NCBI GenBank assembly: GCA_021203325.1
Contig: JAJQBL010000007.1
Span: 4,285-68,284, forward strand
Reading direction: 5' to 3'
DNA length: 64,000 nt
Origin: Clostridiales bacterium
Lineage (GTDB): Bacteria; Bacillota; Clostridia; Oscillospirales; Oscillospiraceae
Each line of letters starts with the position of its first letter. Positions within the stretch are counted from its first letter, which is position 1. This document shows, piece after piece, positions 1 to 64,000 of this stretch. The notes below the pieces were generated by a model. It was given only the letters and a program-made list of their open reading frames with translations. It had not been told where the DNA came from and searched no databases. The translations under genes and the position numbers were made by a program.

Positions 1-1823
1 TCCTGCCGCGTGTACAGAAGCCTGCGCGGTACACCGGCGGAGAATATCGGGAGATTCAGAAGGACAAGGCCGAGGTGGACACCCGCTTTGCCTTCTGCTT
101 CCCGGACACTTACGAAATTGGCATGAGCAACCTGGGCATGCGCATCCTGTACGGCGTCATCAACGAGATGGACGGCGTCTGGTGCGAGCGGTGCTTCGCC
201 CCCTGGGGGGACATGGAGGAGGAGCTGCGCCGGGCGGAGCTGCCCCTCTTCGCTCTGGAATCCGGCGACCCCATCCGGGACTTTGACCTGGTGGCCTTCT
301 CCTTGGGCTACGAGATGGCCTACACCAACGTGCTGAACATGCTGGACCTGGCGGGCATCCCCCTTTACGCCGCCCAGCGGGACGAGGACTGGCCCATCGT
401 CTGCGCCGGGGGCACCTGCGCCTATCACGCGGAGCCTCTGGCCGACTTCATCGACCTCTTCTTCCTGGGAGAGGGGGAGGAGCTGGACCCGGAGGTGATC
501 GAGTGCTACCGGGCCTGCAAAAAACAGGGAAAGAGCAAGACGGAGTTTCTGGAGGAGGCGGTGAAGATTCCGGGGGTCTACGTCCCCGCCTTCTATCAGG
601 TGGCATACAACGAGGACGGCACCCTCCGCTCCATGACCCCCACCCACGGCGCCCCTGCCAGGGTGACCAAGCGCATCATCAAAGACCTGGACAGCGCCTA
701 TTACCCCACCCACACCATCGTCCCCTCCACGGAGATCGTCCACGACCGGGTGATGCTGGAGCTGTTCCGGGGCTGCATCCGGGGCTGCCGGTTCTGCCAG
801 GCGGGGTACTGCTACCGTCCCGTCCGGGCGAAAACCTCGGAGACCCTGGTGCGCCAGGGCATTGAAGCCTGCATCGACTCCGGCTATCAGGAGATGACCC
901 TGACCAGCCTCTCCTCCAGCGACTACCGCCCCCTGACCTGCCTGCTGGACGGCCTGCTGGACTACTGCGAGCCGCGGAACATCAACATCTCCCTGCCCTC
1001 CCTCCGGGCGGACGGCTTCTCCATGGGCATCATGCAGCGGCTGCAAAAGGCCCGGAAGTCCTCCATGACCTTCGCGCCGGAGGCGGGCACCCAGCGGCTG
1101 AGGGACGCCATCAACAAGAACGTGACGGAGGACGACCTGCTCCAGTCCTGCCGCACCGTGTTTCAGGGCGGGTGCAGCGCGGTGAAGCTGTACTTCATGC
1201 TGGGCCTGCCCACGGAGACGGATGAGGACGTGGAGGGCATTGCCGCCCTGGCGGACAAGGTGTTCCAGTCCTGGCGCACCTATACCCCCAACCGCTCCAA
1301 AGGGGTGCGCATCACCATCTCCACCTCCTTCTTCGTTCCCAAGCCCTTCACCCCCTTCCAGTGGGAGAAGCAGATCAGCATGGAGGAGTACCGGCGGCGG
1401 GTGAACCTGCTCCGCTCCTGCATCCACAACCGGTCCATCGTCTACAACTGGCACGACGGGGACGCCAGCTATGTGGAGGCGGCCCTGGCCCGGGGAGACC
1501 GGCGGATGAGCCGGGTGCTGGAGGAGGTCTGGCGCAGCGGCGGCAGGCTGGACTCCTGGTCGGAATATTTTGATTTTCAGCGGTGGATGGACGCCTTCCA
1601 AAAGGCGGGGCTGGACCCGGACTTCTACGCCTGCCGGGAGCGGCCCAGGTGCGAGCTGCTGCCCTGGTCGGTCAGCGACGTGGGGGTGCGGCAGGACTAC
1701 CTGTGGCAGGAGCGGGAGCAGGCCTATCGGGGGGTCATCACCCCGGACTGCCGGGTGAAGTGCATGGGCTGCGGGGCCACAAGGCTGATTCCCGGCGAAA
1801 AGTGCGACGCGGACAGGGGGTAA
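1..1823 (+). CDS. Radical SAM protein with B12-binding-like N-terminal domain (TIGR03960-like); 5' end lies outside the window
   Basis: The frame is open from nt 3 (LPRVQKPARYTGGEY...) into the 75..1823 ORF. It has the CIRGCRFC (CxxxCxxC) radical-SAM cluster motif. Family assignment is from the recalled sequence pattern. Confidence 0.85.
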   Translation, partial: LPRVQKPARYTGGEYREIQKDKAEVDTRFAFCFPDTYEIGMSNLGMRILYGVINEMDGVWCERCFAPWGDMEEELRRAELPLFALESGDPIRDFDLVAFSLGYEMAYTNVLNMLDLAGIPLYAAQRDEDWPIVCAGGTCAYHAEPLADFIDLFFLGEGEELDPEVIECYRACKKQGKSKTEFLEEAVKIPGVYVPAFYQVAYNEDGTLRSMTPTHGAPARVTKRIIKDLDSAYYPTHTIVPSTEIVHDRVMLELFRGCIRGCRFCQAGYCYRPVRAKTSETLVRQGIEACIDSGYQEMTLTSLSSSDYRPLTCLLDGLLDYCEPRNINISLPSLRADGFSMGIMQRLQKARKSSMTFAPEAGTQRLRDAINKNVTEDDLLQSCRTVFQGGCSAVKLYFMLGLPTETDEDVEGIAALADKVFQSWRTYTPNRSKGVRITISTSFFVPKPFTPFQWEKQISMEEYRRRVNLLRSCIHNRSIVYNWHDGDASYVEAALARGDRRMSRVLEEVWRSGGRLDSWSEYFDFQRWMDAFQKAGLDPDFYACRERPRCELLPWSVSDVGVRQDYLWQEREQAYRGVITPDCRVKCMGCGATRLIPGEKCDADRG

Positions 1824-1827
1824 CGGT

Positions 1828-2502
1828 ATGGCAGGACACAAAAACAGGCTCCGCTTCCGGAAGGAGGGGCGGGGGGTATACATCTCCCATCTGGATTCCA
1901 TGGCCCTGTTTCAGCGGGCCTTTCTGCGGGCGGGGATAGCCATCTGGCAGACCAGGGGCTTCAACCAACACTCCTTTGTCTCCATCCCCCTGCCCCTCAG
2001 CGTGGGCTACAGCAGCCAGTGTGAGCTGCTGGAGTTTACCCTGGAAAGCGACACGCCTTTAAACGAGGTTCCGGCCCAGCTGAATGCCACCCTGCCGGAG
2101 GGCATCGTGGTGGAGCGGTGCTATGAGGCGGAGACGCCGGTGAAACGCATCGCGGCCATTGACTGGTCGGTTCAGCTGGAGTACGACGGCGGCACGCCGG
2201 AGGGAGTGCGCCCTGCCCTGGAGGACTTCTTCGCCCGGGAAAGCTGCGTCATTCAGAAGCCCTCCAAAAAATCCAAAAAGGGCTATACGGAGCTGGACCT
2301 GATCCCCATGGTCTACCAGTGGGACGCCGCGGAGGAGGAGAACGGGGTAAACCTCCACCTTCGCCTGATGGCCCAGAATCCGGGGCTGAACCCGGCGGTT
2401 CTGGTGGGCGCCCTGTTTGACGGGAGGCCGGAGCTGACGCCGGACTTCGTCCGCTGTCACCGAAATGAAATTTACGGGGCAGACGGCGGGATTTTTCGGT
2501 AA
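1828..2502 (+). CDS. Radical-SAM-associated protein (TIGR03936/DUF2344-like)
   Basis: 224-aa ORF with its ATG 5 nt after the upstream stop. From memory, this family is normally adjacent to or fused with the TIGR03960-type radical SAM gene. Confidence 0.7.
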   Translation: MAGHKNRLRFRKEGRGVYISHLDSMALFQRAFLRAGIAIWQTRGFNQHSFVSIPLPLSVGYSSQCELLEFTLESDTPLNEVPAQLNATLPEGIVVERCYEAETPVKRIAAIDWSVQLEYDGGTPEGVRPALEDFFARESCVIQKPSKKSKKGYTELDLIPMVYQWDAAEEENGVNLHLRLMAQNPGLNPAVLVGALFDGRPELTPDFVRCHRNEIYGADGGIFR

Positions 2503-2511
2503 AAAAGTGCT

Positions 2512-2540
2512 TGCATTTCCGGCGTTCCCATGCTATAGTA
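2512..2540 (+). promoter_or_regulatory. Sigma-70-type promoter upstream of rplS
   Basis: TTGCAT (2512-2517), 17 nt, TATAGT (2535-2540). It is followed by a ~100-nt leader containing the hairpin gccgccgg-acac-ccggcggc (2573-2592). Confidence 0.5.
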
Positions 2541-2644
2541 TACAAGTTGAATAAAGGGCGTTCCTCTGCCCTGCCGCCGGACACCGGCGGCCGCCCGTCC
2601 GGGGCAAAGCGCAAGAACACCTATAAAACAGGAGGAAAACCATT

Positions 2645-2989
2645 ATGGCAAATCTGATCGAAACACTGAATGCACAGAACATGAAGCAGGACGTGCCGGA
2701 TATCGAAATCGGCTCCACCGTCCGTGTCCACATCAAGGTCAAGGAAGGCTCCAAGGAGCGTATCCAGATTTTTGAGGGCACCGTCATCGCCCGAAAGCAC
2801 GGCGGCGTCAGCGAGACCTTCACCGTCCGCCGCATCTCCTACGGCGTGGGCGTGGAGAAGGTGTTCCCCATCCACTCCCCCAACGTGGTGAAGGTGGAGA
2901 CGGTGCGCCGGGGCAAGGTGCGCCGGGCCAAGCTGTATTATCTGCGTGGCCGCGTGGGCAAGGCCGCTAAGATTGCGGAAAAGCTGTAA
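2645..2989 (+). CDS. rplS: 50S ribosomal protein L19
   Basis: 114-aa ORF. The stretch [32 protein letters not shown]...[22 protein letters not shown] is a clear bL19 sequence. AGGAGG sits 9 nt upstream of the ATG. Confidence 0.97.
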
Positions 2990-3016
2990 GAACCATTCGG
3001 AGTTTTCCGAGACAGG

Positions 3017-3046
3017 AAAAGGAGCGGGAAACCACTCCTTTTTTGT
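3017..3046 (+). terminator. Intrinsic terminator after rplS
   Basis: Stem aaaaggag / ctcctttt with a ~11-nt loop, followed by a T-rich run. Confidence 0.55.
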
Positions 3047-3163
3047 TAAAATATTTAAAGTGGTGGAGCAATGTATCGACCCAGTAAGAAAAATCAGGCG
3101 AAGCGGCAGAGCCGCGCCGCCGCCAGACGGGAGCCGTCCTCCCCCGGCAGCCAGCCGGACAGC

Positions 3164-4063
3164 ATGACGGTGCAGTGGTATCCGGGGCATATGGCCAAGA
3201 CCCGCCGCATGATTCAGGAGAATTTAAAGCTAGTGGATCTGGTGGTGGAGATCCTCGACGCACGCATCCCCGTCTCCAGCCGCAACCCGGATTTGGACGA
3301 TCTGGTGGGGGAGAAGCCCCGGCTCATCCTCCTGAACCGGGCCGACCAGGCCGACCCCGAGATGAACAGGGTGTGGGCGGACTGGTTCCGGGCCCAGGGC
3401 CTCTCCGTCCTCCAAACGGACTGCAAGACCGGGGCGGGGGTAAAGCAGTTTCCCGCCGTGGTGCGGGGCATCCTGGCGGACAAAATCGCCCGCTGGGAAG
3501 AGCGGGGCCAGGTGGGCCGCCCCATCCGGGTGATGGTGGCGGGGGTGCCCAACGTGGGCAAGTCCACCTTCATCAACCAGGTGGCCCAGCGGAAGGCCGC
3601 CGCCGCCGAGAACCGCCCCGGCCTGACCCGGGGCAAGCAGTGGGTCACGGTGGATGCCGGGCTGGAGCTGCTGGACACCCCGGGCATCCTCTGGCCCAAG
3701 TTTGAGGATCAGACCGTGGGGCTGCACCTGGCCTTCACCGGGGCGGTGAAGGATACCATTATGGACTTGGAGACGCTGGGCTGTCAGCTCATCCGCCTGC
3801 TGGCCAGCCGTTACCCGGAGGCCGTTCAGGCCAGATATAAAATCGACACGCCGGAGGACGCCCAGGGCTGGGAACTGCTGGAGGCCGCAGCCAGGAAGCG
3901 GGGCTTCCTGGTGTCCGGCGGCGAGGTGGATTTGGAGCGGATGGCAAGGGTTCTGCTGGAGGAGTACCGCTCCGGCAGGCTGGGGCGGTTCACACTGGAG
4001 GAACCGCCAGCCGGGAAAAAGGAACTCACATCGACTGAAAAGATGCAATCTATCTTGGATTGA
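3164..4063 (+). CDS. rbgA: Ribosome biogenesis GTPase A (YlqF/RbgA)
   Basis: The MTVQWYPGHMAKTRR N-terminus and circularly permuted GTPase motifs (LLNRAD ... GVPNVGKST ... DTPG) are present. The ORF-track start at 3071 adds a basic extension not expected for RbgA, so I chose the ATG at 3164. Confidence 0.9.
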   Translation: MTVQWYPGHMAKTRRMIQENLKLVDLVVEILDARIPVSSRNPDLDDLVGEKPRLILLNRADQADPEMNRVWADWFRAQGLSVLQTDCKTGAGVKQFPAVVRGILADKIARWEERGQVGRPIRVMVAGVPNVGKSTFINQVAQRKAAAAENRPGLTRGKQWVTVDAGLELLDTPGILWPKFEDQTVGLHLAFTGAVKDTIMDLETLGCQLIRLLASRYPEAVQARYKIDTPEDAQGWELLEAAARKRGFLVSGGEVDLERMARVLLEEYRSGRLGRFTLEEPPAGKKELTSTEKMQSILD

Positions 4064-4123
4064 AAGGGATAACGTAGCCTTACCGTCAGATGTCCACGAC
4101 CAAAGGATAACAAAATTGACGCC

Positions 4124-4373
4124 CCGTTCCGCCCGCCTTTGGCAGGGCGGAACGGGCGGCAATCCCCGCCAGCCGCCATCGGCGGCAGTCTCACCAGTTA
4201 GAAGTTACTTCGTCTGTTGCCTGATAGACCACTTGACGGCTGGACAGCGCGAAGCCCCAGCGGGACAAAGGGGAGGTTCTTAGGAGGGGACGCACAGCGG
4301 CCCCTCCTAAGCCGCCCTCTTTCCCCCATTTCTCGGCGGCGCGAGAAATGGGGCCCCCGGAGGGAAAGAACCT
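4124..4373. other. Cluster of GC-rich hairpins, including a ~100-nt three-way-junction-like fold, in the rbgA-rnhB spacer
   Basis: An 11-bp hairpin at 4124-4155 and a 6-bp hairpin at 4172-4186. Nested fold at 4274-4373: closing stem aggttct/agaacct encloses a 9-bp stem taggagggg/cccctccta and a 12-bp stem ccccatttctcg/cgagaaatgggg. No credible ORF. Confidence 0.4.
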
Positions 4374-4446
4374 ATTTCTTTTATCAATCCTTGTCTAAGG
4401 AAATCCTCCTTGCCCTGACAATCTTACCGAGAAAGGAGCCACCCGG

Positions 4447-5064
4447 ATGAACCCCCAACCCACCCAGCCCATCGACCTGTGGGCCTACGAACACCAATAC
4501 TACGCCGCAGGCCGCCGCCTCATCTGCGGCGCGGACGAGGCGGGGGCAGGCCCCCTGGCCGGGGCGGTCTATGCGGCGGCGGTGATTTTGCCGAAAGACC
4601 TGACGCTGCCCTACCTGAATGACTCCAAAAAGGTGACGCCAAAGCGCCGGGAGGTGCTGTTCGGCCAAATCAAGGAGCAGGCCGTGGCCTGGGCGGTGGC
4701 CTGGGCCACGGAGCAGGAGATCGACGAGATCAACATCCTGAACGCCCGGATGCTGGCCATGGACAGGGCCATCCGCCAGATGGACCCCGCCCCGGACTTC
4801 GCCCTCATCGACGGCAACCGCAGCGTTGGTATCTCCATCGACAACGCCACCATCGTGAAGGGGGACAGCCACTCCGCCTCCATCGCGGCGGCCTCCATTC
4901 TGGCCAAGGTGTCCAGAGATCACTATATGGAGGAGATGGCCCGGCTTTACCCGGAGTATCAGTTTGAAAAGCACAAGGGCTACCCCACGAAGCTGCACTA
5001 TGAGCTGCTGCGGAAATACGGCCCCTGCCCCATCCACCGCAGAACCTTCCTGAAAAAACTATGA
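4447..5064 (+). CDS. rnhB: Ribonuclease HII
   Basis: The translation contains the CGADEAGAGPLAGAVYAAAVIL motif and a DSKK stretch typical of RNase HII. AAAGGAG sits 8 nt upstream. Confidence 0.93.
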   Translation: MNPQPTQPIDLWAYEHQYYAAGRRLICGADEAGAGPLAGAVYAAAVILPKDLTLPYLNDSKKVTPKRREVLFGQIKEQAVAWAVAWATEQEIDEINILNARMLAMDRAIRQMDPAPDFALIDGNRSVGISIDNATIVKGDSHSASIAAASILAKVSRDHYMEEMARLYPEYQFEKHKGYPTKLHYELLRKYGPCPIHRRTFLKKL

Positions 5065-5426
5065 CGAGGGAGCGATCTTTGGGCGACCTGGGGGAAGGGC
5101 TCACCGTCCGGTACCTGGAACGGCAGGGCTATGAGATTCTGGCGCGGAACTGGCGCTGCCGGTACGGCGAGCTGGACATTGTGGCGGCGAAGGGTACCTA
5201 TCTGGCCTTTGTGGAGGTCAAGACCCGGAGGGACAGCCGCTATGCCCCGGCCCGGGATGCGGTGGACAGGCGCAAGCAGGGGAAGCTGCTGCTGTCCGCC
5301 CAGGCGTGGCTGGCGGAGCACCCGGAGGAGGGACGCCAGCCACGGTTTGACGTGGCGGAGGTATATACTGAGGAAGGGGGCGGCAGGCCCATCCTCAACT
5401 ATCTGGAAAATGCGTTTGGAGGCTAA
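5061..5426 (+). CDS. yraN: YraN-family (UPF0102) endonuclease-like protein
   Basis: 121 aa with the pattern GE..A..YL...GY.IL.RNWRCR.GELDIV ... FVEVKTR. Its start overlaps the rnhB stop (ATGA). Confidence 0.85.
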   Translation: MTRERSLGDLGEGLTVRYLERQGYEILARNWRCRYGELDIVAAKGTYLAFVEVKTRRDSRYAPARDAVDRRKQGKLLLSAQAWLAEHPEEGRQPRFDVAEVYTEEGGGRPILNYLENAFGG

Positions 5427-5431
5427 GCAAG

Positions 5432-6368
5432 ATGCAAAAAAAAGATACCGCTGTTCGACGGCCACTGTGACACCCTTTCGAGGCTGAACTATGTCCCCCA
5501 GGAGCATATCGCGGGCAACTCCGGCCACTGGGATTTGAACAGGCTGCAGCGCTTCGGCCCTCAGGGTCAGGTGATGAGCCTGTTCTGGGACTCCGCAAAG
5601 CCCTTCACAAAGCATATGGTGAAGCAGGAGCTGCGCACCTTCAAGCGGGAGGTGTCCGTTTACCGGGACCGGGTGGCCTTCTGCACCAACATGGAGGAGG
5701 CCAGGGCGGCCTGGAAGGAGAACAAGGTGGCCCTGTTCCTCTCCATTGAAGGGGCAGAGCTCTGGGGCTGCACCATTCCGGAGCTGGAGAAGGCCTATGC
5801 CGCCGGCGTCCGCATCATCAACCTGACCTGGAACCACGCCAACGCCCTGTCCGGCAGCAACGTGGAGGAGCCGGAGCGGGGCCTCAGCGACCAGGGCCGG
5901 GCCTATGTGCAGCGGATGCAGCAGCTCCACATGCTGGTGGACGTGTCCCACCTGTCCGACCGGGGGTTCTGGGACGTGATGGAGATCACGAAAATGCCCG
6001 TCATCGCCAGCCATTCCAACAGCCGGGCGGTGCAAAATCATCCCCGCAACTTGACGGATGAAATGTTTACTGCTATTATGAAGTGGCATGGTGTGGCAGG
6101 TCTCAATGTCTACACCGACTTTCTGGGTCAGGGCAGGGTCACGGAGGACGACCTGCTCCGCCACCTGGAGCATTTCCTGGCCCTGGGGGGCAGCCGGGCG
6201 GTGGCCCTGGGAGGCGACTGGGACGGCTGCCGCAGCCTGCCGGAGGGATACACCGGCATCTGGAGCTGGGCCAACCTGTATGAGCGGCTGCTGCGGGAGA
6301 ACTACAGCGAGGAACTGGTGAACGACCTGTTCTTCCACAACTTCACCCGTGTGATGAACAAGCTGTGA
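5432..6368 (+). pseudogene. Membrane dipeptidase (peptidase M19 family), N-terminus displaced by a frameshift in an A8 run
   Basis: An ATG at 5432 with GGAGG 9 nt upstream is followed by C and A8 (5436-5443). The conserved N-terminus IPLFDGHCDTL is encoded from 5445 in the next frame, which runs into the 5535..6368 ORF (DVSHLSDRGFWDV..., ASHSNSRA). With seven As the product reads MQKKIPLFDGHCDTL. Confidence 0.8.
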
Positions 6369-6400
6369 GCCATCGGCTCGCATGGAAAGGAACAAGGACA

Positions 6401-7891
6401 ATGTATTACGTCAGCACGAGAAATAAGGCGCTGCGCTACACGGCGGCGCAGGCCATCGCCCAGGGCCTCAGCCGGGAGGGCGGGCTGTTCGTCCCGGAGA
6501 CGATCCCCGCCCTGCCGGAGGGCAAGCTGGAGGAACTGAAAGGAATGAGCTACCAGCAGCGGGCCGTCTACATCATGGGCCTGTATCTGGACGGCTTCAC
6601 CCAGGAGGAGCTGGAGGCCCGGGCGGCCCTGGCCTATGCCGTGCCGGAAAAGTTTGACCATCCCGACGTGGCCCCACTGCGGAAGGTGGACGGGGACACC
6701 TACTGCCTGGAGCTGTGGCACGGCCCCACCTGCGCCTTCAAGGATATGGCGCTGCAAATGCTGCCCCACGAGCTGAGCCTGTCCCTGAAAAAGAACGAGG
6801 AGCACCGCACCGCCTGCATCCTGGTGGCCACCTCCGGCGACACCGGCAAGGCCGCGCTGGAGGGTTTTAAGGATGTGGACCAGACCAAAATTCTGGTGTT
6901 CTATCCCAAGGACGGCGTCTCCGACATCCAGAAGCTGCAAATGGCCACCCAGGAGGGGGACAACGTGGGGGTGTCCGCCGTGGTGGGCAACTTTGACGAC
7001 GCCCAGACCGGGGTGAAAACCCTGTTCTCCGACGAGGCGCTGCGGGAGGAGCTGTCCCGTCGGGGCTACTTCCTGTCCTCCGCCAACTCCATCAACTGGG
7101 GGCGGGTGCTGCCCCAGATCGTCTACTATATCTCCGCCTACTGCGACCTGCTGAAACAGGGGGCCATTTCCTGCGGGGACGAAATCAACATCTGTGTCCC
7201 CACCGGCAACTTCGGCAACATCCTGGCGGCCTATTACGCCAAGCGGATGGGCCTGCCGGTGAAGAAGCTGATCTGCGCCTCCAACTCCAACAACGTGCTG
7301 ACCGACTTCATCCGCACCGGCGTCTATGACCGGAACCGGCCCTTCTACACCACCGTCTCCCCGTCCATGGACATTCTGATCTCCTCCAACCTGGAGCGGC
7401 TGCTCTATCTGCTCTCCGGTGAGGACGACGTTCTGACGGCGGAGTATATGGCCCGGCTCTCCGCCACCGGGCGGTATGAGGTGTCCCCCGCGATTCGGGC
7501 GCAGATTCAGAACCTGTTCGCTGCGGGCTTCTCCACGGAGGCCCAGACCGAGGCCATGATCGGCGCCATGAAGCGGGAGCAGGATTACCTCATCGACACC
7601 CATACGGCGGTGGCCTTCGAGGTGCTGCGCCAGTACCGGGAGGAGACCGGGGATAACACCGTCACGGTGGTGGCCTCCACCGCCAGCCCCTTCAAGTTCT
7701 GCGACGCCGTGCTGGACGCCCTGGGCGTGACGGAGAAGCGGACCGGCACCGATCTTCTGGACCAGCTGGCCCAGGTCAGCGGCGTGGCCGCCCCGGCCCC
7801 GCTTGCCACGTTGAAGGACAAGCAGGTGCGCTTTGACGGCTGGACGGAGAAGGAAGCCATGGAGCAGGTCGTCACCGACTTCCTGCGGTAA
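6401..7891 (+). CDS. thrC: Threonine synthase
   Basis: MYYVSTRN... GLFVPE ... WHGPTCAFKDMALQ (PLP-lysine motif). The ATG at 6401 is preferred over the track start at 6365 because a GGAAAGG RBS lies just upstream. Confidence 0.9.
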   Translation: MYYVSTRNKALRYTAAQAIAQGLSREGGLFVPETIPALPEGKLEELKGMSYQQRAVYIMGLYLDGFTQEELEARAALAYAVPEKFDHPDVAPLRKVDGDTYCLELWHGPTCAFKDMALQMLPHELSLSLKKNEEHRTACILVATSGDTGKAALEGFKDVDQTKILVFYPKDGVSDIQKLQMATQEGDNVGVSAVVGNFDDAQTGVKTLFSDEALREELSRRGYFLSSANSINWGRVLPQIVYYISAYCDLLKQGAISCGDEINICVPTGNFGNILAAYYAKRMGLPVKKLICASNSNNVLTDFIRTGVYDRNRPFYTTVSPSMDILISSNLERLLYLLSGEDDVLTAEYMARLSATGRYEVSPAIRAQIQNLFAAGFSTEAQTEAMIGAMKREQDYLIDTHTAVAFEVLRQYREETGDNTVTVVASTASPFKFCDAVLDALGVTEKRTGTDLLDQLAQVSGVAAPAPLATLKDKQVRFDGWTEKEAMEQVVTDFLR

Positions 7892-7904
7892 AGCGGGGGA
7901 CACC

Positions 7905-8591
7905 ATGGCACTTTATGCAATAGGCGACCCCCATCTTTCCCTGTCCAGCCCCAAGTCCATGGAGGTCTTTGGCGGCAACTGGGTGGGCTATGTGGAGAAG
8001 CTGACGGCAGGCTTCTCGGTGGTGCAGCCGGAGGACACGGTGGTGCTGGCCGGGGACCTGAGCTGGGGGATGAGCCTCCAGGAGGCGGAGGCCGACTTCG
8101 CCTTTCTGAACGCCCTCCCCGGCACCAAGGTGCTGTTGAAAGGGAACCACGACCTCTGGTGGGAGACGGCCGGCAAGATGACGAAGTTCTTCACGGAGCA
8201 CCACTTTGACACCTTCCACATCCTCCACAACAACTGCTTCCTCTACGGGGACTATGCCCTCTGCGGCACCCGGGGCTGGTTTGTGGATGAGGAGAAGGGG
8301 GGCCACAATGAGAAGATGCTCCACCGGGAGGTGTGCCGCCTGGAGGCGTCGCTGAAGGCGGCGGGGGAGCGGGAGAAACTGGTGTTCCTCCACTATCCCC
8401 CCATCTGCCACGGGTACCGGTGTCAGGAGCTGCTGGCCCTGTTGAAGGAGTACGGCGTGAAGCGGTGCTTTTACGGCCACCTCCACAGCCAGAGCTGCCG
8501 CCTGGCGGTGCAGGGGGAGCGGGACGGAACGGAATTTTCCCTGATTTCGGCGGACTATCTGAATTTTGTCCCGAAAAAAATCTTGAATTAG
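7905..8591 (+). CDS. Metallophosphoesterase family protein
   Basis: Carries GDPHL, GDLSW and GNHD motifs. The start MALYAIGDPH at 7905 was chosen. Confidence 0.8.
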   Translation: MALYAIGDPHLSLSSPKSMEVFGGNWVGYVEKLTAGFSVVQPEDTVVLAGDLSWGMSLQEAEADFAFLNALPGTKVLLKGNHDLWWETAGKMTKFFTEHHFDTFHILHNNCFLYGDYALCGTRGWFVDEEKGGHNEKMLHREVCRLEASLKAAGEREKLVFLHYPPICHGYRCQELLALLKEYGVKRCFYGHLHSQSCRLAVQGERDGTEFSLISADYLNFVPKKILN

Positions 8592-8735
8592 TGGAAAAAT
8601 TTAAAAAAAACAGTGGCAATCTCTGTTTACATCTGTTAAAATAGCTAGATGTAGAATTGTAACATTGCAGAATCGGCGCTTTTGACCGGGAATCTGCGGA
8701 ATAGTTGCCCTCAGGGCAAGCAGGAGGAAACAAAC

Positions 8736-10091
8736 ATGAGCTTAAAGAATGTCGAAACCAGGGAAAACAGCAGTGCTGTCCTGACCATTGAGGTGGACGC
8801 CGCCGCGTTCAACGCCGCCGTGGAGAAGGTCTATCGCAAGATGCGGGGCAGCATTTCGATTCCCGGCTTCCGCAAGGGCAAGGCCCCCCGCAAGATCATT
8901 GAGAAGATGTACGGCACCGGCGTGTTCTATGAGGACGCCATCAATGACCTGTACCCCAACGCCCTGGATGAGGCCGTGAAGGAGTCCGGCCTGGACGTGG
9001 TGGGCTATCCCAAGCTGAACATTGAGACGGTCAGCGCCGCCGAGGGCCTGGTGTTCACCGCCGAGGTGGGCGTCCGCCCTGTGGTGACCCTGGGCGAGTA
9101 TAAGGGCATCGCCGCCCCCAAGAGCGCCGTGGAGGTCACCGATGCCGATGTGGACAGCGAGATGCAGCCCCTGATCAGCCGCGCCACCAACACGGTGGAT
9201 GTGGACCGCCCCGCCCAGGTGGGCGACACCGCCAACATTGACTTTGAGGGCTTCAAGGACGGCGTGGCCTTTGAGGGCGGCAAGGGCGACAATTACGATT
9301 TGAAGCTGGGCTCCGGCACCTTCATTCCCGGCTTTGAGGAGCAGGTCGTGGGGATGTCCGCCGGTGAGGAGAAGGACGTCAACGTGACCTTCCCCGAGAA
9401 CTACGGCGCAGAGGAGCTGGCCGGCGCCGCTGTGGTGTTCAAGGTCAAGTGCAACACCGTGCAGGAGGAGCAGGTGCCCGTCATCGATGACGAGTTTGCC
9501 AAGGACGTCTCCGAGTTTGACACTCTGGAGGAGCTGAAGGCCGACCTCCGCAAGCAGGTGGAGGAGCGCAAGACCAAGAACGCCGAGGACGCCTTCAAGG
9601 CGGCGGTCATGACCAGGGTCATTGAGAACGCTCAGGTCGTGGCGCCCGACGCCATGGTGGAGTATGAGCTGGATAAGCAGATGGACAACTACGCCAACCA
9701 GCTGCAGGGCTCCGGTATGAGCCTGGAGCAGTACCTCCAGATGATGGGCATGAGCATGGAGCTGTTCCGTGAGCAGAACAAGCCCGGCGTGCTCCAGAGC
9801 ATCAAGTCCGACCTGGTGCTGGAGGCCGTGGTGAAGGCCGAGGGCCTGGAGGCCTCCGAGGAGGAGGTTTCCGCCGAGGTGGACCGCCTGGCCCAGCAGT
9901 ACGGCATGGAGGCGGATAAAATCAGGGAGGTCATCCCCGCCGAGAACCTGGCCAACGCCGTCAAGCTGGACAAGGCGTCCAAGCTGATCTATGACAGCGC
10001 CGTGGCGGAGGCCCCCGCCGCTGAGGAAGCTCCCGCCGCTGAGGAGGCCCCTGCTGCGGAAGAGGCTCCCGTAGAGGAAGCCGCCGAGTAA
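8736..10091 (+). CDS. tig: Trigger factor, with an acidic Ala/Pro/Glu repeat tail
   Basis: Has the ribosome-binding motif GFRKGKAP and a central FKBP-type domain. AGGAGG lies upstream of the ATG at 8736. The C-terminus reads AEAPAAEEAPAAEEAPAAEEAPVEEAAE. Confidence 0.93.
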   Translation: MSLKNVETRENSSAVLTIEVDAAAFNAAVEKVYRKMRGSISIPGFRKGKAPRKIIEKMYGTGVFYEDAINDLYPNALDEAVKESGLDVVGYPKLNIETVSAAEGLVFTAEVGVRPVVTLGEYKGIAAPKSAVEVTDADVDSEMQPLISRATNTVDVDRPAQVGDTANIDFEGFKDGVAFEGGKGDNYDLKLGSGTFIPGFEEQVVGMSAGEEKDVNVTFPENYGAEELAGAAVVFKVKCNTVQEEQVPVIDDEFAKDVSEFDTLEELKADLRKQVEERKTKNAEDAFKAAVMTRVIENAQVVAPDAMVEYELDKQMDNYANQLQGSGMSLEQYLQMMGMSMELFREQNKPGVLQSIKSDLVLEAVVKAEGLEASEEEVSAEVDRLAQQYGMEADKIREVIPAENLANAVKLDKASKLIYDSAVAEAPAAEEAPAAEEAPAAEEAPVEEAAE

Positions 10092-10187
10092 TGCGACCGG
10101 CTTCGCCGTATATTTTCCCTCGCATGGGATATAATGGCTCTGTGGCAGTCTACAGACCCGTATCCCGACTTACAAAGGAGTAGTATC

Positions 10188-10769
10188 ATGAGTTTAGTTC
10201 CTTATGTAGTAGAACAGACCAACCGCGGCGAACGCAGCTACGACATTTTCTCCCGCCTGCTGAATGACCGTATCATCTTCCTGGGGGAGGAAGTGAATGA
10301 CACCACCGCCTCTCTGGTGGTGGCCCAGCTGCTCTATCTGGAGGCCCAGGACCCGGATAAGGACATTCAGCTGTATATCAACTCCCCCGGCGGCTCCGTC
10401 ACGGCGGGTATGGCTATCTATGACACGATGCAATACATCAAGGCGGATGTCAGCACGATTTGCATCGGTATGGCGGCCAGCATGGGCGCGTTCCTGCTGT
10501 CCGCCGGGACGAAGGGCAAGCGGTACGCCCTGCCCAACGCGGAGGTCATGATTCATCAGCCCTCTGCCGGCACCCAGGGCAAGGTCACGGACATGGAAAT
10601 CGACGTGGCCCACGTCCTGCGCATCAAGCAGCATATGAACGAGATTTTGGCGGCCAACACCGGCAAAACCCCGGAGGAGGTCAAGGCGGACACCGAGCGG
10701 GACCATTGGCTCACCGCTCAGGAGGCCAAAGAGTACGGCCTGATCGATGAAGTGATCTCCCACCGCTGA
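10188..10769 (+). CDS. clpP: ATP-dependent Clp protease proteolytic subunit
   Basis: [23 protein letters not shown]... [11 protein letters not shown] ... MIHQP (Ser-His catalytic motifs). AAAGGAG sits 7 nt upstream. Confidence 0.97.
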
Positions 10770-10828
10770 CCCGGACAGGGGCAGGAGATGTTCCTGCCCC
10801 TCCCTGAGCATGAAAAGGAACACATTTT

Positions 10829-12139
10829 ATGGCTAAAAATGACGAAAAGCGCACAATTCGATGCAACTTCTGCGGAAAGAGCCAGGACCAGGTCCGGCGT
10901 ATCATCGCCGGCCCCGGGGTGTTCATCTGCAATGAGTGTGTCGAGCTGTGCAACAGCATCCTGGACGACACCGACACCCGGCAGGGCAACTCCAGCGGGC
11001 TGGAAATGTCCGGCAAGCTGCCCACCCCCAAGGAGATTCATGATGTGCTGGACCAGTATATCATCGGCCAGGAAGAGGCCAAGGTGACGCTGTCTGTGGC
11101 GGTTTACAACCACTATAAGCGCATCTACTTTGGCGGCGGGGACGATGTGGAGCTGCAAAAGAGCAATATTCTGCTTCTGGGCCCCACCGGCTGCGGCAAG
11201 ACCCTGCTGGCCCAGTCCCTGGCCAGAATTCTGGATGTGCCCTTCGCCATCGCCGACGCCACCACCCTGACCGAGGCCGGTTATGTGGGCGACGATGTGG
11301 AGAACATCCTCCTCCGGCTGGTGCAGGCGGCGGATTACGATGTGGAACGGGCCCAGTACGGCATCATCTATGTGGATGAGATCGACAAAATCGCCCGGAA
11401 GAGCGAGAACACCTCCATCACCCGTGACGTGTCCGGCGAGGGGGTGCAGCAGGCCCTGCTGAAGATTCTGGAGGGCACCGTGGCCAACGTGCCGCCCCAG
11501 GGGGGCAGGAAGCACCCCCAGCAGGAGTTCATCCAGGTGGACACCACCAACATCCTCTTCATCTGCGGCGGCGCCTTTGACGGCATCGAGAAAATCATCG
11601 AGAACCGCACCGACCGGAAGAACATCGGCTTCGGCGGCACCGTCCTGACCCGGAAGGAGCGGGAAAGCTCCTCCCTCCTGAAGGAGATCCAGCCCCACGA
11701 CCTGATGAAGTTCGGCATCATTCCGGAGCTGATTGGCCGTCTGCCGGTGATCACCACCCTCCAGCAGCTGAACCGGGAGCAGCTGGTGCAGATCCTGACG
11801 GAGCCGAAGAACGCCCTGGTGAAGCAGTACCAGAAGATGATGGAGTACGACAATGTGAAGCTGGAGTTCCAGCCCCAGGCGCTGGAGGCCATTGCGGACA
11901 TCGCCCTGGAGCGGGGCATCGGCGCCCGTGGCCTCCGGGCCGTGGTGGAGGACGCCATGAACAAGCTGATGTACGAGGTGCCCTCCGACCCCACCATCTC
12001 GAAGATCACCATTACACCGGAAGCGGTGCGGCACACGGGTGAGCCGCTGGTGGAGCGGGACGAAAACCGCAAATCCCGTCCCCGGCTGGGCGCGGTGCAG
12101 CCTGAGCGCACCGCCCGCCGCCGCGGAACCACCGCCTGA
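10829..12139 (+). CDS. clpX: ATP-dependent Clp protease ATP-binding subunit ClpX
   Basis: N-terminal zinc ribbon CNFCGK...CNEC, Walker A GPTGCGKT, and the IGFG pore loop. Confidence 0.97.
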
Positions 12140-12234
12140 TGGCTGTCCCAACGTATGACAGGATTCCAAAATTGCCGCAAGCAGCTGCAATCGCTGCCTT
12201 GCGGCCTTTTTGACACAAAGGAGACCCTTGCCCT

Positions 12235-14691
12235 ATGAGTATGAGTGAACGGAACACGATTTTGGAGGAGACACTTCCCGAGGAGAAAGAGACGAAGCGT
12301 ATGCCCGTCATTGCGCTGCGCGGGCTGACCATGTTCCCCAGTATGCTGCTCCACTTCGATGTGGGGCGGCGGGCGTCTGTCAAGGCGCTGGACCGGGTGA
12401 ACGAGGACGGGGGCACCGTCTTTCTGGTGGCCCAGCGGGACCTGCGGGTGGAGGACCCCGGCCAGGCAGACCTCTACGAAGTCGGCACCGTCTGCGCGGT
12501 GCGCCAGGTGCTGCGCCTGCCGGGGGACAACGTCCGGGTCATGGTAGAGGGGCTGTCCAGAGGCCGCCTGCTGAACATGGAGCAGGAGAAGCCCTGTCTG
12601 GTGGCCAGCATCGAAGTGCTGCCGGAGCAGGCCGTCCCGGCCCGGTCGCTGAAAACGGAGCTGTACCTGCGCAAGGGCTGCGAAGCCTTTGAGGCGTACT
12701 GCGAGCTGAACCCCAAGCAGACGCCGGACACCTTCATCAATGTGCTGTCCACCCGGAACCCGGGGTATATGGCGGACTATATCGCCCAGAATATCAGCCT
12801 CCGGGTGGAGGACAAACAGCAGGTGCTGGAGGAGGAACAGCCCATCGAACGGCTGGGCCTGATGATCCAGATCCTGAACCGGGAAAACGACATCCTGCGT
12901 CTGGAGCAGGAGCTGGAAGGCAAAGTGCAGGAGCACATGAACCAAGCCCAGAAGGACTACTTCCTGCGGGAGCAGATGAAGGTCATTCAGGCCGAGCTGG
13001 GGGAGGACCCGGAGGAGGACGACGAGCTGCGGGAGTATCAGGAGAAGATCGCTTCCGCCAAGCTCCCCGACGAGGTGCGGGAGAAGCTGGAGAAGGAGCT
13101 GCGGAAGCTGGCGAAGCAGCCCTTCGGCTCAGCGGAGGCCTCCGTGATTCGAAACTATCTGGACGTCTGCCTGGAACTGCCCTGGCAGGTGAAAACCAAA
13201 GAGCGGGTCAACATCGAAGCGGCCCGCAAGACCCTGGACGCCGACCACTACGGCATGGAGAAGGTCAAGGAGCGTATCCTGGAGTTTCTGGCGGTGCGGA
13301 AGCTGGCGCCGGAGCTGAAAGGGCAGATCATCTGCCTGGTGGGCCCTCCCGGCGTGGGCAAGACCTCCATCGCCTCCTCTGTGGCGAAGGCCCTGAACCG
13401 GAAGATGGCCCGGGTGTCTCTGGGCGGCGTCCACGATGAGGCGGAGATTCGGGGCCACAGAAAGACCTATATCGGGGCCATGCCCGGCCGCATCATCTCC
13501 GCCATCCAGAAGGCCGGGTCCTCAAACCCCCTGATTCTGCTGGACGAGATCGACAAAGTGGGCAGCGACTACCGGGGCGACCCCTCCTCCGCCCTGCTGG
13601 AGGTGCTGGACGGGGAGCAGAACGCCACCTTCCGGGACAATTTCCTGGAGCTGCCCTTTGACCTCAGCGACGTTCTGTTCATCACCACCGCCAACGACCT
13701 CAGCACCGTCCCCCCCGCCCTGCGGGACCGGATGGAGGTCATTGAGCTGTCCAGCTACACCGATGAGGAGAAGCTGCAAATCGCCCGCCGCCACCTGCTG
13801 CCCAAAGAGATGAAGCGTCACGGCCTGGACGGCCGCCGCTTCCGGGTGACAGATGACGCGATTCGGGAGATCATCACCGGCTACACCCGGGAGTCCGGCG
13901 TCCGCCTGCTGGAGCGGCAGCTGGCGTCCCTGTGCCGGAAGGGGGCCATGGAGCTGGTCTCCGGCACCGGCAAGCGGGTCACCGTCACCGGCGACAATCT
14001 GGAGCAGTACCTGGGCGTCCGCCGCTACACCCCGGAGAAGCTGGCCAAGGCGCCGGAGGTAGGCGTGGTCAACGGCCTGGCCTGGACCAGCGTGGGCGGC
14101 GAAATGCTCCAGGTGGAGGTCAACGTGGTGCCCGGCTGCGGCAAGGTGGAGCCCACCGGCAACCTGGGCGAGGTGATGAAGGAGTCCTGCCACTCCGCCA
14201 TCTCCTATATCCGCGCCCACGCGTCGGAGCTGGGCATCGAGGCGGACTTCTACCAGAAGTGGGACATTCACATCCACTTCCCGGAGGGAGCCGTGCCCAA
14301 GGACGGGCCCTCCGCCGGCGTGACCATCACCACCGCCATCGTCTCCGCCCTGACCGGCGCGCCGGTGCGGCCGGACGTGGCCATGACCGGCGAGGTGACC
14401 CTGCGGGGCCGGGTGCTGCCCATCGGCGGCCTCCGGGAAAAGACCATGGCCGCCTTCCGCAACGGCATGAAAACCGTCATCATCCCCGCCGACAACGAGA
14501 AGAGCCTGGAGGAGATCGATCAGACCGTCCGCAAGGCCCTGCAATTCTGCACGGCGGAGCGGATGGACACGGTGCTGAGCGCCGCCCTGCTGCCTGTGCC
14601 GGTGCAGAAGGAGAAGGCCCTGACCGTCCCCCAGCCCATCCCCCTGCCGGAGCAGCCCAGAGGGGGCGACAAGCTGGGAATCCAACAGTGA
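12235..14691 (+). CDS. lon: Lon protease (LonA)
   Basis: 818 aa with an N-terminal LON domain, Walker [10 protein letters not shown] and a C-terminal protease motif PKDGPSAG. Confidence 0.95.
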
Positions 14692-14699
14692 GGTGACCT

Positions 14700-15287
14700 A
14701 TGAATTTGCACAATGCGGCCTATGTCCGCTCGGCGGGCACCCCCAGGGACTTCCTCCATGACCACAAGCCCCAGTTCGTCATGGCGGGCCGGTCCAACGT
14801 GGGCAAGTCCTCCGTCATCAACCGGATGCTGGACCGAAAGAACCTGGCCCGGGTGGGCAACTCCCCCGGCAAGACCCGTCAGGTGAACTACTTTCTGATT
14901 GACGACAGCTTCTACCTGGTGGACCTGCCGGGCTACGGCTACGCCAAAGTCAACCGTGAGGAGAAGCAGCGCTGGGCCCAGCTGATGGAGGCGTATTTTG
15001 CCGACGGACAGATCACCCTGGGCCTGCTGATCGTGGACGCCCGGCACAAGCCCTCCAAGGACGATGTGGTGATGGCCAACTGGTTCAGGGAGACGGGCTG
15101 CCCCTTCGCGGTGGTGGCCAACAAGCTGGACAAGCTGAAAAAAAGCGAGATTCAGCCCAACCTGGCCCTGATCCGGGAGACTCTGGAGCTGGGGGAGGAC
15201 ATCCCCCTGATTCCCTTCTCCGCCGAGAAGGGGGACGGAAAGCAGGAGCTGGTCAGCCTTGTGCTGAACACCCTGGCGAAAAAGTGA
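14700..15287 (+). CDS. engB: Ribosome biogenesis GTP-binding protein YsxC/EngB
   Basis: GRSNVGKSS P-loop, DLPGYGYA and NKLDK motifs. It sits in the conserved position after lon. Confidence 0.92.
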   Translation: MNLHNAAYVRSAGTPRDFLHDHKPQFVMAGRSNVGKSSVINRMLDRKNLARVGNSPGKTRQVNYFLIDDSFYLVDLPGYGYAKVNREEKQRWAQLMEAYFADGQITLGLLIVDARHKPSKDDVVMANWFRETGCPFAVVANKLDKLKKSEIQPNLALIRETLELGEDIPLIPFSAEKGDGKQELVSLVLNTLAKK

Positions 15288-15299
15288 GATAAAACAGAC

Positions 15300-15336
15300 G
15301 CAGCCCCACGGATTTCATCCGTGGGGCTGCGATTTT
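15300..15336. terminator. Bidirectional hairpin terminator between engB and the convergent MFS gene
   Basis: 12-bp stem gcagccccacgg / ccgtggggctgc, followed by gatttt. Confidence 0.55.
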
Positions 15337-15355
15337 GACGGGAAAGGAACTCCCC

Positions 15356-16555
15356 CTACTCCTTCGCCGCCCTCCGCAGGGCGCAGCTGCCCAGCAGCAT
15401 CAGCACCGGGAAGCACACGGCGGCCAGAATCCCCGCATGGAGGTCTCCCCCCGCCAGGGAGGACAGCATCCCCACAAAGGTGGGGCCTGCGGAGCAGCCG
15501 ATGTCGCCCCCCAGGGCCATCAGGGCGAAGAGCAGCGTTCCCCCTTTTGGCAGCAGCCGGGCGGTCATGCTGAAGGTGCCCGGCCAGAGGATGCCCACAG
15601 AGAAGCCGCAGACGCCGCACCCCAGCAGGCTCAGCATGGGCCAGGGGGACAGGGAAATCACCAGATAGCTGACCACACACAGCCCGGCGCTGAGCTTCAT
15701 GGTCCGAATCAGGTCGATATGGGCGCCGTACTTCCCGTAGAGGGCACGGGAGGTGCCCATCAGAATGGCAAAGAGCATGGGGCCGCACAGGTCGCCCAGG
15801 GTCTTGGATACCTGCAGGCCGGACTCGGCAAAGGTGGAGGTCCACTGGCTCACCGCCTGCTCGCTGGCGCCGGCGCAGATCATCAGAAGCATCGCCAGCC
15901 AGAAGGAGCGCCTGCCCAGCAGCTCCCTCATGGAGAGGCCCTTCTCCTCATCCTCCAGCAGGGAGTAGATGGGCACCCTGGTGAATATCACGCAGTTCGC
16001 AATGGGAACAATTGCCCACAGCAGCGCCATGATTTTCCAACGCTCTGTGCCGAAGGCCGCGAAGAAGATGGTGGACAGCAGCACCACCCCTACATGGCCC
16101 CAGCAGTAGAAGGAGTGCAGGAGGCTCATGGCGCTCTCCTTGTTGTCGGTGGGGCAGGCCTCCACGATGGGGCTGACCAGCACCTCCAGCAGACCGCCGC
16201 CCACCGCATAGATCAGTACGGAGATCACCAGCCCCACAAAGGGGCTGGGCAGCAGGTCGGGCAGGACGGCCAGACAGATCAGCCCCGCCGCCGCCATGAC
16301 ATGGGCCGCCACGACGGCCGCCCGGTAGCCCACCCGGTCGATGAATTTGGGGCTGAGGAGATCCACCACCAGCTGCACCGTGAAGTTAAAGGTGATCAGC
16401 AGGGTGATGCTGGACAGGGGGATGCCGTAGGAGGATTGAAAGGTCAGGAACAGCAGGGGGACAAAGTTGTTCACAATGGCCTGGACGATGTAGCCCACGA
16501 AGCAGGCTTTGATGGTGTGGTCATAGGAGAGCGGTTTGGTTTGGCTGGGCGTCAT
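15356..16555 (-). CDS. MFS transporter
   Basis: ~400 aa and highly hydrophobic, with a 12-TM-like pattern. The start at 16555 (MTPSQTK) has GGAGGTG 7 nt upstream. The track start at 16618 lacks an RBS. Confidence 0.85.
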   Translation of the reverse strand: MTPSQTKPLSYDHTIKACFVGYIVQAIVNNFVPLLFLTFQSSYGIPLSSITLLITFNFTVQLVVDLLSPKFIDRVGYRAAVVAAHVMAAAGLICLAVLPDLLPSPFVGLVISVLIYAVGGGLLEVLVSPIVEACPTDNKESAMSLLHSFYCWGHVGVVLLSTIFFAAFGTERWKIMALLWAIVPIANCVIFTRVPIYSLLEDEEKGLSMRELLGRRSFWLAMLLMICAGASEQAVSQWTSTFAESGLQVSKTLGDLCGPMLFAILMGTSRALYGKYGAHIDLIRTMKLSAGLCVVSYLVISLSPWPMLSLLGCGVCGFSVGILWPGTFSMTARLLPKGGTLLFALMALGGDIGCSAGPTFVGMLSSLAGGDLHAGILAAVCFPVLMLLGSCALRRAAKE

Positions 16556-16659
16556 GCCGGGCACCTCCGGTTTTAGTTTGTCAACAGCCATTATAGCGCC
16601 GGAAGGGGCGGCGTTCAAGCCTTTTTTCTTTGCGCCGGGGAATCTGTTTGCGGCGCGCC

Positions 16660-16688
16660 TTGCATTTCCCGCCGCAATTTGGTAAACT
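16660..16688 (+). promoter_or_regulatory. Candidate promoter for the dehydrogenase/malic enzyme genes
   Basis: TTGCAT (16660-16665), 17 nt, TGgTAAACT extended -10 (hexamer 16683-16688). Confidence 0.45.
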
Positions 16689-16831
16689 GAGTCGTGAACA
16701 TGGGCGCTGCCGGATGACCGCAGCGCCTATGGGAAGAATTTCCTGTGAGGGCAAAAACGCAGCTCCTTCCTCAACCCTCGTCTAAGGAGTGCTGAATGAC
16801 TTTGCCCCACAGAACGCCAGGAGGACGAACG

Positions 16832-17839
16832 ATGCCCTTTGTCTATGTTTCCATGCCCTTCGAGGGCGGCCGACGGGCGCAGCTGGAGGCTGCGCTGCCC
16901 GGCGGCGACTTTTTCTACTGCCCTGCGCCGGAGGTGGACGACGGGGCCCTGGCCAGGGCCGATGTCATCATCGGCAACGTGCCGCCGGCGAAGCTGGCCC
17001 TGGCCCAAAAACTGCGCTTCCTCCAGCTGAACAGCGCAGGCTCTGACAACTACGCGGCCCCCGGCGTGCTGCCGGAGGGGGCGGCGCTGTGCAACGCCAG
17101 CGGCGCATACGGCCTCGCCATCTCCGAGCATATCCTGGCAGGGGTGCTGACGCTGATGAAAAAGCTCCACCTCTACGCCCGCAACCAGCAGCGCCATGTG
17201 TGGCGCAGTGAAGGGCGGGTGCGCTCGATTTTCGGTTCCACCTTCCTGATCGTGGGGGCGGGGGACATCGGCGGCACGCTGGCGGAGAAGGCCAAAGCCC
17301 TGGGGGTCTGCACCGTCGGCGTCCGGCGGACGGCGCGGCAAAAGCCGGCGTTTTTGGACGAGGCGTACACCATGGACGCCCTGGACGACCTGCTGCCCCG
17401 GGCCGACGTGGCAGTCCTCTCCCTGCCCAAAACGCCGGAGACCACCCACCTGATGAACGCCGCCCGGCTGGGGCGCATGAAGCCTGACGGCATCCTGGTG
17501 AACGTGGGCCGGGGGGACTGCGTGGTGACGGAGGACCTGGTGGCCGCTCTGCAGGCAGGGACTGTCGGCGGCGCGGTGCTGGACGTCACCGACCCGGAGC
17601 CGCTGCCGGAAGACCATCCCCTGTGGGACTGTGAAAACCTGGTGCTGACGCCCCATGTTTCCGGCTTTTACCACCTGCCCGCAACGCTGTACAACGTCCA
17701 GTCCATCGCCATCCGCAACCTGACCGCCTGGGGCCGGGGGGAAGGGCTGGAAAATGTGGTGGACTTCTCCACCGGATATCGAAAGCTGCCGGAATCAGAA
17801 GAATCCCCTGCTTGTCAAACCGGCAGGGGCGGAGTATGA
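16832..17839 (+). CDS. D-isomer-specific 2-hydroxyacid dehydrogenase family protein
   Basis: Has an NAD-binding GAGDIGG motif and the catalytic-region pattern LVNVGRG...D. The ATG at 16832 follows AGGAGGA. Confidence 0.85.
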   Translation: MPFVYVSMPFEGGRRAQLEAALPGGDFFYCPAPEVDDGALARADVIIGNVPPAKLALAQKLRFLQLNSAGSDNYAAPGVLPEGAALCNASGAYGLAISEHILAGVLTLMKKLHLYARNQQRHVWRSEGRVRSIFGSTFLIVGAGDIGGTLAEKAKALGVCTVGVRRTARQKPAFLDEAYTMDALDDLLPRADVAVLSLPKTPETTHLMNAARLGRMKPDGILVNVGRGDCVVTEDLVAALQAGTVGGAVLDVTDPEPLPEDHPLWDCENLVLTPHVSGFYHLPATLYNVQSIAIRNLTAWGRGEGLENVVDFSTGYRKLPESEESPACQTGRGGV

Positions 17840-17879
17840 TGGCCTTGTTGGAAAACTACGTGAAGGAGTCGGTTACACC

Positions 17880-19052
17880 ATGAATTACGCAGAGGAATCC
17901 CTGAAAAAGCATTACGAATGGCACGGCAAGCTGGAGACCGTGCCCAAGATGGCGGTAAAGGACAAGGAGGCCCTCTCCCTGGCCTACACCCCCGGCGTGG
18001 CCCAGCCCTGCCTGGAGATTCAAAAGGACCCCGCCAAGAGCTATGACCTGACGGGCCGCTGGAACACCGTGGCGGTGGTGACGGACGGCAGCGCCGTGCT
18101 GGGCCTGGGCGACATCGGCCCGGAGGCCGGTATGCCGGTGATGGAGGGCAAGTGCGTCCTCTTCAAAGCCTTCGGCGGGGTGGACGCCGTCCCCCTGTGC
18201 GTCAAGAGCAAGGATGTGGACACCATCGTGAATACGGTGGCCCTGCTGGAGGGTTCCTTCGGCGGTATTAACCTGGAGGACATCTCCGCCCCCCGGTGCT
18301 TTGAGATTGAGCGGAAGCTGAAGGAGCGCTGCTCCATCCCTGTGTTCCACGACGACCAGCACGGCACCGCCGTGGTGGTGCTGGCGGCCCTGACCAACGC
18401 CCTGAAGGTGGTGGGCAAGCGGATGGAGGACATTCGGGTGGTTACCTGCGGCGCCGGTGCGGCGGGCATCGCCATCATCAAGCTGCTGATCGCCCGAGAG
18501 CTCAGCGATGTCATCATGTGCGACCGGAAGGGCGCGATTTACGAGGGCCGGGATGGCCTGAACGACGCCAAGGCGGAGATTGCCGCCATCACCAACCGCT
18601 CCAGGCGCAGCGGCAGCCTGGCCGACGTGCTGGAGGGGGCGGATGTGTTCATCGGCGTGTCCGCGCCGGGGATGGTGACGCCGGAGATGGTGGACCGCAT
18701 GGCCCCGAACGCCATCCTCTTCCCCATGGCCAACCCCACGCCGGAAATCATGCCCGACCTGGCCAGAGAGGCCGGCGCGGCGGTGGTGGGCACCGGCCGC
18801 AGCGACTTCCCCAACCAGATCAACAACGTGCTGGCCTTCCCCGGCATCTTCCGGGGGGCCTTCGATGTCCGGGCCAGCGATATCAACGATACCATGAAAA
18901 TCGCCGCCGCCAACGCCCTAGCCTCTCTGGTGTCCGAGGAGGAGCTGAGCGCGGAGTACATCCTGCCCTACGCCTTTGACGAGCGGGTGCGGCCCGCCGT
19001 GGCCTCCGCCGTGGCGGAAGCCGCCCGGCAGAGCGGCGTGGCCCGGCTGTAA
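17880..19052 (+). CDS. NAD(P)-dependent malic enzyme (short form)
   Basis: LSLAYTPGVA, VVTDGSAVLGLGDIG, FGGINLEDI and CGAGAAGIA motifs. The ATG at 17880 has a GAAGGAG RBS. Confidence 0.9.
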   Translation: MNYAEESLKKHYEWHGKLETVPKMAVKDKEALSLAYTPGVAQPCLEIQKDPAKSYDLTGRWNTVAVVTDGSAVLGLGDIGPEAGMPVMEGKCVLFKAFGGVDAVPLCVKSKDVDTIVNTVALLEGSFGGINLEDISAPRCFEIERKLKERCSIPVFHDDQHGTAVVVLAALTNALKVVGKRMEDIRVVTCGAGAAGIAIIKLLIARELSDVIMCDRKGAIYEGRDGLNDAKAEIAAITNRSRRSGSLADVLEGADVFIGVSAPGMVTPEMVDRMAPNAILFPMANPTPEIMPDLAREAGAAVVGTGRSDFPNQINNVLAFPGIFRGAFDVRASDINDTMKIAAANALASLVSEEELSAEYILPYAFDERVRPAVASAVAEAARQSGVARL

Positions 19053-19115
19053 GCAACCAAAAGGGCTGCGTCCCGGGGCGCGGCCTGCGCGGAGAGAGAA
19101 AAAGAGGCAAACCCA

Positions 19116-19805
19116 ATGGCGGAACGGATTTTAATTGTAGAGGATGAGGCCCAGCTGGCCCGTATGCTGGAGCTGGAGCTGTGCTATGAGGGCTATGACG
19201 TCACTCTGGCTTCAAACGGCCGGGTGGGGCTGGAGGAAGCGCTGACCCGGAGGCATGACCTGCTGCTGCTGGACATCATGCTGCCGGAGATGTCCGGTCT
19301 CGAGGTGCTGCGCCGCCTCCGGAGGGACGGGCAGAACGTGCCCGTCATCCTGCTGACCGCCAGGGACAACGTGGCGGACAAGGCGGCCGGGCTGGACGCC
19401 GGAGCCAACGATTATATCACCAAGCCCTTCGCCATTGAGGAACTGCTGGCCCGTATCCGCTGCGCCCTGCGGACCCCCTTCCCGCCGGAGCAGAGCGGGG
19501 AGCCGTCTGACCTGCTGACCGCCGGCCCGGTCAGCCTCCAAATCTCCTGCCGCCGGGTCACGGTGCACGGCCAGGAGGTGGATTTGACCCGCCGGGAGTT
19601 CGATCTGCTCCGCTGCCTGATGGAGCATAAGGGCGCCGTCCTGTCCCGCAGCACCCTGCTGACCACCGTTTGGGGCTATGACTACGCCGGGGAAACCAAC
19701 ACGGTGGATGTCTATGTCCGCTTCCTCCGCAATAAAATCGACCAGGTCTACGGCCTGCACCTCATCGAGACGGTGCGGGGCGTGGGCTACGTCATCCGGG
19801 CGTGA
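19116..19805 (+). CDS. OmpR/PhoB-family response regulator (no adjacent histidine kinase)
   Basis: Receiver domain (ILIVEDE ... LLLLDIMLP ... ITKPF) plus a winged-helix C-terminus (TRREFDLL ... VRGVGY). Confidence 0.9.
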   Translation: MAERILIVEDEAQLARMLELELCYEGYDVTLASNGRVGLEEALTRRHDLLLLDIMLPEMSGLEVLRRLRRDGQNVPVILLTARDNVADKAAGLDAGANDYITKPFAIEELLARIRCALRTPFPPEQSGEPSDLLTAGPVSLQISCRRVTVHGQEVDLTRREFDLLRCLMEHKGAVLSRSTLLTTVWGYDYAGETNTVDVYVRFLRNKIDQVYGLHLIETVRGVGYVIRA

Positions 19806-19852
19806 CCGCCCCTGGGATACGCACACTTTTTGAGAAAGGAAGCCAAATCGTT

Positions 19853-20014
19853 ATGAGTACGACTGATTTGATGAACCTGCTGGTGGGCCTCTGCATCGTC
19901 TCTCTGGTGCTGGGCATCGCCAAAAAGATGACCAAGGTGATTATCGTTGCCGTGGTCGTCCTGATCGTCCTGACGATTCTGAACGGCGGGGTGCCCCTTG
20001 ACCTGCCCTGGTAG
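19853..20014 (+). CDS. Small hydrophobic protein (53 aa, two predicted TM segments)
   Basis: The ATG at 19853 is preceded by GAAAGGAAG. The product MSTTDLMNLLVGLCIVSLVLGIAKKMTKVIIVAVVVLIVLTIL... is membrane-like. No family was recognised. Confidence 0.4.
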   Translation: MSTTDLMNLLVGLCIVSLVLGIAKKMTKVIIVAVVVLIVLTILNGGVPLDLPW

Positions 20015-20021
20015 TGACGCC

Positions 20022-20315
20022 ATGGAAACGGAAACAGCCAGAGGCTACAGCTGTGAGGAGCTGATCGCCATTTACCAGCGGGCGGGCAGCGTGGAGCTGC
20101 CTGCCCTGGAGGCCGCAGCGGCGGAGCTGTACCCCGGACGGATGGACGGGGACGCCCCGGCCAACATCCAGGTGGAAACCGGCAATCATGGCCGCTGGTT
20201 CCGCCGGGAGGCCGGCAAAGGCAAGGAGCCTGCCTATGAAGCGCCCAAATACACCATCAAGAGCCGCCTGAACTGGGTGGGTGTGATGGAGGACGGAAGC
20301 GCGCTGGCCTATTGA
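20022..20315 (+). CDS. Hypothetical protein (97 aa)
   Basis: ORF with codon usage like its neighbours. It has no obvious RBS and no recognised family. Confidence 0.3.
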   Translation: METETARGYSCEELIAIYQRAGSVELPALEAAAAELYPGRMDGDAPANIQVETGNHGRWFRREAGKGKEPAYEAPKYTIKSRLNWVGVMEDGSALAY

Positions 20316-20379
20316 GTCCATACGAAGCCCCCGCCGGGTGACCGGCAGGGAACTGCAATCAAATGACAAGGAGCACCCC

Positions 20380-21183
20380 ATGTCAACATCCATTCTTTTT
20401 CTAGGCACCGGCGACGCCATGCCCATGCTGCGCTACAACACCTGCTGGCTGCTGGAGCAGCCTGAGGCGTCCCTTCTGGTGGACGGCGGCGGCGGTCTGG
20501 AGACGGTGAAGCGCCTGCACAGACTGAACTACGACCTGAACCGCATCCGCGCCATCTTCCTGACCCACGGCCACACCGACCATCTGCTGGGGGCCATCTG
20601 GGTGCTGCGGTCCATCGGCCAGCAGATGCGGCGGGGCGGCTATGAAGGAGAACTTCGGGTGCTGGCCCACAGGGAGCTGTGCGAGCTGGTGGACACCATC
20701 TGCCGCACCTCCCTCAACGGGCCGGTTTACGACCTGTTCGGCAGCCGCATCCTCCTGTGTCCCGTGGAGGACGGGGAGACGATGGCAGCGGCGGGGCTGA
20801 CCCTGACCGCCTTTGACATCCACTCCATCAAGCTCCGGCAGTTCGGATTCCGCGCCCTGCTGCCGGACGGCACAAGCGTGGTCACATTGGGGGATGAACC
20901 CTTTCAGGAGGACTGCCGCCCCTATGTGGAGGGGGCGGACTGGCTGCTCAGCGAAGCCTTCTGCCTCTACGAGGACCGGGAGCGGTACCACCCCTACCGC
21001 ATCAGCCACGCCACCGCCCTGGACGCCGGCCGCAACGCGGCCTCGCTGAACGCGAAGAATCTGGTGCTCTACCACACCCGTGACTATGGGGCGGACCGCC
21101 GGGAACGGTTCACCGCCGAGGCGCAAAGCGTATTCAGCGGGAACGTCTGGGTGCCGGAGGATTTGGAACGGATCACCCTCTGA
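20380..21183 (+). CDS. MBL-fold metallo-hydrolase (RNase Z/ElaC-like)
   Basis: Has the LTHGHTDHLLG (HxHxDH) motif. The ATG at 20380 follows CAAGGAG. Confidence 0.8.
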   Translation: MSTSILFLGTGDAMPMLRYNTCWLLEQPEASLLVDGGGGLETVKRLHRLNYDLNRIRAIFLTHGHTDHLLGAIWVLRSIGQQMRRGGYEGELRVLAHRELCELVDTICRTSLNGPVYDLFGSRILLCPVEDGETMAAAGLTLTAFDIHSIKLRQFGFRALLPDGTSVVTLGDEPFQEDCRPYVEGADWLLSEAFCLYEDRERYHPYRISHATALDAGRNAASLNAKNLVLYHTRDYGADRRERFTAEAQSVFSGNVWVPEDLERITL

Positions 21184-21208
21184 CGGCTTCCCTGTCAGAA
21201 TCAGAACG

Positions 21209-21237
21209 CAGGCCCCCTGAGCGGGGCCTGTTTTTTT
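21209..21237 (+). terminator. Intrinsic terminator after the MBL hydrolase gene
   Basis: Stem caggcccc / ggggcctg followed by T7. Confidence 0.7.
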
Positions 21238-21329
21238 CGGGAATCCCGCAAATTTTCCCGCAATCCCTGTGACTTTTCCGGCGTTTCTCCGTCTAACTTA
21301 CAGGAAACCGACAGAAGGGAGGGAACCTC

Positions 21330-21818
21330 ATGGACGCCTTTGAAACACTCTACCGCAAAAGCTCCGGCAAGGTCTACCGCTACCTGCTCTCCCTGACGGG
21401 CAGCCAGGAGCGGGCGGAGGAGCTCACCGCCGAGACCTTCTACCGGGCCTATCTCCACATCGACCGGTTCCAGGGCCGCAGCTCGGTGGACACCTGGCTC
21501 TTCTCCATCGCGAAAAACGTGTGGCGGACGGAGCAGCGGCGGGCCGGGCGGCTTGCCGACCTGCCGGAGGACCGCCCGGAGGAGGGCGACCCCTTCTGGA
21601 CGAAGCTGGAGGACCACGACAGCGCCATGGAGATTCATCTGGCCCTCCACCGTCTGCCGGAGCCCTTCCGGGAGGTGTTCACCCTGCGGGTGTTCGGGGA
21701 GCTGAAATTCGCCGACATCGGGGCGATTTTCGGCAAGTCGGAGTCCTGGGCGAAAATGACCTTCTATCGGGGCAAGGACAAGCTGCTGACCCTGTTAAAC
21801 GAGGAGGAATCATCATGA
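21330..21818 (+). CDS. ECF-type RNA polymerase sigma factor
   Basis: 162 aa with region 2 (AEELTAETFYRAY...) and region 4 (FREVFTLRVFGELKFADIGAIFGKSESWAKMTFYRGKDKL). Confidence 0.88.
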   Translation: MDAFETLYRKSSGKVYRYLLSLTGSQERAEELTAETFYRAYLHIDRFQGRSSVDTWLFSIAKNVWRTEQRRAGRLADLPEDRPEEGDPFWTKLEDHDSAMEIHLALHRLPEPFREVFTLRVFGELKFADIGAIFGKSESWAKMTFYRGKDKLLTLLNEEESS

Positions 21819-22510
21819 AGTTAAGCTGTGACCTGATTCGGGACCTGCTGCCCGCCTATGTGGAGGGGGACTGCTCCCAGGACACGAAGGCCGCCGTGGA
21901 GGAGCATCTGGCCCAGTGCGCCGACTGCCGCGCCTGCTGTCAGCGGATGGGCCACCCCATTGTGGAGCCCCCCGCCGATGACGGGGAGGCCGCCGCCCTC
22001 CGCACCTACGCGGTCAAGGTGCGCCGCCACAAGGTCCGGCGGGTGGTGGCGACGGTGGCCGCTGTCCTGGTGCTGGCCGTCCTGGGGACGGTGCTGGCGC
22101 TGACGCTGCACACCATGGTCTACCAGCGCCGCCCGCTGGTGTACGAGCAGGAGGAGGGCATCTGGAATCTGACGGAGGCGGAGCTGACCACCACCGCCGG
22201 GGAGGTGGGGACGTACACCCTCTTTACCAACTACGCCCAGATCGTCGTCACCGTAACCTGTGAGGACGAGGAGGACGGGGTGATTTACCTCTGCACCGAC
22301 GGCTCCGCCATCCGGGAATACGCCTTTGACGGGGTCAGCACCGCAGAGACCTGCATCGACGGCCTGACCTCTGCCAAATACTACCAGGTGCAGGTGGAGG
22401 GGGTTTCGGACGACACTCTGGTGACGGTCAGCGAGGGGCGAAAGACGGACTTCCTGTCCTGCCTGCTGCTGGTGCTGGAGGAGCTGTGGGCCATGCTCAC
22501 CGGAGGATGA
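21815..22510 (+). CDS. Anti-sigma factor (zf-HC2) with one TM segment and an uncharacterised extracytoplasmic domain
   Basis: Its ATG overlaps the sigma-factor stop (ATGA). The motif is H-x3-C-x2-C (EEHLAQCADCRAC), followed by a hydrophobic segment VVATVAAVLVLAVLGTVLALTL. Confidence 0.8.
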   Translation: MKLSCDLIRDLLPAYVEGDCSQDTKAAVEEHLAQCADCRACCQRMGHPIVEPPADDGEAAALRTYAVKVRRHKVRRVVATVAAVLVLAVLGTVLALTLHTMVYQRRPLVYEQEEGIWNLTEAELTTTAGEVGTYTLFTNYAQIVVTVTCEDEEDGVIYLCTDGSAIREYAFDGVSTAETCIDGLTSAKYYQVQVEGVSDDTLVTVSEGRKTDFLSCLLLVLEELWAMLTGG

Positions 22511-22576
22511 CCCGACGCATGGGGGCCTTTCACAAGGCCCCCATCGTCCGCTGTTTCATTTTCGTCAGTTTACCCC

Positions 22577-22604
22577 TTGCATTTTCGCCGGGCTGTGCTA
22601 CAAT
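22577..22604 (+). promoter_or_regulatory. Promoter of the FMN riboswitch-ribU unit
   Basis: TTGCAT (22577-22582), 16 nt, TACAAT (22599-22604). Confidence 0.6.
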
Positions 22605-22619
22605 AGAACCGACAACTGA

Positions 22620-22740
22620 ACACGATGTCTTCAGGGCAGGGTGAAATTCCCGATCGGCGGTAAAGTCCGCGCGCGTAACTGCATGAACCGGTGCAACTCC
22701 GGTACCGACAGTATAGTCTGGATGAAAGAAGATGTGTTGT
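22620..22740 (+). promoter_or_regulatory. FMN riboswitch (RFN element)
   Basis: Contains the RFN core strings cttcAGGGCAGGGTGAAATTCCCGATCGGCGGTAAAGTCCGCG ... CCGGTGCAACTCCGGTACCGACAGTATAGTCTGGATGAAAGAAGA. It lies upstream of a riboflavin transporter gene. Confidence 0.9.
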
Positions 22741-22807
22741 TTTTCGAGATCGCGGCAGTGGGCGTGTTTTGTCTCCCGTCCTCCCCCTTGACCCACTCTT
22801 TGAAACA

Positions 22808-22848
22808 TAACACCTGAAGCACAGAGCGGCTCAGGTGTTAATTTTTTT
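22808..22848 (+). terminator. Riboswitch expression-platform terminator
   Basis: Stem aacacctga / tcaggtgtt followed by aaTTTTTTT, 18 nt before the ribU start. Confidence 0.75.
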
Positions 22849-22865
22849 AAAGGAGTGCGTCTCTT

Positions 22866-23459
22866 ATGAAAGGAACCACACGCAACATCACCGTCGCCGC
22901 CATGCTCTCCGCCGCGGCCTTCATCCTCATGTTCATCGAATTTCCCATCCCCATCATGCCCAGCTTCGTCAAGCTGGACATCAGCGACCTGCCCGCCCTG
23001 CTGGGCACCTTCGCCCTGGGCCCGGTCTACGGCGTGGTCATTGAACTGCTGAAAAACCTGCTCCATATCCTCATCAAGGGCACCAGCAGCGCCGGCGTGG
23101 GGGAGCTGTGCAACTTCCTGTTCGGTGCGGTGTTCGCCCTGGTGGCCGGGCTGATCTACCACTACAAAAAGACCCGCATGGGGGCCATCCTGGGCTCCGT
23201 CCTGGGGGCGCTGGCCATGGCCCTCATCAGCATCCCCCTGAACTACTTCGTGGTCTACCCTGCCTATGTGGTGTTCTACAGCCTGCCTCTGGACGCCATC
23301 ATCGGGATGTATCAGGCCATCCTCCCCTCGGTGGGCAGCCTGCTGGAGTGCCTGGTCATCTTCAACTTCCCCTTCACCCTCTGCAAGGGCCTGCTGGACG
23401 CGCTGCTGTGCTTCCTGATCTATAAGCCCCTGTCCCCCCTGCTTCACGGCAGAAAGTAA
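22866..23459 (+). CDS. ribU: ECF-transporter S component for riboflavin (RibU-like)
   Basis: 197-aa multi-TM protein beginning TRNITVAAMLSAAAFILMFIEFPIP. It is controlled by the FMN riboswitch. AAAGGAG RBS. Confidence 0.88.
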   Translation: MKGTTRNITVAAMLSAAAFILMFIEFPIPIMPSFVKLDISDLPALLGTFALGPVYGVVIELLKNLLHILIKGTSSAGVGELCNFLFGAVFALVAGLIYHYKKTRMGAILGSVLGALAMALISIPLNYFVVYPAYVVFYSLPLDAIIGMYQAILPSVGSLLECLVIFNFPFTLCKGLLDALLCFLIYKPLSPLLHGRK

Positions 23460-23464
23460 ATACC

Positions 23465-23496
23465 CCGCGGCAGGCCAGCGCCTGCCGCGTTTGTCT
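23465..23496 (+). terminator. Intrinsic terminator after ribU
   Basis: 10-bp stem cgcggcaggc / gcctgccgcg, then tttgtctg. Confidence 0.6.
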
Positions 23497-23526
23497 GTCA
23501 TAGGGGCGGATGCTCCATTGTTCAAT

Positions 23527-23566
23527 CGAACATCTGTTTGACTTCTACCCTGCCCAATGCTATAAT
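23527..23566 (+). promoter_or_regulatory. dinB promoter with an overlapping LexA (Cheo-type) box
   Basis: CGAACATCTGTTTG (23527-23540) is close to the Gram-positive LexA consensus CGAACnnnnGTTCG. TTGACT (23538-23543), 17 nt, TATAAT (23561-23566). Confidence 0.6.
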
Positions 23567-23601
23567 GAAACAATCCCATTGAGAACAGAAGGTGGGCCGC
23601 T

Positions 23602-24822
23602 GTGGACAGAGTGATTTTACACTGCGATATGAATTCCTTTTTCGCCTCGGTGGAGCTGCTGGAGCGGCCGGAGCTGCGGGATAAGCCTGTGGCCGTCTGC
23701 GGCGACCCGGGCGCCCGCCACGGCATCATCCTGGCGAAAAACGAAGCCGCCAAGCGGTACCGCATCCAGACCGCCGAAACCATCTGGCAGGCCCGGAAGA
23801 AGTGCCCGGAGCTGGTGCTGCTGCCCGCCCACCACAGCAAGTACCGGGCCGCCTCCCGGTGCATCAACGCCATCTATGACTGCTATACCGACCTGGTGGA
23901 GCCCTTTTCCATTGATGAGAGCTGGCTGGACGTCACCGGCAGCCTGCACCTGTTCCACAGAACGCCGGAGGAGCTGGGGGATGAGATCCGCCTCCGGGTG
24001 CAGCGGGAGACGGGCCTGACCTGCTCTGTAGGGGTCAGCTTCAACAAGGTGTTCGCCAAGCTGGGCAGCGACTACAAAAAGCCCAACGCCACCACCGTCA
24101 TCAGCAGAGAGAACTTCCGGCAAATCGTCTGGCCCCTCCCCGTCACCGACCTGCTGTTCGTGGGCAACGCCGCCGCCGCGGTGCTGCACCGGTACGGCAT
24201 TGAGACCATCGGCCAGCTGGCCGCCGCCGACCCGGAGGCGCTGGTGGCCTGCCTGGGGAAGCTGGGGGGGCAGCTCTCCGCCTACGCCCGTGGGGAGGAC
24301 ACTGGCCCGGTGGTGCCCCTGCGGGACGCCCCGCCCCCCAAGAGCGTGGGCAACGGCCTGACCTTCCCCCGGAACCTGGTGGGGCTGGAGGAGGTGCGCA
24401 CCGGGCTGGAGCTGCTCAGCGACAGCGTTGCCACCCGGCTGCGGCAGCTGGACAGGAAGTGTACCACCGTCCAGGTCACCATCCGGGACCCCAACTTCAG
24501 AACCATTCAGCGGCAGAAACCCCTGAATGCCCCCACCTGCCTCTCCCGGGAGCTGACCGCCGCCGCCCTGGAGCTGGTGCGGCGGAGCTGGAACCTGTCC
24601 GCCCCCATCCGTATGCTGACGGTGACGGGGCTGGGGCTGGTAGCCCAGGAGGACGCGGCGGAGCAGCTGGATCTGTTCGCCCCGGACAGCAGCGAAAAGC
24701 GGGACAGGCTGGAAAAGCTGGAGCGAACCATGGACAATATCCGCACCCGGTACGGCAAGGACGCCATTCAAATCGGCTCCCTGTCCGCCTCCCACCTGAA
24801 AGGGGAGGGCAAACCCGATTGA
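23602..24822 (+). CDS. dinB: DNA polymerase IV (Y-family)
   Basis: ILHCDMNSFFASVE N-terminus, the SIDESWLDVT motif, and little-finger region features. GTG start. Confidence 0.92.
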   Translation: MDRVILHCDMNSFFASVELLERPELRDKPVAVCGDPGARHGIILAKNEAAKRYRIQTAETIWQARKKCPELVLLPAHHSKYRAASRCINAIYDCYTDLVEPFSIDESWLDVTGSLHLFHRTPEELGDEIRLRVQRETGLTCSVGVSFNKVFAKLGSDYKKPNATTVISRENFRQIVWPLPVTDLLFVGNAAAAVLHRYGIETIGQLAAADPEALVACLGKLGGQLSAYARGEDTGPVVPLRDAPPPKSVGNGLTFPRNLVGLEEVRTGLELLSDSVATRLRQLDRKCTTVQVTIRDPNFRTIQRQKPLNAPTCLSRELTAAALELVRRSWNLSAPIRMLTVTGLGLVAQEDAAEQLDLFAPDSSEKRDRLEKLERTMDNIRTRYGKDAIQIGSLSASHLKGEGKPD

Positions 24823-24844
24823 CCACGAAGAAAGAGAGGATCAC

Positions 24845-26083
24845 ATGAAACGGAATTTCCTTTGCCTGCTTTTGGCCTTTGCCCTGCTGCTCACCGGCTG
24901 CACCGGCAGCGCTGCCCAGAGCGGGGATACTGAGGCAGAATCCTCCTCTGTCGGCGCATCCTCTGCCGCTGAGCCAGAGGCCTCCGTCAGCGCCGACCCG
25001 GAGCCGGAGGAGAGCGCCTCCAACCTGACGCCGGAGCAGGAGGAAGGCGCTTCCTCTGACGTAACCCCGGAGGAAACTGCATCGTCCTCTGATACAACGC
25101 CGGAGGAGGCCGCCTCGTCCTCCGATACGATGCCGGAGGAATCCTCCGAAACAACACCGGAGGAGGAGCCCCTGGTCTTTACCGAGGTGTCTGAAACGGT
25201 GTGGGCCACCGCCGATGTAAACATCCGCACCGGGCCGGGCACCGACACGGAGGTGGTGGCCGTCCTGTCCGCCGGGGACTCCGTCACCCGCACCGGGTAT
25301 CAGGAGGCGTGGAGCTAGGTAGACTATCAGGGGGCGGTGCGCTATATCAGCAGCCGCTACCTGACCACGGAGGAGCCGGAGGAACCGGAAGAACCGGAGG
25401 AATCCACACAGCCCGCAGAGCCTGCGGAAACCGCCGAGCCTGTGGAAACCACCGGCGGCCACATTGTAGCCATAGACCCGGGCCACCAGGCCAAGGGCAA
25501 CAGTGACCTGGAGCCCATCGGCCCCGGCGCAACGGAGAAAAAGGCCAAGGTGTCCACCGGCACCAGCGGCGTCAGCACCGGGGTGACGGAGTCCAGCCTG
25601 ACGCTGACCGTGGCCCTCCAGCTGAAGGCCGCCCTGCTGGCGGAGGGGTACCAGGTGGTGATGACCCGTGAGAGCCAGGACGTGAACATCAGCAATGCGG
25701 AGCGGGCCCAGATCGCCACCGACGCCGGGGCGGAGATTTTCATCCGCATCCACGCCAACGGCTCGGAGGATTCCTCAGTGAGCGGCATCGAGACCCTGTC
25801 CCCCTCCAGCGCCAACCCCTATGTCGGCAACCTGTATGAGGACAGCTACCGCCTGTCCAAGCTGCTGGTGAACGAGCTGTGCGCCGCCACCGGGGCGAAG
25901 AATCGGGGGGTCCAGACCTCGGACACCATGAGCGGCATCAACTGGAGCACCATGCCCGTCTCCATCGTGGAGCTGGGCTTTATGACCAACCCCACCGAGG
26001 ACCAGCTGCTCAACAGCGCCGACTACCAGGCCAAGCTGGTGGCGGGGATGGTCAACGCGGTGAACGCCTACTTCGGGTCGTGA
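24845..26083 (+). pseudogene. Lipoprotein N-acetylmuramoyl-L-alanine amidase (SH3b plus Amidase_3), interrupted by an in-frame TAG
   Basis: ORFs 24845..25318 and 25337..26083 share one frame and are separated only by TAG (25316-25318). Lipobox LLLTGC, an acidic Ser/Thr/Pro/Glu linker, an SH3b-like motif split by the stop (VNIRTGPG...GDSVTRTGYQEAWS*VDYQGAVRYISSRYL), then the amidase core (VAIDPGH...IRIHANG...VELGFMTN). Confidence 0.8.
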
Positions 26084-26113
26084 ACCGCATCTCAATAGAA
26101 TGGAGTACCTGAT

Positions 26114-26998
26114 TTGAAGCGACTGTCTGCCTTTTTTCTGGCCTTCCTCCTGCTGGTTTCCGCCGCCGGCTGCTCTGCCGGGGAGACGGAACCGGAGGGG
26201 CTGACCGTGACCTGCACCACCTACCCGGTCTACCTGATGGCCCAGGCCGTCACCGATGGGACGGAGGGCATCACCCTGTCCCTGATGATTCAGCAGGAGA
26301 TCAGCTGTCTCCACAACTATACCCTGACCATCAGCGACATGAAAAAGGTGGAGGGTGCCGACCTGATCGCCGTCAGCGGCGCAGGGCTGGAGGAGTTCCT
26401 GTCCGACGCCCTGGAGGGGCGGACGGTGGTGGACTGCTCTGAGGGCATCGACCTGCTGTGGAACGAGGAGGAGGGGGAGGACGACCCCCACTACTGGCTC
26501 TCCCCCGCCAACGCCGCCCGGATGGCCCAGACCCTGGCGGACGCCTTCGGAGAGCTGGACCCGGACAACCGGGAACAGTACCAGGCCAACGCAGCGGCTG
26601 CGGCGGCAGAGCTGGCCGCCTTTCAGACTGAACTGGCGGACAGCATCCCGGCGGACTGCCCCCGGGAGCTTATCACCTTCCACGACGGCTTTTCCTACTT
26701 CGCGGAAGCCTTCGGCTTCACCATTGTGGCCGCCGTGGAGGAGGAAGAGGGGGCGGAGGCCTCCGCCCGGCGCATTTCCGAGCTGGTGGAGCTGATTGAC
26801 CGGTACCGGCTCGCCGCCGTCTTTGTGGAGGCCAACGGCTCGGACACCACCGCCCACTGCCTTGTTGCGGAGCGGGGCTGCGCCATCGGCGTGCTGAACA
26901 TGGGCATGAGCGCCGGGGGCACCACGGAAACGGGCCTCGCCGCCTACAAGGACCTGCTGCAAGGCAACATCACCGCGATTCTGGAGGCGTATCTATGA
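26114..26998 (+). CDS. Metal (Zn/Mn) ABC transporter substrate-binding lipoprotein (ZnuA/TroA family)
   Basis: TTG start, lipobox VSAAGC, and the DPHYWLSP motif typical of cluster-9 binding proteins. Confidence 0.85.
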   Translation: MKRLSAFFLAFLLLVSAAGCSAGETEPEGLTVTCTTYPVYLMAQAVTDGTEGITLSLMIQQEISCLHNYTLTISDMKKVEGADLIAVSGAGLEEFLSDALEGRTVVDCSEGIDLLWNEEEGEDDPHYWLSPANAARMAQTLADAFGELDPDNREQYQANAAAAAAELAAFQTELADSIPADCPRELITFHDGFSYFAEAFGFTIVAAVEEEEGAEASARRISELVELIDRYRLAAVFVEANGSDTTAHCLVAERGCAIGVLNMGMSAGGTTETGLAAYKDLLQGNITAILEAYL

Positions 26999-27771
26999 GG
27001 AAACCCAAGCACATCTCTGTCCCCCAGGCGGACGCCTGCTCCGGCAGCTGCTGCCTGCGGGTGGACAACCTTTCCGTCACCCTGGACGAGGAGCGGATTC
27101 TGGAGGGCGTCAGCTTTCATATGCACTGCGGGGAGCTGATCGCCCTCATCGGCCCCAACGGGGCGGGGAAAAGTTCCCTGTTCAAGTCCATTCTGGGCCA
27201 AATGCCCCACTCCGGGGAGATCACCTTCCACACCGCCCAGGGGGCCCGCATGAAACCCCGCATTGGCTACGTCCCCCAAAGCCCCACCTTTGACAAGGGG
27301 GACCCGGTCAGCGTGCTGGACCTGTTCATCTGCGCCAGCGCCAAATGGCCGGTGTTCCTGCCGGTGCCCCAGTCCCTGCGGGAGCAGGTGCGCACCTGCC
27401 TGGCCCGTGTGAACGGGGAGGCCCTGATAGACAAGCCGGTGGGCAGCCTCTCCGGCGGCGAATTGCAGCGGGTGCTGCTGGCCATGGCCCTGGAGCCCCT
27501 GCCCAATATTCTGATTCTGGACGAGCCAATGAGCGGCGTGGACATGGAGGGGGAGCAGCAGCTCTTCCTCCTGCTGGACGACATCCGCACCCGGTACGAC
27601 CTGTCCATCCTCCTCTCCACCCACGACTTCGGCACCCTGCACCTGATGGACAAGGTGCTGCTGCTGAAAAAGCAGCTGCTGAAGGCGGGGACGCCTCAGG
27701 AGGTCATGGCCTCCCCGGAGTTTCAGGCGCTGTTCGGCGTCAGCCTTGGGAACGGAGGTGAGGGAAGATGA
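26995..27771 (+). CDS. Metal ABC transporter ATP-binding protein (ZnuC-like)
   Basis: Walker A GPNGAGKSS, signature LSGGELQR, Walker B ILILDEP. Its start overlaps the upstream stop. Confidence 0.88.
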   Translation: MRKPKHISVPQADACSGSCCLRVDNLSVTLDEERILEGVSFHMHCGELIALIGPNGAGKSSLFKSILGQMPHSGEITFHTAQGARMKPRIGYVPQSPTFDKGDPVSVLDLFICASAKWPVFLPVPQSLREQVRTCLARVNGEALIDKPVGSLSGGELQRVLLAMALEPLPNILILDEPMSGVDMEGEQQLFLLLDDIRTRYDLSILLSTHDFGTLHLMDKVLLLKKQLLKAGTPQEVMASPEFQALFGVSLGNGGEGR

Positions 27772-28617
27772 ACCTCTGGTATACGCTGGTGGATCTGCTG
27801 CCCTTTGAGTGGGCGGAGCCGGGCAGCATGTACTTTATGAAAAACGCCCTGCTGGCCATTCTGGTCATCTCCCCTCTGTTCGCGCTGCTCAGCACCATGG
27901 TGGTGGAGCATCGGATGGCCTTCTTCTCCGACGCATTGGGCCACTCCGCCTTCACCGGCATCGCCATCGGCGCCCTCTGCGGCCTGGCGGACAGCACCTG
28001 GTGTGCGGTGGCATTGTCCGTGGTCTTTGCCCTGCTGTTCACCCTGGTGCGGCAGAAGAGCAAGATGGCCAGCGACACGGTGATCGGCGTATTCTCCTCC
28101 ACCGCCATCGCCCTGGGCATCTTCATCTCCACCCTGGGGGGGCGGCAGCTTCACCAAGTTCAACAGCCTGCTCATTGGCGACATCCTCTCCGTCTCACCG
28201 GGGAAGATCGGCCTGCTGGCCCTGATTCTGGTGCTGGTGGCGGTGCTGTGGGTGTTTCAGCTGAACGGCCTGACCCTCTCCGCCGTCCACCCGGAGCTGG
28301 CGGAGAGCCGGGGCATCCGCACCGGGGTGCTGGAGGCCCTCTTCAACTGCGCCGTGGCCGTGGTGGTCACCCTCACCATGACCTGGGTGGGGCTGCTGGT
28401 CATCAACTCCCTGCTGGTGCTGCCCGGTGCGGCGGCCCGGAACCTGGCCCGGAATATGCGGCAATACACCCTGCTCTCCCTGCTGGGAGGGCTGGTCTGC
28501 GGCATCGGCGGCCTGATGGTCAGCTACTATGTGGGCACCTCCACCGGGGCCAGCATCACGCTGCTGCTGGCGGTGTGGTTCTTCCTGAGCTTCGCCCTGA
28601 GACGGGTGAAACGCTGA
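27768..28617 (+). pseudogene. Metal ABC transporter permease (ZnuB-like), frameshifted in a G7 run
   Basis: The N-terminal half is in the frame of 27768 up to ...ISTLGG. The C-terminal half (GSFTKFNSLLIGDILSVSPGKIGLL...) continues in the +1 frame, joining the 28231..28617 ORF. The junction is G7 at 28136-28142, and with six Gs the product reads TLGGGSF. Confidence 0.85.
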
Positions 28618-28632
28618 ATACGTGAATACAAA

Positions 28633-28676
28633 ACGCCTTCCGGCGGGAACGAACTTCCCCCGGAAGGCGTTTTTTG
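28633..28676 (+). terminator. Intrinsic terminator after the metal ABC operon
   Basis: Stem acgccttccgg / ccggaaggcgt followed by TTTTT. Confidence 0.75.
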
Positions 28677-28885
28677 CTGTGAAGCGGGCGGCTGTTTTTA
28701 AAGCGCGGACAGCGTGCAATCCAAAGGCTGTGGAACCGTCTCGGCGGGAGGGATTCCCCCGGTTTCGACGGAAATCGCGGTATTTTTTCGGCGGGGAAGG
28801 GCGGGCCGCCGTGCAGGAGGACTTGCAGGGCGGGGGCGGCGTCCCTGTCTGCCGGACAGGGGGCGCGCTGCACGCTGCTTCAAAC

Positions 28886-29422
28886 TCATTTCATTCCATG
28901 TGACGCTAAAAAAGCGGCCATCTCTTCCCCGGACTCCTGCATCCCACGGGCAACCCATTCCTCGATCCAGCCATAGGTGCCGTAGGTAATAAAAGAGGTG
29001 ATATACGCCCAGGTGTTGTCGTACTCAGATTTGGGGCCGGACTGCTCCAACAGCACGGAAAGAAACAGGTGAAAGAGGTTCCTCTTTTTCAGGAGCAGAT
29101 AAAAATCCTTGTTGTCGCTCAGGTGCCGGAACAGACTGCCGTAGAGGTTTGCATTTGAACCCTTGCCCTTCTTTTGATACTCTGCATCCCAATCTAAAAA
29201 AAGGCGGCGGATGTATTTGAGCAGAATATCCTCCCTGCTCTTATAATTTCGATAAAATGAGTTCCTGCTCACCTGTGCGAGGGCGGTGACCTGGCTGATG
29301 GATATTTCCTCAAATTCATGCTGCTCCAGCAGCTTCAGCAGCGCCTCGGTGATTTGTTTTTTTACATAGGTGTTCTTTTCTTCGTTGTTCACGATGGTAC
29401 AAACCTCCCTGTTTTGTGCCAT
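28886..29422 (-). CDS. TetR/AcrR-family transcriptional regulator
   Basis: N-terminal HTH (ISISQVTALAQVSRNSFYRNYKSREDIL). The start is uncertain: ATG at 29422 or a GTG a few codons downstream. Confidence 0.85.
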   Translation of the reverse strand: MAQNREVCTIVNNEEKNTYVKKQITEALLKLLEQHEFEEISISQVTALAQVSRNSFYRNYKSREDILLKYIRRLFLDWDAEYQKKGKGSNANLYGSLFRHLSDNKDFYLLLKKRNLFHLFLSVLLEQSGPKSEYDNTWAYITSFITYGTYGWIEEWVARGMQESGEEMAAFLASHGMK

Positions 29423-29544
29423 TTTTGTGCGGGGTCTTGACCTCAACAAAAATAGATGGTACAATCGTTACATCTTGATAATACAACTGTTGCATCGGTT
29501 TGTCAAGAGAGAAATTGTAACAAAAAGGAACGGAGGAGAATTTG

Positions 29545-29685
29545 ATGGAGCGGTTTTTCACAAGGAAACGGATCATCATTCTATTGATCGTCATCGTGCT
29601 GGGGGTGCTTTTAGGGAGGCTGGCGGTCAGAGCTTTCCTGAACCTGATGGTTGGCGGAACATTGTTTGGAGGTAACTTTCTATGA
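29545..29685 (+). CDS. Small single-TM protein (46 aa), below the ORF-track cutoff
   Basis: GGAGGAG lies 6 nt before the ATG at 29545. The product is MERFFTRKRIIILLIVIVLGVLLGRLAVRAFLNLMVGGTLFGGNFL. Its stop overlaps the next gene's ATG (ATGA), suggesting translational coupling. Confidence 0.4.
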   Translation: MERFFTRKRIIILLIVIVLGVLLGRLAVRAFLNLMVGGTLFGGNFL

Positions 29686-30659
29686 GCAGAGAGAAGAAAA
29701 AACATAACCGGCGGGGACTGTTTATCTTGCTGTGCATTGCGGTATTCCTTGTATCGTTTTTCGGCTCAGTCATCTTCAAGGTGTCCTATACCTCCCCGGC
29801 GCAGGCGGCATACACCGTTGACTGGAGTGATGAAGTCGGAACCGTGTACACCGACCTGACTTATGGAGACGAGGAAGCAAACAAATTTGATTTATATGTG
29901 CCTGCGGATAATACAAAGGAAACTTATGGACTGGTTGTATACCTTCATGCAGGCGGCTTTACCACCGGCGATAAGTCGGACGATGAAGGAACCCTGCAGT
30001 GGCTCTGCTCCAAAGGTTATGTCGCCGCCGGCATCAACTACACCCTGCGGGATGAGGACCACCCGGACGCGAGCGTGTACTCTCAGTCCATGGAGATCAA
30101 AAGCAGCATTTCTGCCGTGGTCGAGGCCGCCGCTGAGTTGGGCTACAACCTGGACGCCATGGCTATCGGCGGAGGGAGCGCCGGAGGAACGCTGGCCATG
30201 CTCTACGCCTATCGGGATGCGGACGAGTCCCCCATTCCTGTGACCGTGCTCTTTGAGGCCGTCGGCCCATCCAGCTTTTACGCGGAGGACTGGACGTCCT
30301 ACGGACTGGATCAGGACGCCGAAGCCGCCGCCTATCTGTTCAGCGTGATGGCCGGAACGGAAGTCACTGCAGATATGCTCGGCACAGAGGAATACGAAGA
30401 AGCTATACGCCCTATCTCCGGCTATATGTGGGTCACGGAAAATTCCGTGCCGACGGTCTGCGCCTATGGTGCGTATGATAAGGTATGCCCCTTTGAGTCC
30501 GCAAAATGGCTGGTGAACGCATTGGAGGAAAACGGCGTGACCCATGAATATATCGAATTTCCCCATTCCGGCCATGCTTTGCAAAACGACAACAAGCTGT
30601 ATCTGCAATATATGCAGACCATTGAGGAATACCTGGCGGCATATCTGCCGATAGAATAA
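29682..30659 (+). CDS. Alpha/beta hydrolase (esterase/lipase, HGG(F) type) with N-terminal TM anchor
   Basis: VVYLHAGGF oxyanion motif and a GGSAGG nucleophile elbow (GxSxG). The N-terminal hydrophobic segment is LFILLCIAVFLVSFFGSVIF. Confidence 0.85.
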   Translation: MSREKKKHNRRGLFILLCIAVFLVSFFGSVIFKVSYTSPAQAAYTVDWSDEVGTVYTDLTYGDEEANKFDLYVPADNTKETYGLVVYLHAGGFTTGDKSDDEGTLQWLCSKGYVAAGINYTLRDEDHPDASVYSQSMEIKSSISAVVEAAAELGYNLDAMAIGGGSAGGTLAMLYAYRDADESPIPVTVLFEAVGPSSFYAEDWTSYGLDQDAEAAAYLFSVMAGTEVTADMLGTEEYEEAIRPISGYMWVTENSVPTVCAYGAYDKVCPFESAKWLVNALEENGVTHEYIEFPHSGHALQNDNKLYLQYMQTIEEYLAAYLPIE

Positions 30660-30671
30660 GGAGAGAGGAAG

Positions 30672-31601
30672 ATGAAAAAAGTGTTGAAGGTAGTCGGCAT
30701 TATACTCCTGGTGATTGTTGTTTTGATTGCTGTGCTTATTTACTGGATAACGCATATCGACAGTTCGGTGAAGGAGAATTACCGTGACAGCATAGAAACC
30801 GGCGGCACCATCGAAGCGGCCTATCTGGAGGACGGCCCCTACGCTACCTCCTATTATGAACAGACCGCCGTGCAGGTCTTTGAGAAGTACGAAATCAGCT
30901 ATCCGACAGAGTTGGAGACGGAGGACAAAACATATCCTGTCATTGTCGTATGCAATGGGACAGGATGGAAAGGCTCTTTGTCCAAGGCACAGTATCAGTT
31001 CTACGCTTCCTACGGCTTTATCGTCATAGCCACGGAGGAGACCTATTCCTGGAATGCCTTCGGCGCTGAAATGTGCATCCGTTATCTGGAGCTTCTGAAT
31101 GAATACATAGATGACGAAGGAAATCCGAGTATTTTTTATCAGAAGATCGACTTTGACAATGTGGGTATCATCGGTCATTCTCAGGGCGGCGTTGGAGTGA
31201 TCAACGCCATTACCAATACCGACCACAAGGATATTTACAAGGCTGCCGTGGCGCTGTCGCCCACGAACTATGAGTTGGCAGTCGCGTGTCAATGGCCTTA
31301 TGATGCCACACAGATTGATATACCGATCCTGTTGATGTCCGGAGCCGGTGGAGGCGATGATTGGGTCGTAACGCTGGAGGGACTGACTGAGATTTACGAT
31401 ATGATACCGGGAGACAAGGTAATGGCAAGAAGGTGTGATACAGCACATGGTCTCACCGGCGTTTCTGAGGACGGCTATGTAATAGCGTGGTTTATGTGGC
31501 AGCTCCAGGGTGACGAGGAAGCAGCAAAGGCGTTTGCCGGAGAAGCTGCGGAACTGCTGAATAACGCTCTCTATCAGGACGTGCAAATCGATATAGACTA
31601 A
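30672..31601 (+). CDS. Alpha/beta hydrolase (dienelactone-hydrolase/cutinase-like) with N-terminal TM anchor
   Basis: GHSQGG nucleophile elbow. N-terminal anchor VVGIILLVIVVLIAVLIYWI. Confidence 0.75.
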   Translation: MKKVLKVVGIILLVIVVLIAVLIYWITHIDSSVKENYRDSIETGGTIEAAYLEDGPYATSYYEQTAVQVFEKYEISYPTELETEDKTYPVIVVCNGTGWKGSLSKAQYQFYASYGFIVIATEETYSWNAFGAEMCIRYLELLNEYIDDEGNPSIFYQKIDFDNVGIIGHSQGGVGVINAITNTDHKDIYKAAVALSPTNYELAVACQWPYDATQIDIPILLMSGAGGGDDWVVTLEGLTEIYDMIPGDKVMARRCDTAHGLTGVSEDGYVIAWFMWQLQGDEEAAKAFAGEAAELLNNALYQDVQIDID

Positions 31602-31640
31602 AGTGATGCTGTTCCGAATGATGAACGGAGGGATGTGACA

Positions 31641-31889
31641 ATGAAGCGGATGACTTTTAAAATGCAGTTATATATCAGCGCTGCATTGATTCTCATTGGG
31701 AATCTGCTGTCCACTTTATTAAAAAGCGGGATATTATGTAATATTGCATGGATACTGAGTGGCCTTTTATACATTCTTCATCCTGTATGTCCATCGGTCT
31801 CAGCAAATAACCCCAGAATGGAAAGGGCTGTCAGGATTGCTGGTGTGATTCTGATTTTGATCGGCGTGTTGATTCGATTCCAAGTATAG
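31641..31889 (+). CDS. Small membrane protein (82 aa)
   Basis: GGAGGG lies 8 nt before the ATG at 31641. Three hydrophobic segments. No family recognised. Confidence 0.5.
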   Translation: MKRMTFKMQLYISAALILIGNLLSTLLKSGILCNIAWILSGLLYILHPVCPSVSANNPRMERAVRIAGVILILIGVLIRFQV

Positions 31890-31914
31890 CGATCAGACAT
31901 TGAATAATAGTAAC

Positions 31915-31955
31915 GGCAAAAAAGTCCAGGCCCTCACACCGAGGTCCTGGACTTT
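31915..31955 (-). terminator. Intrinsic terminator of tagD (hairpin also faces the plus-strand islet)
   Basis: Stem aaagtccagg / cctggacttt. On the minus strand it is followed by a T-run (plus-strand A-run 31917-31923). Confidence 0.55.
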
Positions 31956-32028
31956 CCGCCGGTAGCGGCAAACCAATCGAAAAACCCGCGACCTCCCCGG
32001 TTTCAGGAAGGGCGCGGGCCTTGCTGTA

Positions 32029-32427
32029 TCATTCGTTTTTGTTCAAATCCTGCTTGATTTGGGTGGTGCTGACCTCCGGCGTCCGGGGGAGGTACACCAC
32101 CTCTACCCCTTCCTCCTTCAGGAAGTCGAATTTGCCCTGCCAGTCGTCCCCAATCACGAAGGTGTCGATGTGATACTCGTGCATATCGCTGCGCTTCTGG
32201 GCCCAGGAGGTCTCCGGGATGACCAGGTCCACATAGCGGATGGCCTCCACCAGGGCCTTGCGCTGCTCGTAGGTGAAGTAGCACTTCTTCCCCTTCTCCT
32301 GCCAGTTGAATTCATCGGTGGACAGGGCGACGATGAGGTAGTCCCCCTGGGCTTTGGCCCGGCGGAGCAGATTGATATGGCCGTAGTGCAGCAGGTCAAA
32401 GGTGCCGTATGTGATAACGCGCTTCAT
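32029..32427 (-). CDS. tagD: Glycerol-3-phosphate cytidylyltransferase
   Basis: MKRVITYGTFDLLHYGHINLLRRAK ... RTPEVSTTQIK; the cytidylyltransferase HxGH motif is present. Confidence 0.92.
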   Translation of the reverse strand: MKRVITYGTFDLLHYGHINLLRRAKAQGDYLIVALSTDEFNWQEKGKKCYFTYEQRKALVEAIRYVDLVIPETSWAQKRSDMHEYHIDTFVIGDDWQGKFDFLKEEGVEVVYLPRTPEVSTTQIKQDLNKNE

Positions 32428-32573
32428 AGTTCCCATTCCTTTATCCGTTCACCCCCAGGCCGCGGCCCGTGGTGGAGTGATGTACCTGTATTATACCCAA
32501 AGGCGGGGGCAAATGCAACCGCCCTTCGCCGGGAAATGGGGAACCGGCGCGATACGGCTGGCGGCTCCCTCTC

Positions 32574-34232
32574 TCAGAAGTTCAGGCGCTGAATCGCCAT
32601 CAGGATGGAGGGCATGGTCTGCTTCTTCCGGCTCAGTACGCCGGGCAGGATGGCGCTGCCGTCCGCCGCCGTCACGTTGAAGGCGTCCTGCACCACATCC
32701 TGGCTGCCCTCCCCCAGGTAGAGCAGCTCGGTACACTCCTCCATGATGTCCGTCAGCATCAGGAACATCATATCCAGGTGGGTGCGCTCCTTCACCATGG
32801 TCATGTAGGGCAGGAGGCGCTTCTTCAGCTTCTCGGTGTTCTCCTTCCCGATGACGCTGACCTGGCCGATGCCGAACTTCAGCTCGTCGGCGTTGAAGGT
32901 CTTGAAGTCCTGATAGAAGATCTCCTCCTCCGTCTTGTCGTCCGTCCGGCAGCCGGCGGCGAACATATTCCGGGCGTGCTCCTCCGTGTCGATGCCCGCG
33001 ATGCCTGCCAGCTCCTGGGCAATCATCTTATCCACCGGCGTGCAGGTGGGGGAACGGAAGGCCAGCGTGTCGGAGAGGATGGCGGAGCACAGCAGCCCCG
33101 CCGTGTTGGGGTCGATCTCCACATTGTTTTCCTTGTACATCATGGTGACGATGGTGGCGGTGCAGCCCAGGGGCATATTCCGGAACAGCACCGGCTGCAG
33201 GGTCTGGATGCCGCCGATGCGGTGATGGTCGATGATCTCCACGATTTCCGCCGCGTCGATGCCGTCCACGGCCTGGGTCTTTTCGTTGTGGTCCACCAGA
33301 ATGACCTGCTGCCGCTGCATATCCAGCAAGTTCCGCTGAGAGATCAGCCCCACGAAACGGCCGTCGTTGTCCACCACCGGAAAGTACCGGATTCTGCGCT
33401 TCGTCATGACCTGGCGGATGTCCGTCACAAAGTCGTTCTGACGGAAGGAGACAATCTCCCGCTCTCCCCGCATGACGTGGCGCACCGGCATGGACAGGTT
33501 GATCAGATGGGCCACCTTGAAGGTGTCATAGGGGGTCAGGATGATGACGCAGTGGTTCTCCTCCGCCAGGGCGCGAATCAGCTTGGAGATCTCCTCCCCC
33601 TGGCAAAGGCAGACGATGAGCCATTTGGCTCCGCACTCGATGGCGGACAGCAGGGCGCCGGAGCGGTTGCCCACGATGACCATGCTGTTCTGGGTGACGA
33701 ACTGGGAGAAAATTCCCTCGTTGGCGGCGGCGATGCAGACGCTGCCCTCCTCGAACACATCGTCCATGCTGCCCACCACCAGCTCACCGGCCAGGGTGTC
33801 CACAATGTTCCGGGCGCTGACCCGGGAGCCGGACAGGGTGGTGGCGGCGTGGTCCTCCATGGAGGACCGGGCCAGGTCGCCCTGGGTCACCAGGCCCACC
33901 AGGTGGCTCTCCTCATTCAGGATGGGCAGGGTGCGGAGGTTGTCGTCCCGCATCTTGTCCCAGGCCCGGAGCAGGCTGGTCTCCGTCGTGACCCCCTCTG
34001 TGGTACGCATATTCACGTCATGCACCCTGGGCTCCAGGGTGTCGATGTAATCCGGCGGGGGCACCTGAAAGGTGTCCAGCACATATTCCGTCTCCTGATT
34101 GACCCGGCCGCAGCGCCTGGGCTGGTAGTCCTCCCCGGTGAGTCTGGTCTTCAGCCGGGCATAGGCGATGGCGGAACAGATGGAATCCGTATCGGGGTTT
34201 TTATGTCCAATGACAATGGTTGGTTTTGTCAT
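32574..34232 (-). CDS. Family II (DHH) inorganic pyrophosphatase with CBS/DRTGG insert
   Basis: GHKNPDTDSICSAIAYA N-terminus, internal CBS pair, DHH (VDHNE) and DHHA2 C-terminal region. The start MTKPTIV at 34232 was chosen. Confidence 0.88.
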   Translation of the reverse strand: MTKPTIVIGHKNPDTDSICSAIAYARLKTRLTGEDYQPRRCGRVNQETEYVLDTFQVPPPDYIDTLEPRVHDVNMRTTEGVTTETSLLRAWDKMRDDNLRTLPILNEESHLVGLVTQGDLARSSMEDHAATTLSGSRVSARNIVDTLAGELVVGSMDDVFEEGSVCIAAANEGIFSQFVTQNSMVIVGNRSGALLSAIECGAKWLIVCLCQGEEISKLIRALAEENHCVIILTPYDTFKVAHLINLSMPVRHVMRGEREIVSFRQNDFVTDIRQVMTKRRIRYFPVVDNDGRFVGLISQRNLLDMQRQQVILVDHNEKTQAVDGIDAAEIVEIIDHHRIGGIQTLQPVLFRNMPLGCTATIVTMMYKENNVEIDPNTAGLLCSAILSDTLAFRSPTCTPVDKMIAQELAGIAGIDTEEHARNMFAAGCRTDDKTEEEIFYQDFKTFNADELKFGIGQVSVIGKENTEKLKKRLLPYMTMVKERTHLDMMFLMLTDIMEECTELLYLGEGSQDVVQDAFNVTAADGSAILPGVLSRKKQTMPSILMAIQRLNF

Positions 34233-34356
34233 ATGCTCACGCATCCTTTATCACTCACAAGATAGGGGTAGTTTACCATGTTTCCTGTTTTGTTTCAATA
34301 CCCGTTTCTGTAAAAAAATGGCATGGAAAACGCCCGCATTTCCCGCAGTATGCCCC

Positions 34357-35319
34357 CTACTTCTGCACGAACCGCCGGGTCTCCGCCAGGGGACAGCTGG
34401 CAAGCAGCCAGTCCACCGCGCCCTCGTATTCCGCCAGGCGCTGGGCCTTGCGGAGGCGCTTCATGGCCTTTTCGCAGCCCGCGAAGCTGGCCTGCCAGTA
34501 GCTCCACAGCTCCTTCATCTTATGCAGCACCGGCTTTTCCCCGGACAGCGCCCCCTGATAGTCCCGGTAGAGCCGGTCGTGGAAGGCCCGAAACGCCGCC
34601 CCGTCGATGGGGGCCTCCCCCCGCAGCTCCCCCAGGAGGCCGGGATTGGCGATCAGTCCCCGGCCCAGCATGACCCGGTCCACCGTGGGGAACCGGCGCT
34701 GAAAGGCCGCCACATCCTCCGCCGTGAACAGGTCGCCGTTGTAACACACCGGCATCTTTGCCATGGCCAGCCCCCGGGCGAACCAGGCCGTCCGCACCGG
34801 CCCCCGGTAAAAATCCCGCTGGATGCGGGGGTGAATGATCAGCTCCGACACCGGATAGCGGTTGTACAGCTCCATCAGCTCCGGGAACTCCTCCGGGTCG
34901 TCCTTCCCCAGCCGGGTCTTAATGGAGATGCGCAGGTCGGGCAGGGCGGCAAAAATGCCGTCCAGCAGCGGCTCCAGCAGGTCCCACTCCGCCAGGAGGC
35001 CGCTGCCCTTCCGCTTGGCCACCACCGTACCGGAGGGACAGCCCAGGTTCAGGTTGACCTCCTCATATCCCAGCTGCTGCAGCCTCCGGGCGGCCGCAAT
35101 AAAGGGTTCCGGCCGGTTGGTCAGCAGCTGGGGCACCAGGTCAAGCCCCCGGTTCTGCTCCGGCTGCACATCCCGCAGCTCCTTCGTGTGCAGGCCCTGG
35201 CTCTCCGTGGGGGTGATGAAGGGGGTAAAGTAGCGGTCCGCCGGGGAGAACTGCGCCCGCCAGGCGTTGCGGTACAGGGCGTTGGTGATGCCCTCCATCG
35301 GGGCAAAATAGTAACGCAC
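34357..35319 (-). CDS. tRNA-dihydrouridine synthase family protein
   Basis: FAPMEGIT ... NLNLGCPS motifs. The GTG at 35319 sits 8 nt after GGAG. The track start (TTG at 35325) is too close to the RBS. Confidence 0.85.
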   Translation of the reverse strand: MRYYFAPMEGITNALYRNAWRAQFSPADRYFTPFITPTESQGLHTKELRDVQPEQNRGLDLVPQLLTNRPEPFIAAARRLQQLGYEEVNLNLGCPSGTVVAKRKGSGLLAEWDLLEPLLDGIFAALPDLRISIKTRLGKDDPEEFPELMELYNRYPVSELIIHPRIQRDFYRGPVRTAWFARGLAMAKMPVCYNGDLFTAEDVAAFQRRFPTVDRVMLGRGLIANPGLLGELRGEAPIDGAAFRAFHDRLYRDYQGALSGEKPVLHKMKELWSYWQASFAGCEKAMKRLRKAQRLAEYEGAVDWLLASCPLAETRRFVQK

Positions 35320-35346
35320 AGACAATGCTCCTTTCCGTCCCAGCGG

Positions 35347-35964
35347 TCAGGCGGGCAGGCTGGCGGCGCCTTTGCCGTCCGGCTCCAGCCCACAGGCGTG
35401 GGCGAAGCGGCCCTCCACCACACAGGTGGCCAGCCGGGCCATGTGGGCGGGGGTTTCGGCAAATCCGCCTCGGCACCAGTCCTCTACCAGGCGGACACAG
35501 CCGGAGGAGATGAAATGATACATCATGCCCAGGGAGGCCGGGTCGCTCTCCGCGCCCCCAACGTCCTCCGCCGGCCGGATGCAGCGGATGAACCGTTCGT
35601 TCCACTGGGTCAGCGGCTGCAACAGGTCGTTGCGAACCAGCGCCTCCACTATCTCTTTCAGGCTGTAGCAAAACTCAAAATAGTGGAGGAAGCCACTGCT
35701 CAAGCTCCGGGACGGCGGCATCGTCTCCTGAAACGCGGCCCAAATGCGCTCGGAGAACCGCTCCAGCAGGCTGTCCTTGTTCTTGAAATACTTGTAAAAC
35801 GTGTTTCTGGAGAGGCCCACGGCATGACAAAGCTCGCTGACGGTGATGTCCCGGTAGGGCCGGGTTTTCATCAGCTCGAACAATGTAGCCAGAAAATAAT
35901 CCACGCTGTCCTGCATGGCGTAGTGCTGAAAGAAACGCTGTGAGGATGTGACGGAACCGTCCAT
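35347..35964 (-). CDS. TetR/AcrR-family transcriptional regulator
   Basis: HTH region ITVSELCHAVGLSRNTFYKYFKNKDSLL. It is divergent from the GH79-like gene. Confidence 0.85.
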   Translation of the reverse strand: MDGSVTSSQRFFQHYAMQDSVDYFLATLFELMKTRPYRDITVSELCHAVGLSRNTFYKYFKNKDSLLERFSERIWAAFQETMPPSRSLSSGFLHYFEFCYSLKEIVEALVRNDLLQPLTQWNERFIRCIRPAEDVGGAESDPASLGMMYHFISSGCVRLVEDWCRGGFAETPAHMARLATCVVEGRFAHACGLEPDGKGAASLPA

Positions 35965-36053
35965 GGCGGCAGCCCCCTTTCTTCTGGGATTATTGTAGCA
36001 TATTTCTGGTAATTTTCAACAAAAAAGTCAGGCATTTTTTGGACAGAAGGATG

Positions 36054-36071
36054 ACAGAATCCGGATTCTGT
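36054..36071. promoter_or_regulatory. Perfect 18-bp palindrome, candidate TetR operator
   Basis: ACAGAATCCGGATTCTGT lies in the divergent intergenic region, ~27 nt upstream of a TATAAT hexamer (36098-36103). Confidence 0.5.
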
Positions 36072-36221
36072 TTGTATGCAACCGGATTTGGAATTGTTAT
36101 AATAAAATCATCCTTAGATGATATGGCGCTCGGTCAGGCACGCCGGGCGGGAGGCATCACGGAGGAAACGAACGAAGCGACAACCGAATAAACGTGCCCA
36201 ACAGGGCGAAAGGAGACCAAT

Positions 36222-37742
36222 ATGGCTGAATTTGTCAAACTGAGTCCGGATACATTGCAGGCGTTGCGGGAAGGCAACCCGATGATGATGTCCTACAATG
36301 TGGAGTTCGCGGAGGTGACAGGCGGCACCTTCTGGAAGGCATACACGCCGGGACAGGTGGCCGGAACGGAGGAGTTCTATGTGGAGCCCACCGCCGAGGG
36401 CATCGCCGCCATGTACAAGGATCTGATGCAGGTCTATCCCCCCATCGACCTGTACAATGAGAAGCTCCGCGCCCTGGCGAAGGAACTGGGCCCCGTGTGG
36501 ATGCGGGTCTCCGGCACCTGGGCCACCAAGACTTACTATGACTTCGACGGCACCACCAACGGCAAGGTGCCGGAGGGCTATCTGAATGTGCTGATGAAGG
36601 AGCAGTGGATCGGTGTGCTGGACTTCGTGAAGGCGGTGGGGGCCAAGCTCATCGTCTCCGTGGCCAACTGCCCCGGCCTCCACTCTGCGGACGAGCCGTG
36701 GAACCCCTCCGAGGCGGAGAAGCTGTTCGGCCTGAGCAAGGAATACGGCGTACCCATCAACGCCGCCGAGTTCACCAACGAACCCAACATGATGGAGGAC
36801 ACCGGCTTCCCCGCAGGCTACACCCCGGCGGATTACCGGAGAGACCAGGATCTGTTCTTTAAGTGGCTGGATGAGAACTATCCCGACTGCATCAAGGTCG
36901 GCCCCAGCGACACCGGCGGCGCCAACGTCTCCTTCGGAAAAACCTCCGGCGGCGGCGTGGAGCAGATCGTCAGCGAGACCTGCACCTGCGACGAACTGAT
37001 GGACGGCACCACCGTGCCTCTGGACGTGTTCAGCTATCACTATTACAACGGCCTTTCCGAGCGGTTGGCCACTCTGTCTCCCTCCGGTCATTGGTCGCCT
37101 GATGAGGCCATCAGCGAGGAGTATCTGGACGCCGCCCCCAGCTTTGCCCGTACCTATGCCCCCCTGCGGGATAAGTACGTTCCCGGCGCGGAGATGTGGG
37201 TCACGGAGTCCGGCGATGTCGGCGGCGGTGGCGACACCTGGGCCTCTACCTTCCTGGATGTGTTCCGCACCCTGAACGAACTGGGTGGCTTCTCCGCCAT
37301 CACCAGCGGCGTCATCTTCCACAACACCCTGGCCTCCTCCGACTACGGCTTCCTGGCCCGCCAGGTCTTTGACCCCCGGCCCAACTACTTCGCCGTGCTG
37401 CTGTGGAACCGCCTGATGGGCACCACCGTCTACGACACCGGCGAACCCATCCGGGAGGGCGCCCACGTCTACGCCCACAGCCGGAAGGACGGCCAGGACG
37501 GCGTGGTCTATCTGGTCATCAACAACTCCCGCACTGAGGCCACCACGGTGGAGCTGCCCAGGGACGCCCAGCGCTACACCCTGGCCGGCGAGGGCGGCAA
37601 TATCCGTGCCACCGTCATGACCCTGAACGGCAAGCCCCTGGTGCTGGGCGAGGGCAACACCCTGCCTGAGATGGCTCCGGAGGCCCAGGCGGCGGGCACC
37701 GTCCAGGTCGCCCCCGGCACCTGCACCTTCTTCGTGCTGTAA
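36222..37742 (+). CDS. Glycoside hydrolase family 79-like (beta-glucuronidase/heparanase-like)
   Basis: AAEFTNEPN (acid/base NEP motif) and EMWVTESGDVGGGGDTWASTF, which resembles the heparanase nucleophile region WLGETSSAYGGG. No signal peptide is visible. Confidence 0.75.
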   Translation: MAEFVKLSPDTLQALREGNPMMMSYNVEFAEVTGGTFWKAYTPGQVAGTEEFYVEPTAEGIAAMYKDLMQVYPPIDLYNEKLRALAKELGPVWMRVSGTWATKTYYDFDGTTNGKVPEGYLNVLMKEQWIGVLDFVKAVGAKLIVSVANCPGLHSADEPWNPSEAEKLFGLSKEYGVPINAAEFTNEPNMMEDTGFPAGYTPADYRRDQDLFFKWLDENYPDCIKVGPSDTGGANVSFGKTSGGGVEQIVSETCTCDELMDGTTVPLDVFSYHYYNGLSERLATLSPSGHWSPDEAISEEYLDAAPSFARTYAPLRDKYVPGAEMWVTESGDVGGGGDTWASTFLDVFRTLNELGGFSAITSGVIFHNTLASSDYGFLARQVFDPRPNYFAVLLWNRLMGTTVYDTGEPIREGAHVYAHSRKDGQDGVVYLVINNSRTEATTVELPRDAQRYTLAGEGGNIRATVMTLNGKPLVLGEGNTLPEMAPEAQAAGTVQVAPGTCTFFVL

Positions 37743-37761
37743 CGCCTGAACAAAAACAGCA

Positions 37762-37846
37762 GGCCCAGCCCCACGGGGTTCCGTGGGGCTGGCCAGTACA
37801 ATCAAAACGCGAACCGGCGCAGCGAACCGCTGCGCCGGTTTTGTTT
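37762..37846. terminator. Two hairpins between the convergent GH79-like and ilvE genes
   Basis: agccccacgg-ggtt-ccgtggggct (37767-37790) and aaccggcgcagcg-aac-cgctgcgccggtt (37812-37840), followed by ttttgttt. Confidence 0.6.
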
Positions 37847-37875
37847 CAATATGATGTTCTAAACGGAACCCGGCC

Positions 37876-38946
37876 TTACTTGACCTCCACGGTCCAGCCC
37901 TTGTCGTCGGGCAGCTTGCCCCACTGGATGCCGGTCAGGGTGTCATAGAGCTTCTGGGTCAGAGGGCCGATTTTGCCGTCGCCGATATAGGCGGTCTCGT
38001 CCTTCCACTTCAGTTCCTTCACCGGGGAGACCACGGCGGCGGTGCCGGTGCCAAAGACCTCCTCCAGCTTGCCCTCCTTGGCGGCGGCCATGATGTCCGC
38101 GATGGCAAGCTTGCCCTCGATGACCTCATAGCCCCAGTCCTTGCACAGCTCGATGCAGCTGCGGCGGGTGACGCCGGGCAGCACGGTGCCCACGGTGGCG
38201 GCGGTGTAAATCTTGCCGTCGATCTTGAACATGATGTTCATGGAGCCGACTTCTTCCACATACTTCTTCTCTACGCCGTCCAGCCACAGCACCTGGGCGA
38301 AGCCCTGCTCCTCAGCCAGCTCGCCGGCCTTGATGGAGGCGGCGTAGTTGCCGCCGCACTTGGTGAAGCCGGTGAGGCCGGGTGCCGCACGGATATACTC
38401 ATCCTCCACGTAGATGCGCACCGGGTCGATGCCCTCGGCATAGTACGCGCCGGAGGGGGAGCAGATGATGGAGAAGACATAGTGCTTGGAGGCGTGGACG
38501 CCCAGGCCCACGTCAGTGGCGAAGATGTAGGGGCGGATATACAGGGAGGTGTCCGCAGAATGGGGCACCCAATCCCGCTCCACGCTGACCAGGGTGGACA
38601 CAGCCTGAATAAAGTCTTCCTCCGGGATGTTGGGGATGCACAGGCGGTCGGCGGAGTCGTTCAGGCGGCGGGCGTTGCAGTCCGGGCGGAACAGCAGAAT
38701 TTTGTCCTCGGCGGTGCGGTATGCCTTCATGCCCTCAAAAATCTCCTGGGCATAGTGGAAGACCACGGTGGCCGGGTCCAGGGAGAAGGGCTGATAGGGG
38801 ATGATGCGCGGGTCATGCCAGCCCTGGCCCTCGGTGTAGTCCATGACGAACATATGGTCGCTGAACAGCTTGCCGAAGCCCAGCTTGCTCTCGTCGGCGG
38901 GCTTCTCCTTCGGACATTTGGTCAGTTCAATTTTAATATCCAACAT
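37876..38946 (-). CDS. ilvE: Branched-chain amino acid aminotransferase
   Basis: FGKLFSDHMF ... EGMKAYR ... features typical of class IV aminotransferases. The ATG at 38946 follows AGGAGG. Confidence 0.93.
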   Translation of the reverse strand: MLDIKIELTKCPKEKPADESKLGFGKLFSDHMFVMDYTEGQGWHDPRIIPYQPFSLDPATVVFHYAQEIFEGMKAYRTAEDKILLFRPDCNARRLNDSADRLCIPNIPEEDFIQAVSTLVSVERDWVPHSADTSLYIRPYIFATDVGLGVHASKHYVFSIICSPSGAYYAEGIDPVRIYVEDEYIRAAPGLTGFTKCGGNYAASIKAGELAEEQGFAQVLWLDGVEKKYVEEVGSMNIMFKIDGKIYTAATVGTVLPGVTRRSCIELCKDWGYEVIEGKLAIADIMAAAKEGKLEEVFGTGTAAVVSPVKELKWKDETAYIGDGKIGPLTQKLYDTLTGIQWGKLPDDKGWTVEVK

Positions 38947-39007
38947 AATATAGAACCTCCTGCTCAGAGTATCGGAAACCATCTGCGGCAGTCCCCGCAT
39001 TGACTCT

Positions 39008-39036
39008 ATTATAATGCGGAAGGCGAAAAGCTGCAA
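39008..39036 (-). promoter_or_regulatory. ilvE promoter
   Basis: On the minus strand: TTGCAG (39036-39031), 17 nt, TATAAT (39013-39008). Confidence 0.55.
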
Positions 39037-39117
39037 GGGGATTCTTCGGATTTTTTTACTTTTTCCACAAAAAGTTCCGCTTTCATCCGCACTTTTACAT
39101 AAAAGCCCTTTGTCGTG

Positions 39118-40518
39118 TTATGCCTGTTCCAGCCGGGACAGGATCACCCTGGCCACCTTCATGCCGCTGGCCCCGGCCTGGGCCAGGCCCCGGGTGGTGC
39201 CTGCCCCGTCTCCGGCGGCGAAGAAGTTCCGCATGGGGGTCTCCAGCTCGTTGGAGAGCTGGATGCGGCTGGAGTAGAACTTCACCTCCGCGCCGTAGAG
39301 CAGGGTGTCGTAGTTGGCGGTGCCGGGGGCCAGCTTGTCCAGGGCGTAGATCATCTCAATGATGTCGTCCAGCTGGCGCTTGGGCATGGCCAGGCTCAGG
39401 TCGCCGGGGACGGCGGCCTTCAGGGTGGGCCGGGTGAAGGACTGGCTCAGCCGGTGCTGGTTGGTGCGCACGCCCTTCACCAGGTCGCCGAACCGCTGCA
39501 CCAGCACCCCGCCGGACAGCATGTTGGACAGGCTGGCGATATGCTTGCCGTAGCGGTAGGGCTCGTTAAAGGGCTCCGTGAAGCGGTTGGACACCAGCAG
39601 GGCGAAGTTGGTGTTCTCACTGCGGAGGGCGGGGTCGGAATAGCTGTGGCCGTTGACGGTGTTGATGCCCTCCACGCTCTCCGCCACCACATAGCCGTAG
39701 GGGTTCATGCAGAAGGTGCGGACCTTGTCGCCATACTGCTTGGTGCGGTACACCAGCTTGGACTCGTACACCACATCGGTGATATGCTCGAACACCTTGG
39801 CGGGCAGCTCCACCCGCACGCCGATGTCCACCTGGTTGTTGATCAGGGGGATGCCCATGCCCTTGCACTGGGAGGCGAACCACTCCGCCCCGGAGCGGCC
39901 GGGGGCGGCCAGCAGGGTGGTGCAGTCCACGTCCTCCCCTCTGGCGCAGACCAGATGGTAGCCGCCGCCTTCGATGGGGCAGATTTGCTCTACGGCGGCG
40001 CGGAAGCGGAACTCCGCCTTGTCCTTCAGGTACTCGTAGATATTGGTCAGGATGTTCAGGTTGTTCTCCGTCCCCAGATGCTTGCACTGGGCCTGGAGCA
40101 GATGGAGGTCGTGCTCCAGCGCCTGCTTCTCCAGGGCCACCGCCTCCGGGGTGGAGGTGGAGTACAGCTCCGTGGTGGCGCCGAAGCGGACGTTGATGGC
40201 GTCCACATCGTGAATCAGCTCCATCACCTGGGCAGCGGGCATATAGTCCGTCAGCCAGCCCCCAAATTCCGTGGTGAAGTTGAACTTCCCGTCGGAAAAG
40301 GCCCCGGCCCCGCCGAAGCCGCACATGGTGTCGCACACCGGACAGTGGATGCAGCGATCCACCTTCCCCGCCACAACGGGGCAGTGGCGGCTATAAATGT
40401 CCGCACCCTGATCCAGAACCACCACCCGCAAATCGGGGCGTTTCTCCGTTAATTCGTAGGCGGCAAAAATGCCGGCCTCTCCGCAGCCGATAATGGCCAC
40501 ATCTGCCTTGGTCGCCAT
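39118..40518 (-). CDS. FAD-dependent oxidoreductase (COG2509-like, uncharacterised)
   Basis: N-terminal dinucleotide-binding motif DVAIIGCGEAGIFAA. A Cys cluster (CPVVAGKVDRCIHCPVCDTMCGFGG) is typical of this family. Confidence 0.8.
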   Translation of the reverse strand: MATKADVAIIGCGEAGIFAAYELTEKRPDLRVVVLDQGADIYSRHCPVVAGKVDRCIHCPVCDTMCGFGGAGAFSDGKFNFTTEFGGWLTDYMPAAQVMELIHDVDAINVRFGATTELYSTSTPEAVALEKQALEHDLHLLQAQCKHLGTENNLNILTNIYEYLKDKAEFRFRAAVEQICPIEGGGYHLVCARGEDVDCTTLLAAPGRSGAEWFASQCKGMGIPLINNQVDIGVRVELPAKVFEHITDVVYESKLVYRTKQYGDKVRTFCMNPYGYVVAESVEGINTVNGHSYSDPALRSENTNFALLVSNRFTEPFNEPYRYGKHIASLSNMLSGGVLVQRFGDLVKGVRTNQHRLSQSFTRPTLKAAVPGDLSLAMPKRQLDDIIEMIYALDKLAPGTANYDTLLYGAEVKFYSSRIQLSNELETPMRNFFAAGDGAGTTRGLAQAGASGMKVARVILSRLEQA

Positions 40519-40656
40519 AACGCAGTCTCCTTTATGGACTTCCTCTCCAAACCGGAGGAGTTTTCGTTTGATACAAAGAATATTATATCACACGTTGTCA
40601 ATTTTGTAAAAACCTGCTATACTAAAATGGAACGCCAATAGAAAGGGGCTTTTTAG

Positions 40657-41583
40657 TTGGAAATCGTCTTTTTCAGGAAGGATTTGCGCAAATGTTACGG
40701 CAGAGCCATGCTCTGCGTGGTTTGTATTCTTTTCTTCACCCAACTGTTCTCGGTTCCGGTCTACGGTCTGTATGACTGGGTGGTGGTGCCGCTGCTCCTG
40801 CGGCATGGCATTATGCCGGGATACGCCGGTCTGCTGCTGGTCAACGACATCTGCTCCTATTTGCCGCCGCTGATCATCATCCCTCTGGTGCTGCGGAAGA
40901 TGCCCAGGGCGGAGAAACCGGTCCCCCGGCCCCTCCCCGGGCGGGAGCTGGCCATCGCCATCCCTTTCTGCATTGGGACGCTGTACCTCTTCGCCTATGT
41001 GACCTATGGCCTCATTGACCTCATCGAGGCCCTGTCCGGCACGGAGACCACCAACATTCTGGACTCCCTGGGGGGAATCTCTCTGGGGCTGTACGCCTTT
41101 ACCACTGTAGTGGTGGCCCCGGTGTGTGAGGAGTTTCTCTTCCGCAGGCTGTACCTGAACCGGTGCCGGGCCCTGGGGGACGTCAGCGCCATCCTGCTCT
41201 CCGCCGCCGCCTTCGCCCTGATGCACCAGAACCTGTATCAGCTGCTGTACGCCTTCGCCCTGGGGATTGTGCTGGGCAGCGTGGCCATTCTCATCGGCCG
41301 CCTGCGGGAGTGCATCCTGCTCCACGCCTGCACCAATGCCGTCTCCGTCCTGCTGTCCCTGCCCATGCCGGACCTGGTATACTCCTTCCTGGGGTTGGGG
41401 CTGCTGGCCTGCATTGTCTTTACCGTCTACATCTTTTTGAAGCGATTTGGCCACTACAGCTTCGACCCGGGGCCGCTGCCCTACGACGGGGCCACAAAAC
41501 GGCGGATGTGCCTGCGCTCCCCCTGCTTCTGGATCTGCGGGCTGCTGGCCCTGGCGGCCAGCGTCGTCACCATTTTTATCTGA
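40657..41583 (+). CDS. CPBP-family intramembrane glutamic endopeptidase (CAAX protease-like)
   Basis: A multi-TM protein with EEFLFR and FALMH motifs. TTG start 8 nt after AAAGGGG. Confidence 0.8.
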   Translation: MEIVFFRKDLRKCYGRAMLCVVCILFFTQLFSVPVYGLYDWVVVPLLLRHGIMPGYAGLLLVNDICSYLPPLIIIPLVLRKMPRAEKPVPRPLPGRELAIAIPFCIGTLYLFAYVTYGLIDLIEALSGTETTNILDSLGGISLGLYAFTTVVVAPVCEEFLFRRLYLNRCRALGDVSAILLSAAAFALMHQNLYQLLYAFALGIVLGSVAILIGRLRECILLHACTNAVSVLLSLPMPDLVYSFLGLGLLACIVFTVYIFLKRFGHYSFDPGPLPYDGATKRRMCLRSPCFWICGLLALAASVVTIFI

Positions 41584-41595
41584 AACGAGGAATCC

Positions 41596-42582
41596 ATGAT
41601 GGAACAAATTTGGCTGGAATGCAGCATCGACACCGCCCCCGGCTGCCTGGACGCCCTGGCAGCCTACCTGACCGCCTGCGGCGTGGAGGGGCTGGTGCTG
41701 GAGGACGAATCCGACTTCGCCGCCTTTGAAGACGAGAACCGCCCCTTCTGGGATGAGGTGGACGAGGCCCTGAAAGCGGAGCGCCGGGGCGTCACCCGGG
41801 CCACCTTCTACGTCACCGCCGACGAGGAGGGCCGCTGCCGCCTGGACGAGATCACCGCCGGGCTGGAGGGATTCCGCAGCCGCACCCCTCAGGACGCCGG
41901 GACCCTGGCCGTCGCCACCCGCACCTTACAGGAAGAGGACTGGGCCAACAACTGGAAGCGGTATTACAGCCCCTTCCCGGTGGGGAAGCGGCTCTACGTG
42001 GTGCCGGAATGGATGCGGGGGGAGCCTGTGCCGGAGGGCCGGACGCCCCTCTACCTGAATCCGGGGCTGATTTTCGGCACCGGGAGCCACGGCACCACCC
42101 GCTTCTGCCTGGAGGGGGTGGAGCGCTACGTCCGCCCCGGCGACCGGGTGCTGGACCTTGGGACGGGCAGCGGCATCCTCGCCATTGCCGCCCTGCGGCT
42201 GGGGGCCGCCTCCGCTGTGGGCTGCGACATCGACCCCAAGGCCACCGCCGTGGCGGCGGAGAACGCCGCCTTCAACGGCATCGGCCCGGAGCTGCGGGTC
42301 TACACCGGCAACGTCATCGGGGACAGGGACCTGCAGGCCCAACTGGCGGGCCGGTACCAGCTGGTGCTGGCCAACATCGTGGCGGACGTGATTCTGCCCC
42401 TGTGCCCCCTGGTGGGGGACTATCTGGCGGAGGGCGGCCTGTTCCTGACCTCCGGGATTCTGGAGGGCCGGGGGTCCGAGGTGGCCGACGCCCTGACCGC
42501 CAACGGCTTTGCCGTTCTGGAGCGGCGGGAGCGGGACGGCTGGGTCAGCTTCACCGCCGCGCGGAAGGGTGAAACCCCGTAA
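41596..42582 (+). CDS. prmA: Ribosomal protein L11 methyltransferase
   Basis: WANNWKRYY, FGTGSHGTT and the SAM motif LDLGTGSGILAIAA. Confidence 0.92.
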   Translation: MMEQIWLECSIDTAPGCLDALAAYLTACGVEGLVLEDESDFAAFEDENRPFWDEVDEALKAERRGVTRATFYVTADEEGRCRLDEITAGLEGFRSRTPQDAGTLAVATRTLQEEDWANNWKRYYSPFPVGKRLYVVPEWMRGEPVPEGRTPLYLNPGLIFGTGSHGTTRFCLEGVERYVRPGDRVLDLGTGSGILAIAALRLGAASAVGCDIDPKATAVAAENAAFNGIGPELRVYTGNVIGDRDLQAQLAGRYQLVLANIVADVILPLCPLVGDYLAEGGLFLTSGILEGRGSEVADALTANGFAVLERRERDGWVSFTAARKGETP

Positions 42583-42601
42583 AACGGGCCGGCGTTTTTC
42601 G

Positions 42602-42654
42602 GAAAAAGGCAAAAAAGAAGTGACCCGGCTCTTAACTCAGAACCGGGTCACTTC
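42602..42654 (-). terminator. Strong intrinsic terminator oriented for the minus strand (the hairpin may also stop prmA)
   Basis: 12-bp stem gaagtgacccgg / ccgggtcacttc (42617-42628 / 42643-42654). On the minus strand it is followed by TTTTTTGCCTTTTT. Confidence 0.75.
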
Positions 42655-43368
42655 TGTTCACTGTCAATTTGCAGCTTCATCCTACCGGACGCCTCCTTTT
42701 TTTCTGATTTTGTTGATGCTGACGTTCCACTTTGCCACTCTGTCCGCTGATCCTTTTGTCATTCAGCGTTTTTTTGCAGCGTACCCGCCTTTCTGAACTT
42801 ACGCTTCTCAACTGCAATTCAGGGAAGGATACGAAAGACGCTCACATGAGAGCCTGTCACGAACGGGAATTCAGCAAATGCTCTGTGGTATTCCACACCT
42901 TATTCTATGACCTTCGTATTGTCCTTTGATCGGAGCCCCGGTTTTCTGAAAACCGACACCCGAACAACTCGTTCCCGGTGACGATTGAGGCGCTTCGGAA
43001 CTGTCTGGGCGAATCCTGTACGGAACCCATCGCCGTTGCCTGTTACCTCTGCCGGTTAGTCGTCCGGTTCCTTCGGAACTGCCAATCCTGCGCGCTGTTT
43101 CTGCAACAGCCGGAACCCGGAAGGAATTCAGCGAATGCTGTGCGGCACCCCGCACCCTCTCGTGGTATCCTGCGCTCTGTGGTCACTTCTCTGGAATCTC
43201 AGCTTTCCAACCAATCGTCTGCCTGAGCGACTGGAATTGCGGAAGTGGTTCAGCGAATGCCGTACCTTGTACTGCGTCTCCTCTCTGCGCCGCCTGCGCC
43301 GCTTCATCGGCCTCAGGCTCCCGCACGCGGAGCAAATGAATCAAAGGGGAAAGTGGAAAGAGTTCGCT

Positions 43369-43925
43369 TCACCTGTACATTGGCCCGTACCTCCCGGTGT
43401 TATGGTTCTGGTGACCCAGCGGCCTAACACATCCTTTCTGTCAGCAGGTGGAAAAAAGGTGGATGGGGCTAAGCTAAACTGCACATTAGACTGTACCTCC
43501 TTATGTTATTTGCCTGGTTTCTTGAAGTCCAGTTTCATAACACATCGTCCTTTCAAACGAAAGAGGAAAAGTGGAAGGAGCTAATCAAAACTGTTCATTG
43601 GACCGTACCTCCTTGTGTTATTTGACTGCTATTTTGAAGTCCAGTTTCATAACACATCGTCCTTTCAAACGAAAGAGGGAAAGTGGAAGGGCCTAATGGA
43701 AACTGTACATTGGACTGTACCTCCTGCAATTCGAAGTCGGCGCCTTGCAATGGAGTTTCGCTTCAACAAGTCCTTTCATACAGAGAAAAGGGAACAGGCT
43801 GTTGTCGAGTCAGCTCTCGTTTTCACTGTTCTTTGGAGGGTACCTCCTTGTTTAGATTCTGCCGGTTGCCAGGGCGGCTGCCTGTCTTACGCTAGGTCTT
43901 AGGACTCTCCTCCTTCCTGTTGGAG
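43369..43925 (-). repeat. Six tandem ~106-123-nt modules (SD, mini-ORF, CU tract, hairpin)
   Basis: GGAGGTAC anchors (minus strand) at 43394, 43500, 43612, 43724 and 43847, plus a degenerate copy near 43913. An identical 45-nt core occurs at 43522-43566 and 43634-43678. Confidence 0.85.
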
Positions 43926-43954
43926 TGGATTGGGTGGTTTCTTTTGATGTATTA

Positions 43955-43983
43955 AGGATACCACAGGTCGGCCATCTTGTCAA
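43955..43983 (-). promoter_or_regulatory. Near-consensus sigma-70 promoter driving the non-coding unit
   Basis: On the minus strand: TTGACA (43983-43978), 17 nt, TGgTATCCT extended -10 (43963-43955). An A/T-rich UP-like tract lies upstream (43984-44030). Confidence 0.6.
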
Positions 43984-44151
43984 GCACTTTTTTAAATAAA
44001 AATCACAAAAATATATTAACAATTTGTGAACGATTCAAAAAACCGTTGTGTTCTCCGCCTGTTTCCGTTATAATACCAATAGCACCGAGCCACATATACC
44101 GCATCCGCCGCCTCTGCGGCCCAGATGCGCACGATCTGGAGGAAGAATCTC

Positions 44152-44331
44152 ATGGAATTGCTGAAACGGAAAATCACCTCTGCGGGCAGCGCCTGCCTGG
44201 TCTGCGGAATTATTTCCATCGCCACCGGCCTGACCACCGGCATCATCCTGCTGGCCCACGGCGGCCGCCTGCTGGCGGAGCGCCGGCACTGCGACGCTCT
44301 GCGGGAGCAGCTCTACGGCAGCGACCTGTAA
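44152..44331 (+). CDS. Small single-TM protein (59 aa)
   Basis: GGAGGA lies 8 nt before the ATG at 44152. It has the TM segment ACLVCGIISIATGLTTGIILLA. A TATAAT hexamer sits at 44069-44074. Confidence 0.45.
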   Translation: MELLKRKITSAGSACLVCGIISIATGLTTGIILLAHGGRLLAERRHCDALREQLYGSDL

Positions 44332-44378
44332 CCGGATACGCTCTTACGTCCCACCCCGCTGTGGGCTGATGCAAAACT

Positions 44379-44413
44379 GTGCGGAGAAGCGGTAGTTTCT
44401 TCGCACTTTTTTT
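44379..44413 (+). terminator. Intrinsic terminator after the small membrane ORF
   Basis: Stem gtgcggagaa / ttcttcgcac (one G-U pair) followed by T7. Confidence 0.7.
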
Positions 44414-44669
44414 GCCTTGGCGGGCCGCCTGGGTGTGAGCATGTCCGAAAATTAGTTCGAAATGCAAGATTCTGTCAGCTTTGTACGAAATTTTACAAAT
44501 TTCTTACCTGTTTTTTACAGAGGGCGGATATGGAAATCTTCCGATAAACTGGTATAATAGGGAAGGAAATCTTGCAGGTCGATCATACTTCGGCGCGTTT
44601 CTGCACAGCCCGGGTCATCCCACAGTCTGGAGCGCCGCCCTGAGACAGAGATAAGGGAGCTTGAACGGA

Positions 44670-46298
44670 ATGGAGCTTTTAGATGTATTTACCCTCCTGG
44701 GAGGCGTAGGGCTGTTCCTCTACGGCATGACGCAGATGTCCAGCGGCCTGAAGGCCGCCGCCGGGGACAACCTGCGCATCATCCTGCAAAAGGCCACCAG
44801 CAACCGCTTCACCTCGGTGATGGTGGGGATTCTGGTGACGCTGATGATTCAGTCCTCCTCCGCCACGGATGTGATGGTGATCGGCTTCGTCAACGCAGGG
44901 ATGATGAGCCTGAACCAGGCCATCGGCGTCATTATGGGCGCCAATATCGGCACCACGGTGACCGCCCAGCTGACGGCCTTTAATCTCAGCTCCTATGCCC
45001 CGCTGATTCTGTTTGTGGGGGCGATCATGTACCTGTTCCTGAAAAACGGCACGGTGAAGAGCATCGGCTCCGTGATTCTGGGCTTCGGCATGCTGTTTGA
45101 GGGCATCGCCCTGATGAAGAGCGCCATTGCCCCCCTGGCGGAGTCGGAAGCCTTCGTCAATATGCTGTCCGGCCTCAGCAACCCGATTCTGGCCATTCTG
45201 TTCGGCGTGGCCTTCACCGCCCTGCTGCAAAGCTCCTCCTCCTCCATCGTCATTTTCCAGGCCTTCGCCTCAACGGGCATCCTGAGCTATGAGGTGGCGG
45301 TGTACCTGATTCTGGGGGCCGCCGTTGGCTCCGTCACCCCCAACCTGCTGGCCGCCCTCACCGCCAACCGCAACGGCAAGCGCAGCGCCATCCTGAACCT
45401 GCTCTTTAATGTGGTGCGGTGCGTGGTCATCGGCGTCATCATCACCCTGTTCCCCCAGGTGCTGGGGCTGATTCAGAGCCTGTCCCCCAACGACATCGCC
45501 CGCCAGATCGCCAACACCCACACCATTTTCGCCATCTTCGCCGTGATCATTGAGCTGCCGCTGACCAACACCATCGTCCGGCTGGCGGAACGGATCATCC
45601 CCCTCAAAGAGGAAGAAACTCAGAAGGCCAAGGACCAGCGGCTGGTGTACTTAAACTCTCTGGACAGCCTGCCCGCCGCAGTGTCCCTGAACCAGGCCAA
45701 GCTGGAGATTTACCGCATGGGTGAGTTCGCCCTGAAAAACCTCCGCACCGCCATTGACTACTTCTTCGACGATGACGACGCGAAGATTCAGAAGGTGTTG
45801 GACCGGGAGGACACTGTGGACTACCTGGACCACAACATCACCCAGGCCCTGATCGACCTGCGGTATCACCACCTTCCTCCCCGGGATCTGAACCGGCTGG
45901 GCCGGCTGCTGCTGGACGTGTCCGACATTGAACGCATCAGCGACCATGCGGTGAACCTGACGGAATACCGCCAGAAGCTGAATCAGCGCAGGGGCACACT
46001 GACCAAGGAGGCCATGGACGACCTGCACAAAATCGCCGACGCCACCCTGGCCAGCGTGGAGTACAGCCTCCAGCTGTTCCGGGACGACCGCTTTGAGGAC
46101 CTGCCCCAGGCCGAGGCCCTGGAGCATATCGTCAACGAGAACAAGGACATCTGCATCGCCAACCATGTGGACCGTATGATGGAGGCGGAGTGCGACCCCA
46201 TGGGCGGCGTGGTCTACTCCGACATGGTGACGGATTTGGAGCGCTGCTCCGACCACGCCATCAACGTGGCCTATTCCCTCAGCGGGCAGGACAGCTGA
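44670..46298 (+). CDS. Na/Pi cotransporter family protein with C-terminal PhoU-like repeats
   Basis: GGVGLFLYGM ... IQSSSAT motifs occur twice, followed by a soluble PhoU-like C-terminus. The ATG at 44670 lies 10 nt after AAGGGAG. The track start (TTG at 44661) is also possible. Confidence 0.9.
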   Translation: MELLDVFTLLGGVGLFLYGMTQMSSGLKAAAGDNLRIILQKATSNRFTSVMVGILVTLMIQSSSATDVMVIGFVNAGMMSLNQAIGVIMGANIGTTVTAQLTAFNLSSYAPLILFVGAIMYLFLKNGTVKSIGSVILGFGMLFEGIALMKSAIAPLAESEAFVNMLSGLSNPILAILFGVAFTALLQSSSSSIVIFQAFASTGILSYEVAVYLILGAAVGSVTPNLLAALTANRNGKRSAILNLLFNVVRCVVIGVIITLFPQVLGLIQSLSPNDIARQIANTHTIFAIFAVIIELPLTNTIVRLAERIIPLKEEETQKAKDQRLVYLNSLDSLPAAVSLNQAKLEIYRMGEFALKNLRTAIDYFFDDDDAKIQKVLDREDTVDYLDHNITQALIDLRYHHLPPRDLNRLGRLLLDVSDIERISDHAVNLTEYRQKLNQRRGTLTKEAMDDLHKIADATLASVEYSLQLFRDDRFEDLPQAEALEHIVNENKDICIANHVDRMMEAECDPMGGVVYSDMVTDLERCSDHAINVAYSLSGQDS

Positions 46299-46431
46299 AC
46301 CCCTGTTCAGGAATGACCGGGCCGACCCAGGATGACCTGGGGCGGCTCGGTTTTGGTTTGTCCGGGCCGCCCCTCCGTACAATCGTGCAAAAGAAAGGCT
46401 GCCGCCGGTTTGCATCTTGTTCCTTTTGATA

Positions 46432-46460
46432 TTGCAATCTCACTTGAATTCGGTTATAAT
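46432..46460 (+). promoter_or_regulatory. icd promoter
   Basis: TTGCAA (46432-46437), 17 nt, TATAAT (46455-46460). Confidence 0.6.
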
Positions 46461-46547
46461 AGAGGGCGTAAACTGTGGAAATGCGAAACGATTTTCGCTT
46501 CCCCTTGCAAAAGGCTGTATGCAATGCGCAGAAATGAGGTATACATC

Positions 46548-47762
46548 ATGGCAAAAATTCCTATGAAAACTCCCCTGGTGGAGATGGACGGCGACGAAAT
46601 GACCCGCATCCTGTGGCAGCAGATCAAGGACGAGCTGCTGCTGCCCTACATCGACCTGAAAACGGAGTATTATGACCTGGGCCTGCCCATGCGGGAGCAG
46701 ACCGGGGACCAGATCACCGTTGACGCCGCCAACGCCACCAAGAAATACGGCGTGGCCGTCAAGTGCGCCACCATCACCCCCAACGCCCAGCGGGTGAAGG
46801 AGTACAACCTCTCCCAGATGTGGAAGAGCCCCAACGGCACCATCCGTGCCATTCTGGACGGCACCGTGTTCCGCGCCCCCATCATGGTGAAGGGCATCAA
46901 CCCGGTGGTGAAGAACTGGAAGCAGCCCATCACCATCGCCCGTCACGCCTACGGCGACGTGTACCGGGACACCGAGTTCCGCATCCCCTGCACCGGCAAG
47001 GCCATGCTCAGCTTCCTCTCCGACGACGGCGCTGTGCAGATGAATCAGACGGTTTACGATTTTGAGTGCCCCGGCGTGGTGCAGGCCCTGTACAATAAGG
47101 ACGATTCCATCAAATCCTTCGCCCGCTCCTGCTTCCAGTACGCCATTGACACGAAGCAGGACCTGTGGTTCTCCACCAAGGACACCATTTCCAAGAAGTA
47201 CGACCACACCTTTAAGGACATCTTCGCGGAGATTTACGAGGCGGAGTACAAGGCCAAATTTGAGGCACTGGGCATCACCTATTTCTACACACTGATCGAC
47301 GACGCAGTGGCCCGTGTCATCCGCTCTCAGGGGGGCTTCATCTGGGCCTGCAAGAACTATGACGGCGACGTGATGAGCGACATGGTGTCCACCGCCTTCG
47401 GCAGCCTGGCCATGATGACCTCTGTGCTGGTCAGCCCCGACGGCAACTATGAGTACGAGGCCGCCCACGGCACCGTCACCCGCCACTACTACAAGTACCT
47501 CAAGGGGGAGGAGACCTCCACCAACCCCGTGGCCACCCTGTTCGCCTGGACCGGCGCACTGCGAAAGCGGGGCGAGCTGGACGGCCTGGCGGAGCTGTCC
47601 GCCTTTGCGGACAAGCTGGAGCAGGCCACCATCGCCACCATTGAGTCCGGCGTCATGACCGGCGACCTGGTGGGCCTGTGGGAAGGCGACGCCCCCGCCG
47701 TCAAGACCAACAGCGTGGACTTCCTGAAGGCCATCCGCGCCAACCTGGACAAGCTGCTGTAA
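46548..47762 (+). CDS. icd: NADP-dependent isocitrate dehydrogenase (eukaryotic-like IDH1/2 type)
   Basis: [15 protein letters not shown] ... CATITPN ... the ~404-aa type II IDH pattern. The ATG at 46548 follows GAGGT. Confidence 0.93.
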
Positions 47763-47787
47763 GCACATTCTATCCCGTGAAATATCG

Positions 47788-47826
47788 CCGTCCGCCTGCT
47801 GACGCAGGCGGGCGGTTTATTTTTTA
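47788..47826 (+). terminator. Intrinsic terminator after icd
   Basis: Stem ccgtccgcctgc / gcaggcgggcgg followed by tttatttttt. Confidence 0.75.
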
Positions 47827-47908
47827 TGGGAAAATGATAGACAAATCATTAGAAAAAAGATAAAATAAAAACGGAGGCAGCGCAATAAATTGGAATTTGC
47901 AGGTGTGA

Positions 47909-48373
47909 ATGATGAAAACTTTATACATGATTGGTGGCACTATGGGGATTGGAAAAACAACCGTATGCCAACAGCTTAAACAAGATTTACAGAATAGCGT
48001 ATTTCTTGACGGAGATTGGTGCTGGGACGCAAATCCCTTCCAAGTAACCGATGAAACCAAAACTATGGTGATTGATAATATCTGATTTTTGTTAAACAGC
48101 TTTCTGAAATGCTCTGCATATGAAAATATTATTTTTTGCTGGGTTATGCATGAGCAAAGTATTATCAATTCTATTATTGAAAAGCTGGATACAAAGAACT
48201 GTGTTGTGAACTGTATCTCTCTTGTCGCAAACGAAGAGAGCCTGCGGGGCAGATTATCAAATGATGTTGAAAGAGGGATTCGCACTACGGATGTTATTGA
48301 AAGAAGTGTTGCAAGGATACCACTATATCTAGCACTCAACACCATTAAAATTGATACCAATAAAAAACTGTGA
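47909..48373 (+). pseudogene. P-loop (AAA_33-like) ATPase/kinase with an in-frame TGA
   Basis: MMKTLYMIGGTMGIGKTT (Walker A) ...DGDWCWDANPFQVTDETKTMVIDNI-TGA(48083-48085)-FLLNSFLKCSAYENIIFCWVMHEQ... continues in the same frame as the 48089..48373 ORF. Confidence 0.7.
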
Positions 48374-48442
48374 CTATGATTGTCAACGAAATCAAGCAAC
48401 TGTGATATTGACAACTTCCAGATTATCAAGGCCCCCAGGCCG

Positions 48443-48877
48443 TCACCCCACCGCTACCCAGTCGTTGCCGTACTCCGCAAGGACGCCGGGCAGGTCCTCA
48501 TACACGGCCTGGGTGCCGTCCTCGTCCCCATAGTTGAATACATAAACGCCGCCGTCCAGGAGGGTCAGGACAACGCAGGTGTCCACCGTGGTGGTGAGGC
48601 AGAGGGTATACTCCCCCCAGGTGTCGTTTTCCCACACGCCGTAGCGGAAGGAGGCGTCTGCGCCGCCCTCCACGGCAGTGCCCAGGTCGGGCAGCTCCTC
48701 CAGGGCGACGGAGGCGATCTCGTCATAGGCCACCTGAAAGCTGTAGCCGTCCGCCCCGTTGACTGTCAGCGCCTCTTCCGTATAGGTCAGCGTCACCGCC
48801 CCCTCCTTGTTCAGTACGGAGACGAGGGTGAGCAGCACAAGAATCGCGGCCATCAAAATCCAGTTTCGTTTTCCCAT
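48443..48877 (-). CDS. Hypothetical membrane-anchored protein (144 aa)
   Basis: GGAGGAG lies 9 nt before the ATG at 48877. It has an N-terminal TM segment (WILMAAILVLLTLVSVL). Its GC resembles the core genome. No family recognised. Confidence 0.65.
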   Translation of the reverse strand: MGKRNWILMAAILVLLTLVSVLNKEGAVTLTYTEEALTVNGADGYSFQVAYDEIASVALEELPDLGTAVEGGADASFRYGVWENDTWGEYTLCLTTTVDTCVVLTLLDGGVYVFNYGDEDGTQAVYEDLPGVLAEYGNDWVAVG

Positions 48878-49016
48878 TTTACTTCACTCCTCCGGCGGTT
48901 GGGTTTCAAAGGCTGCCCTTATGGTAGCATGGCGATTTCCGTTTGTCAAGAAAGGAGGATGGCTGGCCAGAGGATGCCATCCAAAACGCCATCTCCCCTG
49001 GCGGGGACAGCGTCAC

Positions 49017-49229
49017 CTATTCCTGAAAATCCGGGAATAAGTCGAGGGCTTCGTACTCCGCATCGCTCATTCCGGTCAGCTTCTTAATGGAGCTGTCCGT
49101 CAGTTCCCGAAGCTCCGTTTCATCAGCGGCAAGGTAGCCGCGCATTTCTGTCAGCGCCGCGACCAGCCCCTCCCGTGTGCCGGTGTTGTAAAGGCTCGTA
49201 GGCTGCTGTTCGTCAAAAGTGATGTTCAT
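49017..49229 (-). CDS. Transposon-transfer-assisting-family-like small protein
   Basis: ~70 aa. The pattern ...LYNTGTREGLVAALTEMRGYL..DETELRELTDSSIKKLTGMSDAEYEALDLFPDF matches my recollection of the small TTRAP proteins of clostridial conjugative transposons. Confidence 0.5.
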   Translation of the reverse strand: MNITFDEQQPTSLYNTGTREGLVAALTEMRGYLAADETELRELTDSSIKKLTGMSDAEYEALDLFPDFQE

Positions 49230-49422
49230 GTTCAAATCTCTCTTTGTGCTGACAGACGGAACAGAAATTCCGATAGATGAGATTAGAGAAATCAGCGGGG
49301 CAATGTTCCAGTCTTTGGATGATTCCTTTGCATGATTGACAGGGAGTGGCTCCTACGGAGAAAATCAACCTAAAACACCTATAGAGAGGGCCTTTTCTGC
49401 TTGTGGTGCTTACAAGAGCCAT
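49213..49422 (-). CDS. Possible small zinc-ribbon protein (two CxxC motifs)
   Basis: 69-aa ORF containing CQSC and CSVC ~22 residues apart. It overlaps the start of the next gene by 17 nt. No clear RBS, so this is weak. Confidence 0.25.
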   Translation of the reverse strand: MALVSTTSRKGPLYRCFRLIFSVGATPCQSCKGIIQRLEHCPADFSNLIYRNFCSVCQHKERFEHEHHF

Positions 49423-49508
49423 GAAGTACTATAATACATCTGAATTACGCCGATGTTAGCGATGTGCAAATGCAATGTAAGAGGAATAAAGAAAAAGAAG
49501 ATGGGTTT

Positions 49509-49927
49509 ATGATTTCAGAAAAATTAAAGCTTATCGTTGGTAAGATGAATGAGCATGGGACAACGGCCTATCTTGAAGGCGCATCTGAAGACCAGGTAGC
49601 ACAATTTGAGACAGACCATAAGATTACTTTTCCTGTTAAGTATAGAGAATGGCTTTTATACTCAGATGGGGGAGATTGTTTTTTGCCTGCGGGAGTTCAG
49701 TTTTATGGCGTTGCACGTAAACCCCATCAATAGATGTAGACTGTAACGACAGACCGGATGACTCTTATATTGTCATTGGTGCTCTCGACACCGGAGATCC
49801 TGTCCTTTTTAAAAAAGGGAGCGAACAAATTTCAATTTATAACCAGGAAGCTGGCCGAATTGAGGACGATGAATCATACGAAGGTTTTTATGCTTTTTTA
49901 AGATCTCTACGACTTGCTTGGAATTGA
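49509..49927 (+). pseudogene. SMI1/KNR4 (SUKH-1) immunity-type protein, frameshifted
   Basis: The N-terminal part is MISEKLKLIVGKMNEHGTTAYLEGASEDQVAQFETDHKITFPVKYREWLLYSDGG... and stops at 49733. The rest (PSIDVDCNDRPDDSYIVIGALDTGDPVLFKKGSEQISIYNQEAGRIEDDESYEGFYAFLRSL) lies in another frame. The junction is at a C4 run (49722-49725). Confidence 0.65.
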
Positions 49928-49930
49928 GGG

Positions 49931-50374
49931 GTGATCTTATGCCCAGAAGAACCTTTGAGGCAAGCATGGTTAAGGGAGCAGAAATTAGTTTCTGACGGAA
50001 AAGGGACACGGGATTGGACACCTGAGCCGCAGGAAGAAATCCTCACATACGGGAAAGCCTACTATCATAGTGATGACCCGAATGACGTGAATGATGGAAA
50101 AGCGTTTGAAGGTCATCACATGAAAAGCGCTGATGCGTATCCGGAATACCAGAGAGATTCTGGGAATATTCAGTTTCTTTCAAGGTCAGAACATCACGAA
50201 GCACACAATGGAGATTACAGAGATGCGATTTGTCAAGGGCAATTTTCATCGTTTCATACAACTACAATGCAACAAAAAGGCCAGGAAACGAAGCATACGA
50301 TGCTCAGCTCCTGGCAGTTAATATGCCCTGATTCAACAATCAGCGTGTGTGAACCCGGTTGCTTTCGCGGTTGA
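49931..50374 (+). pseudogene. Orphan C-terminal toxin module: HNH/EndoVII-fold nuclease with GHH signature
   Basis: ...TRDWTPEPQEEILTYGKA...FEGHHMKSADAYPEYQRDSGNIQFLSRSEHHEAHNG matches the GHH-type polymorphic-toxin tip. There is no RBS, no N-terminal delivery domain, and only a GTG start. Confidence 0.55.
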
Positions 50375-50532
50375 AAGAAAAGCTCAGGCGCAAAGGCGTG
50401 AAATCCGGCAGGATTTCAGCGCTTTTGCGCCTTTTTTCATGCAATCTGTCCCGTTGCCGATTTTGAGGGATATGTTTTTGGTCGGCCGCATGGACTTTGC
50501 AGGTTTCTGTCCCGCAGGTGTAGCCGCCGGTG

Positions 50533-51885
50533 CTACCCCGCAGATTGTTCCGCCAGCGCCTCCTGCTCCATCTGGCCGATGAGCCGGTATGCACGGATGG
50601 CCAATGGGATGCCGGGAATCAGCGTCAGCAGGTCGGCGATGGCCTGACAGGCGGCCAGACCGTAGACACCAAAAATCATGGGGATAATCAGCACCACGGG
50701 AATGTAACAGTAGCCCTGCCGCGCCGTACTCAACAGCATGGCATATCTGGCCTTGCCAATGCCGGCATAGAACATATTGATGATGGAGATCCAGGCGTGA
50801 ATGGGCAGGACAATGGACTCCAGCCGAATGCACAAAACGCCGATTTCCAGCACGGAGGCGTCCGCCTGGCTGTTGAACAGCCGGACAATGGGCTGAGCCG
50901 CAAAGACCAGAATCACCGCCATGACAATCGCACCGACAATGGATACCATGGTGGCAAAGGAGAAGCTCTCCCGTACCCGTTTTGCCTTTTTCGCACTCCA
51001 GTTGTACCCCACCACAGGCTGATAGCCCTGGCCGAAGCCCAGGATGATGGCGAAGGGGAACTGCATGACCCGGTTGGCCACGGAGAAGGCGGCCAGGGCA
51101 GCCGTGGAAATGCTTCCCGCCACATTGTTGAGCAGGATGGAGGCCACCACGCCCAGACCGGAGCGGAAGAAGGAGGCGCTTCCGATGGACAACACTTCCC
51201 TCGTGTCGGTTGCGTTCCACTTACAGTGCCGGATGGAGAGGTCTACTGTGGTACTCTTTCTCAGGTAGGGTATCAGCAGGATGACAAAGCTGACGAATTT
51301 GGAGATGGCGGTGGCCAGAGACGCGCCGCCGACCCCCATGTCAAAGACATAGATGAACAGCGGGTCCAGAAAGCAGTTGAGGACGCCGCCAAAGCCGATG
51401 CCCACCATGGAATAGACCGCGCTGCCCTCGCTGCGCAGGCACATATTCAGGACAAGCTGTCCCACCATAAAGGGGGCGGCGAACAGGACGTAGAATGCAT
51501 ACTGGATGGACAGTTCCCGGCAGTCATCCGTGGCGCCCAGCAGGTTCACCAGAGGGGTGGAGAAGCACTGGCCCAGGACCAGCAGGATGCAGCCCAGCCC
51601 CAGACCGATAAAGAGGAAGGTGGACAGGACGCGGTCCGCGTCCTCCTTCCGCTTGCCGCCCAGCAGCCGGGCGATATAGCTGCACGCACCGGCGCCGATC
51701 AGCGACCCCGTCATGGTGATGGCCCGCTCCAGGGAGCTGTTCACGCCCACGGCGGCGGTGGCATAGGTGCCCAGGGTGCTGACAAAGTAGGTATCCACCA
51801 GGTTATAGACTGTGGTGATCAGCTGCGCCACAATGGTTGGCACAGCCATCACCGGGATCAGGGTGCGAATGCTCTGGTTCAGCAT
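50533..51885 (-). CDS. MATE-family efflux transporter
   Basis: ~450 aa with a 12-TM pattern, beginning MLNQSIRTLIPVMAVPTIVAQLITTVYNLVDTYFVS, a typical MATE N-terminus. The track ORF extends to 52098 without an RBS. Confidence 0.9.
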   Translation of the reverse strand: MLNQSIRTLIPVMAVPTIVAQLITTVYNLVDTYFVSTLGTYATAAVGVNSSLERAITMTGSLIGAGACSYIARLLGGKRKEDADRVLSTFLFIGLGLGCILLVLGQCFSTPLVNLLGATDDCRELSIQYAFYVLFAAPFMVGQLVLNMCLRSEGSAVYSMVGIGFGGVLNCFLDPLFIYVFDMGVGGASLATAISKFVSFVILLIPYLRKSTTVDLSIRHCKWNATDTREVLSIGSASFFRSGLGVVASILLNNVAGSISTAALAAFSVANRVMQFPFAIILGFGQGYQPVVGYNWSAKKAKRVRESFSFATMVSIVGAIVMAVILVFAAQPIVRLFNSQADASVLEIGVLCIRLESIVLPIHAWISIINMFYAGIGKARYAMLLSTARQGYCYIPVVLIIPMIFGVYGLAACQAIADLLTLIPGIPLAIRAYRLIGQMEQEALAEQSAG

Positions 51886-52025
51886 CTGATCCGCTTTCTT
51901 ATTTGAAGTCTGAGTTCGCAATGTGTATGCTCCTTTCAGACGGGCTTCCATGGGGCGGGAACGCTGCCCATTGAAACCCGTCATAGTTGCGCTTTTCGAG
52001 AAAAGCGCCGCAATTCCAATATGTA

Positions 52026-53624
52026 TCAGACAGGCAGCACATGACGGGATGCCAGGAACTCCAGGATCATCTCGTCCAGCTTGCGCTTGCAGGAGCATCC
52101 GATGATCTCATCGCCCAGCTCGGCAAAGCCGAAGCTCTCGTCGCTCTCCGGCCACAGGGGGAGGCCCTCCCCGTTGGGGTCGCCGGTCTTGATAAAGTTT
52201 GCCCAGTAGCTGCTCATCTGGTCGGCCAGGCGGTAATCCACGGCCTCCCAGGGGCGGGCAGGGGGCGTCCCCTCCCGAAGGGAGCCGAAGGAATACCACA
52301 GCTCGTTGGAGTGCCAGCTCATCAGCCTCCGGGGGTCTCTGGCTGTGCCGTAGTCCTCCGGACGGTTGGGGGCAATGCGGGAGAAAAGGTAGGTGAAGCT
52401 GTGCTTTCCGGGAGCGATCTGTGCGCGGTGTGCACCGAAGTAACGGCTCATGGTCAGGCCGCCCATCCTCGCGCCGTCATGGAGGCCGTAGGAGGCCAGA
52501 CGGCGGGATTCCCGGTCCACGGTTTCGTCCGTGACGGAGACCAGGGAGGGGAAGTCATACTTCTCATAGAGGTTGCCCAACAGCTCCTTGCAGTAGGCGT
52601 AAAATTCCTCGGCAGAGATGAAGCCCACCTGGCTGCGGTTCGCGCCGGGCTTCATCTGTGTCTCACCCAGGTTGGAGCCGGAGAGGTAGTCCAGCGCCAC
52701 GCCGTACCGCTCCGTGCTGTCCACCATGGACAGGTCGGGCACCAGATTCCCGTCACAGATCAGCGTACCGGGCAGCCGGGCGCCGGTACTGCGGTTCAGG
52801 AACACATAGGGGTCGATGCGCCGCAGCTCCTCCGGCGTTGCGTCCGGGTCAATGCCCAGGGCCTCCAGGTAGCGCTGGCAGTCCTGCTCCACCTGTTCCC
52901 GCTGGCCGTTCTTCCTGTCCCACACCAGCCCGCTCTCGTTGATCATGCGTTTGATGTGCTTCCGCCCCAGGGGGGAGAAGGCCAGGGACGCTGCCTTGCC
53001 GGTGCCTGCGGACTGTCCGCCGACGGTGATGTTGTCCGGGTCGCCGCCAAAGGCGGCGATGTTCTCCACCACCCACTCCAGGGCCTTGATGTCGTCCATC
53101 AGGATATAATTGCCGCTGGAACCCTGTTCAGCGTCCAGCTGGGGCAGGGCAAGGTATCCGAATACGTTCAGCCGCTGGGCCACGCTGACCACAACGATGC
53201 CCTTCCGGGCCAGCTCTCTGGGGTCGAACTCCACCTCATAGGCATATCCGTGGTCGGGGCCGCCGCCGTGGAGCCAGATGTATACCGGGCGGCCCTCCCC
53301 GGCCTTCGCAGCGCCGGTGGCCACGTTCAGGTAAAGGCAGTCCTCGCTCATGGCAGGGGAACCCATGTAGTAGAAATCCGTGGCCCAGGGCTCCGCGTCC
53401 AAATCGCCGTCCGTGGGCTGGATGCAGATGGGGCCGAAGCTGACGCAGTCCCGCACGCCGCTCCATCCGGCGGGGTCAACGGGGGGCTTCCAGCGCAGCC
53501 TGCCCACAGGGGGTGCGGCGAAGGGGATGCCGCGGAACTCCGTGATGCCTTCGTAGCGGCCGGAATGCTCCAGGCCCCGCACAGCGCCATAGCTTGTTTT
53601 TACTGTTCCAATATAGTTCGCCAT
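52026..53624 (-). CDS. Carboxylesterase/lipase family protein (type B, PnbA-like)
   Basis: GIPFAAPPVGRLRW, EDCLYLNV and GGQSAG (nucleophile elbow) motifs. Confidence 0.9.
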   Translation of the reverse strand: MANYIGTVKTSYGAVRGLEHSGRYEGITEFRGIPFAAPPVGRLRWKPPVDPAGWSGVRDCVSFGPICIQPTDGDLDAEPWATDFYYMGSPAMSEDCLYLNVATGAAKAGEGRPVYIWLHGGGPDHGYAYEVEFDPRELARKGIVVVSVAQRLNVFGYLALPQLDAEQGSSGNYILMDDIKALEWVVENIAAFGGDPDNITVGGQSAGTGKAASLAFSPLGRKHIKRMINESGLVWDRKNGQREQVEQDCQRYLEALGIDPDATPEELRRIDPYVFLNRSTGARLPGTLICDGNLVPDLSMVDSTERYGVALDYLSGSNLGETQMKPGANRSQVGFISAEEFYAYCKELLGNLYEKYDFPSLVSVTDETVDRESRRLASYGLHDGARMGGLTMSRYFGAHRAQIAPGKHSFTYLFSRIAPNRPEDYGTARDPRRLMSWHSNELWYSFGSLREGTPPARPWEAVDYRLADQMSSYWANFIKTGDPNGEGLPLWPESDESFGFAELGDEIIGCSCKRKLDEMILEFLASRHVLPV

Positions 53625-53655
53625 TTTCAATGCGCCTCGATTCTTTCGGCCCGGG

Positions 53656-54852
53656 TCAGTCCTTCACGCAGGAGAACAGCCATTCCTTTACGCCGTCGAT
53701 TTCATACACCACCGGCCAGGTGCAAACGTGGTTGGTGACCGGATTGTCGTTTTTGCCGGCAGGCACCACAGAGCTGCCATCAAAGACGGTGTAACGCATA
53801 TCCACCGCATCGTGGGTGGCCTGCTCCGCCAGGCGGTTCAGCGTCTGCGGGGGCAGCTTCGCATCCCAGTAGTAGCGGCCGAAGGTGACGCCCTTTTGCT
53901 CCAGGGCGTCCACCACGGCATTCATGCCGGGGAAGGCCCGCTCGTCATGGTTGGAGACCAGAATCCAGAACTTGCAGCCGGTGCAGGCCGCTGCCATCCG
54001 GTCCGCGTCCCACTGACCGGCCACCAGCAGGGAGGCAGTGAAGTAGTCCGGGTACTGGATATTCATCTCGCAGAAGGTCATGCAGCCCATGGACTGGCCG
54101 GTGGCGTAGACCCGCTTCTCGTCCACGCTGTAGGTCGCCCGGATGCTGTCGATCAGACCCTTGACGGTGTCGATCTCCTTATCCGAATTCTGGCTGACCT
54201 GAGGGGCGACCACGATGCAGGGATGTTTGGCCTGCCACTCCGGTTTCGCCCAGGTCAGCGCACCGTTGCCCTGCATCAGGGTGATTCTGGGGTCCTGCCC
54301 CCGGACGCCCGCGTCGTGGATGAACACCACCAGCGGATACTGCCGGGCGGGGTCGTATCCCTCCGGCAGGTAGAGATTGTAGTTGACCCCCTGATACTGC
54401 TTCTGCTGGAACCGGCAAATCAGCGGCTCGTCCACCTCAGTGGACGCACCCCACTGGCCGTCCGGGGCAATGACGGTGCCGTCCGCCGCGGTGATGTCCG
54501 CTGTCTGGAGGACCCGCACCACCTTGGAGGCCGGTATGGTATCATGGGGCTTGCGGGGCTTCTTCTCCGCCTCCGGCTGCTCCTCGCCGTCCTTTTTCAG
54601 GTGCTTCTTGCCCTCCGGTATACTGTCGGGCTGCAAAATCACGGCAGAGGCCACATCCTTCAAATCCAGGCTGAGAATCACGTCGCAGCCCTGGACGGAG
54701 ACGCCGCAGACGGTGCGGTTCTCCACCTGATAGGCGTCCGCCAGGCTCAGGTCGGGGGCGATGGGCTTGTCATAGGACAGGCACACGCCGTAAATCTTCT
54801 GTCCGTCGGGGTAATTTTCCGTCAGGCAGGTCATCTTTGTTATATGATTCAT
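53656..54852 (-). CDS. Alpha/beta hydrolase (esterase) with an N-terminal beta-rich domain
   Basis: GQSMG nucleophile elbow and the PLVVFIHDAG motif. The ATG at 54852 follows GAAGGAA and overlaps the upstream stop (ATGA). Confidence 0.75.
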   Translation of the reverse strand: MNHITKMTCLTENYPDGQKIYGVCLSYDKPIAPDLSLADAYQVENRTVCGVSVQGCDVILSLDLKDVASAVILQPDSIPEGKKHLKKDGEEQPEAEKKPRKPHDTIPASKVVRVLQTADITAADGTVIAPDGQWGASTEVDEPLICRFQQKQYQGVNYNLYLPEGYDPARQYPLVVFIHDAGVRGQDPRITLMQGNGALTWAKPEWQAKHPCIVVAPQVSQNSDKEIDTVKGLIDSIRATYSVDEKRVYATGQSMGCMTFCEMNIQYPDYFTASLLVAGQWDADRMAAACTGCKFWILVSNHDERAFPGMNAVVDALEQKGVTFGRYYWDAKLPPQTLNRLAEQATHDAVDMRYTVFDGSSVVPAGKNDNPVTNHVCTWPVVYEIDGVKEWLFSCVKD

Positions 54853-56150
54853 GATTTTCCTTCTTTCATATCGTTGAGCAGTTCTGTGGCGGCGGCCAGC
54901 AGGCGCTCCGCCGAGCCGGGCATAAAGGGCGAGTTCTGGCACTGGAATTGAACAGACCGGTAGGCCTCCTCCTCCGGCATGCACTTGTCGCAGCCGTTGA
55001 CCATGATGGCCAGGGCGGTGGTTTCACCGGGGAAGGCGTCGGCCAGCTGCACGGAGGTGGCCCCGTTGGTTTCCGGCTGGACGCCCACCAGATTGAAGCT
55101 CCCCAGGGTCATGGCATAGACATCCAGAGTTTTCTCCCCGTCCGGGGTAAAGGTCATGGATTTGGCGGGGCGGATGGAGCCAAGATTCCGGTTCATCGCC
55201 TTGGTCTGGAAGGTGCAGCTGCGCTGACCGGTGCGCAGCACCGGCTCGGTATACGTGGCAATGCGCCGCCAGACCCGCAGCACATCGGCCTCCAGCGCTG
55301 CGCTGAGGGCGGACAGCAGGGCGTAGCCGTCTTCCCCCAGGGAAACCTTCCGGAACTGGCCCAGATGGTCCGGCGCTTCGCTGTTGGCTTTCAGCACTGG
55401 TTCCTGGTCTCCGGCAGCGCCGCACAGGAACATGGCCACAAAGTCCCCGCCAAACTCCTGCTCCAGGCTGGTGCTGGTGACGCCGCTGATGTCGCCGGAG
55501 ATCAGCCCGGTGCCGTCCGGATTCCGGATGTCGCTGGTCACGCAGGGGCGGATGCCCAGGTTGTACAGCAGGGCCAGAGGGGTGCCGTCCGTCCGGTCGA
55601 TCCGCAGCACATGAAGGCTGTGGTCGCAGGGGGCCTCCGGGTTGCTCCCCAGCCACCAGCCTTCCTCTGTGGGGAGGTTGCGGCTGACGTTGACGGCGCT
55701 GCGCCCGGTGCCCCAGCCCACGACGGCCTCCGTCCTGGCGGCCAGGGCCTGCCCGGCGGCTTCCTCCAGCGCGGCGCAGTAGGCGTCCTCCAGCAGCGCG
55801 CACCTGCGGACCGTCTCCGGGTCCCGCTGACCGCCGGGGCCGTGGGGTTTCCCCTCTTTGGGGGCGGGCCAGATGTGGGGGCCGCAGAAGGAGTGGGTCA
55901 GGGTGATCCAGACATTGTCCGGAGCGGTGTCCAGCGCCCGGCTGGCCAGGTCACGGAACCGGTCCCGGGTATCGTCAAAAATGGAAGTGATCTCAATGGA
56001 AACCAGGGCGAAGCGCACGGTTCCCTCCAGGAGCAGTACACGAACGTGCAAATCGTCATGGGTGCCGATGAAACCGTCCAGTGGCAGGCAGCCGTTGTCC
56101 AGCCGAACGGGCGCAATGCCCGCCCCTGCCTGAAAGGTGTTGTGATGCAT
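54849..56150 (-). CDS. Hypothetical protein, possibly a neutral/alkaline-ceramidase-like hydrolase
   Basis: 433 aa with AGGAGG 7 nt upstream. The N-terminal pattern AGAGIAPVRL...G...THDDLHVRVLLLE...ALVSIE resembles bacterial ceramidase-like N-terminal domains. This is a low-certainty recollection. Confidence 0.45.
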   Translation of the reverse strand: MHHNTFQAGAGIAPVRLDNGCLPLDGFIGTHDDLHVRVLLLEGTVRFALVSIEITSIFDDTRDRFRDLASRALDTAPDNVWITLTHSFCGPHIWPAPKEGKPHGPGGQRDPETVRRCALLEDAYCAALEEAAGQALAARTEAVVGWGTGRSAVNVSRNLPTEEGWWLGSNPEAPCDHSLHVLRIDRTDGTPLALLYNLGIRPCVTSDIRNPDGTGLISGDISGVTSTSLEQEFGGDFVAMFLCGAAGDQEPVLKANSEAPDHLGQFRKVSLGEDGYALLSALSAALEADVLRVWRRIATYTEPVLRTGQRSCTFQTKAMNRNLGSIRPAKSMTFTPDGEKTLDVYAMTLGSFNLVGVQPETNGATSVQLADAFPGETTALAIMVNGCDKCMPEEEAYRSVQFQCQNSPFMPGSAERLLAAATELLNDMKEGKS

Positions 56151-56180
56151 AGCAGAGCCTCCTAATGGCTGCGCAGGGGG

Positions 56181-58400
56181 TTACAGCTTCCGGTACTCCG
56201 TGGGGGTCAGGCCCTCCAGCTTGCGGAAGTTTCGGGTCAGCGTGTCCACGCTGCTGTAGCCCACACTTTGCGCAATCGCCGCGACGGTCATGTTGGTGTT
56301 CTTCAGCAGCTCCTTGGCCTTGGCGATGCGGCGGAAGGAGATATACTCCGCAATGGTGCGGTTGTACTCCTTCCGGAAGAGGCGGGTCAGGTACTGGAAG
56401 CTGATGTTGGAATCCTCACAGACGGCGGCGACATTCAAATTCATGTCGTACAGATTGTTTTCAATGTAATTACAGGCGTGCAGGAGCAGGCCGTCCTCGC
56501 TGCGGGTGTTGGAAGTGTGCTGCTCTGCGATTTGGCCGAAAATTTCCGCGGCGGCCTCGTTCAGCTGGGAGACGGAGTTGGCATTGTTCAGCAGCGTGAC
56601 GGCGTGCTCGGACACCTCCGGCGGGAGGTTGGCCGACAGAACGCCCTCCGCCAGCACGTTTGCGATGGAGACCAGGCGATGGCTGGCGGTCACATAGTTC
56701 GACCGGAGGGGCACAACGTGCTCCGCCAGGATGGCGTTCACCATGCCGGGCACCAGGTCGAACTTCTCTGTCAGCGTGGTGTTGATCAGGATGTGTTCCT
56801 TGCGGAGGAAGGTGCCGTCCAGCAGCATGGCCTGATTGGAGTCCAGGTCCTCCTGGAATACCACCTGGGCCTTGCTGTCAATGGAGTGCAGGAAGCTGTG
56901 CAGCTGCAAAATCTCCTGATAGGCGTCCGGCAGCGCGGCGGGGTTTGGGCACAGACTGCTGACGATGACCTGGGTGTGAATGTTGTAGGTTTCCCGGAGC
57001 AGATTGTTGACCTCTGTGCAGACCCACTGGACGTTCTCCCGGAAGTCCTCCTCCCGGTCGGCGCCAAAGACCATCAGAATGTTGGAATGATCTGTGCAGG
57101 AGGTGAAGCGCAGCTTCCCGCCGGACAGCCCCTCCAGAGAGGAGTTGATCATGACGCTGATCATGGCGGAGACGTCGCTCTTCCGCCGCCTTCCCGGCAG
57201 CAGCTCCTCAATGTTGGACAGGGAAAAGGCCACCACATAGTACTTGCCGCAGGGGGACTGGAGTTGTGCCTGGGCCAGCAGCGCCTCATCCGGCTCCGGC
57301 TCCAGATACTTTCCAAACAGGATATTCCGCAGGGTGGTGCTGACAGCCCGCCGGTCTGCATCGTCCTGCTGCATCCGAAAGTCCGTCAGGGCGGAGCGCA
57401 CTTTGGCCAGAACTTCCTCATAGCTGCCATAGGACGTGCTGTTTTGGGGCAGCGCGTCCACCAGCGAGGAAATTTCCTGATAGCGTTTGGACAGGCTGCG
57501 CCAGACATAGGCAACGGCCAGGGCCAGCAGCAGCAGGAAATATACGGCAAAGGCAATCAGGATCACGCGGAGGGGCTTTGCGTACTCGGCGTCCAGGACG
57601 GCCACCATGTAGGCGTACTCGCCCTCCTCCAGGTAGGCGCAGGACACCTGTGCATCCAGAAATTCGTTGACGTAGTCGTTATCATACCAGTCCGGGTCTT
57701 CCGCCACGGTGGTGGAAAAGACGGAGCAGAGGTAGTGACCGCTCTCCTGACTGAACAGGCAGCAGAAGTCGGCCTCCAGGTCATAGAAGAGGTGCAGGAA
57801 CTCCCGGGTCTTCATGGAGACGACCATGTTGCCCAGCGCCTCGCCGTCCTCTCCGTAGATGGTGATGACGAAGTAGGGGGCATAGCCGCTGCCGTTCAGC
57901 AGGGTCAGCTGGCGCTGGCCGCTGGCGATGGGGGACACCAGATCCGCCTCGTCCGCCCCCAGCCGGGACTGGATGGCGCTGAGGGAATCATAGGAGTAGT
58001 AGCCGCTGCCGGCGAAGATGTGGTTCAGCCGGGGACTGATCACATAGATCTCATCCACATAGGTGCTGGCGTCCCGGACGGAGGCGATGAAGCTGCAAAG
58101 CTCCAGCGGCGCTGCGGCGTCCTCATCGCCTTCCAGCATGCTGAGAAAGACCGGGCTGCCCAGCAGCACATCGCTGGCGAACTGCAGGTCGCTGAGCATC
58201 GTGTCGCACTGCGCCTGGAAGTGCTGCACCAGGAGGGACAGATGATCGTCCTCCTGCTGCACCACGACGTAGCGCACGCCCACCAGCAGCGACACTGCCA
58301 TCACCAGAGAGAGCAGCAGATAGATGAAATAGGAACGCAGGTCCCACAACAGCTTCCGCCACTGGCGCCGGAAAGATTTTATGAAATGTTCCCTCGGCAT
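56181..58400 (-). CDS. AraC-family transcriptional regulator with N-terminal TM segments and a large sensor region
   Basis: 739 aa. The C-terminus is a double HTH (ISFQYLTRLFRKEYNRTIAEYISFRRIAKAKELL...AAIAQSVGYSSVDTLTRNFRKLEGLTPTEYR). Two hydrophobic segments flank a ~250-aa putative extracytoplasmic domain. Confidence 0.85.
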   Translation of the reverse strand: MPREHFIKSFRRQWRKLLWDLRSYFIYLLLSLVMAVSLLVGVRYVVVQQEDDHLSLLVQHFQAQCDTMLSDLQFASDVLLGSPVFLSMLEGDEDAAAPLELCSFIASVRDASTYVDEIYVISPRLNHIFAGSGYYSYDSLSAIQSRLGADEADLVSPIASGQRQLTLLNGSGYAPYFVITIYGEDGEALGNMVVSMKTREFLHLFYDLEADFCCLFSQESGHYLCSVFSTTVAEDPDWYDNDYVNEFLDAQVSCAYLEEGEYAYMVAVLDAEYAKPLRVILIAFAVYFLLLLALAVAYVWRSLSKRYQEISSLVDALPQNSTSYGSYEEVLAKVRSALTDFRMQQDDADRRAVSTTLRNILFGKYLEPEPDEALLAQAQLQSPCGKYYVVAFSLSNIEELLPGRRRKSDVSAMISVMINSSLEGLSGGKLRFTSCTDHSNILMVFGADREEDFRENVQWVCTEVNNLLRETYNIHTQVIVSSLCPNPAALPDAYQEILQLHSFLHSIDSKAQVVFQEDLDSNQAMLLDGTFLRKEHILINTTLTEKFDLVPGMVNAILAEHVVPLRSNYVTASHRLVSIANVLAEGVLSANLPPEVSEHAVTLLNNANSVSQLNEAAAEIFGQIAEQHTSNTRSEDGLLLHACNYIENNLYDMNLNVAAVCEDSNISFQYLTRLFRKEYNRTIAEYISFRRIAKAKELLKNTNMTVAAIAQSVGYSSVDTLTRNFRKLEGLTPTEYRKL

Positions 58401-58696
58401 GATAAAAACACCACCACAGAATTTCAGATGATGGAATCCTGTTCAAGAGCAGCTTGCGCTTTCTCTTAAAATGAGCGGTCGACTTTCTACAAATGCCTGT
58501 ATGAATATCGGCCACATATCCCTTGTGGCAATTCTACAATAAAAAACCGGGCGAATGCAAGGGCAAATGAGCAAATAAGACAAAAATGCGGGTCAAATAA
58601 AATTTGCGGGCTGCTATTTTTAAAAATAGTTTTATGAAATGAAGGCCAAAAAATTTACAAAAGTTTCACAAAAAACGGCGGCACAATTTCTGCTTC

Positions 58697-58724
58697 TTTA
58701 CAAAAAGAGCGTTTTTTATATAAT
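58697..58724 (+). promoter_or_regulatory. Candidate promoter of the ABC importer operon
   Basis: TTTACA (58697-58702), 16 nt, TATAAT (58719-58724). Confidence 0.5.
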
Positions 58725-58875
58725 GGACACAAGAACCAGGGCGCGGCAGGGCGCGGCTGTCCCGGCGGACGCCGGCAGTTCCCATCTTGCCACATATCCC
58801 TTATATGTGTCCGACGGAGCCAGCCCACCCTGCGATCTGAAAATCTTATCATTCAATGAAAGGAAGAACCAAACC

Positions 58876-60555
58876 ATGAAAAAGCACGCGAAATTCCTCT
58901 CCCTGTTTCTGGCCCTGGCCATGTGCCTGAGCCTCCTGGCCGGGTGCGGCAGCTCCGACTCCGGCAGTTCCGGAGGCACCAGCTCCGGTTCCGACGACAC
59001 TTCAAGCTCCGCCGACGCTTCGGAGGACAGCGGCAGCGGTGACGAAGCGGAAGAAACAGACGGTTACGTTCTGGATGAACTGACCGTCTCCTGCAGCAGC
59101 GACGGCGGCACCTTTGACCCCTACACCCGTGGCGGCTGGGGCAAGATGGCCGTGGGCGACCTGATCTTCCAGTATCTGGGCGACCTGGACAATGAAGGCA
59201 CCGTACATTGGACCATTGCCAAATCCGTGGAGGCCGAGGACGACGGCCTGACCTACACCATCACTCTTTGGGACTGCGTCTATGACTCCATCGGCAACAA
59301 CATCACCGCCGAGGACGTGGTTTGGAGCTTTGAGAAGTACCGTGACGAGGGCCTGGGCTCCAGCTTTAACTTCGATCATTGGGAAATCATCAGCGATTAC
59401 GAGCTGCAGTGGGTCTGCACCTCCGAGTTCGTCGCCGGCGAGCTGGAGAAGAACCTGACCAACTTCCCCATCCTGGATCAGGAGACCTATGAGGACTACT
59501 GCGGCGGCACCATGGCCAACAACCCCATCGGCACCGGCGCCTATGTGCTGACCAGCTACACCGTCGGTTCCGGCTTTGTGCTGGAGGCCAACGAGGACTT
59601 CTGGATGAACAGCTTGGATGAGGACGACGTGGACCTCTGGGTCTACAGCTATCAGAACGTCCGTCAGATCAACTATGAGATCATTCAGGATACCTCCTCC
59701 ATCGCCATGGCCCTGGAGAACGGCGACATCGACATTGCCGACACCCTGAGCAACGCGGACATCACCGCCTTCTCTGAGAATGACGACTTCAACATGGTTC
59801 TGATGCCTGTCACCGCGGCCACCGGCATTATCTTCAACTGCAGTGACGACTCCGTCTGCGGCAGCCTGGAAATGCGTCAGGCAATCTGCTACGCACTGGA
59901 CTGCGCCACCATCGCCGCCAACTGCGAAGCCTTCCCCACCTATCAGGTTTACGGCGTCGCCCCCAACGGTGTGGACGCACCGGAGAACTGGCTCACCGGC
60001 GAGGACCGGGACTACTATGACTACGACCTGGAGAAGGCAAAGGAGCTGATGGAAGAAGCCGGTTACAACGGCGAGACCATCACCCTGGCCTATGGCAGCT
60101 CCACGCTGAACGACTACCTGGCCACCACCATCCAGTCCATCCTGAACGAGGCCGGCATCATCGTCGAGCAGGAGCTCTGGGACAAGACCGTGGAGGACCA
60201 GAAGAAGTATGAGACCACCGAGTGGGACATCCGCCTGAGCACCTTCGGCGGCGGCACCTATGTCAACCAGATCATCAAGCAGTTCAGCGCTGACAGCGTT
60301 TCCGCCTACCTGGAAGAGGGCATGAATATGTTCTTCGACATCAACCCCGCCGCTGAGGATCTGCACTACGCCGTGCGGAACGAGGGCACCGTGGAAAGCA
60401 TGGAAGCCTGGGATGAGGAGTTCACTTACAACTGCTGCTACGCCTACGCCGTCATCGGCTACTCCAACCAGACCGCCTGCCGCGCCGGGCTGAACGTGCC
60501 CGTGGGCAAGTCCAACGAGAGCCTGATGCCCAACGCCGTGACCCTGGACGAATAA
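58876..60555 (+). CDS. ABC transporter substrate-binding lipoprotein, family 5 (peptide/nickel)
   Basis: Lipobox LLAGCGSS plus a Ser/Gly/Asp-rich linker, ~560 aa. The ATG at 58876 follows AAAGGAAG. The track start at 58639 lies in AT-rich non-coding sequence. Confidence 0.9.
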   Translation: MKKHAKFLSLFLALAMCLSLLAGCGSSDSGSSGGTSSGSDDTSSSADASEDSGSGDEAEETDGYVLDELTVSCSSDGGTFDPYTRGGWGKMAVGDLIFQYLGDLDNEGTVHWTIAKSVEAEDDGLTYTITLWDCVYDSIGNNITAEDVVWSFEKYRDEGLGSSFNFDHWEIISDYELQWVCTSEFVAGELEKNLTNFPILDQETYEDYCGGTMANNPIGTGAYVLTSYTVGSGFVLEANEDFWMNSLDEDDVDLWVYSYQNVRQINYEIIQDTSSIAMALENGDIDIADTLSNADITAFSENDDFNMVLMPVTAATGIIFNCSDDSVCGSLEMRQAICYALDCATIAANCEAFPTYQVYGVAPNGVDAPENWLTGEDRDYYDYDLEKAKELMEEAGYNGETITLAYGSSTLNDYLATTIQSILNEAGIIVEQELWDKTVEDQKKYETTEWDIRLSTFGGGTYVNQIIKQFSADSVSAYLEEGMNMFFDINPAAEDLHYAVRNEGTVESMEAWDEEFTYNCCYAYAVIGYSNQTACRAGLNVPVGKSNESLMPNAVTLDE

Positions 60556-60590
60556 TTTCTGAACCACAGCCAGACACATAACAAAACCGT

Positions 60591-60618
60591 CAGGGATACC
60601 GCACCGGCGGTATCCCTG
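60591..60618 (+). other. Intercistronic 12-bp hairpin after the binding-protein gene
   Basis: cagggataccgc-accg-gcggtatccctg with no U-tract. This is the typical placement for an mRNA-stabilising or attenuating hairpin in ABC operons. Confidence 0.5.
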
Positions 60619-60641
60619 ATTCAAAAGAGGAGGTAAGATTT

Positions 60642-61604
60642 GTGGTAAGATACGTCATTCGCCGGTTACTGATCACCATTCCCATCATCGTTGCCGTGGC
60701 CATCATCGTGTTTACGCTGATGTACTTCGTCCCCGGCGACCCCGCCGTCCTGATTCTGGGCGAGGCGGCCTCTGAGGAAGAGCTGGCAGCCATGCGTGAA
60801 TACCTGGGCATCAACCGGCCCTACATCGTCCAGCTGCTGGACTATCTGAAACAGCTGTTTATCGACTTTGATCTGGGCACCTCCTGGATCTACAAAACCA
60901 ACATCTCCACCGAGCTGTATAACCGTATGCCCACCACCTTCGCCATCTGCGTGTACAGCATTCTGGTCAGCGCCTGCCTCGGCATCCCGCTGGGCGTCAT
61001 GGCCGCTGTCAACCAGGACCGCTGGCCGGACAAGCTGGTGCTGTGGATGTCCAGCATTTTCACCTGCATCCCCAACTACTGCTGGGCCCTGCTGTTCATC
61101 GTCGTGTTCGCCCTGAATCTGGGCTGGTTCCCCATTTACGGCGTCAGCCAGGGGTGGAAGTCTTATGTGCTGCCGTGCCTCTCCATCCTGATGGGCAGCT
61201 TTACCGGCCTGGCCCGGCAGACCCGCTCCAGTATGCTGGAGGTCATCCGGTCGGACTACGTCACCAGCGCCAGGGCGCAGGGCTACTCCCGCAACACGGT
61301 TTACTACCTCCACGCGCTGCCCAACGCCCTGATCCCCATCATCACCATTCTGGGCACCCAGTTTGCGGCGGGGCTTGGCGGAACCCTGATTCTGGAGACC
61401 ATCTTCTCCATCCCCGGTGTCGGTCTGTATGTCACCGGCGCCATCACCAAGCGGGACTATCCGGCGGTCATGGGCTGCGTGGTGTTCCTCGCCATCCTGT
61501 TCTGTCTGATCATGCTGGGCGTGGACGTCCTCTATGCCGTAGTGGATCCCCGTGTCAGAGCGCAATATGAAGCAAAAGGTGCGAAAAGGAGGCATAAAGC
61601 ATGA
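60642..61604 (+). CDS. ABC transporter permease (DppB/OppB-like)
   Basis: YVIRRLLITIPIIVAVAIIVFTLMYFVPGDP N-terminus. GTG start 7 nt after GAGGAGGT. Confidence 0.9.
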   Translation: MVRYVIRRLLITIPIIVAVAIIVFTLMYFVPGDPAVLILGEAASEEELAAMREYLGINRPYIVQLLDYLKQLFIDFDLGTSWIYKTNISTELYNRMPTTFAICVYSILVSACLGIPLGVMAAVNQDRWPDKLVLWMSSIFTCIPNYCWALLFIVVFALNLGWFPIYGVSQGWKSYVLPCLSILMGSFTGLARQTRSSMLEVIRSDYVTSARAQGYSRNTVYYLHALPNALIPIITILGTQFAAGLGGTLILETIFSIPGVGLYVTGAITKRDYPAVMGCVVFLAILFCLIMLGVDVLYAVVDPRVRAQYEAKGAKRRHKA

Positions 61605-62506
61605 CGGCCAACGAAGTAAAGACCCCCGGCACCGGGACCCCTCCTGTGGAAGAAGAAGAGCGCAAGCAGTCCGGCACCCGCGAATTCCTGAGCCGGCTGG
61701 CGCATAACCACCTGGCCATGTTCGGCGGGATTGTGTTCCTGATTATCATCATTCTGGCAGTTTTCGCAGACAAAATTGCCCCCTACGATTACATGACCAT
61801 CAACATGGACGAGACCTACCTCCGTCCCAGCCTGGAGCATCTGTTCGGCACCGACCAGTATGGCCGTGACATCTTCAGCCGCGTGCTGTACGGCGCGCGC
61901 TGGAGCCTGCTGCTGGGCTTCGGCTCCACCATTTTCAGCACCGTGTTCGGCATCATCGTGGGCAGCATCGCCGGTTACTTCGGCGGCATCGTTGACTCCG
62001 TCATCATGCGGTTCATCGACATCCTGCAGTGCATCCCCGGCACGCTGCTGACCGTTTGCATCGCCGTCATCCTGGGCTCCGGCATGTGGAACACCATCTT
62101 CGCCATGGGCTTTGGCGGAATCTGGGGCACGGCCCGTATGCTCCGAGGTCAGATTCTGACAGTGCGGGGCCAGGAATATGTGGAGGCGGCGAAGGCCACC
62201 AACTGCAACGATTTCCAGATCATTACAAAATATGTGCTGCCCAACTCCATCCAGCCTATCATCGTCCAGTCCTGCAGCCACATCGGCGGCGCAGTGACCC
62301 AGGCCGCCGGCCTGAGCTTCCTGGGCCTCGGCATTCAGCCCCCCTATCCGGAATGGGGCGCCATGCTGAATGACGGCCGGGCGTACCTGCGTTACTATCC
62401 CAATATGCTGCTGGCCCCCATCGTCATGATCGCGCTGACCGTTCTGGCCACCACTTTCTTCGGCGACGGCCTGCGGGATGCGATGGATCCCAGACTGAAA
62501 GAGTGA
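61601..62506 (+). CDS. ABC transporter permease (DppC/OppC-like)
   Basis: HLFGTDQYGRDIFSRVLYGAR motif. Its start overlaps the upstream stop. Confidence 0.9.
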   Translation: MTANEVKTPGTGTPPVEEEERKQSGTREFLSRLAHNHLAMFGGIVFLIIIILAVFADKIAPYDYMTINMDETYLRPSLEHLFGTDQYGRDIFSRVLYGARWSLLLGFGSTIFSTVFGIIVGSIAGYFGGIVDSVIMRFIDILQCIPGTLLTVCIAVILGSGMWNTIFAMGFGGIWGTARMLRGQILTVRGQEYVEAAKATNCNDFQIITKYVLPNSIQPIIVQSCSHIGGAVTQAAGLSFLGLGIQPPYPEWGAMLNDGRAYLRYYPNMLLAPIVMIALTVLATTFFGDGLRDAMDPRLKE

Positions 62507-62519
62507 GGAGGTGTCTGCT

Positions 62520-63632
62520 GTGAACTTTGAACATCGGAAAGAGAGACCGGAGGACGGCAAGCATCGTCACGGAGACGGCGACGGACGCCGCCATCACGGC
62601 CATCGGGGCGACCCCGGCAAACAGTTTCACCGGGGCGACAAACTGCTGAAGGTAGAAGACCTGTCGGTGGAGTACACCTCCGGCAAAAAGGTGGTTCACG
62701 CCGCCAACCATGTTTCCTTTGAGCTGAACCGGGGCGAGTCCCTGGGCATCGTGGGCGAGTCCGGCTGCGGCAAATCCACCGTGGCCAAGGCCATCCTCCG
62801 CATCCTGCCCGACCGGGGCGCCCGCATCAGCGGCGGCAAAATCATGTTCAAGGGCGAGGACCTGGTGACCATGCCGGAAAAGACCATGGAGAAAATCCGC
62901 GGCGCGGAGATCTCCATGGTGTTCCAGGACCCCATGACCGCCCTGAACCCGGTCAGACGCATCATCGACCAGGTCAGCGGCGTCATCCGCCTGCACAACC
63001 CTGAGCTGACCAAGAAAGAGGCGGAGCAGCGGGGCATCGACATCCTGGGCACCGTGGGCATCACCCCCGACCGGGTGCGGGACTATCCCCTCCAGTTCTC
63101 CGGCGGTATGCAGCAGCGTGTGGTGGTCGCCATCGCCCTGTGCTGCAACCCGGAGCTGCTGCTGGCCGACGAGCCCACCACCGCCCTGGACGTGACCATT
63201 CAGGCCCAGGTGCTGGAGATGATGAAGGGCCTGATGACCCAGCGCAACACCGCGCTGATTCTGATCACCCATAACCTGGGCATCGTGGCCGACACCTGCG
63301 ACAACGTGGCTGTGTTCTACGGCGGCGAGATCGTGGAGTACGGCAGCAAGGAGGAGATTTTCAAGAACCCCTCCCATCCCTACACCATTGGCCTGTTCGG
63401 TGCTGTGCCGGATATCCACTCCAAGGTAGACCGGCTGACGCCGGTGGCCGGCATCATGCCGGAGCCCTCCGACCTGCCTGCCGGCTGCAAGTTCCACACC
63501 CGCTGCCCCTACGCGACCGAGTGCTGCATGAACGGCGACGTTCCGGTGGTGTCCCTGGGCGGCACCCACATCTGCCAGTGCCATAACATTCAGACTGTGC
63601 AGGAAGCAAACAAAAAGGAGGCGACGGCATGA
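62520..63632 (+). CDS. ABC transporter ATP-binding protein (OppD/DppD-like) with a His/Arg/Gly-rich N-terminal extension
   Basis: Walker [10 protein letters not shown], signature FSGGMQQR, Walker [13 protein letters not shown]. The GTG at 62520 lies 8 nt after GGAGG. No alternative start codon exists before the conserved LLKVEDLSV. Confidence 0.88.
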
Positions 63633-64000
63633 GTACATTGGTGGAGGTCAAGGGGCTGAAACGCTACTTCGACGTCCCGAAGGGAACGCTTCACGCCGTG
63701 GACAATGTGGATATGGCCTTTGAGGAAGGCACCACCATGGGCGTCGTGGGCGAATCCGGCTGCGGCAAAAGCACCCTGGCCAGAACGATTATCCATTTGC
63801 AGGAGCCTACCGACGGCAAGATTTACTTAAACGGCAAGGATGTCACCCATGTGAGCAAGCGTGAGCTGCCCAAGCTGCGGGAGCAGATGCAGATCATCTT
63901 CCAGGACCCCTATATGACCCTGAACCCCCGGTATACCGTAGAGGACACATTGAAGGAGCCGCTGGCACACTCCGGCCGCTATGACAAGGGCTCGCTGGAC
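63629..64000 (+). CDS. ABC transporter ATP-binding protein (OppF/DppF-like), 3' end outside the window
   Basis: The ATG at 63629 overlaps the upstream stop. The product begins [14 protein letters not shown]...[14 protein letters not shown] and remains open to the window end. Confidence 0.85.
   Translation, partial: MSTLVEVKGLKRYFDVPKGTLHAVDNVDMAFEEGTTMGVVGESGCGKSTLARTIIHLQEPTDGKIYLNGKDVTHVSKRELPKLREQMQIIFQDPYMTLNPRYTVEDTLKEPLAHSGRYDKGSLD

Follow-up and report, generated by a model that had tools for sequence, protein, structure and literature searches.

CsrB/RsmZ, which are protein sponges, and RosA of Bacillus subtilis, which is an sRNA sponge, are stand-alone and strongly transcribed RNAs with many short sites that resemble a Shine-Dalgarno (SD) sequence. 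In Firmicutes CsrA is antagonized by FliW, and we know of no CsrA-titrating RNA described in this phylum. STAB-SD elements and other ribosome-mediated 5' stabilizers (cryIIIA, the ermC leader) bind the 30S subunit without giving a protein product and block 5'-to-3' decay. Minigenes such as bar of phage lambda and the two-codon minigene of the axe-txe leader (PMC8708949) have in common an SD, a start codon, 2-8 sense codons and a stop codon. A strong SD permits repeated re-initiation, and minigenes with such an SD hold and recycle ribosomes, are toxic via peptidyl-tRNA release and shield the mRNA from RNases (PMC8708949). Each known minigene occurs singly, in phage DNA or in the leader of an mRNA, and exerts its effect on the host or on a gene downstream.

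Here we analyzed a 64,000-nt stretch of DNA from a Clostridiales bacterium (the window), in which the block 42583-44151 between prmA and the next gene is best read as a stand-alone RNA gene with a predicted length of ~1.35 kb. Unlike in the known minigenes, 4-5 copies form the body of this orphan RNA, nothing lies downstream, and the spacer is conserved across distant lineages. With CsrB/RsmZ and RosA it shares a repeated SD-like site, a stand-alone RNA and a copy number varying between species; unlike in those RNAs, the 17-nt site includes a start codon, has a stop soon after it and has no predicted place in hairpin loops. The start-less copies A0 and A1 close to the 5' end would fit STAB-SD elements, although the stabilizers precede a real coding sequence and the window RNA has no cargo gene. 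OLE, ROOL, GOLLD, raiA and HEARO are alike in size class, orphan intergenic place and host phylum, whereas the window RNA has no covariance match, is modular and tandem, and has a very narrow distribution. The type III toxin-antitoxin RNAs ToxI and CptI are also tandem-repeat RNAs under their own promoter, but their 34-45-nt repeats precede a terminator and a toxin gene; because the modules here measure 106-137 nt and the neighbor is the convergent prmA rather than a toxin gene, this class was rejected. No described counterpart came up when the literature was searched for ribosome-sponge or repeat-SD RNAs.

An earlier note on this DNA had pictured a minus-strand orphan transcription unit, and its two ends are indeed marked by a promoter and a terminator, both conserved. 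Promoter scoring ranked TTGACA-17-TGgTATCCT first among the promoter-like sites within 42300-44500, with a 10/12 match: the -35 element TTGACA occupies 43983-43978, the TG-extended -10 element TATCCT lies at 43963-43955, and 17 nt separate them. This sigma-70-type promoter (43955..43983, minus strand) and the UP-like A/T-rich tract read upstream of its -35 (43984..44042, minus strand) stand where the note had put them. Across the promoter block 44079-43980 (100 nt) the related species L001 and L002 are 96-98% identical to the window, and in the alignment of the three orthologues the promoter has a single substitution, in L002 and within the spacer. At the other end, an intrinsic terminator (42602..42655, minus strand) combines a 17-bp stem, a 6-nt loop and the tail TTTTTTGCCTTTTT; the terminator tool placed the stem at 42655-42616, followed by TTTTTTGCCTT, and counted 17 pairs, nine of them G-C. 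The GC hairpin with a T-run described by the note is hence real, while its 12 bp were wrong. The stem is unchanged across the three orthologues, and L002 has one altered loop base. With the start placed ~7 nt past the -10 and the end at the terminator T-run, this promoter would give a primary transcript of ~1.35 kb (42602..43948, minus strand). As had also been claimed, nothing lies downstream on this strand, where the neighbor is the convergent prmA. A leader-peptide attenuator was rejected as well: a 3' short open reading frame (sORF) overlaps the terminator stem, yet no minus-strand gene follows.

The claim that 42583-44151 holds no credible ORF proved correct, as no credible protein gene was found there. 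The longest ORF has 149 aa, and its sole relative among 5.8 billion predicted proteins is its own orthologue; the spurious-ORF search of this set returned only near-identical relatives (P0121/L091 and P0122/L106). Because the orthologues are separated by 1-2-nt indels across the 3' half, no long frame is conserved. A Pfam search of nine block ORFs gave no real family, the sole match at E<=1 being at chance level (10 bits, E 0.59), and tblastn of the relatives' Dabb, S4, YabP and DivIC proteins found no match in 42583-44151. A decayed protein gene was rejected on these grounds, the frameshifting indels between orthologues included; by tblastn and Pfam the block is not a decayed copy of the relatives' genes, a possibility that the note had raised. 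Its GC content, previously judged by eye to be lower than that of the neighbors, was computed as 0.44-0.59, against 0.62-0.72 in prmA and 0.58-0.63 downstream.

Known RNA classes did not account for the block either. Rfam searches at the gathering threshold and at E<=10 covered the window region and a second unit described below (the L048 unit). No family (OLE, ROOL, GOLLD, raiA, HEARO, 6S, tmRNA, RNase P, SRP, riboswitches) reached the gathering threshold and none reached even E 0.1 in either element; the best match in 42400-44400 was that of the terminator hairpin to a miRNA model (E 0.11). The view that this is not a recognized RNA class has thus held up in a covariance search. ARAGORN found no tRNA and no tmRNA. 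Elsewhere in the window, an FMN riboswitch at 22623-22737 is the single gathering-level Rfam match of the whole stretch. A mobile or viral origin was rejected, as neither phages nor plasmids were matched by blastn and the module pattern had 0 matches in viral contigs. The 17-mer introduced below gave 13 single matches in viral contigs, representing seven distinct sequences, five of which are ordinary gene starts (64-487 aa), as chance predicts for a pattern that includes an SD plus ATG.

Both internal repeat families reported in the note are real, one with a ~112-nt period and 4-5 copies, the other with a 122-135-nt period and four copies. They build the A array (43285..43859, minus strand), with five tandem modules of 106-123 nt of which the middle three are 86-88% alike, and the B array (42767..43282, minus strand), with four modules of 119-137 nt sharing the core RGCATTYGCTGAA at 43261, 43139, 43017 and 42882. 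The B profile matches A modules at E 4e-4. As the two families are distant relatives, the RNA can be described as roughly ten tandem modules of 106-137 nt. The note had seen these repeats without a function and had dismissed ORFs of a few codons. What it missed is that the repeats are predicted translation-initiation sites with minigenes, and that the few-codon ORFs at the motif are themselves a conserved feature.

Five modules bear a 17-nt motif, GGAGGTAC[R]GTCCAATG (as RNA, GGAGGUAC[R]GUCCAAUG), in which a spacer fixed at 9 nt separates an SD from ATG, and which is preceded by an A/U-rich linker. Four of these copies start a minigene of 3-5 codons: GGAGGTACAGTCCAATG with MYSFH* in module A2 (43693..43724), the exact consensus GGAGGTACGGTCCAATG with MNSFD* in A3 (43581..43612), GGAGGTACAGTCTAATG with MCSLA* in A4 (43469..43500) and GGAGGTACGGGCCAATG with MYR* in A5 (43369..43394), all on the minus strand. 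The remaining copy, GGAGGTACCCTCCAAAG in A1 (43831..43847, minus strand), has three mismatches and no start codon, and its SD could pair with itself (GGAGG-TAC-CCTCC). A degenerate 5'-proximal copy, GGAAGGAGGAGAGTCCTAAG (43898..43917, minus strand), whose likeness was judged by eye, also has no start codon, and the B modules have neither SD nor start codon. At <=3 mismatches the 17-mer occurs five times in the window against 0.17 expected, each time on the minus strand and within the unit. The minus strand has seven GGAGG and the plus strand one (shuffle mean 2.2), and five SD-plus-start sites were observed, whereas 500 shuffles gave 0.36 on average and never more than 3. Because genuine genes in the window use GGAGG-N7-9-ATG, the 9-nt spacer of the motif lies inside the working SD-to-start range of this genome. 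Among ATG-opened frames in the window, 12% stop within 5 codons and 21% within 10 codons.

The same 17-mer was found, in four copies, in a ~670-nt orphan unit of rabbit-gut Clostridia (L048/L057/L070). This L048-type unit is bounded by a promoter, TTGACA-17-TACAAT (11/12), and a terminator, and each of its copies starts a minigene of 2-10 codons. PrmA identity between the window lineage and the L048 lineage is 46-47%, and blastn between the two RNAs gave no alignment beyond the motif. Altogether, eight intact copies in two lineages have the arrangement GGAGG-N9-ATG/GTG with ORFs of 2-10 codons (5, 5, 5 and 3 codons in the window lineage; 2, 4, 10 and 2 in the L048 type), which is the anatomy of bar-type minigenes. 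In one copy ATG has changed to GTG, and the start codon is therefore kept. The motif is thus common to two unrelated RNAs, and all of their minigenes are short. Because the start site recurs in an unrelated orphan RNA, the window element and the L048-type unit look like a candidate, undescribed family of ribosome-engaging RNAs.

The 92 fetched loci were scanned for the pattern GGAGGTACNGTCCRRTG or a match within two mismatches, and the motif occurred only in L001, L002, L091 and L092 of the window lineage and in L048/L057/L070. Other clustered SD-containing repeats among the 92 loci were confined to these two lineages, plus an unrelated repeat in L064. A metagenome scan required two cores 75-105 nt apart plus NNCAG, a pattern too strict for L048-type members; blind to these, it returned two chance matches, both at a parA-parB junction. 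That only two lineages are known is due to this over-strict pattern.

The repeat of the motif also bears on whether it acts as DNA. Direct repeats of 17 bp within an A/T-rich intergenic region could be iteron- or operator-like sites for a DNA-binding protein. However, every copy in both lineages is oriented as the promoter and terminator are, the SD, correct spacing, start codon and early stop would be superfluous for a DNA site, and the L048-type copies are irregularly spaced (51-237 nt). A DNA-level element is therefore very improbable.

The distribution of the window element is narrow. It is restricted to one lineage and lies at a break in gene order: relatives with 77-80% PrmA identity have no element, and there prmA is followed by Dabb, S4 and YabP genes, while more distant relatives have yet other genes at this position. 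The suggestion that the element occupies the place of rsmE was consequently not supported, since prmA of the nearest relatives is followed by genes for a Dabb protein and an S4-domain protein. Moreover, the modules are arranged head to tail and their number differs among strains, as in a variable-number tandem repeat, with four A modules in L091, five in the window and at least six in each of L001 and L002. In the B half, identity within the window lineage (0.73-0.89) is about that of four-fold sites (0.79-0.88), i.e. about the neutral rate, and covariation is weak. All this would be expected if the block were a neutral or nearly neutral VNTR-like repeat located where synteny breaks, which might descend from the duplicated 5' part of a gene since lost and might be transcribed, but would be functionless. 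The 5' half, however, is conserved above four-fold sites (43879-43650 matches L001 at 100%, against 92% at four-fold sites), the promoter and terminator are kept, and the minigenes are consistently short. Furthermore, the motif recurs in the independent and distant L048-type unit, which is 95.3-95.6% identical between species while four-fold sites are at 73-82%; only two of 68 motif columns vary there. The RNA gene is thus under purifying selection, and we consider a neutral repeat improbable. The variable module number is how the locus evolves; it is compatible with function and does not exclude it. Since the whole L048-type RNA is conserved, beyond the motif, functions beyond ribosome loading are indicated.

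Such conservation of an entire RNA could also be expected of a large structured RNA like OLE, ROOL or GOLLD, in which the motif would be a structural or multimerization element and its start and stop codons coincidental. GGA...GUAC...UCC in the motif is partly self-complementary, most copies have an SD predicted to be paired, and the folding z-score was -3.1 in the 3' (B) half and -2.9 in the L048 unit, but only -0.9 in the 5' (A) half. Among the predicted pairs, 29 were kept through change and 24 broken in the three window-lineage orthologues, against 5 kept and 5 broken in the three of the L048 lineage. Compensatory changes are limited to a few local hairpins, some hairpins having such or loop-only changes. 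In the hairpin at 43317..43333 (minus strand), L002 has three compensatory pair changes and one change of G-C to G-U, and the G-U pairs point to the minus strand. Variable sites are weakly depleted in stems, equally for both strands (p 0.07 and 0.03), and consensus folding of three orthologues per lineage hardly told the strands apart. Neither the unfixed module number nor the joint retention of SD spacing, start codon and early stop is predicted by a structural role, and no Rfam family was matched. Evidence for a large conserved fold is accordingly weak, so that of the "large structured RNA" proposed in the note the 3' half retains some support and the 5' half little; we rate a structured RNA of this kind as rather improbable.

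Short peptides offer another view of the locus. Three sORFs of 10 codons were read on the minus strand: MKLDFKIAVK* in A2 (43618..43650), whose stop lies 5 nt ahead of the next motif and which has no differences among orthologues, MKLDFKKPGK* in A3 (43506..43538), and MKLQIDSEQK* with its SD AAAGGAGG (42648..42699), the last 8 nt of which are inside the terminator stem. The RNA might be an mRNA for tiny peptides of 10-11 residues (MKLQIDSEQK, MKLDFKKPGK, and MKVFRRRQTKF in L048), with the minigenes as coupling or loading devices. In keeping with this, all four nucleotide differences of the MKLQIDSEQK* frame in L002 are synonymous and its SD is kept, and sORFs in both lineages begin with MK(L/V) and end a few nucleotides before a motif copy. 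Four synonymous changes are nevertheless weak after multiple testing, many tiny ORFs having been inspected; the peptides differ between lineages, the sORF start is lost in module A4, most of the 1.35 kb would be left unexplained, and the nearby genes include no modification or export genes. A peptide-encoding mRNA is in our judgment quite improbable.

The reading we prefer, that the RNA is a ribosome-engaging minigene array or decoy, is tentative, and we hold it with rather low confidence (probability roughly 0.35). Several observations count against it. An ordinary initiation site needs no conserved spacer, the B half evolves near the neutral rate, and the module number varies as in neutral repeats. 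In addition, the unpaired probability of GGAGG was 0.01-0.24 in eight of nine motif copies and 0.49 in the ninth, against a mean of 0.41; as the SD is mostly predicted to be paired, its accessibility is not obvious. One possible role of the conserved spacer is longer pairing with the 16S 3' tail: the duplex of motif spacer and tail was computed at -18.8 vs -12.1 kcal/mol, which was equalled by 8.8% of spacer shuffles and is not significant.

A sequence-specific binder would explain the conserved spacer more easily than a ribosome does. As a target-mimic sponge, the 17-nt site would copy one or more real mRNA initiation regions and soak up a regulator (a base-pairing small RNA or an RNA-binding protein, CsrA-like or otherwise), and translation of the minigenes would be incidental. 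An orphan RNA with a strong promoter and one site in many copies has the architecture of CsrB/RsmZ-type and RosA-type RNAs, the motif has GGA, and A1 and A3 read ACAAGGAGGU, a 9/10 match to ACARGGAUGU, which we take to be the CsrA SELEX consensus. The "sponge-type RNA" of the note accordingly stays a live reading, with a repeated and highly conserved 17-nt site in the modules to speak for it. On the other hand, neither the 64-kb window nor the L048-type loci gave a gene with the motif's initiation region; the sole 3-mismatch match, 5' of a 385-aa gene, resembles an ordinary RBS. The bases 5' of GGAGG differ between the lineages and the conserved block extends through the AUG, and a stop within 2-10 codons of every intact copy is not predicted by a sponge. 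An RNA of the CsrB/RsmZ kind, with GGA in hairpin loops, was rejected: GGAGG is predicted to be paired in eight of nine copies, and the block is 17 nt long and runs through the AUG. We therefore regard a regulator sponge in the wider sense as possible, though unlikely.

If the RNA is indeed a ribosome-engaging minigene array, it would work as follows. A ~1.35-kb RNA would be made from a strong promoter of the housekeeping type, which has an UP-like tract, and would stop at an intrinsic terminator with no gene beyond it. A ~110-130-nt module would have been duplicated in tandem again and again to build the RNA; the A modules would be the younger ones, which retain a near-invariant start site with a stop 3-5 codons on, and the older modules A0, A1 and B1-B4 would have lost it. 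At each repeat of the site 30S subunits could load, and after translating a few codons and terminating they might re-initiate at the next one. In trans, by analogy with overexpressed minigenes, this might titrate initiating ribosomes, initiation factors or initiator tRNA, or generate peptidyl-tRNA. In cis, bound ribosomes may shield the long and otherwise untranslated RNA from 5'-exonuclease and Rho. Transcription, ribosome binding and any consequence for the cell are inferred here from sequence. A bolder proposal, which we consider doubtful, would make these RNAs founding members of a dedicated ribosome-titrating class of minigene-array regulators. Such RNAs would be abundant orphans with repeated, optimized initiation sites as their only working parts, and by the capture and cycling of 30S subunits or initiation complexes they would govern overall translation capacity or the load of peptidyl-tRNA in some gut Clostridia.

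The 17-nt handle GGAGGTACRGTCCRRTG, in at least two copies within 1 kb, can be used to find further members in genomes and metagenomes. Should the block be a neutral repeat after all, it would indicate that lineage-specific tandem duplication can yield kilobase-scale units resembling transcription units. Bacterial decoy RNAs are known for proteins such as CsrA and for small RNAs, and minigenes are known as isolated curiosities. A strongly promoted orphan RNA with repeated optimal start sites and immediate stops as its conserved content, if true, would join the two ideas, and would suggest RNA-level control of the ribosome pool.

No credible gene occupies the 1,569 bases that separate prmA (41596-42582, plus strand) from a plus-strand gene for a predicted membrane protein of 59 aa (44152-44331), and this block holds the element, a predicted orphan RNA unit of about 1.35 kb on the minus strand. 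The top promoter-like site of the neighbourhood consists of TTGACA at 43983-43978, a 17-nt spacer and a TG-extended TATCCT ending at 43955 (minus strand), with an A/T-rich tract upstream. At the far end, a hairpin followed by TTTTTTGCCTTTTT forms a terminator (42655-42616, minus strand). The coordinates of the earlier note proved right wherever they matter; the hairpin it had described is present, with a stem of 17 bp that is longer than its figure. The GC content of the block (0.44-0.59 vs 0.62-0.72 in prmA) is indeed lower, as had been judged by eye. The 59-aa protein is predicted to span the membrane once and its gene is divergent from the RNA promoter; no Pfam family was found for it. An identical copy lies beside the element on two Logan contigs (L091 and L092), and the first bases of its gene align in two loci of close relatives (L001 and L002).

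No protein gene had been expected in the block, and the check for a decayed one came out negative. Pfam searches with nine ORFs of 56-149 aa gave a sole match at E<=1, which was at chance level (E 0.59), and a search of 5.8 billion predicted proteins with the longest ORF retrieved nothing but its own orthologue. Orthologues of the element differ by many indels of 1-2 nt, so no long frame is kept, and tblastn with the products of the genes found after prmA in the nearest relatives gave no match in the block. A decayed protein gene was thus ruled out. As anticipated, no known RNA family was recognised either: the best Rfam match over 42400-44400, at the E 0.1 level, was the terminator hairpin. 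No tRNA or tmRNA genes were found, phage and plasmid collections gave no blastn match to the element, and no described counterpart was found in the literature. The sole Rfam find in the window is an ordinary FMN riboswitch aptamer (22623-22737, plus strand; 108 bits vs a gathering score of 66). Elsewhere in the window, a low-GC island (~47880-48380; GC 0.36 in a genome of ~0.6) holds a P-loop kinase-like ORF (MKTLYMIGGTMGIGKTT...) with a stop near 48084 and a seeming continuation in another frame, likely a horizontally acquired pseudogene.

The two internal repeat families are real. On the minus strand, the first array (43859-43285) has five A modules, each 106-123 nt in length, and the second (43282-42767) has four B modules of 119-137 nt. 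The A modules are matched end to end by the B-module profile (E 4e-4), and searching in the opposite direction gives matches too, which argues that a single ancestral module gave rise to the whole RNA as about ten tandem, diverging copies. Those in the middle of the RNA are the youngest (86-88% alike). Assemblies differ in module number: L091 has 4, the window has 5, and L001 and L002 have at least 6, the last two being lower bounds owing to runs of N inside the A-module array (10 at L001 ~8052-8064, 100 at L002 ~7950-8050). These runs arise because short-read assemblers are unable to resolve 112-nt repeats. Near the 3' end, the segment AGUGGCAAAGUGGAA (42725-42739) is 87% complementary, as an inverted repeat, to a UUCCACUUU(U/C)CC tract present in both module A2 and module A3, at 43562-43576 and 43674-43688. 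Long-range pairing could form between them.

Each A module carries the 17-mer GGAGGTAC[R]GTCCAATG, which comprises a Shine-Dalgarno (SD) sequence, a 9-nt spacer and ATG; the real genes of the window have GGAGG-N7-9-ATG. At up to 3 mismatches, the 64-kb window contains five copies vs 0.17 expected, all in the element and on the minus strand. SD-plus-start sites on the RNA strand likewise number 5 vs a shuffle mean of 0.36, above all 500 shuffles. The four copies that keep the ATG open MYSFH, MNSFD, MCSLA and MYR, each directly followed by a stop.

Weak clustered matches of the A-module profile were obtained in three loci from rabbit-gut Clostridia MAGs (L048, L057 and L070). Their PrmA is 46-47% identical to that of the window, and identity to the PrmA of other fetched loci does not exceed 50%. 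These loci, and also L106, carry a second orphan unit (L048 3932-4638, minus strand), with a SpoIID-like gene on one side and a gene for a membrane protein on the other, and located ~1.3 kb upstream of prmA. Its minus-strand promoter, TTGACA-17-TACAAT (11/12), stands behind a phased A/T tract and is followed by an ORF-poor stretch of ~670 nt and a terminator; Rfam gave no match to the unit. Four exact or near-exact 17-mer copies, one with GTG for ATG, open MR, VKQF, MNVLALRYKN and MF before a stop, and two or three further degenerate copies were seen by eye. By blastn nothing matches between the two units, and profile search recovers the 17-mer and its immediate flanks only. Among 92 loci, the 17-mer pattern occurs in no other lineage than these two. 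Taken over both lineages, 8/8 intact copies stop within 2-10 codons, vs 12% of the ATG-opened frames of the window within 5 codons and 21% within 10, which argues that the early stop is a selected feature and not chance. A different repeat, four copies of GACCTTGAGGTTTCACC spaced 155-197 nt, was seen in a Candidatus Epulonipiscium MAG (L064 2228-2790); it has no Rfam or tRNA match and may be a coding repeat.

From promoter through terminator, the rabbit-gut unit is 95.3-95.6% identical between species, vs 73-82% at four-fold degenerate sites of three flanking genes in the same species pairs. The alignment collapses directly past the terminator, and 2 of 68 17-mer columns are variable. For the window lineage, identity to L002 is 90-96% over the promoter and 5' half (four-fold sites 79-88%), while identity to L001 over 43879-43650 reaches 100% (four-fold sites 92%). 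The B half drifts at a roughly neutral rate. Such conservation indicates that both units are functional genes, at least in their 17-mer-bearing parts. A neutral tandem repeat, which would suit the drifting B half and not the conserved 5' half, is unlikely.

On the earlier proposal of a large structured RNA, the folding z-score is -3.1 for the B half, -0.9 for the A half and -2.9 for the rabbit-gut unit (20 shuffles each). When the B half is folded as a consensus of three orthologues, 29 variable pairs are kept on the minus strand and 24 are broken, vs 17 kept and 31 broken on the plus strand, and the hairpin at 43333-43317 has three compensatory changes and G-U pairs favouring the minus strand. 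Substitutions in the rabbit-gut lineage tend toward hairpin loops, and their depletion in single-sequence predicted stems is marginal and equal on both strands. A large conserved fold is thus weakly suggested, and a large structured RNA is quite unlikely. A site acting as DNA is highly improbable.

In most 17-mer copies, base pairing is predicted for the SD. A duplex with the 16S tail GGAUCACCUCC can be formed by GGAGGU, an AC bulge and GGUCC; its energy is -18.8 kcal/mol vs -12.1 for the SD alone, a level that 8.8% of spacer shuffles also reach; the GAUCC variant (L057/L070) pairs slightly better. A 10-codon sORF with its own SD, MKLQIDSEQK (42680-42648, minus strand), ends inside the terminator stem, and the four changes that set it apart from L002 are synonymous. 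Modules A2 and A3 hold one MKLDFK...K each (10 codons), with a stop 5 nt before the next 17-mer, and L048 has MKVFRRRQTKF at the same position relative to its first 17-mer. These small ORFs hint at translation, if thinly given the number of tiny ORFs inspected, and an mRNA for small peptides is improbable.

The host is an uncultured member of Oscillospiraceae/Clostridiales. The element lies downstream of prmA in L001 (PrmA 97% identical), in L002 (93%) and in L091, where it is ~99.8% identical. In relatives whose PrmA is 77-80% identical, the upstream order of FAD-dependent protein, Rce1-like protein and prmA is the same, and prmA is followed by genes for a Dabb protein, an S4-domain protein, YabP and DivIC; more distant relatives have still other genes there. 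This argues that the element is lineage-specific and located at a gene-order break. That it takes the place of rsmE, as previously suggested, is unsupported in this clade, given the four genes in the nearest relatives. The RNA gene is within 2 kb of prmA in both lineages, among loci that were all fetched through prmA. The known members come from these two lineages, the single metagenome scan having used too strict a pattern.

A strong promoter, no cargo gene, repeated optimal initiation sites with a fixed spacer, an immediate stop and a terminator are kept together in two otherwise unrelated RNAs. The simplest mechanism using all these features, to which we give a probability of roughly 35%, is that the RNA engages ribosomes repeatedly as a minigene array. 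In trans, it would titrate initiating ribosomes, factors or tRNA; in cis, bound ribosomes would give stability to an RNA with some other role. SD-like stabilisers guard Firmicute mRNAs against 5'-exonuclease. Work on minigenes has found that ribosomes at a strong SD can start anew without dissociating, that ORFs of very small size can be toxic and release peptidyl-tRNA, and that nucleases can be kept off the RNA by ribosomes bound at minigenes (PMC8708949). The main rival, in which the RNA would be a target-mimic sponge of some protein or small RNA that recognises the initiation region, explains the conserved spacer better than a minigene array but the early stops worse, and we regard it as doubtful. 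Judged from sequence comparison, the element is a genuine orphan RNA gene under selection, of a type absent from Rfam, and is most aptly called a tandem minigene or initiation-site array, with a putative function. As such, it represents a new variation on known ideas, namely decoy RNAs and minigenes.

Follow-up and report, generated by a model that had tools for sequence, protein, structure and literature searches.

Weighing the evidence from its sequence, we give about even odds (a probability near 0.5) to the reading that the tandem array on the minus strand of the window, by which we mean the whole 64-kb stretch of DNA analysed, specifies a ribosome-engaged RNA of tandem micro-cistrons that would yield micro-peptides, hold initiating ribosomes, or do both. 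The array makes up the 5' half of a predicted stand-alone minus-strand RNA of ~1.34 kb with its own promoter and terminator, and this RNA is apparently one member of an undescribed Clostridia RNA family, for which we propose the name tandem micro-cistron RNAs. The only element universal to the family is a 22-nt core, GGAGGUAC-R-G-W-CCAAUG-N-ACAG, in which a perfect 6-nt Shine-Dalgarno (SD) sequence, GGAGGU, is followed by a fixed 8-nt spacer, an AUG codon and NAC-AG.

Results

Anatomy of the array in the window

Tandem modules of about 112 nt had been described in a first-pass annotation of this DNA, all coordinates of which check out. TRF returned a period of 112 nt (2.4 copies, 86% matches, score 416), and minus-strand copies of the anchor GGAGGTAC are at 43394, 43500, 43612, 43724 and 43847. 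Seven copies of this anchor occur in the 64-kb window, five of them in the array, against an expectation of 1.28, and none of 100 shuffles reached seven; the 22-nt core is confined to the array locus within the window. The two central units are identical at 98 of 112 positions and share an exactly identical stretch (43522-43566 and 43634-43678). The GAAAGGA boxes (43777, 43666, 43554 and 43438), the CTTTC-GTTT-GAAAG hairpin (43675-43662 and 43563-43550) and the stem arms TGTGTTA/ATAACA(C/T) (43656/43621, 43544/43509 and 43431/43403) were found where they had been placed, as were the four mini-ORFs and the AAG that replaces AUG in both promoter-proximal core copies (43913 and 43847) (Table 1). 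In core copy 1, the SD lies within a perfect self-hairpin, GGAGG-UAC-CCUCC (43847-43835). The claim that a CU-rich tract can pair back onto the SD is true of the 43612 module, through CTCCTT, but of no other module.

Table 1. Features of the array and of its predicted transcript (positions in the window)
Feature	Position	Strand	Basis or remark
Promoter TTGACA, 17 nt, TGgTATCCT (extended -10)	43955..43983	-	10/12 matches, TG present
Predicted transcript, ~1.34 kb, start site ~43948	42611..43948	-	no credible long ORF
Core copy 0, degenerate (GGAGGAGAGUCCUAAGACCUAG), AAG for AUG	43892..43913	-	
Core copy 1, AAG variant	43826..43847	-	nearly identical in L037, L022, L011, L019
Core copy 2 (43724-43703) and mini-ORF MYSFH* (43710-43693)	43693..43724	-	SD duplex -11.7 kcal/mol
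Module 2 second cistron: SD2 GAAAGGA 43666-43660, MKLDFKIAVK* 43650-43618	43618..43666	-	
Core copy 3 (43612-43591) and mini-ORF MNSFD* (43598-43581)	43581..43612	-	SD duplex -12.6 kcal/mol
Module 3 second cistron: SD2 43554-43548, MKLDFKKPGK* 43538-43506	43506..43554	-	
Core copy 4 (43500-43479, two mismatches) and mini-ORF MCSLA* (43486-43469)	43469..43500	-	
Module 4 GAAAGGA box and hairpin TGTGTTA...ATAACAC	43397..43438	-	stem kept, without AUG or ORF
Core copy 5 (43394-43373) and mini-ORF MYR* (43380-43369)	43369..43394	-	
Four 'type-B' repeats around ACAGCAUUCGCUGAAUUCCUUCCG, period 122-135 nt, interleaved with hairpins	42861..43263	-	
Terminal cistron: SD AAAGGAGG 42699-42691, MKLQIDSEQK* 42680-42648	42648..42699	-	SD duplex -12.2 kcal/mol
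Intrinsic terminator: 17-bp stem, then U-run	42611..42654	-	

Second cistrons and folding

The hairpin that closes each module had been described as a conserved stem enclosing a differing loop. The stem is kept, but the loop is a 10-codon ORF with its own SD, which had been overlooked: the second-cistron ORFs encode MKLDFKIAVK and MKLDFKKPGK, and their SD (SD2) is the GAAAGGA box itself. Start and stop of MKLDFKIAVK* both fall within the stem arms TGTGTTA/ATAACAC, and the stop of MKLDFKKPGK* lies 5 nt ahead of the next core. In module 4 the stem persists while ORF2 is missing from every orthologue, and this ORF-less form is itself conserved. Among 16 modules from three lineages, only G-U changes were seen in the outer stem and no compensatory pairs were found. 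The fold of the whole array is no more stable than those of shuffled sequences (z = 0.02), and across 74 cores no special exposure was seen in the predicted folds, with an unpaired probability over the SD of 0.24-0.46 vs an RNA average of 0.51. Three ways in which the core might form a structure of its own were considered and rejected. A small hairpin, GUAC(R)/(U)GNAC, requires U at position 17, which is true of only 42% of copies, and pairing of G3G4U5 with W10C11C12 requires A at position 10, true of only 19%, with no covariation in either case; a DNA-level palindrome, GTACA-N6-TGTAC, likewise depends on the variable position 17.

A predicted stand-alone transcript

No credible long ORF is present in the predicted transcript (42611..43948), and a 149-aa ORF called in the array region is spurious. 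The full-length transcript region is 82-98% identical in six related species, and indels of 1-4 nt between orthologues rule out a conserved long ORF in the 3' half. The promoter hexamers of the window recur in the orthologues L011, L013, L019, L022, L027 and L037, and also in L008 and L032. The type-B repeats of the 3' half look like degenerate modules from which SD and AUG have been lost. Compensatory changes were found at 11 of 206 predicted pairs in this half (six orthologues), with conserved single-stranded motifs lying between the covarying hairpins. The UGA stop of the terminal cistron is within the terminator stem, and its predicted peptide, MKLQIDSEQK, is the same in L011, L022 and L037 although 3-4 nucleotides differ, every change being synonymous (CTG to TTA, CAA to CAG, AAG to AAA). 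The window holds no same-strand ORF directly after the array RNA; the next gene, prmA (41596-42582), is convergent to it.

An RNA family in gut and rumen Clostridia

The 22-nt core is present in about 40 public Clostridia genomes and metagenome contigs taken together. A both-strand scan of 596 Gb with the 19 specified bases of the core pattern, for which we estimate about 4 chance matches, gave 38 loci; Clostridia account for 36, and many loci have tandem copies at the same periods. A metagenome scan gave 8 loci, too few to add much to the substitution counts, and 5 of them were added to the Clostridia set (36 + 5 = 41 loci). The carriers are Clostridia of gut and rumen, among them Lachnospiraceae, Oscillospiraceae and Christensenellaceae. 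Each of the 36 genomes has a single locus with 1-7 core copies spaced at 46-70 nt or 106-123 nt, and the number of copies differs among close relatives. The RNAs measure 0.1-1.3 kb and contain up to 7 modules. At 37 of the 41 loci the array is preceded by a sigma-70-type promoter in which 9 or more of 12 positions match, and 32 loci have a perfect TTGACA with a 17-nt spacer. Most of the 38 loci scanned end in a hairpin with U-run, and five others reach the contig end. Some automatic terminator calls (e.g. at L013, L019, L022 and L025) are internal hairpins, and the true terminator was placed by alignment.

Neighbourhood clustering showed synteny within lineages only. The array locus lies in a syntenic housekeeping context in 7 species, while in other lineages the downstream genes vary or lie on the opposite strand, and no conserved protein partner or common neighbouring protein cluster was found near the loci in any lineage. 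With one locus per genome and window copies at the array only, the unit is not a dispersed MITE or IS fragment. Homologous loci conserve SD and AUG, whereas the stems are conserved only within Oscillospiraceae-like lineages; CU-rich tracts are kept in Oscillospiraceae-type modules and absent from short-period (Lachnospiraceae-type) arrays. A k-mer search outside the core returned no motif common to most lineages. Rfam 15 models matched nothing on the array in the window, whether at the gathering threshold or at E <= 10; 18 homologous loci likewise gave no hit at the gathering threshold, and at E <= 1 the arrays of 7 loci gave none either. A likeness of the ~112-nt unit to 5S rRNA (GAACAG..AAGUGA) was also considered and dropped, the regional Rfam search at E <= 10 having returned no 5S match. 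A scan of viral contigs and blastn against plasmids and phages gave no matches to the family, and no description of it was found in the literature on SD repeats, sponges, minigenes and tandem small ORFs in Clostridia.

Constraint on the core and on the encoded peptides

In the loci compared, the core is conserved at positions that SD and AUG leave unexplained: UAC.G.CCA and.ACAG are mostly 83-99% conserved and the final G 69%, values that are partly inflated because the loci were found with the same pattern. The variable bases are the first of codon 2 (Y/N/D/H) and the third of codon 3 (S/R), indicating that the mini-ORF opened by the core (ORF1) is constrained as RNA and not as peptide; no amino-acid conservation was found at residues 2 and 3 of ORF1. 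AAG-for-AUG copies keep the remaining core bases and occupy fixed array positions that are shared between species, and core copies reduced to the SD are conserved as well. Conservation beyond SD and AUG, together with that of the AAG copies, is compatible with a titration (decoy) role. Peptides vary by lineage (MKLDFK..., MNMDESKE, MGQEVMDEISK), and a second cistron is missing from short-period arrays such as L002.

In-frame stops are enriched after the core AUG. Of 92 unique AUG modules, 70 meet a stop within 5 codons, vs 43 and 15 in the other frames, and the median number of sense codons before it is 3 vs 9 and 13. The SD duplexes have energies of -11.7 to -12.6 kcal/mol at the cores, -9.8 at SD2 and -12.2 at the terminal ORF, and the region 5' of the core is A-rich (44-75% A at positions -6 to -1). 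The cores thus have the layout of a minigene, namely SD, AUG, 2-6 codons and a stop. In the lineage of the window, ORF1 exceeds the MYS*/MYK* of L007 and L008 by two codons (6 nt), its stop remaining in frame.

The coding signature of the 10-codon and terminal ORFs points to peptide-level constraint, as judged from the substitutions that they have accepted. All 24 complete occurrences of GTGTTATG open exactly 10 codons followed by TAA. In pairwise, phylogenetically non-independent counts over the 10-codon ORFs, synonymous codon differences amount to 121 of 481 in frame 0 vs 27 of 487 and 28 of 459 in the other frames. Differences at codon position 3 number 345 vs 227 and 218 at positions 1 and 2, and replacements are milder in frame 0 (mean BLOSUM62 of -0.11 vs -0.83 and -0.55). 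Of the 19 variable columns in the terminal ORFs, 12 are third codon positions (P = 0.007). The terminal ORF of Lachno-A and L007-type lineages has the core as its own initiation region. Judged by eye in about 20 loci that represent at least 8 lineages, the final stop falls between ~4 nt before and ~9 nt inside the terminator stem. Short ORFs that combine translation signals with selection on the peptide are the mark of a dual-function (small-ORF) RNA, and such ORFs are found here at the level of sequence. The earlier suggestion of translated minigenes gains support from the short in-frame stops, the strong SD duplexes and the apparent peptide-level constraint on 10-codon and terminal ORFs, but not from the ORF1 peptide, which is unconserved.

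Discussion

We infer that each core would load a ribosome, which would translate 3-5 codons and then terminate. In the lineage of the window, each 106-112-nt module would add a second cistron after the core ORF, its SD2 (GAAAGGA) probably being partly masked by the CUUUC-GUUU-GAAAG hairpin and its AUG lying within the UGUGUUAUG stem arm, and this cistron would encode a conserved decapeptide, M-[KR]-[LV]-x-[FY]-[KR]-x-x-x-K. Because the UAA stop of the decapeptide is 3-5 nt ahead of the next core, terminating ribosomes could pass to the next module, until the final ORF would terminate inside the terminator stem. Ribosome loading at each core and the chaining of cistrons would mean that the RNA acts through translation, as a transcript heavily occupied by ribosomes, with an output delivered as peptides, as ribosome occupancy or as both.

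It is possible, and to be taken seriously, that the RNA is instead a decoy whose cores mimic an initiation region and sequester a limiting factor, be it 30S subunits, 70S initiation complexes (a 'ribosome trap') or an SD-RNA-recognising protein; the mini-ORFs would then serve only the quick release of any initiating ribosome, and the peptides would be by-products. Such a role would account for a linear 22-nt motif that stays near-invariant across families while its surroundings diverge, for the conservation of AAG variants and SD-only copies, for a copy number of 1-7 that varies among close relatives as redundant binding sites might, for the very strong promoters and for an ORF1 free of amino-acid-level conservation. 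However, a pure decoy would give no reason to expect peptide-level constraint on the 10-codon and terminal ORFs. Predicted folds give the core no special accessibility, no lineage encodes a partner protein near its locus, and the sequence names no binder. A bolder idea, which we hold only tentatively and with more doubt, is a Csr-like Firmicute titration RNA aimed at the initiation machinery: an abundant array mimicking ideal initiation regions might catch initiating ribosomes in futile cycles of 3 codons or bind a regulator that recognises SDs, e.g. the small alarmone synthetase RelQ, and so set the free ribosome pool or (p)ppGpp output, with the decapeptides as a second, lineage-specific payload. 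We know of no natural (GGAGG-)RNA ligand identified for RelQ so far. Regulation by base pairing appears unlikely. It could take the form of pyrimidine-rich anti-SD-like tracts, CCCUUCCACUUUCCCUCUUUC, that pair with the SDs of target mRNAs as in RoxS/RsaE or LhrC, or of SD+AUG cores that absorb an sRNA complementary to the initiation region (a csRNA-type sponge). The CU-rich tracts of Oscillospiraceae-type modules, an R at core position 8 that is compatible with pairing to U and the conserved single-stranded motifs between covarying hairpins of the 3' half would suit it; the short-period arrays nevertheless lack the tracts, the variation at core positions 10 and 17 fits no single partner, and the both-strand scan gave no second locus per genome with a complement.

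The first-pass annotation had also raised a sponge of the CsrB/RsmZ type. A classical CsrA-titrating sRNA is very improbable here, for the conserved unit is a linear motif from SD to codon 3 whose 5' flank is unconserved and which is not preferentially unpaired. The GGA motifs are repeated, the window context ACACAAGGAGGU agrees with the SELEX consensus RUACARGGAUGU at 10 of 12 positions, and SD2, which is AAGGAUGA in L007 and L008, matches at 7 of 8; yet family-wide it is the bases 5' of GGA that vary, the invariant block extending 3' of GGA into codon 3, and GGA occurs only within GGAGGU and outside hairpin loops in predicted folds. A scan of the 64-kb window, a small part of the genome and hence a weak argument, showed no CsrA-like ORF or N-terminal signature. 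Lower still in our estimate is a cis-acting ribosome-dependent attenuator, in which a leader peptide would switch a downstream gene. Short SD-led ORFs beside hairpins and a last stop inside the terminator recall the layout of erm/cat leaders and of the 3-codon leader ORFs of antibiotic-responsive attenuators, but prmA is convergent in the window, downstream genes in other lineages differ or are on the opposite strand, and the RNA reaches 0.1-1.3 kb with up to 7 modules. We consider a selfish or neutral repeat (MITE, REP or IS remnant) or a decaying pseudogene the least probable of all: the units are tandem and vary in copy number between relatives, as such elements would, but they occur at one locus per genome in a syntenic housekeeping context in 7 species, with their own promoter and terminator, are absent from viral, phage and plasmid collections, and keep the 22-nt core across families.

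The preferred reading, a ribosome-engaged RNA of micro-cistrons, can be set against several known systems. Like CsrB/RsmZ, the array RNA is a stand-alone, strongly promoted RNA with a variable number of tandem SD-like GGA motifs; unlike them, its unit is a 22-nt block of SD, spacer, AUG and codons 2/3 instead of A(N)GGA in hairpin loops, and its cores open short ORFs, some apparently under peptide-level selection. The effects of lambda bar and of rRNA-encoded pentapeptide (E-peptide) minigenes depend on translation. These share with the array a strong SD, an AUG, 2-5 codons and a stop, whereas the array belongs to a conserved chromosomal gene with up to 7 repeats and fixed spacer and codon-2/3 nucleotides. 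In contrast to the peptides of macrolide-resistance minigenes, those of the array (MYS, MNS, MYR, MYSFH...) are unconserved and misfit the hydrophobic consensus. Attenuation leaders (ermC, cat-86, 3-codon ORFs) also have an SD-led short ORF followed by hairpins that mask the next SD or start, and a last stop codon overlapping the terminator stem; the array differs in having no regulated downstream gene, in its chained units and in its own terminator. Drosophila tarsal-less/polished rice is a polycistronic micro-peptide RNA with tandem 11-aa ORFs. Tandem ORFs of about 10 codons on one RNA with a shared motif (x-x-[DNA]-[FY]-[KRQ] in the array) are common to both, but the array is bacterial, its ORFs are driven by SDs, a 3-5-codon ORF comes before each decapeptide ORF, and the family conserves the initiation site and not the peptide.

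Among Firmicute regulatory RNAs, the dual-function SR1 and RNAIII and the C-rich, anti-SD RoxS/RsaE and LhrC1-5 resemble the array RNA in their small ORFs or in CU-rich tracts able to pair with SDs. The LhrC genes are also tandem units of ~110 nt, each with its own promoter and terminator; the array modules, by contrast, lie on a single transcript, and the conserved side is the SD and not the anti-SD. Type III toxin-antitoxin RNAs (ToxI, CptI), which occur in Clostridia and have pseudoknot units of 36-45 nt, likewise consist of tandem direct RNA repeats followed by a terminator, but no ToxN/AbiQ/CptN-like toxin gene follows the array, whose repeats are 46-123 nt long and contain ORFs.

If the anatomy is read correctly, a strongly promoted RNA composed of repeated, near-ideal ribosome start sites and genes of 3-10 codons is present in many gut and rumen Clostridia, and the array would be a bacterial example of tandem micro-peptide cistrons, whose ten-residue products escape gene callers and most proteomics. 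To our knowledge, no CsrB-like sRNA has been described in Firmicutes, and the family offers a concrete candidate for Firmicute RNAs that titrate translation components or SD-binding proteins. One of the carriers is a cultured isolate, Lachnospiraceae bacterium 47-T17 (locus L012).

Repeat array and predicted transcript

The motif GGAGGTAC is found on the minus strand at 43847, 43724, 43612, 43500 and 43394, five of the seven copies in the 64-kb window, where 1.28 copies were expected and no shuffle gave seven. TRF assigned the array a period of 112 nt (86% identity, score 416), and the two central units are identical at 98 of 112 positions and share an exact 45-mer. The first-pass annotation had correctly placed all four mini-ORFs, the two copies with AAG in place of AUG, each GAAAGGA box and CTTTC-GTTT-GAAAG hairpin, and the TGTGTTA/ATAACA(C/T) arms. 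The array reported there is, however, the 5' half only of an RNA of about 1.34 kb predicted to be delimited by a promoter and a terminator. No credible ORF was found in region 42611-43990. On one side of the RNA gene is prmA (convergent); on the other, in divergent orientation, a small membrane ORF precedes a Na/Pi cotransporter gene.

Features of the predicted array RNA and of other elements in the window
Feature	Coordinates	Strand	Remark
Promoter TTGACA-17-TGgTATCCT	43983-43955	-	sequence prediction
GGAGG-UAC-CCUCC perfect hairpin, first full core	43835-43847	-	CCUCC instead of usual GUCC; would sequester its own SD; kept in all orthologues
ORF2 MKLDFKIAVK	43650-43618	-	
ORF2 MKLDFKKPGK	43538-43506	-	
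3' half of RNA	42611-43360	-	
Four type-B repeats (ACAGCAUUCGCUGAAUUCCUUCCG)	42861-43263	-	period 122-135 nt; within 3' half
Terminal ORF MKLQIDSEQK	42680-42648	-	
UGAACAGAAGUGAC(C)	42665-42648	-	terminator foot, 5' arm
Terminator, 17-bp stem	42654-42611	-	sequence prediction
68-aa ORF, predicted small membrane protein	44125-44331	+	good SD; divergent from RNA promoter; region kept at orthologous loci
Terminator of 68-aa ORF	44379-44406		
FMN riboswitch aptamer (RF00050)	22623-22737	+	108 bits; sole Rfam match of window

The core initiation element

By position frequencies, into which the search pattern used to collect the loci introduces some bias, the core reads A-rich, GGAGGUAC, R, G, W, CCAAUG, N, ACAG, followed in most copies by UUAAG or GUAAG. 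It comprises a perfect 6-nt SD (computed duplex energy about -12 kcal/mol), an 8-nt spacer, AUG and a second codon NAC. ORFs starting at the core AUG end early, with at most five sense codons in 70 of 92 cases versus 43 and 15 when the other two frames are read. The bases of the spacer and of codons 2 and 3 are near-invariant; variation falls at position 1 of codon 2 and position 3 of codon 3, indicating that the constraint on the core is not at the amino-acid level. In addition, copies with AAG for AUG retain the remaining core, and different species keep them at the same places in the array. Taken together, these properties show that the core is more than a ribosome binding site. Predicted folds, accessibility and covariation revealed no secondary structure accounting for its conservation.

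Second and terminal cistrons

The first-pass annotation had described a GAAAGGA box and a hairpin, TGTGTTAT/ATAACACA, enclosing a variable loop. Both are present as stated, but the box reads as a second SD and the loop as a second cistron (ORF2): all 24 complete occurrences of GTGTTATG, from 13 loci, open exactly 10 codons followed by TAA. Peptides predicted in other loci include MKLDFKSASK, MRVAYKAPIK, MRVAFRAAIK, MRLNFKSPIK and MWYDFRSAIQ. Of the codon differences in ORF2, 121 of 481 were synonymous when read in frame 0, versus 27/487 and 28/459 in the other frames; third positions differ more than the other two, and replacements are conservative. Terminal ORFs behave likewise, MKLQIDSEQK being constant across species despite CTG to TTA, CAA to CAG and AAG to AAA changes, and 12 of 19 variable columns in four lineages falling at codon position 3 (P = 0.007). 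These substitution patterns show peptide-level selection on the predicted ORF2 and terminal cistrons, whose decapeptides are related (MVLDFKSEQK in locus L007 versus MKLDFK... in the window). Coding alone does not account for the ORF2 hairpin stem, because module 4 retains it without any ORF in all orthologues. The ORF2 stop lies 3-5 nt before the next core, and in roughly 20 loci, as read from the sequences, the last stop falls inside the terminator stem or next to it.

In the 3' half of the RNA, type-B repeats retain ACAG...CUUCC and carry hairpins in place of SD and AUG, so they look like degenerate modules that lost both and are still conserved. Hairpins between them covary among orthologues (e.g. 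CUGUU/AACAG to CUGCC/GGCAG). At the 3' end lies the terminal ORF MKLQIDSEQK, SD-led and of 10 codons, with its UGA within the terminator stem. UGAACAGAAGUGAC(C) at the terminator foot is conserved in Oscillospiraceae-type lineages (equivalents in loci L007, L008, L029 and L030) and contains the core's UG-N-ACAG again, in a different frame; in several lineages the terminal peptide ends in E-[QS]-K. Either the RNA or the peptide may be the constrained entity there.

Distribution of the family

Scanning one genome per GTDB species (596 Gb) with GGAGGTACNGNCCAATGNACAG, which has 19 specified bases, gave 38 loci, against about 4 matches expected by chance by our own estimate. Two are obvious chance matches within ORFs of non-Firmicutes; the other 36 belong to Clostridia (Lachnospiraceae, Oscillospiraceae, Christensenellaceae and unclassified Clostridiales), many being gut or rumen MAGs. 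A metagenome scan added five real loci, one protein gene with a core and two chance matches. Loci contain 1-7 core copies at spacings of 46-70 or 106-123 nt (seven at 53 nt in L002). Of 41 loci, 37 have a sigma-70-type promoter with 9 or more of 12 positions matched, and 32 a perfect TTGACA with a 17-nt spacer. Most of the 38 loci scanned for a terminator end in a hairpin plus U-run, a few automatic calls being internal hairpins where the true terminators were placed by alignment; five others run off the contig end. Orthologues of the window RNA in six species are 82-98% identical over its length and differ in central module number, and between lineages the core alone is alignable. Neighbourhood comparison of the loci found no protein neighbour common to the lineages.

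With one locus in each of the Clostridia genomes and nothing matching among plasmids, phages and viral contigs, the RNA was judged not to be a MITE or REP element. A ToxI-type antitoxin was rejected too. Nor does it belong to any Rfam family: models matched neither region 42611-43990, even at E <= 10, nor the arrays of 25 further loci.

Translation of micro-cistrons versus alternative readings

By sequence comparison the array is real and conserved, and predictions show a strongly promoted, independently terminated RNA with putative tandem high-affinity initiation sites and very short ORFs. Ribosomes would bind at each core and reach a stop after 3-5 codons, beside the pyrimidine-rich tract, which could pair with the second SD via the CUUUC/GAAAG hairpin; ORF2 would be translated next, its terminating ribosome being delivered onto the following core. 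That the RNA acts through translation of its micro-cistrons is the best supported reading, to which we give a probability of about 0.5. Across the readings considered, candidate outputs of the RNA are the peptides, ribosome occupancy or titration of a core-recognising factor. Tarsal-less/pri is similar in that it also encodes peptides of about 10 residues in tandem. Lambda bar and pentapeptide minigenes are alike in anatomy but unlike in peptide logic.

Conservation of the core beyond what a ribosome binding site needs, including its near-invariant bases and AAG copies, is also compatible with a decoy for ribosomes or for a protein binding SD or initiation-region RNA, a tentative explanation that we hold to be rather unlikely. 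A further reason to retain the decoy reading is the Firmicute protein RelQ, which has no known natural ligand and requires GGAGG-containing single-stranded RNA (PMC6606846). Base-pairing, CsrA, attenuator and junk models share the remaining probability. Multi-site SD-like RNA recalls CsrB/RsmZ, but the features defining those RNAs, loop-displayed A(N)GGA and 5'-flank conservation, were tested and are lacking; erm/cat and 3-codon attenuator leaders share the module design, whereas no regulated gene is present here. We know of no counterpart to this architecture. The RNA is undescribed within the libraries searched, and literature on SD repeats, sponges, minigenes and tandem small ORFs in Clostridia yielded no published description.

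Individual loci

The only core heading a normal protein gene, possibly by chance, is an exact copy at 10020-10041 (+) of metagenome contig L043, where it serves as the translation start of a long ORF resembling, by eye, a P-type (MgtA-like) ATPase. In L042 (2400-2790, -), two copies 66 nt apart lie between tRNA genes of a dense array (13 in 5 kb, GC 40%, one called with an odd 4-base anticodon), with which the module may be co-transcribed. Two loci from Lachnospiraceae, L001 (6781-6872, -) and L009 (5607-5742, -), have a Clostridiales-1 RNA (RF01699) close to the array RNA; in L009 it follows immediately downstream, on the other strand. Unrelated to the array is a match just short of threshold to STnc490, a Salmonella family of Hfq-binding sRNAs, in Clostridiales MAG contig L023 (2-109, -; 54.2 bits, gathering score 56, E = 7.5e-8). 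Leaders of the Lachno-A lineage (e.g. L004) contain a tract rich in CA (CAACAACAAAACAACAGAGAC) as well as a conserved block, UUAACAUAGAUGAAAC; their AUAGAUGAA is found again immediately ahead of the terminator at L017, a Christensenellales-like locus. Finally, the cultured isolate Lachnospiraceae bacterium 47-T17 (L012), a possible experimental system, has the whole RNA gene twice, as paralogues in tandem (positions 3190-4200 after reverse-complementing the locus, with the core on the top strand); each copy has a separate promoter and terminator and three cores.
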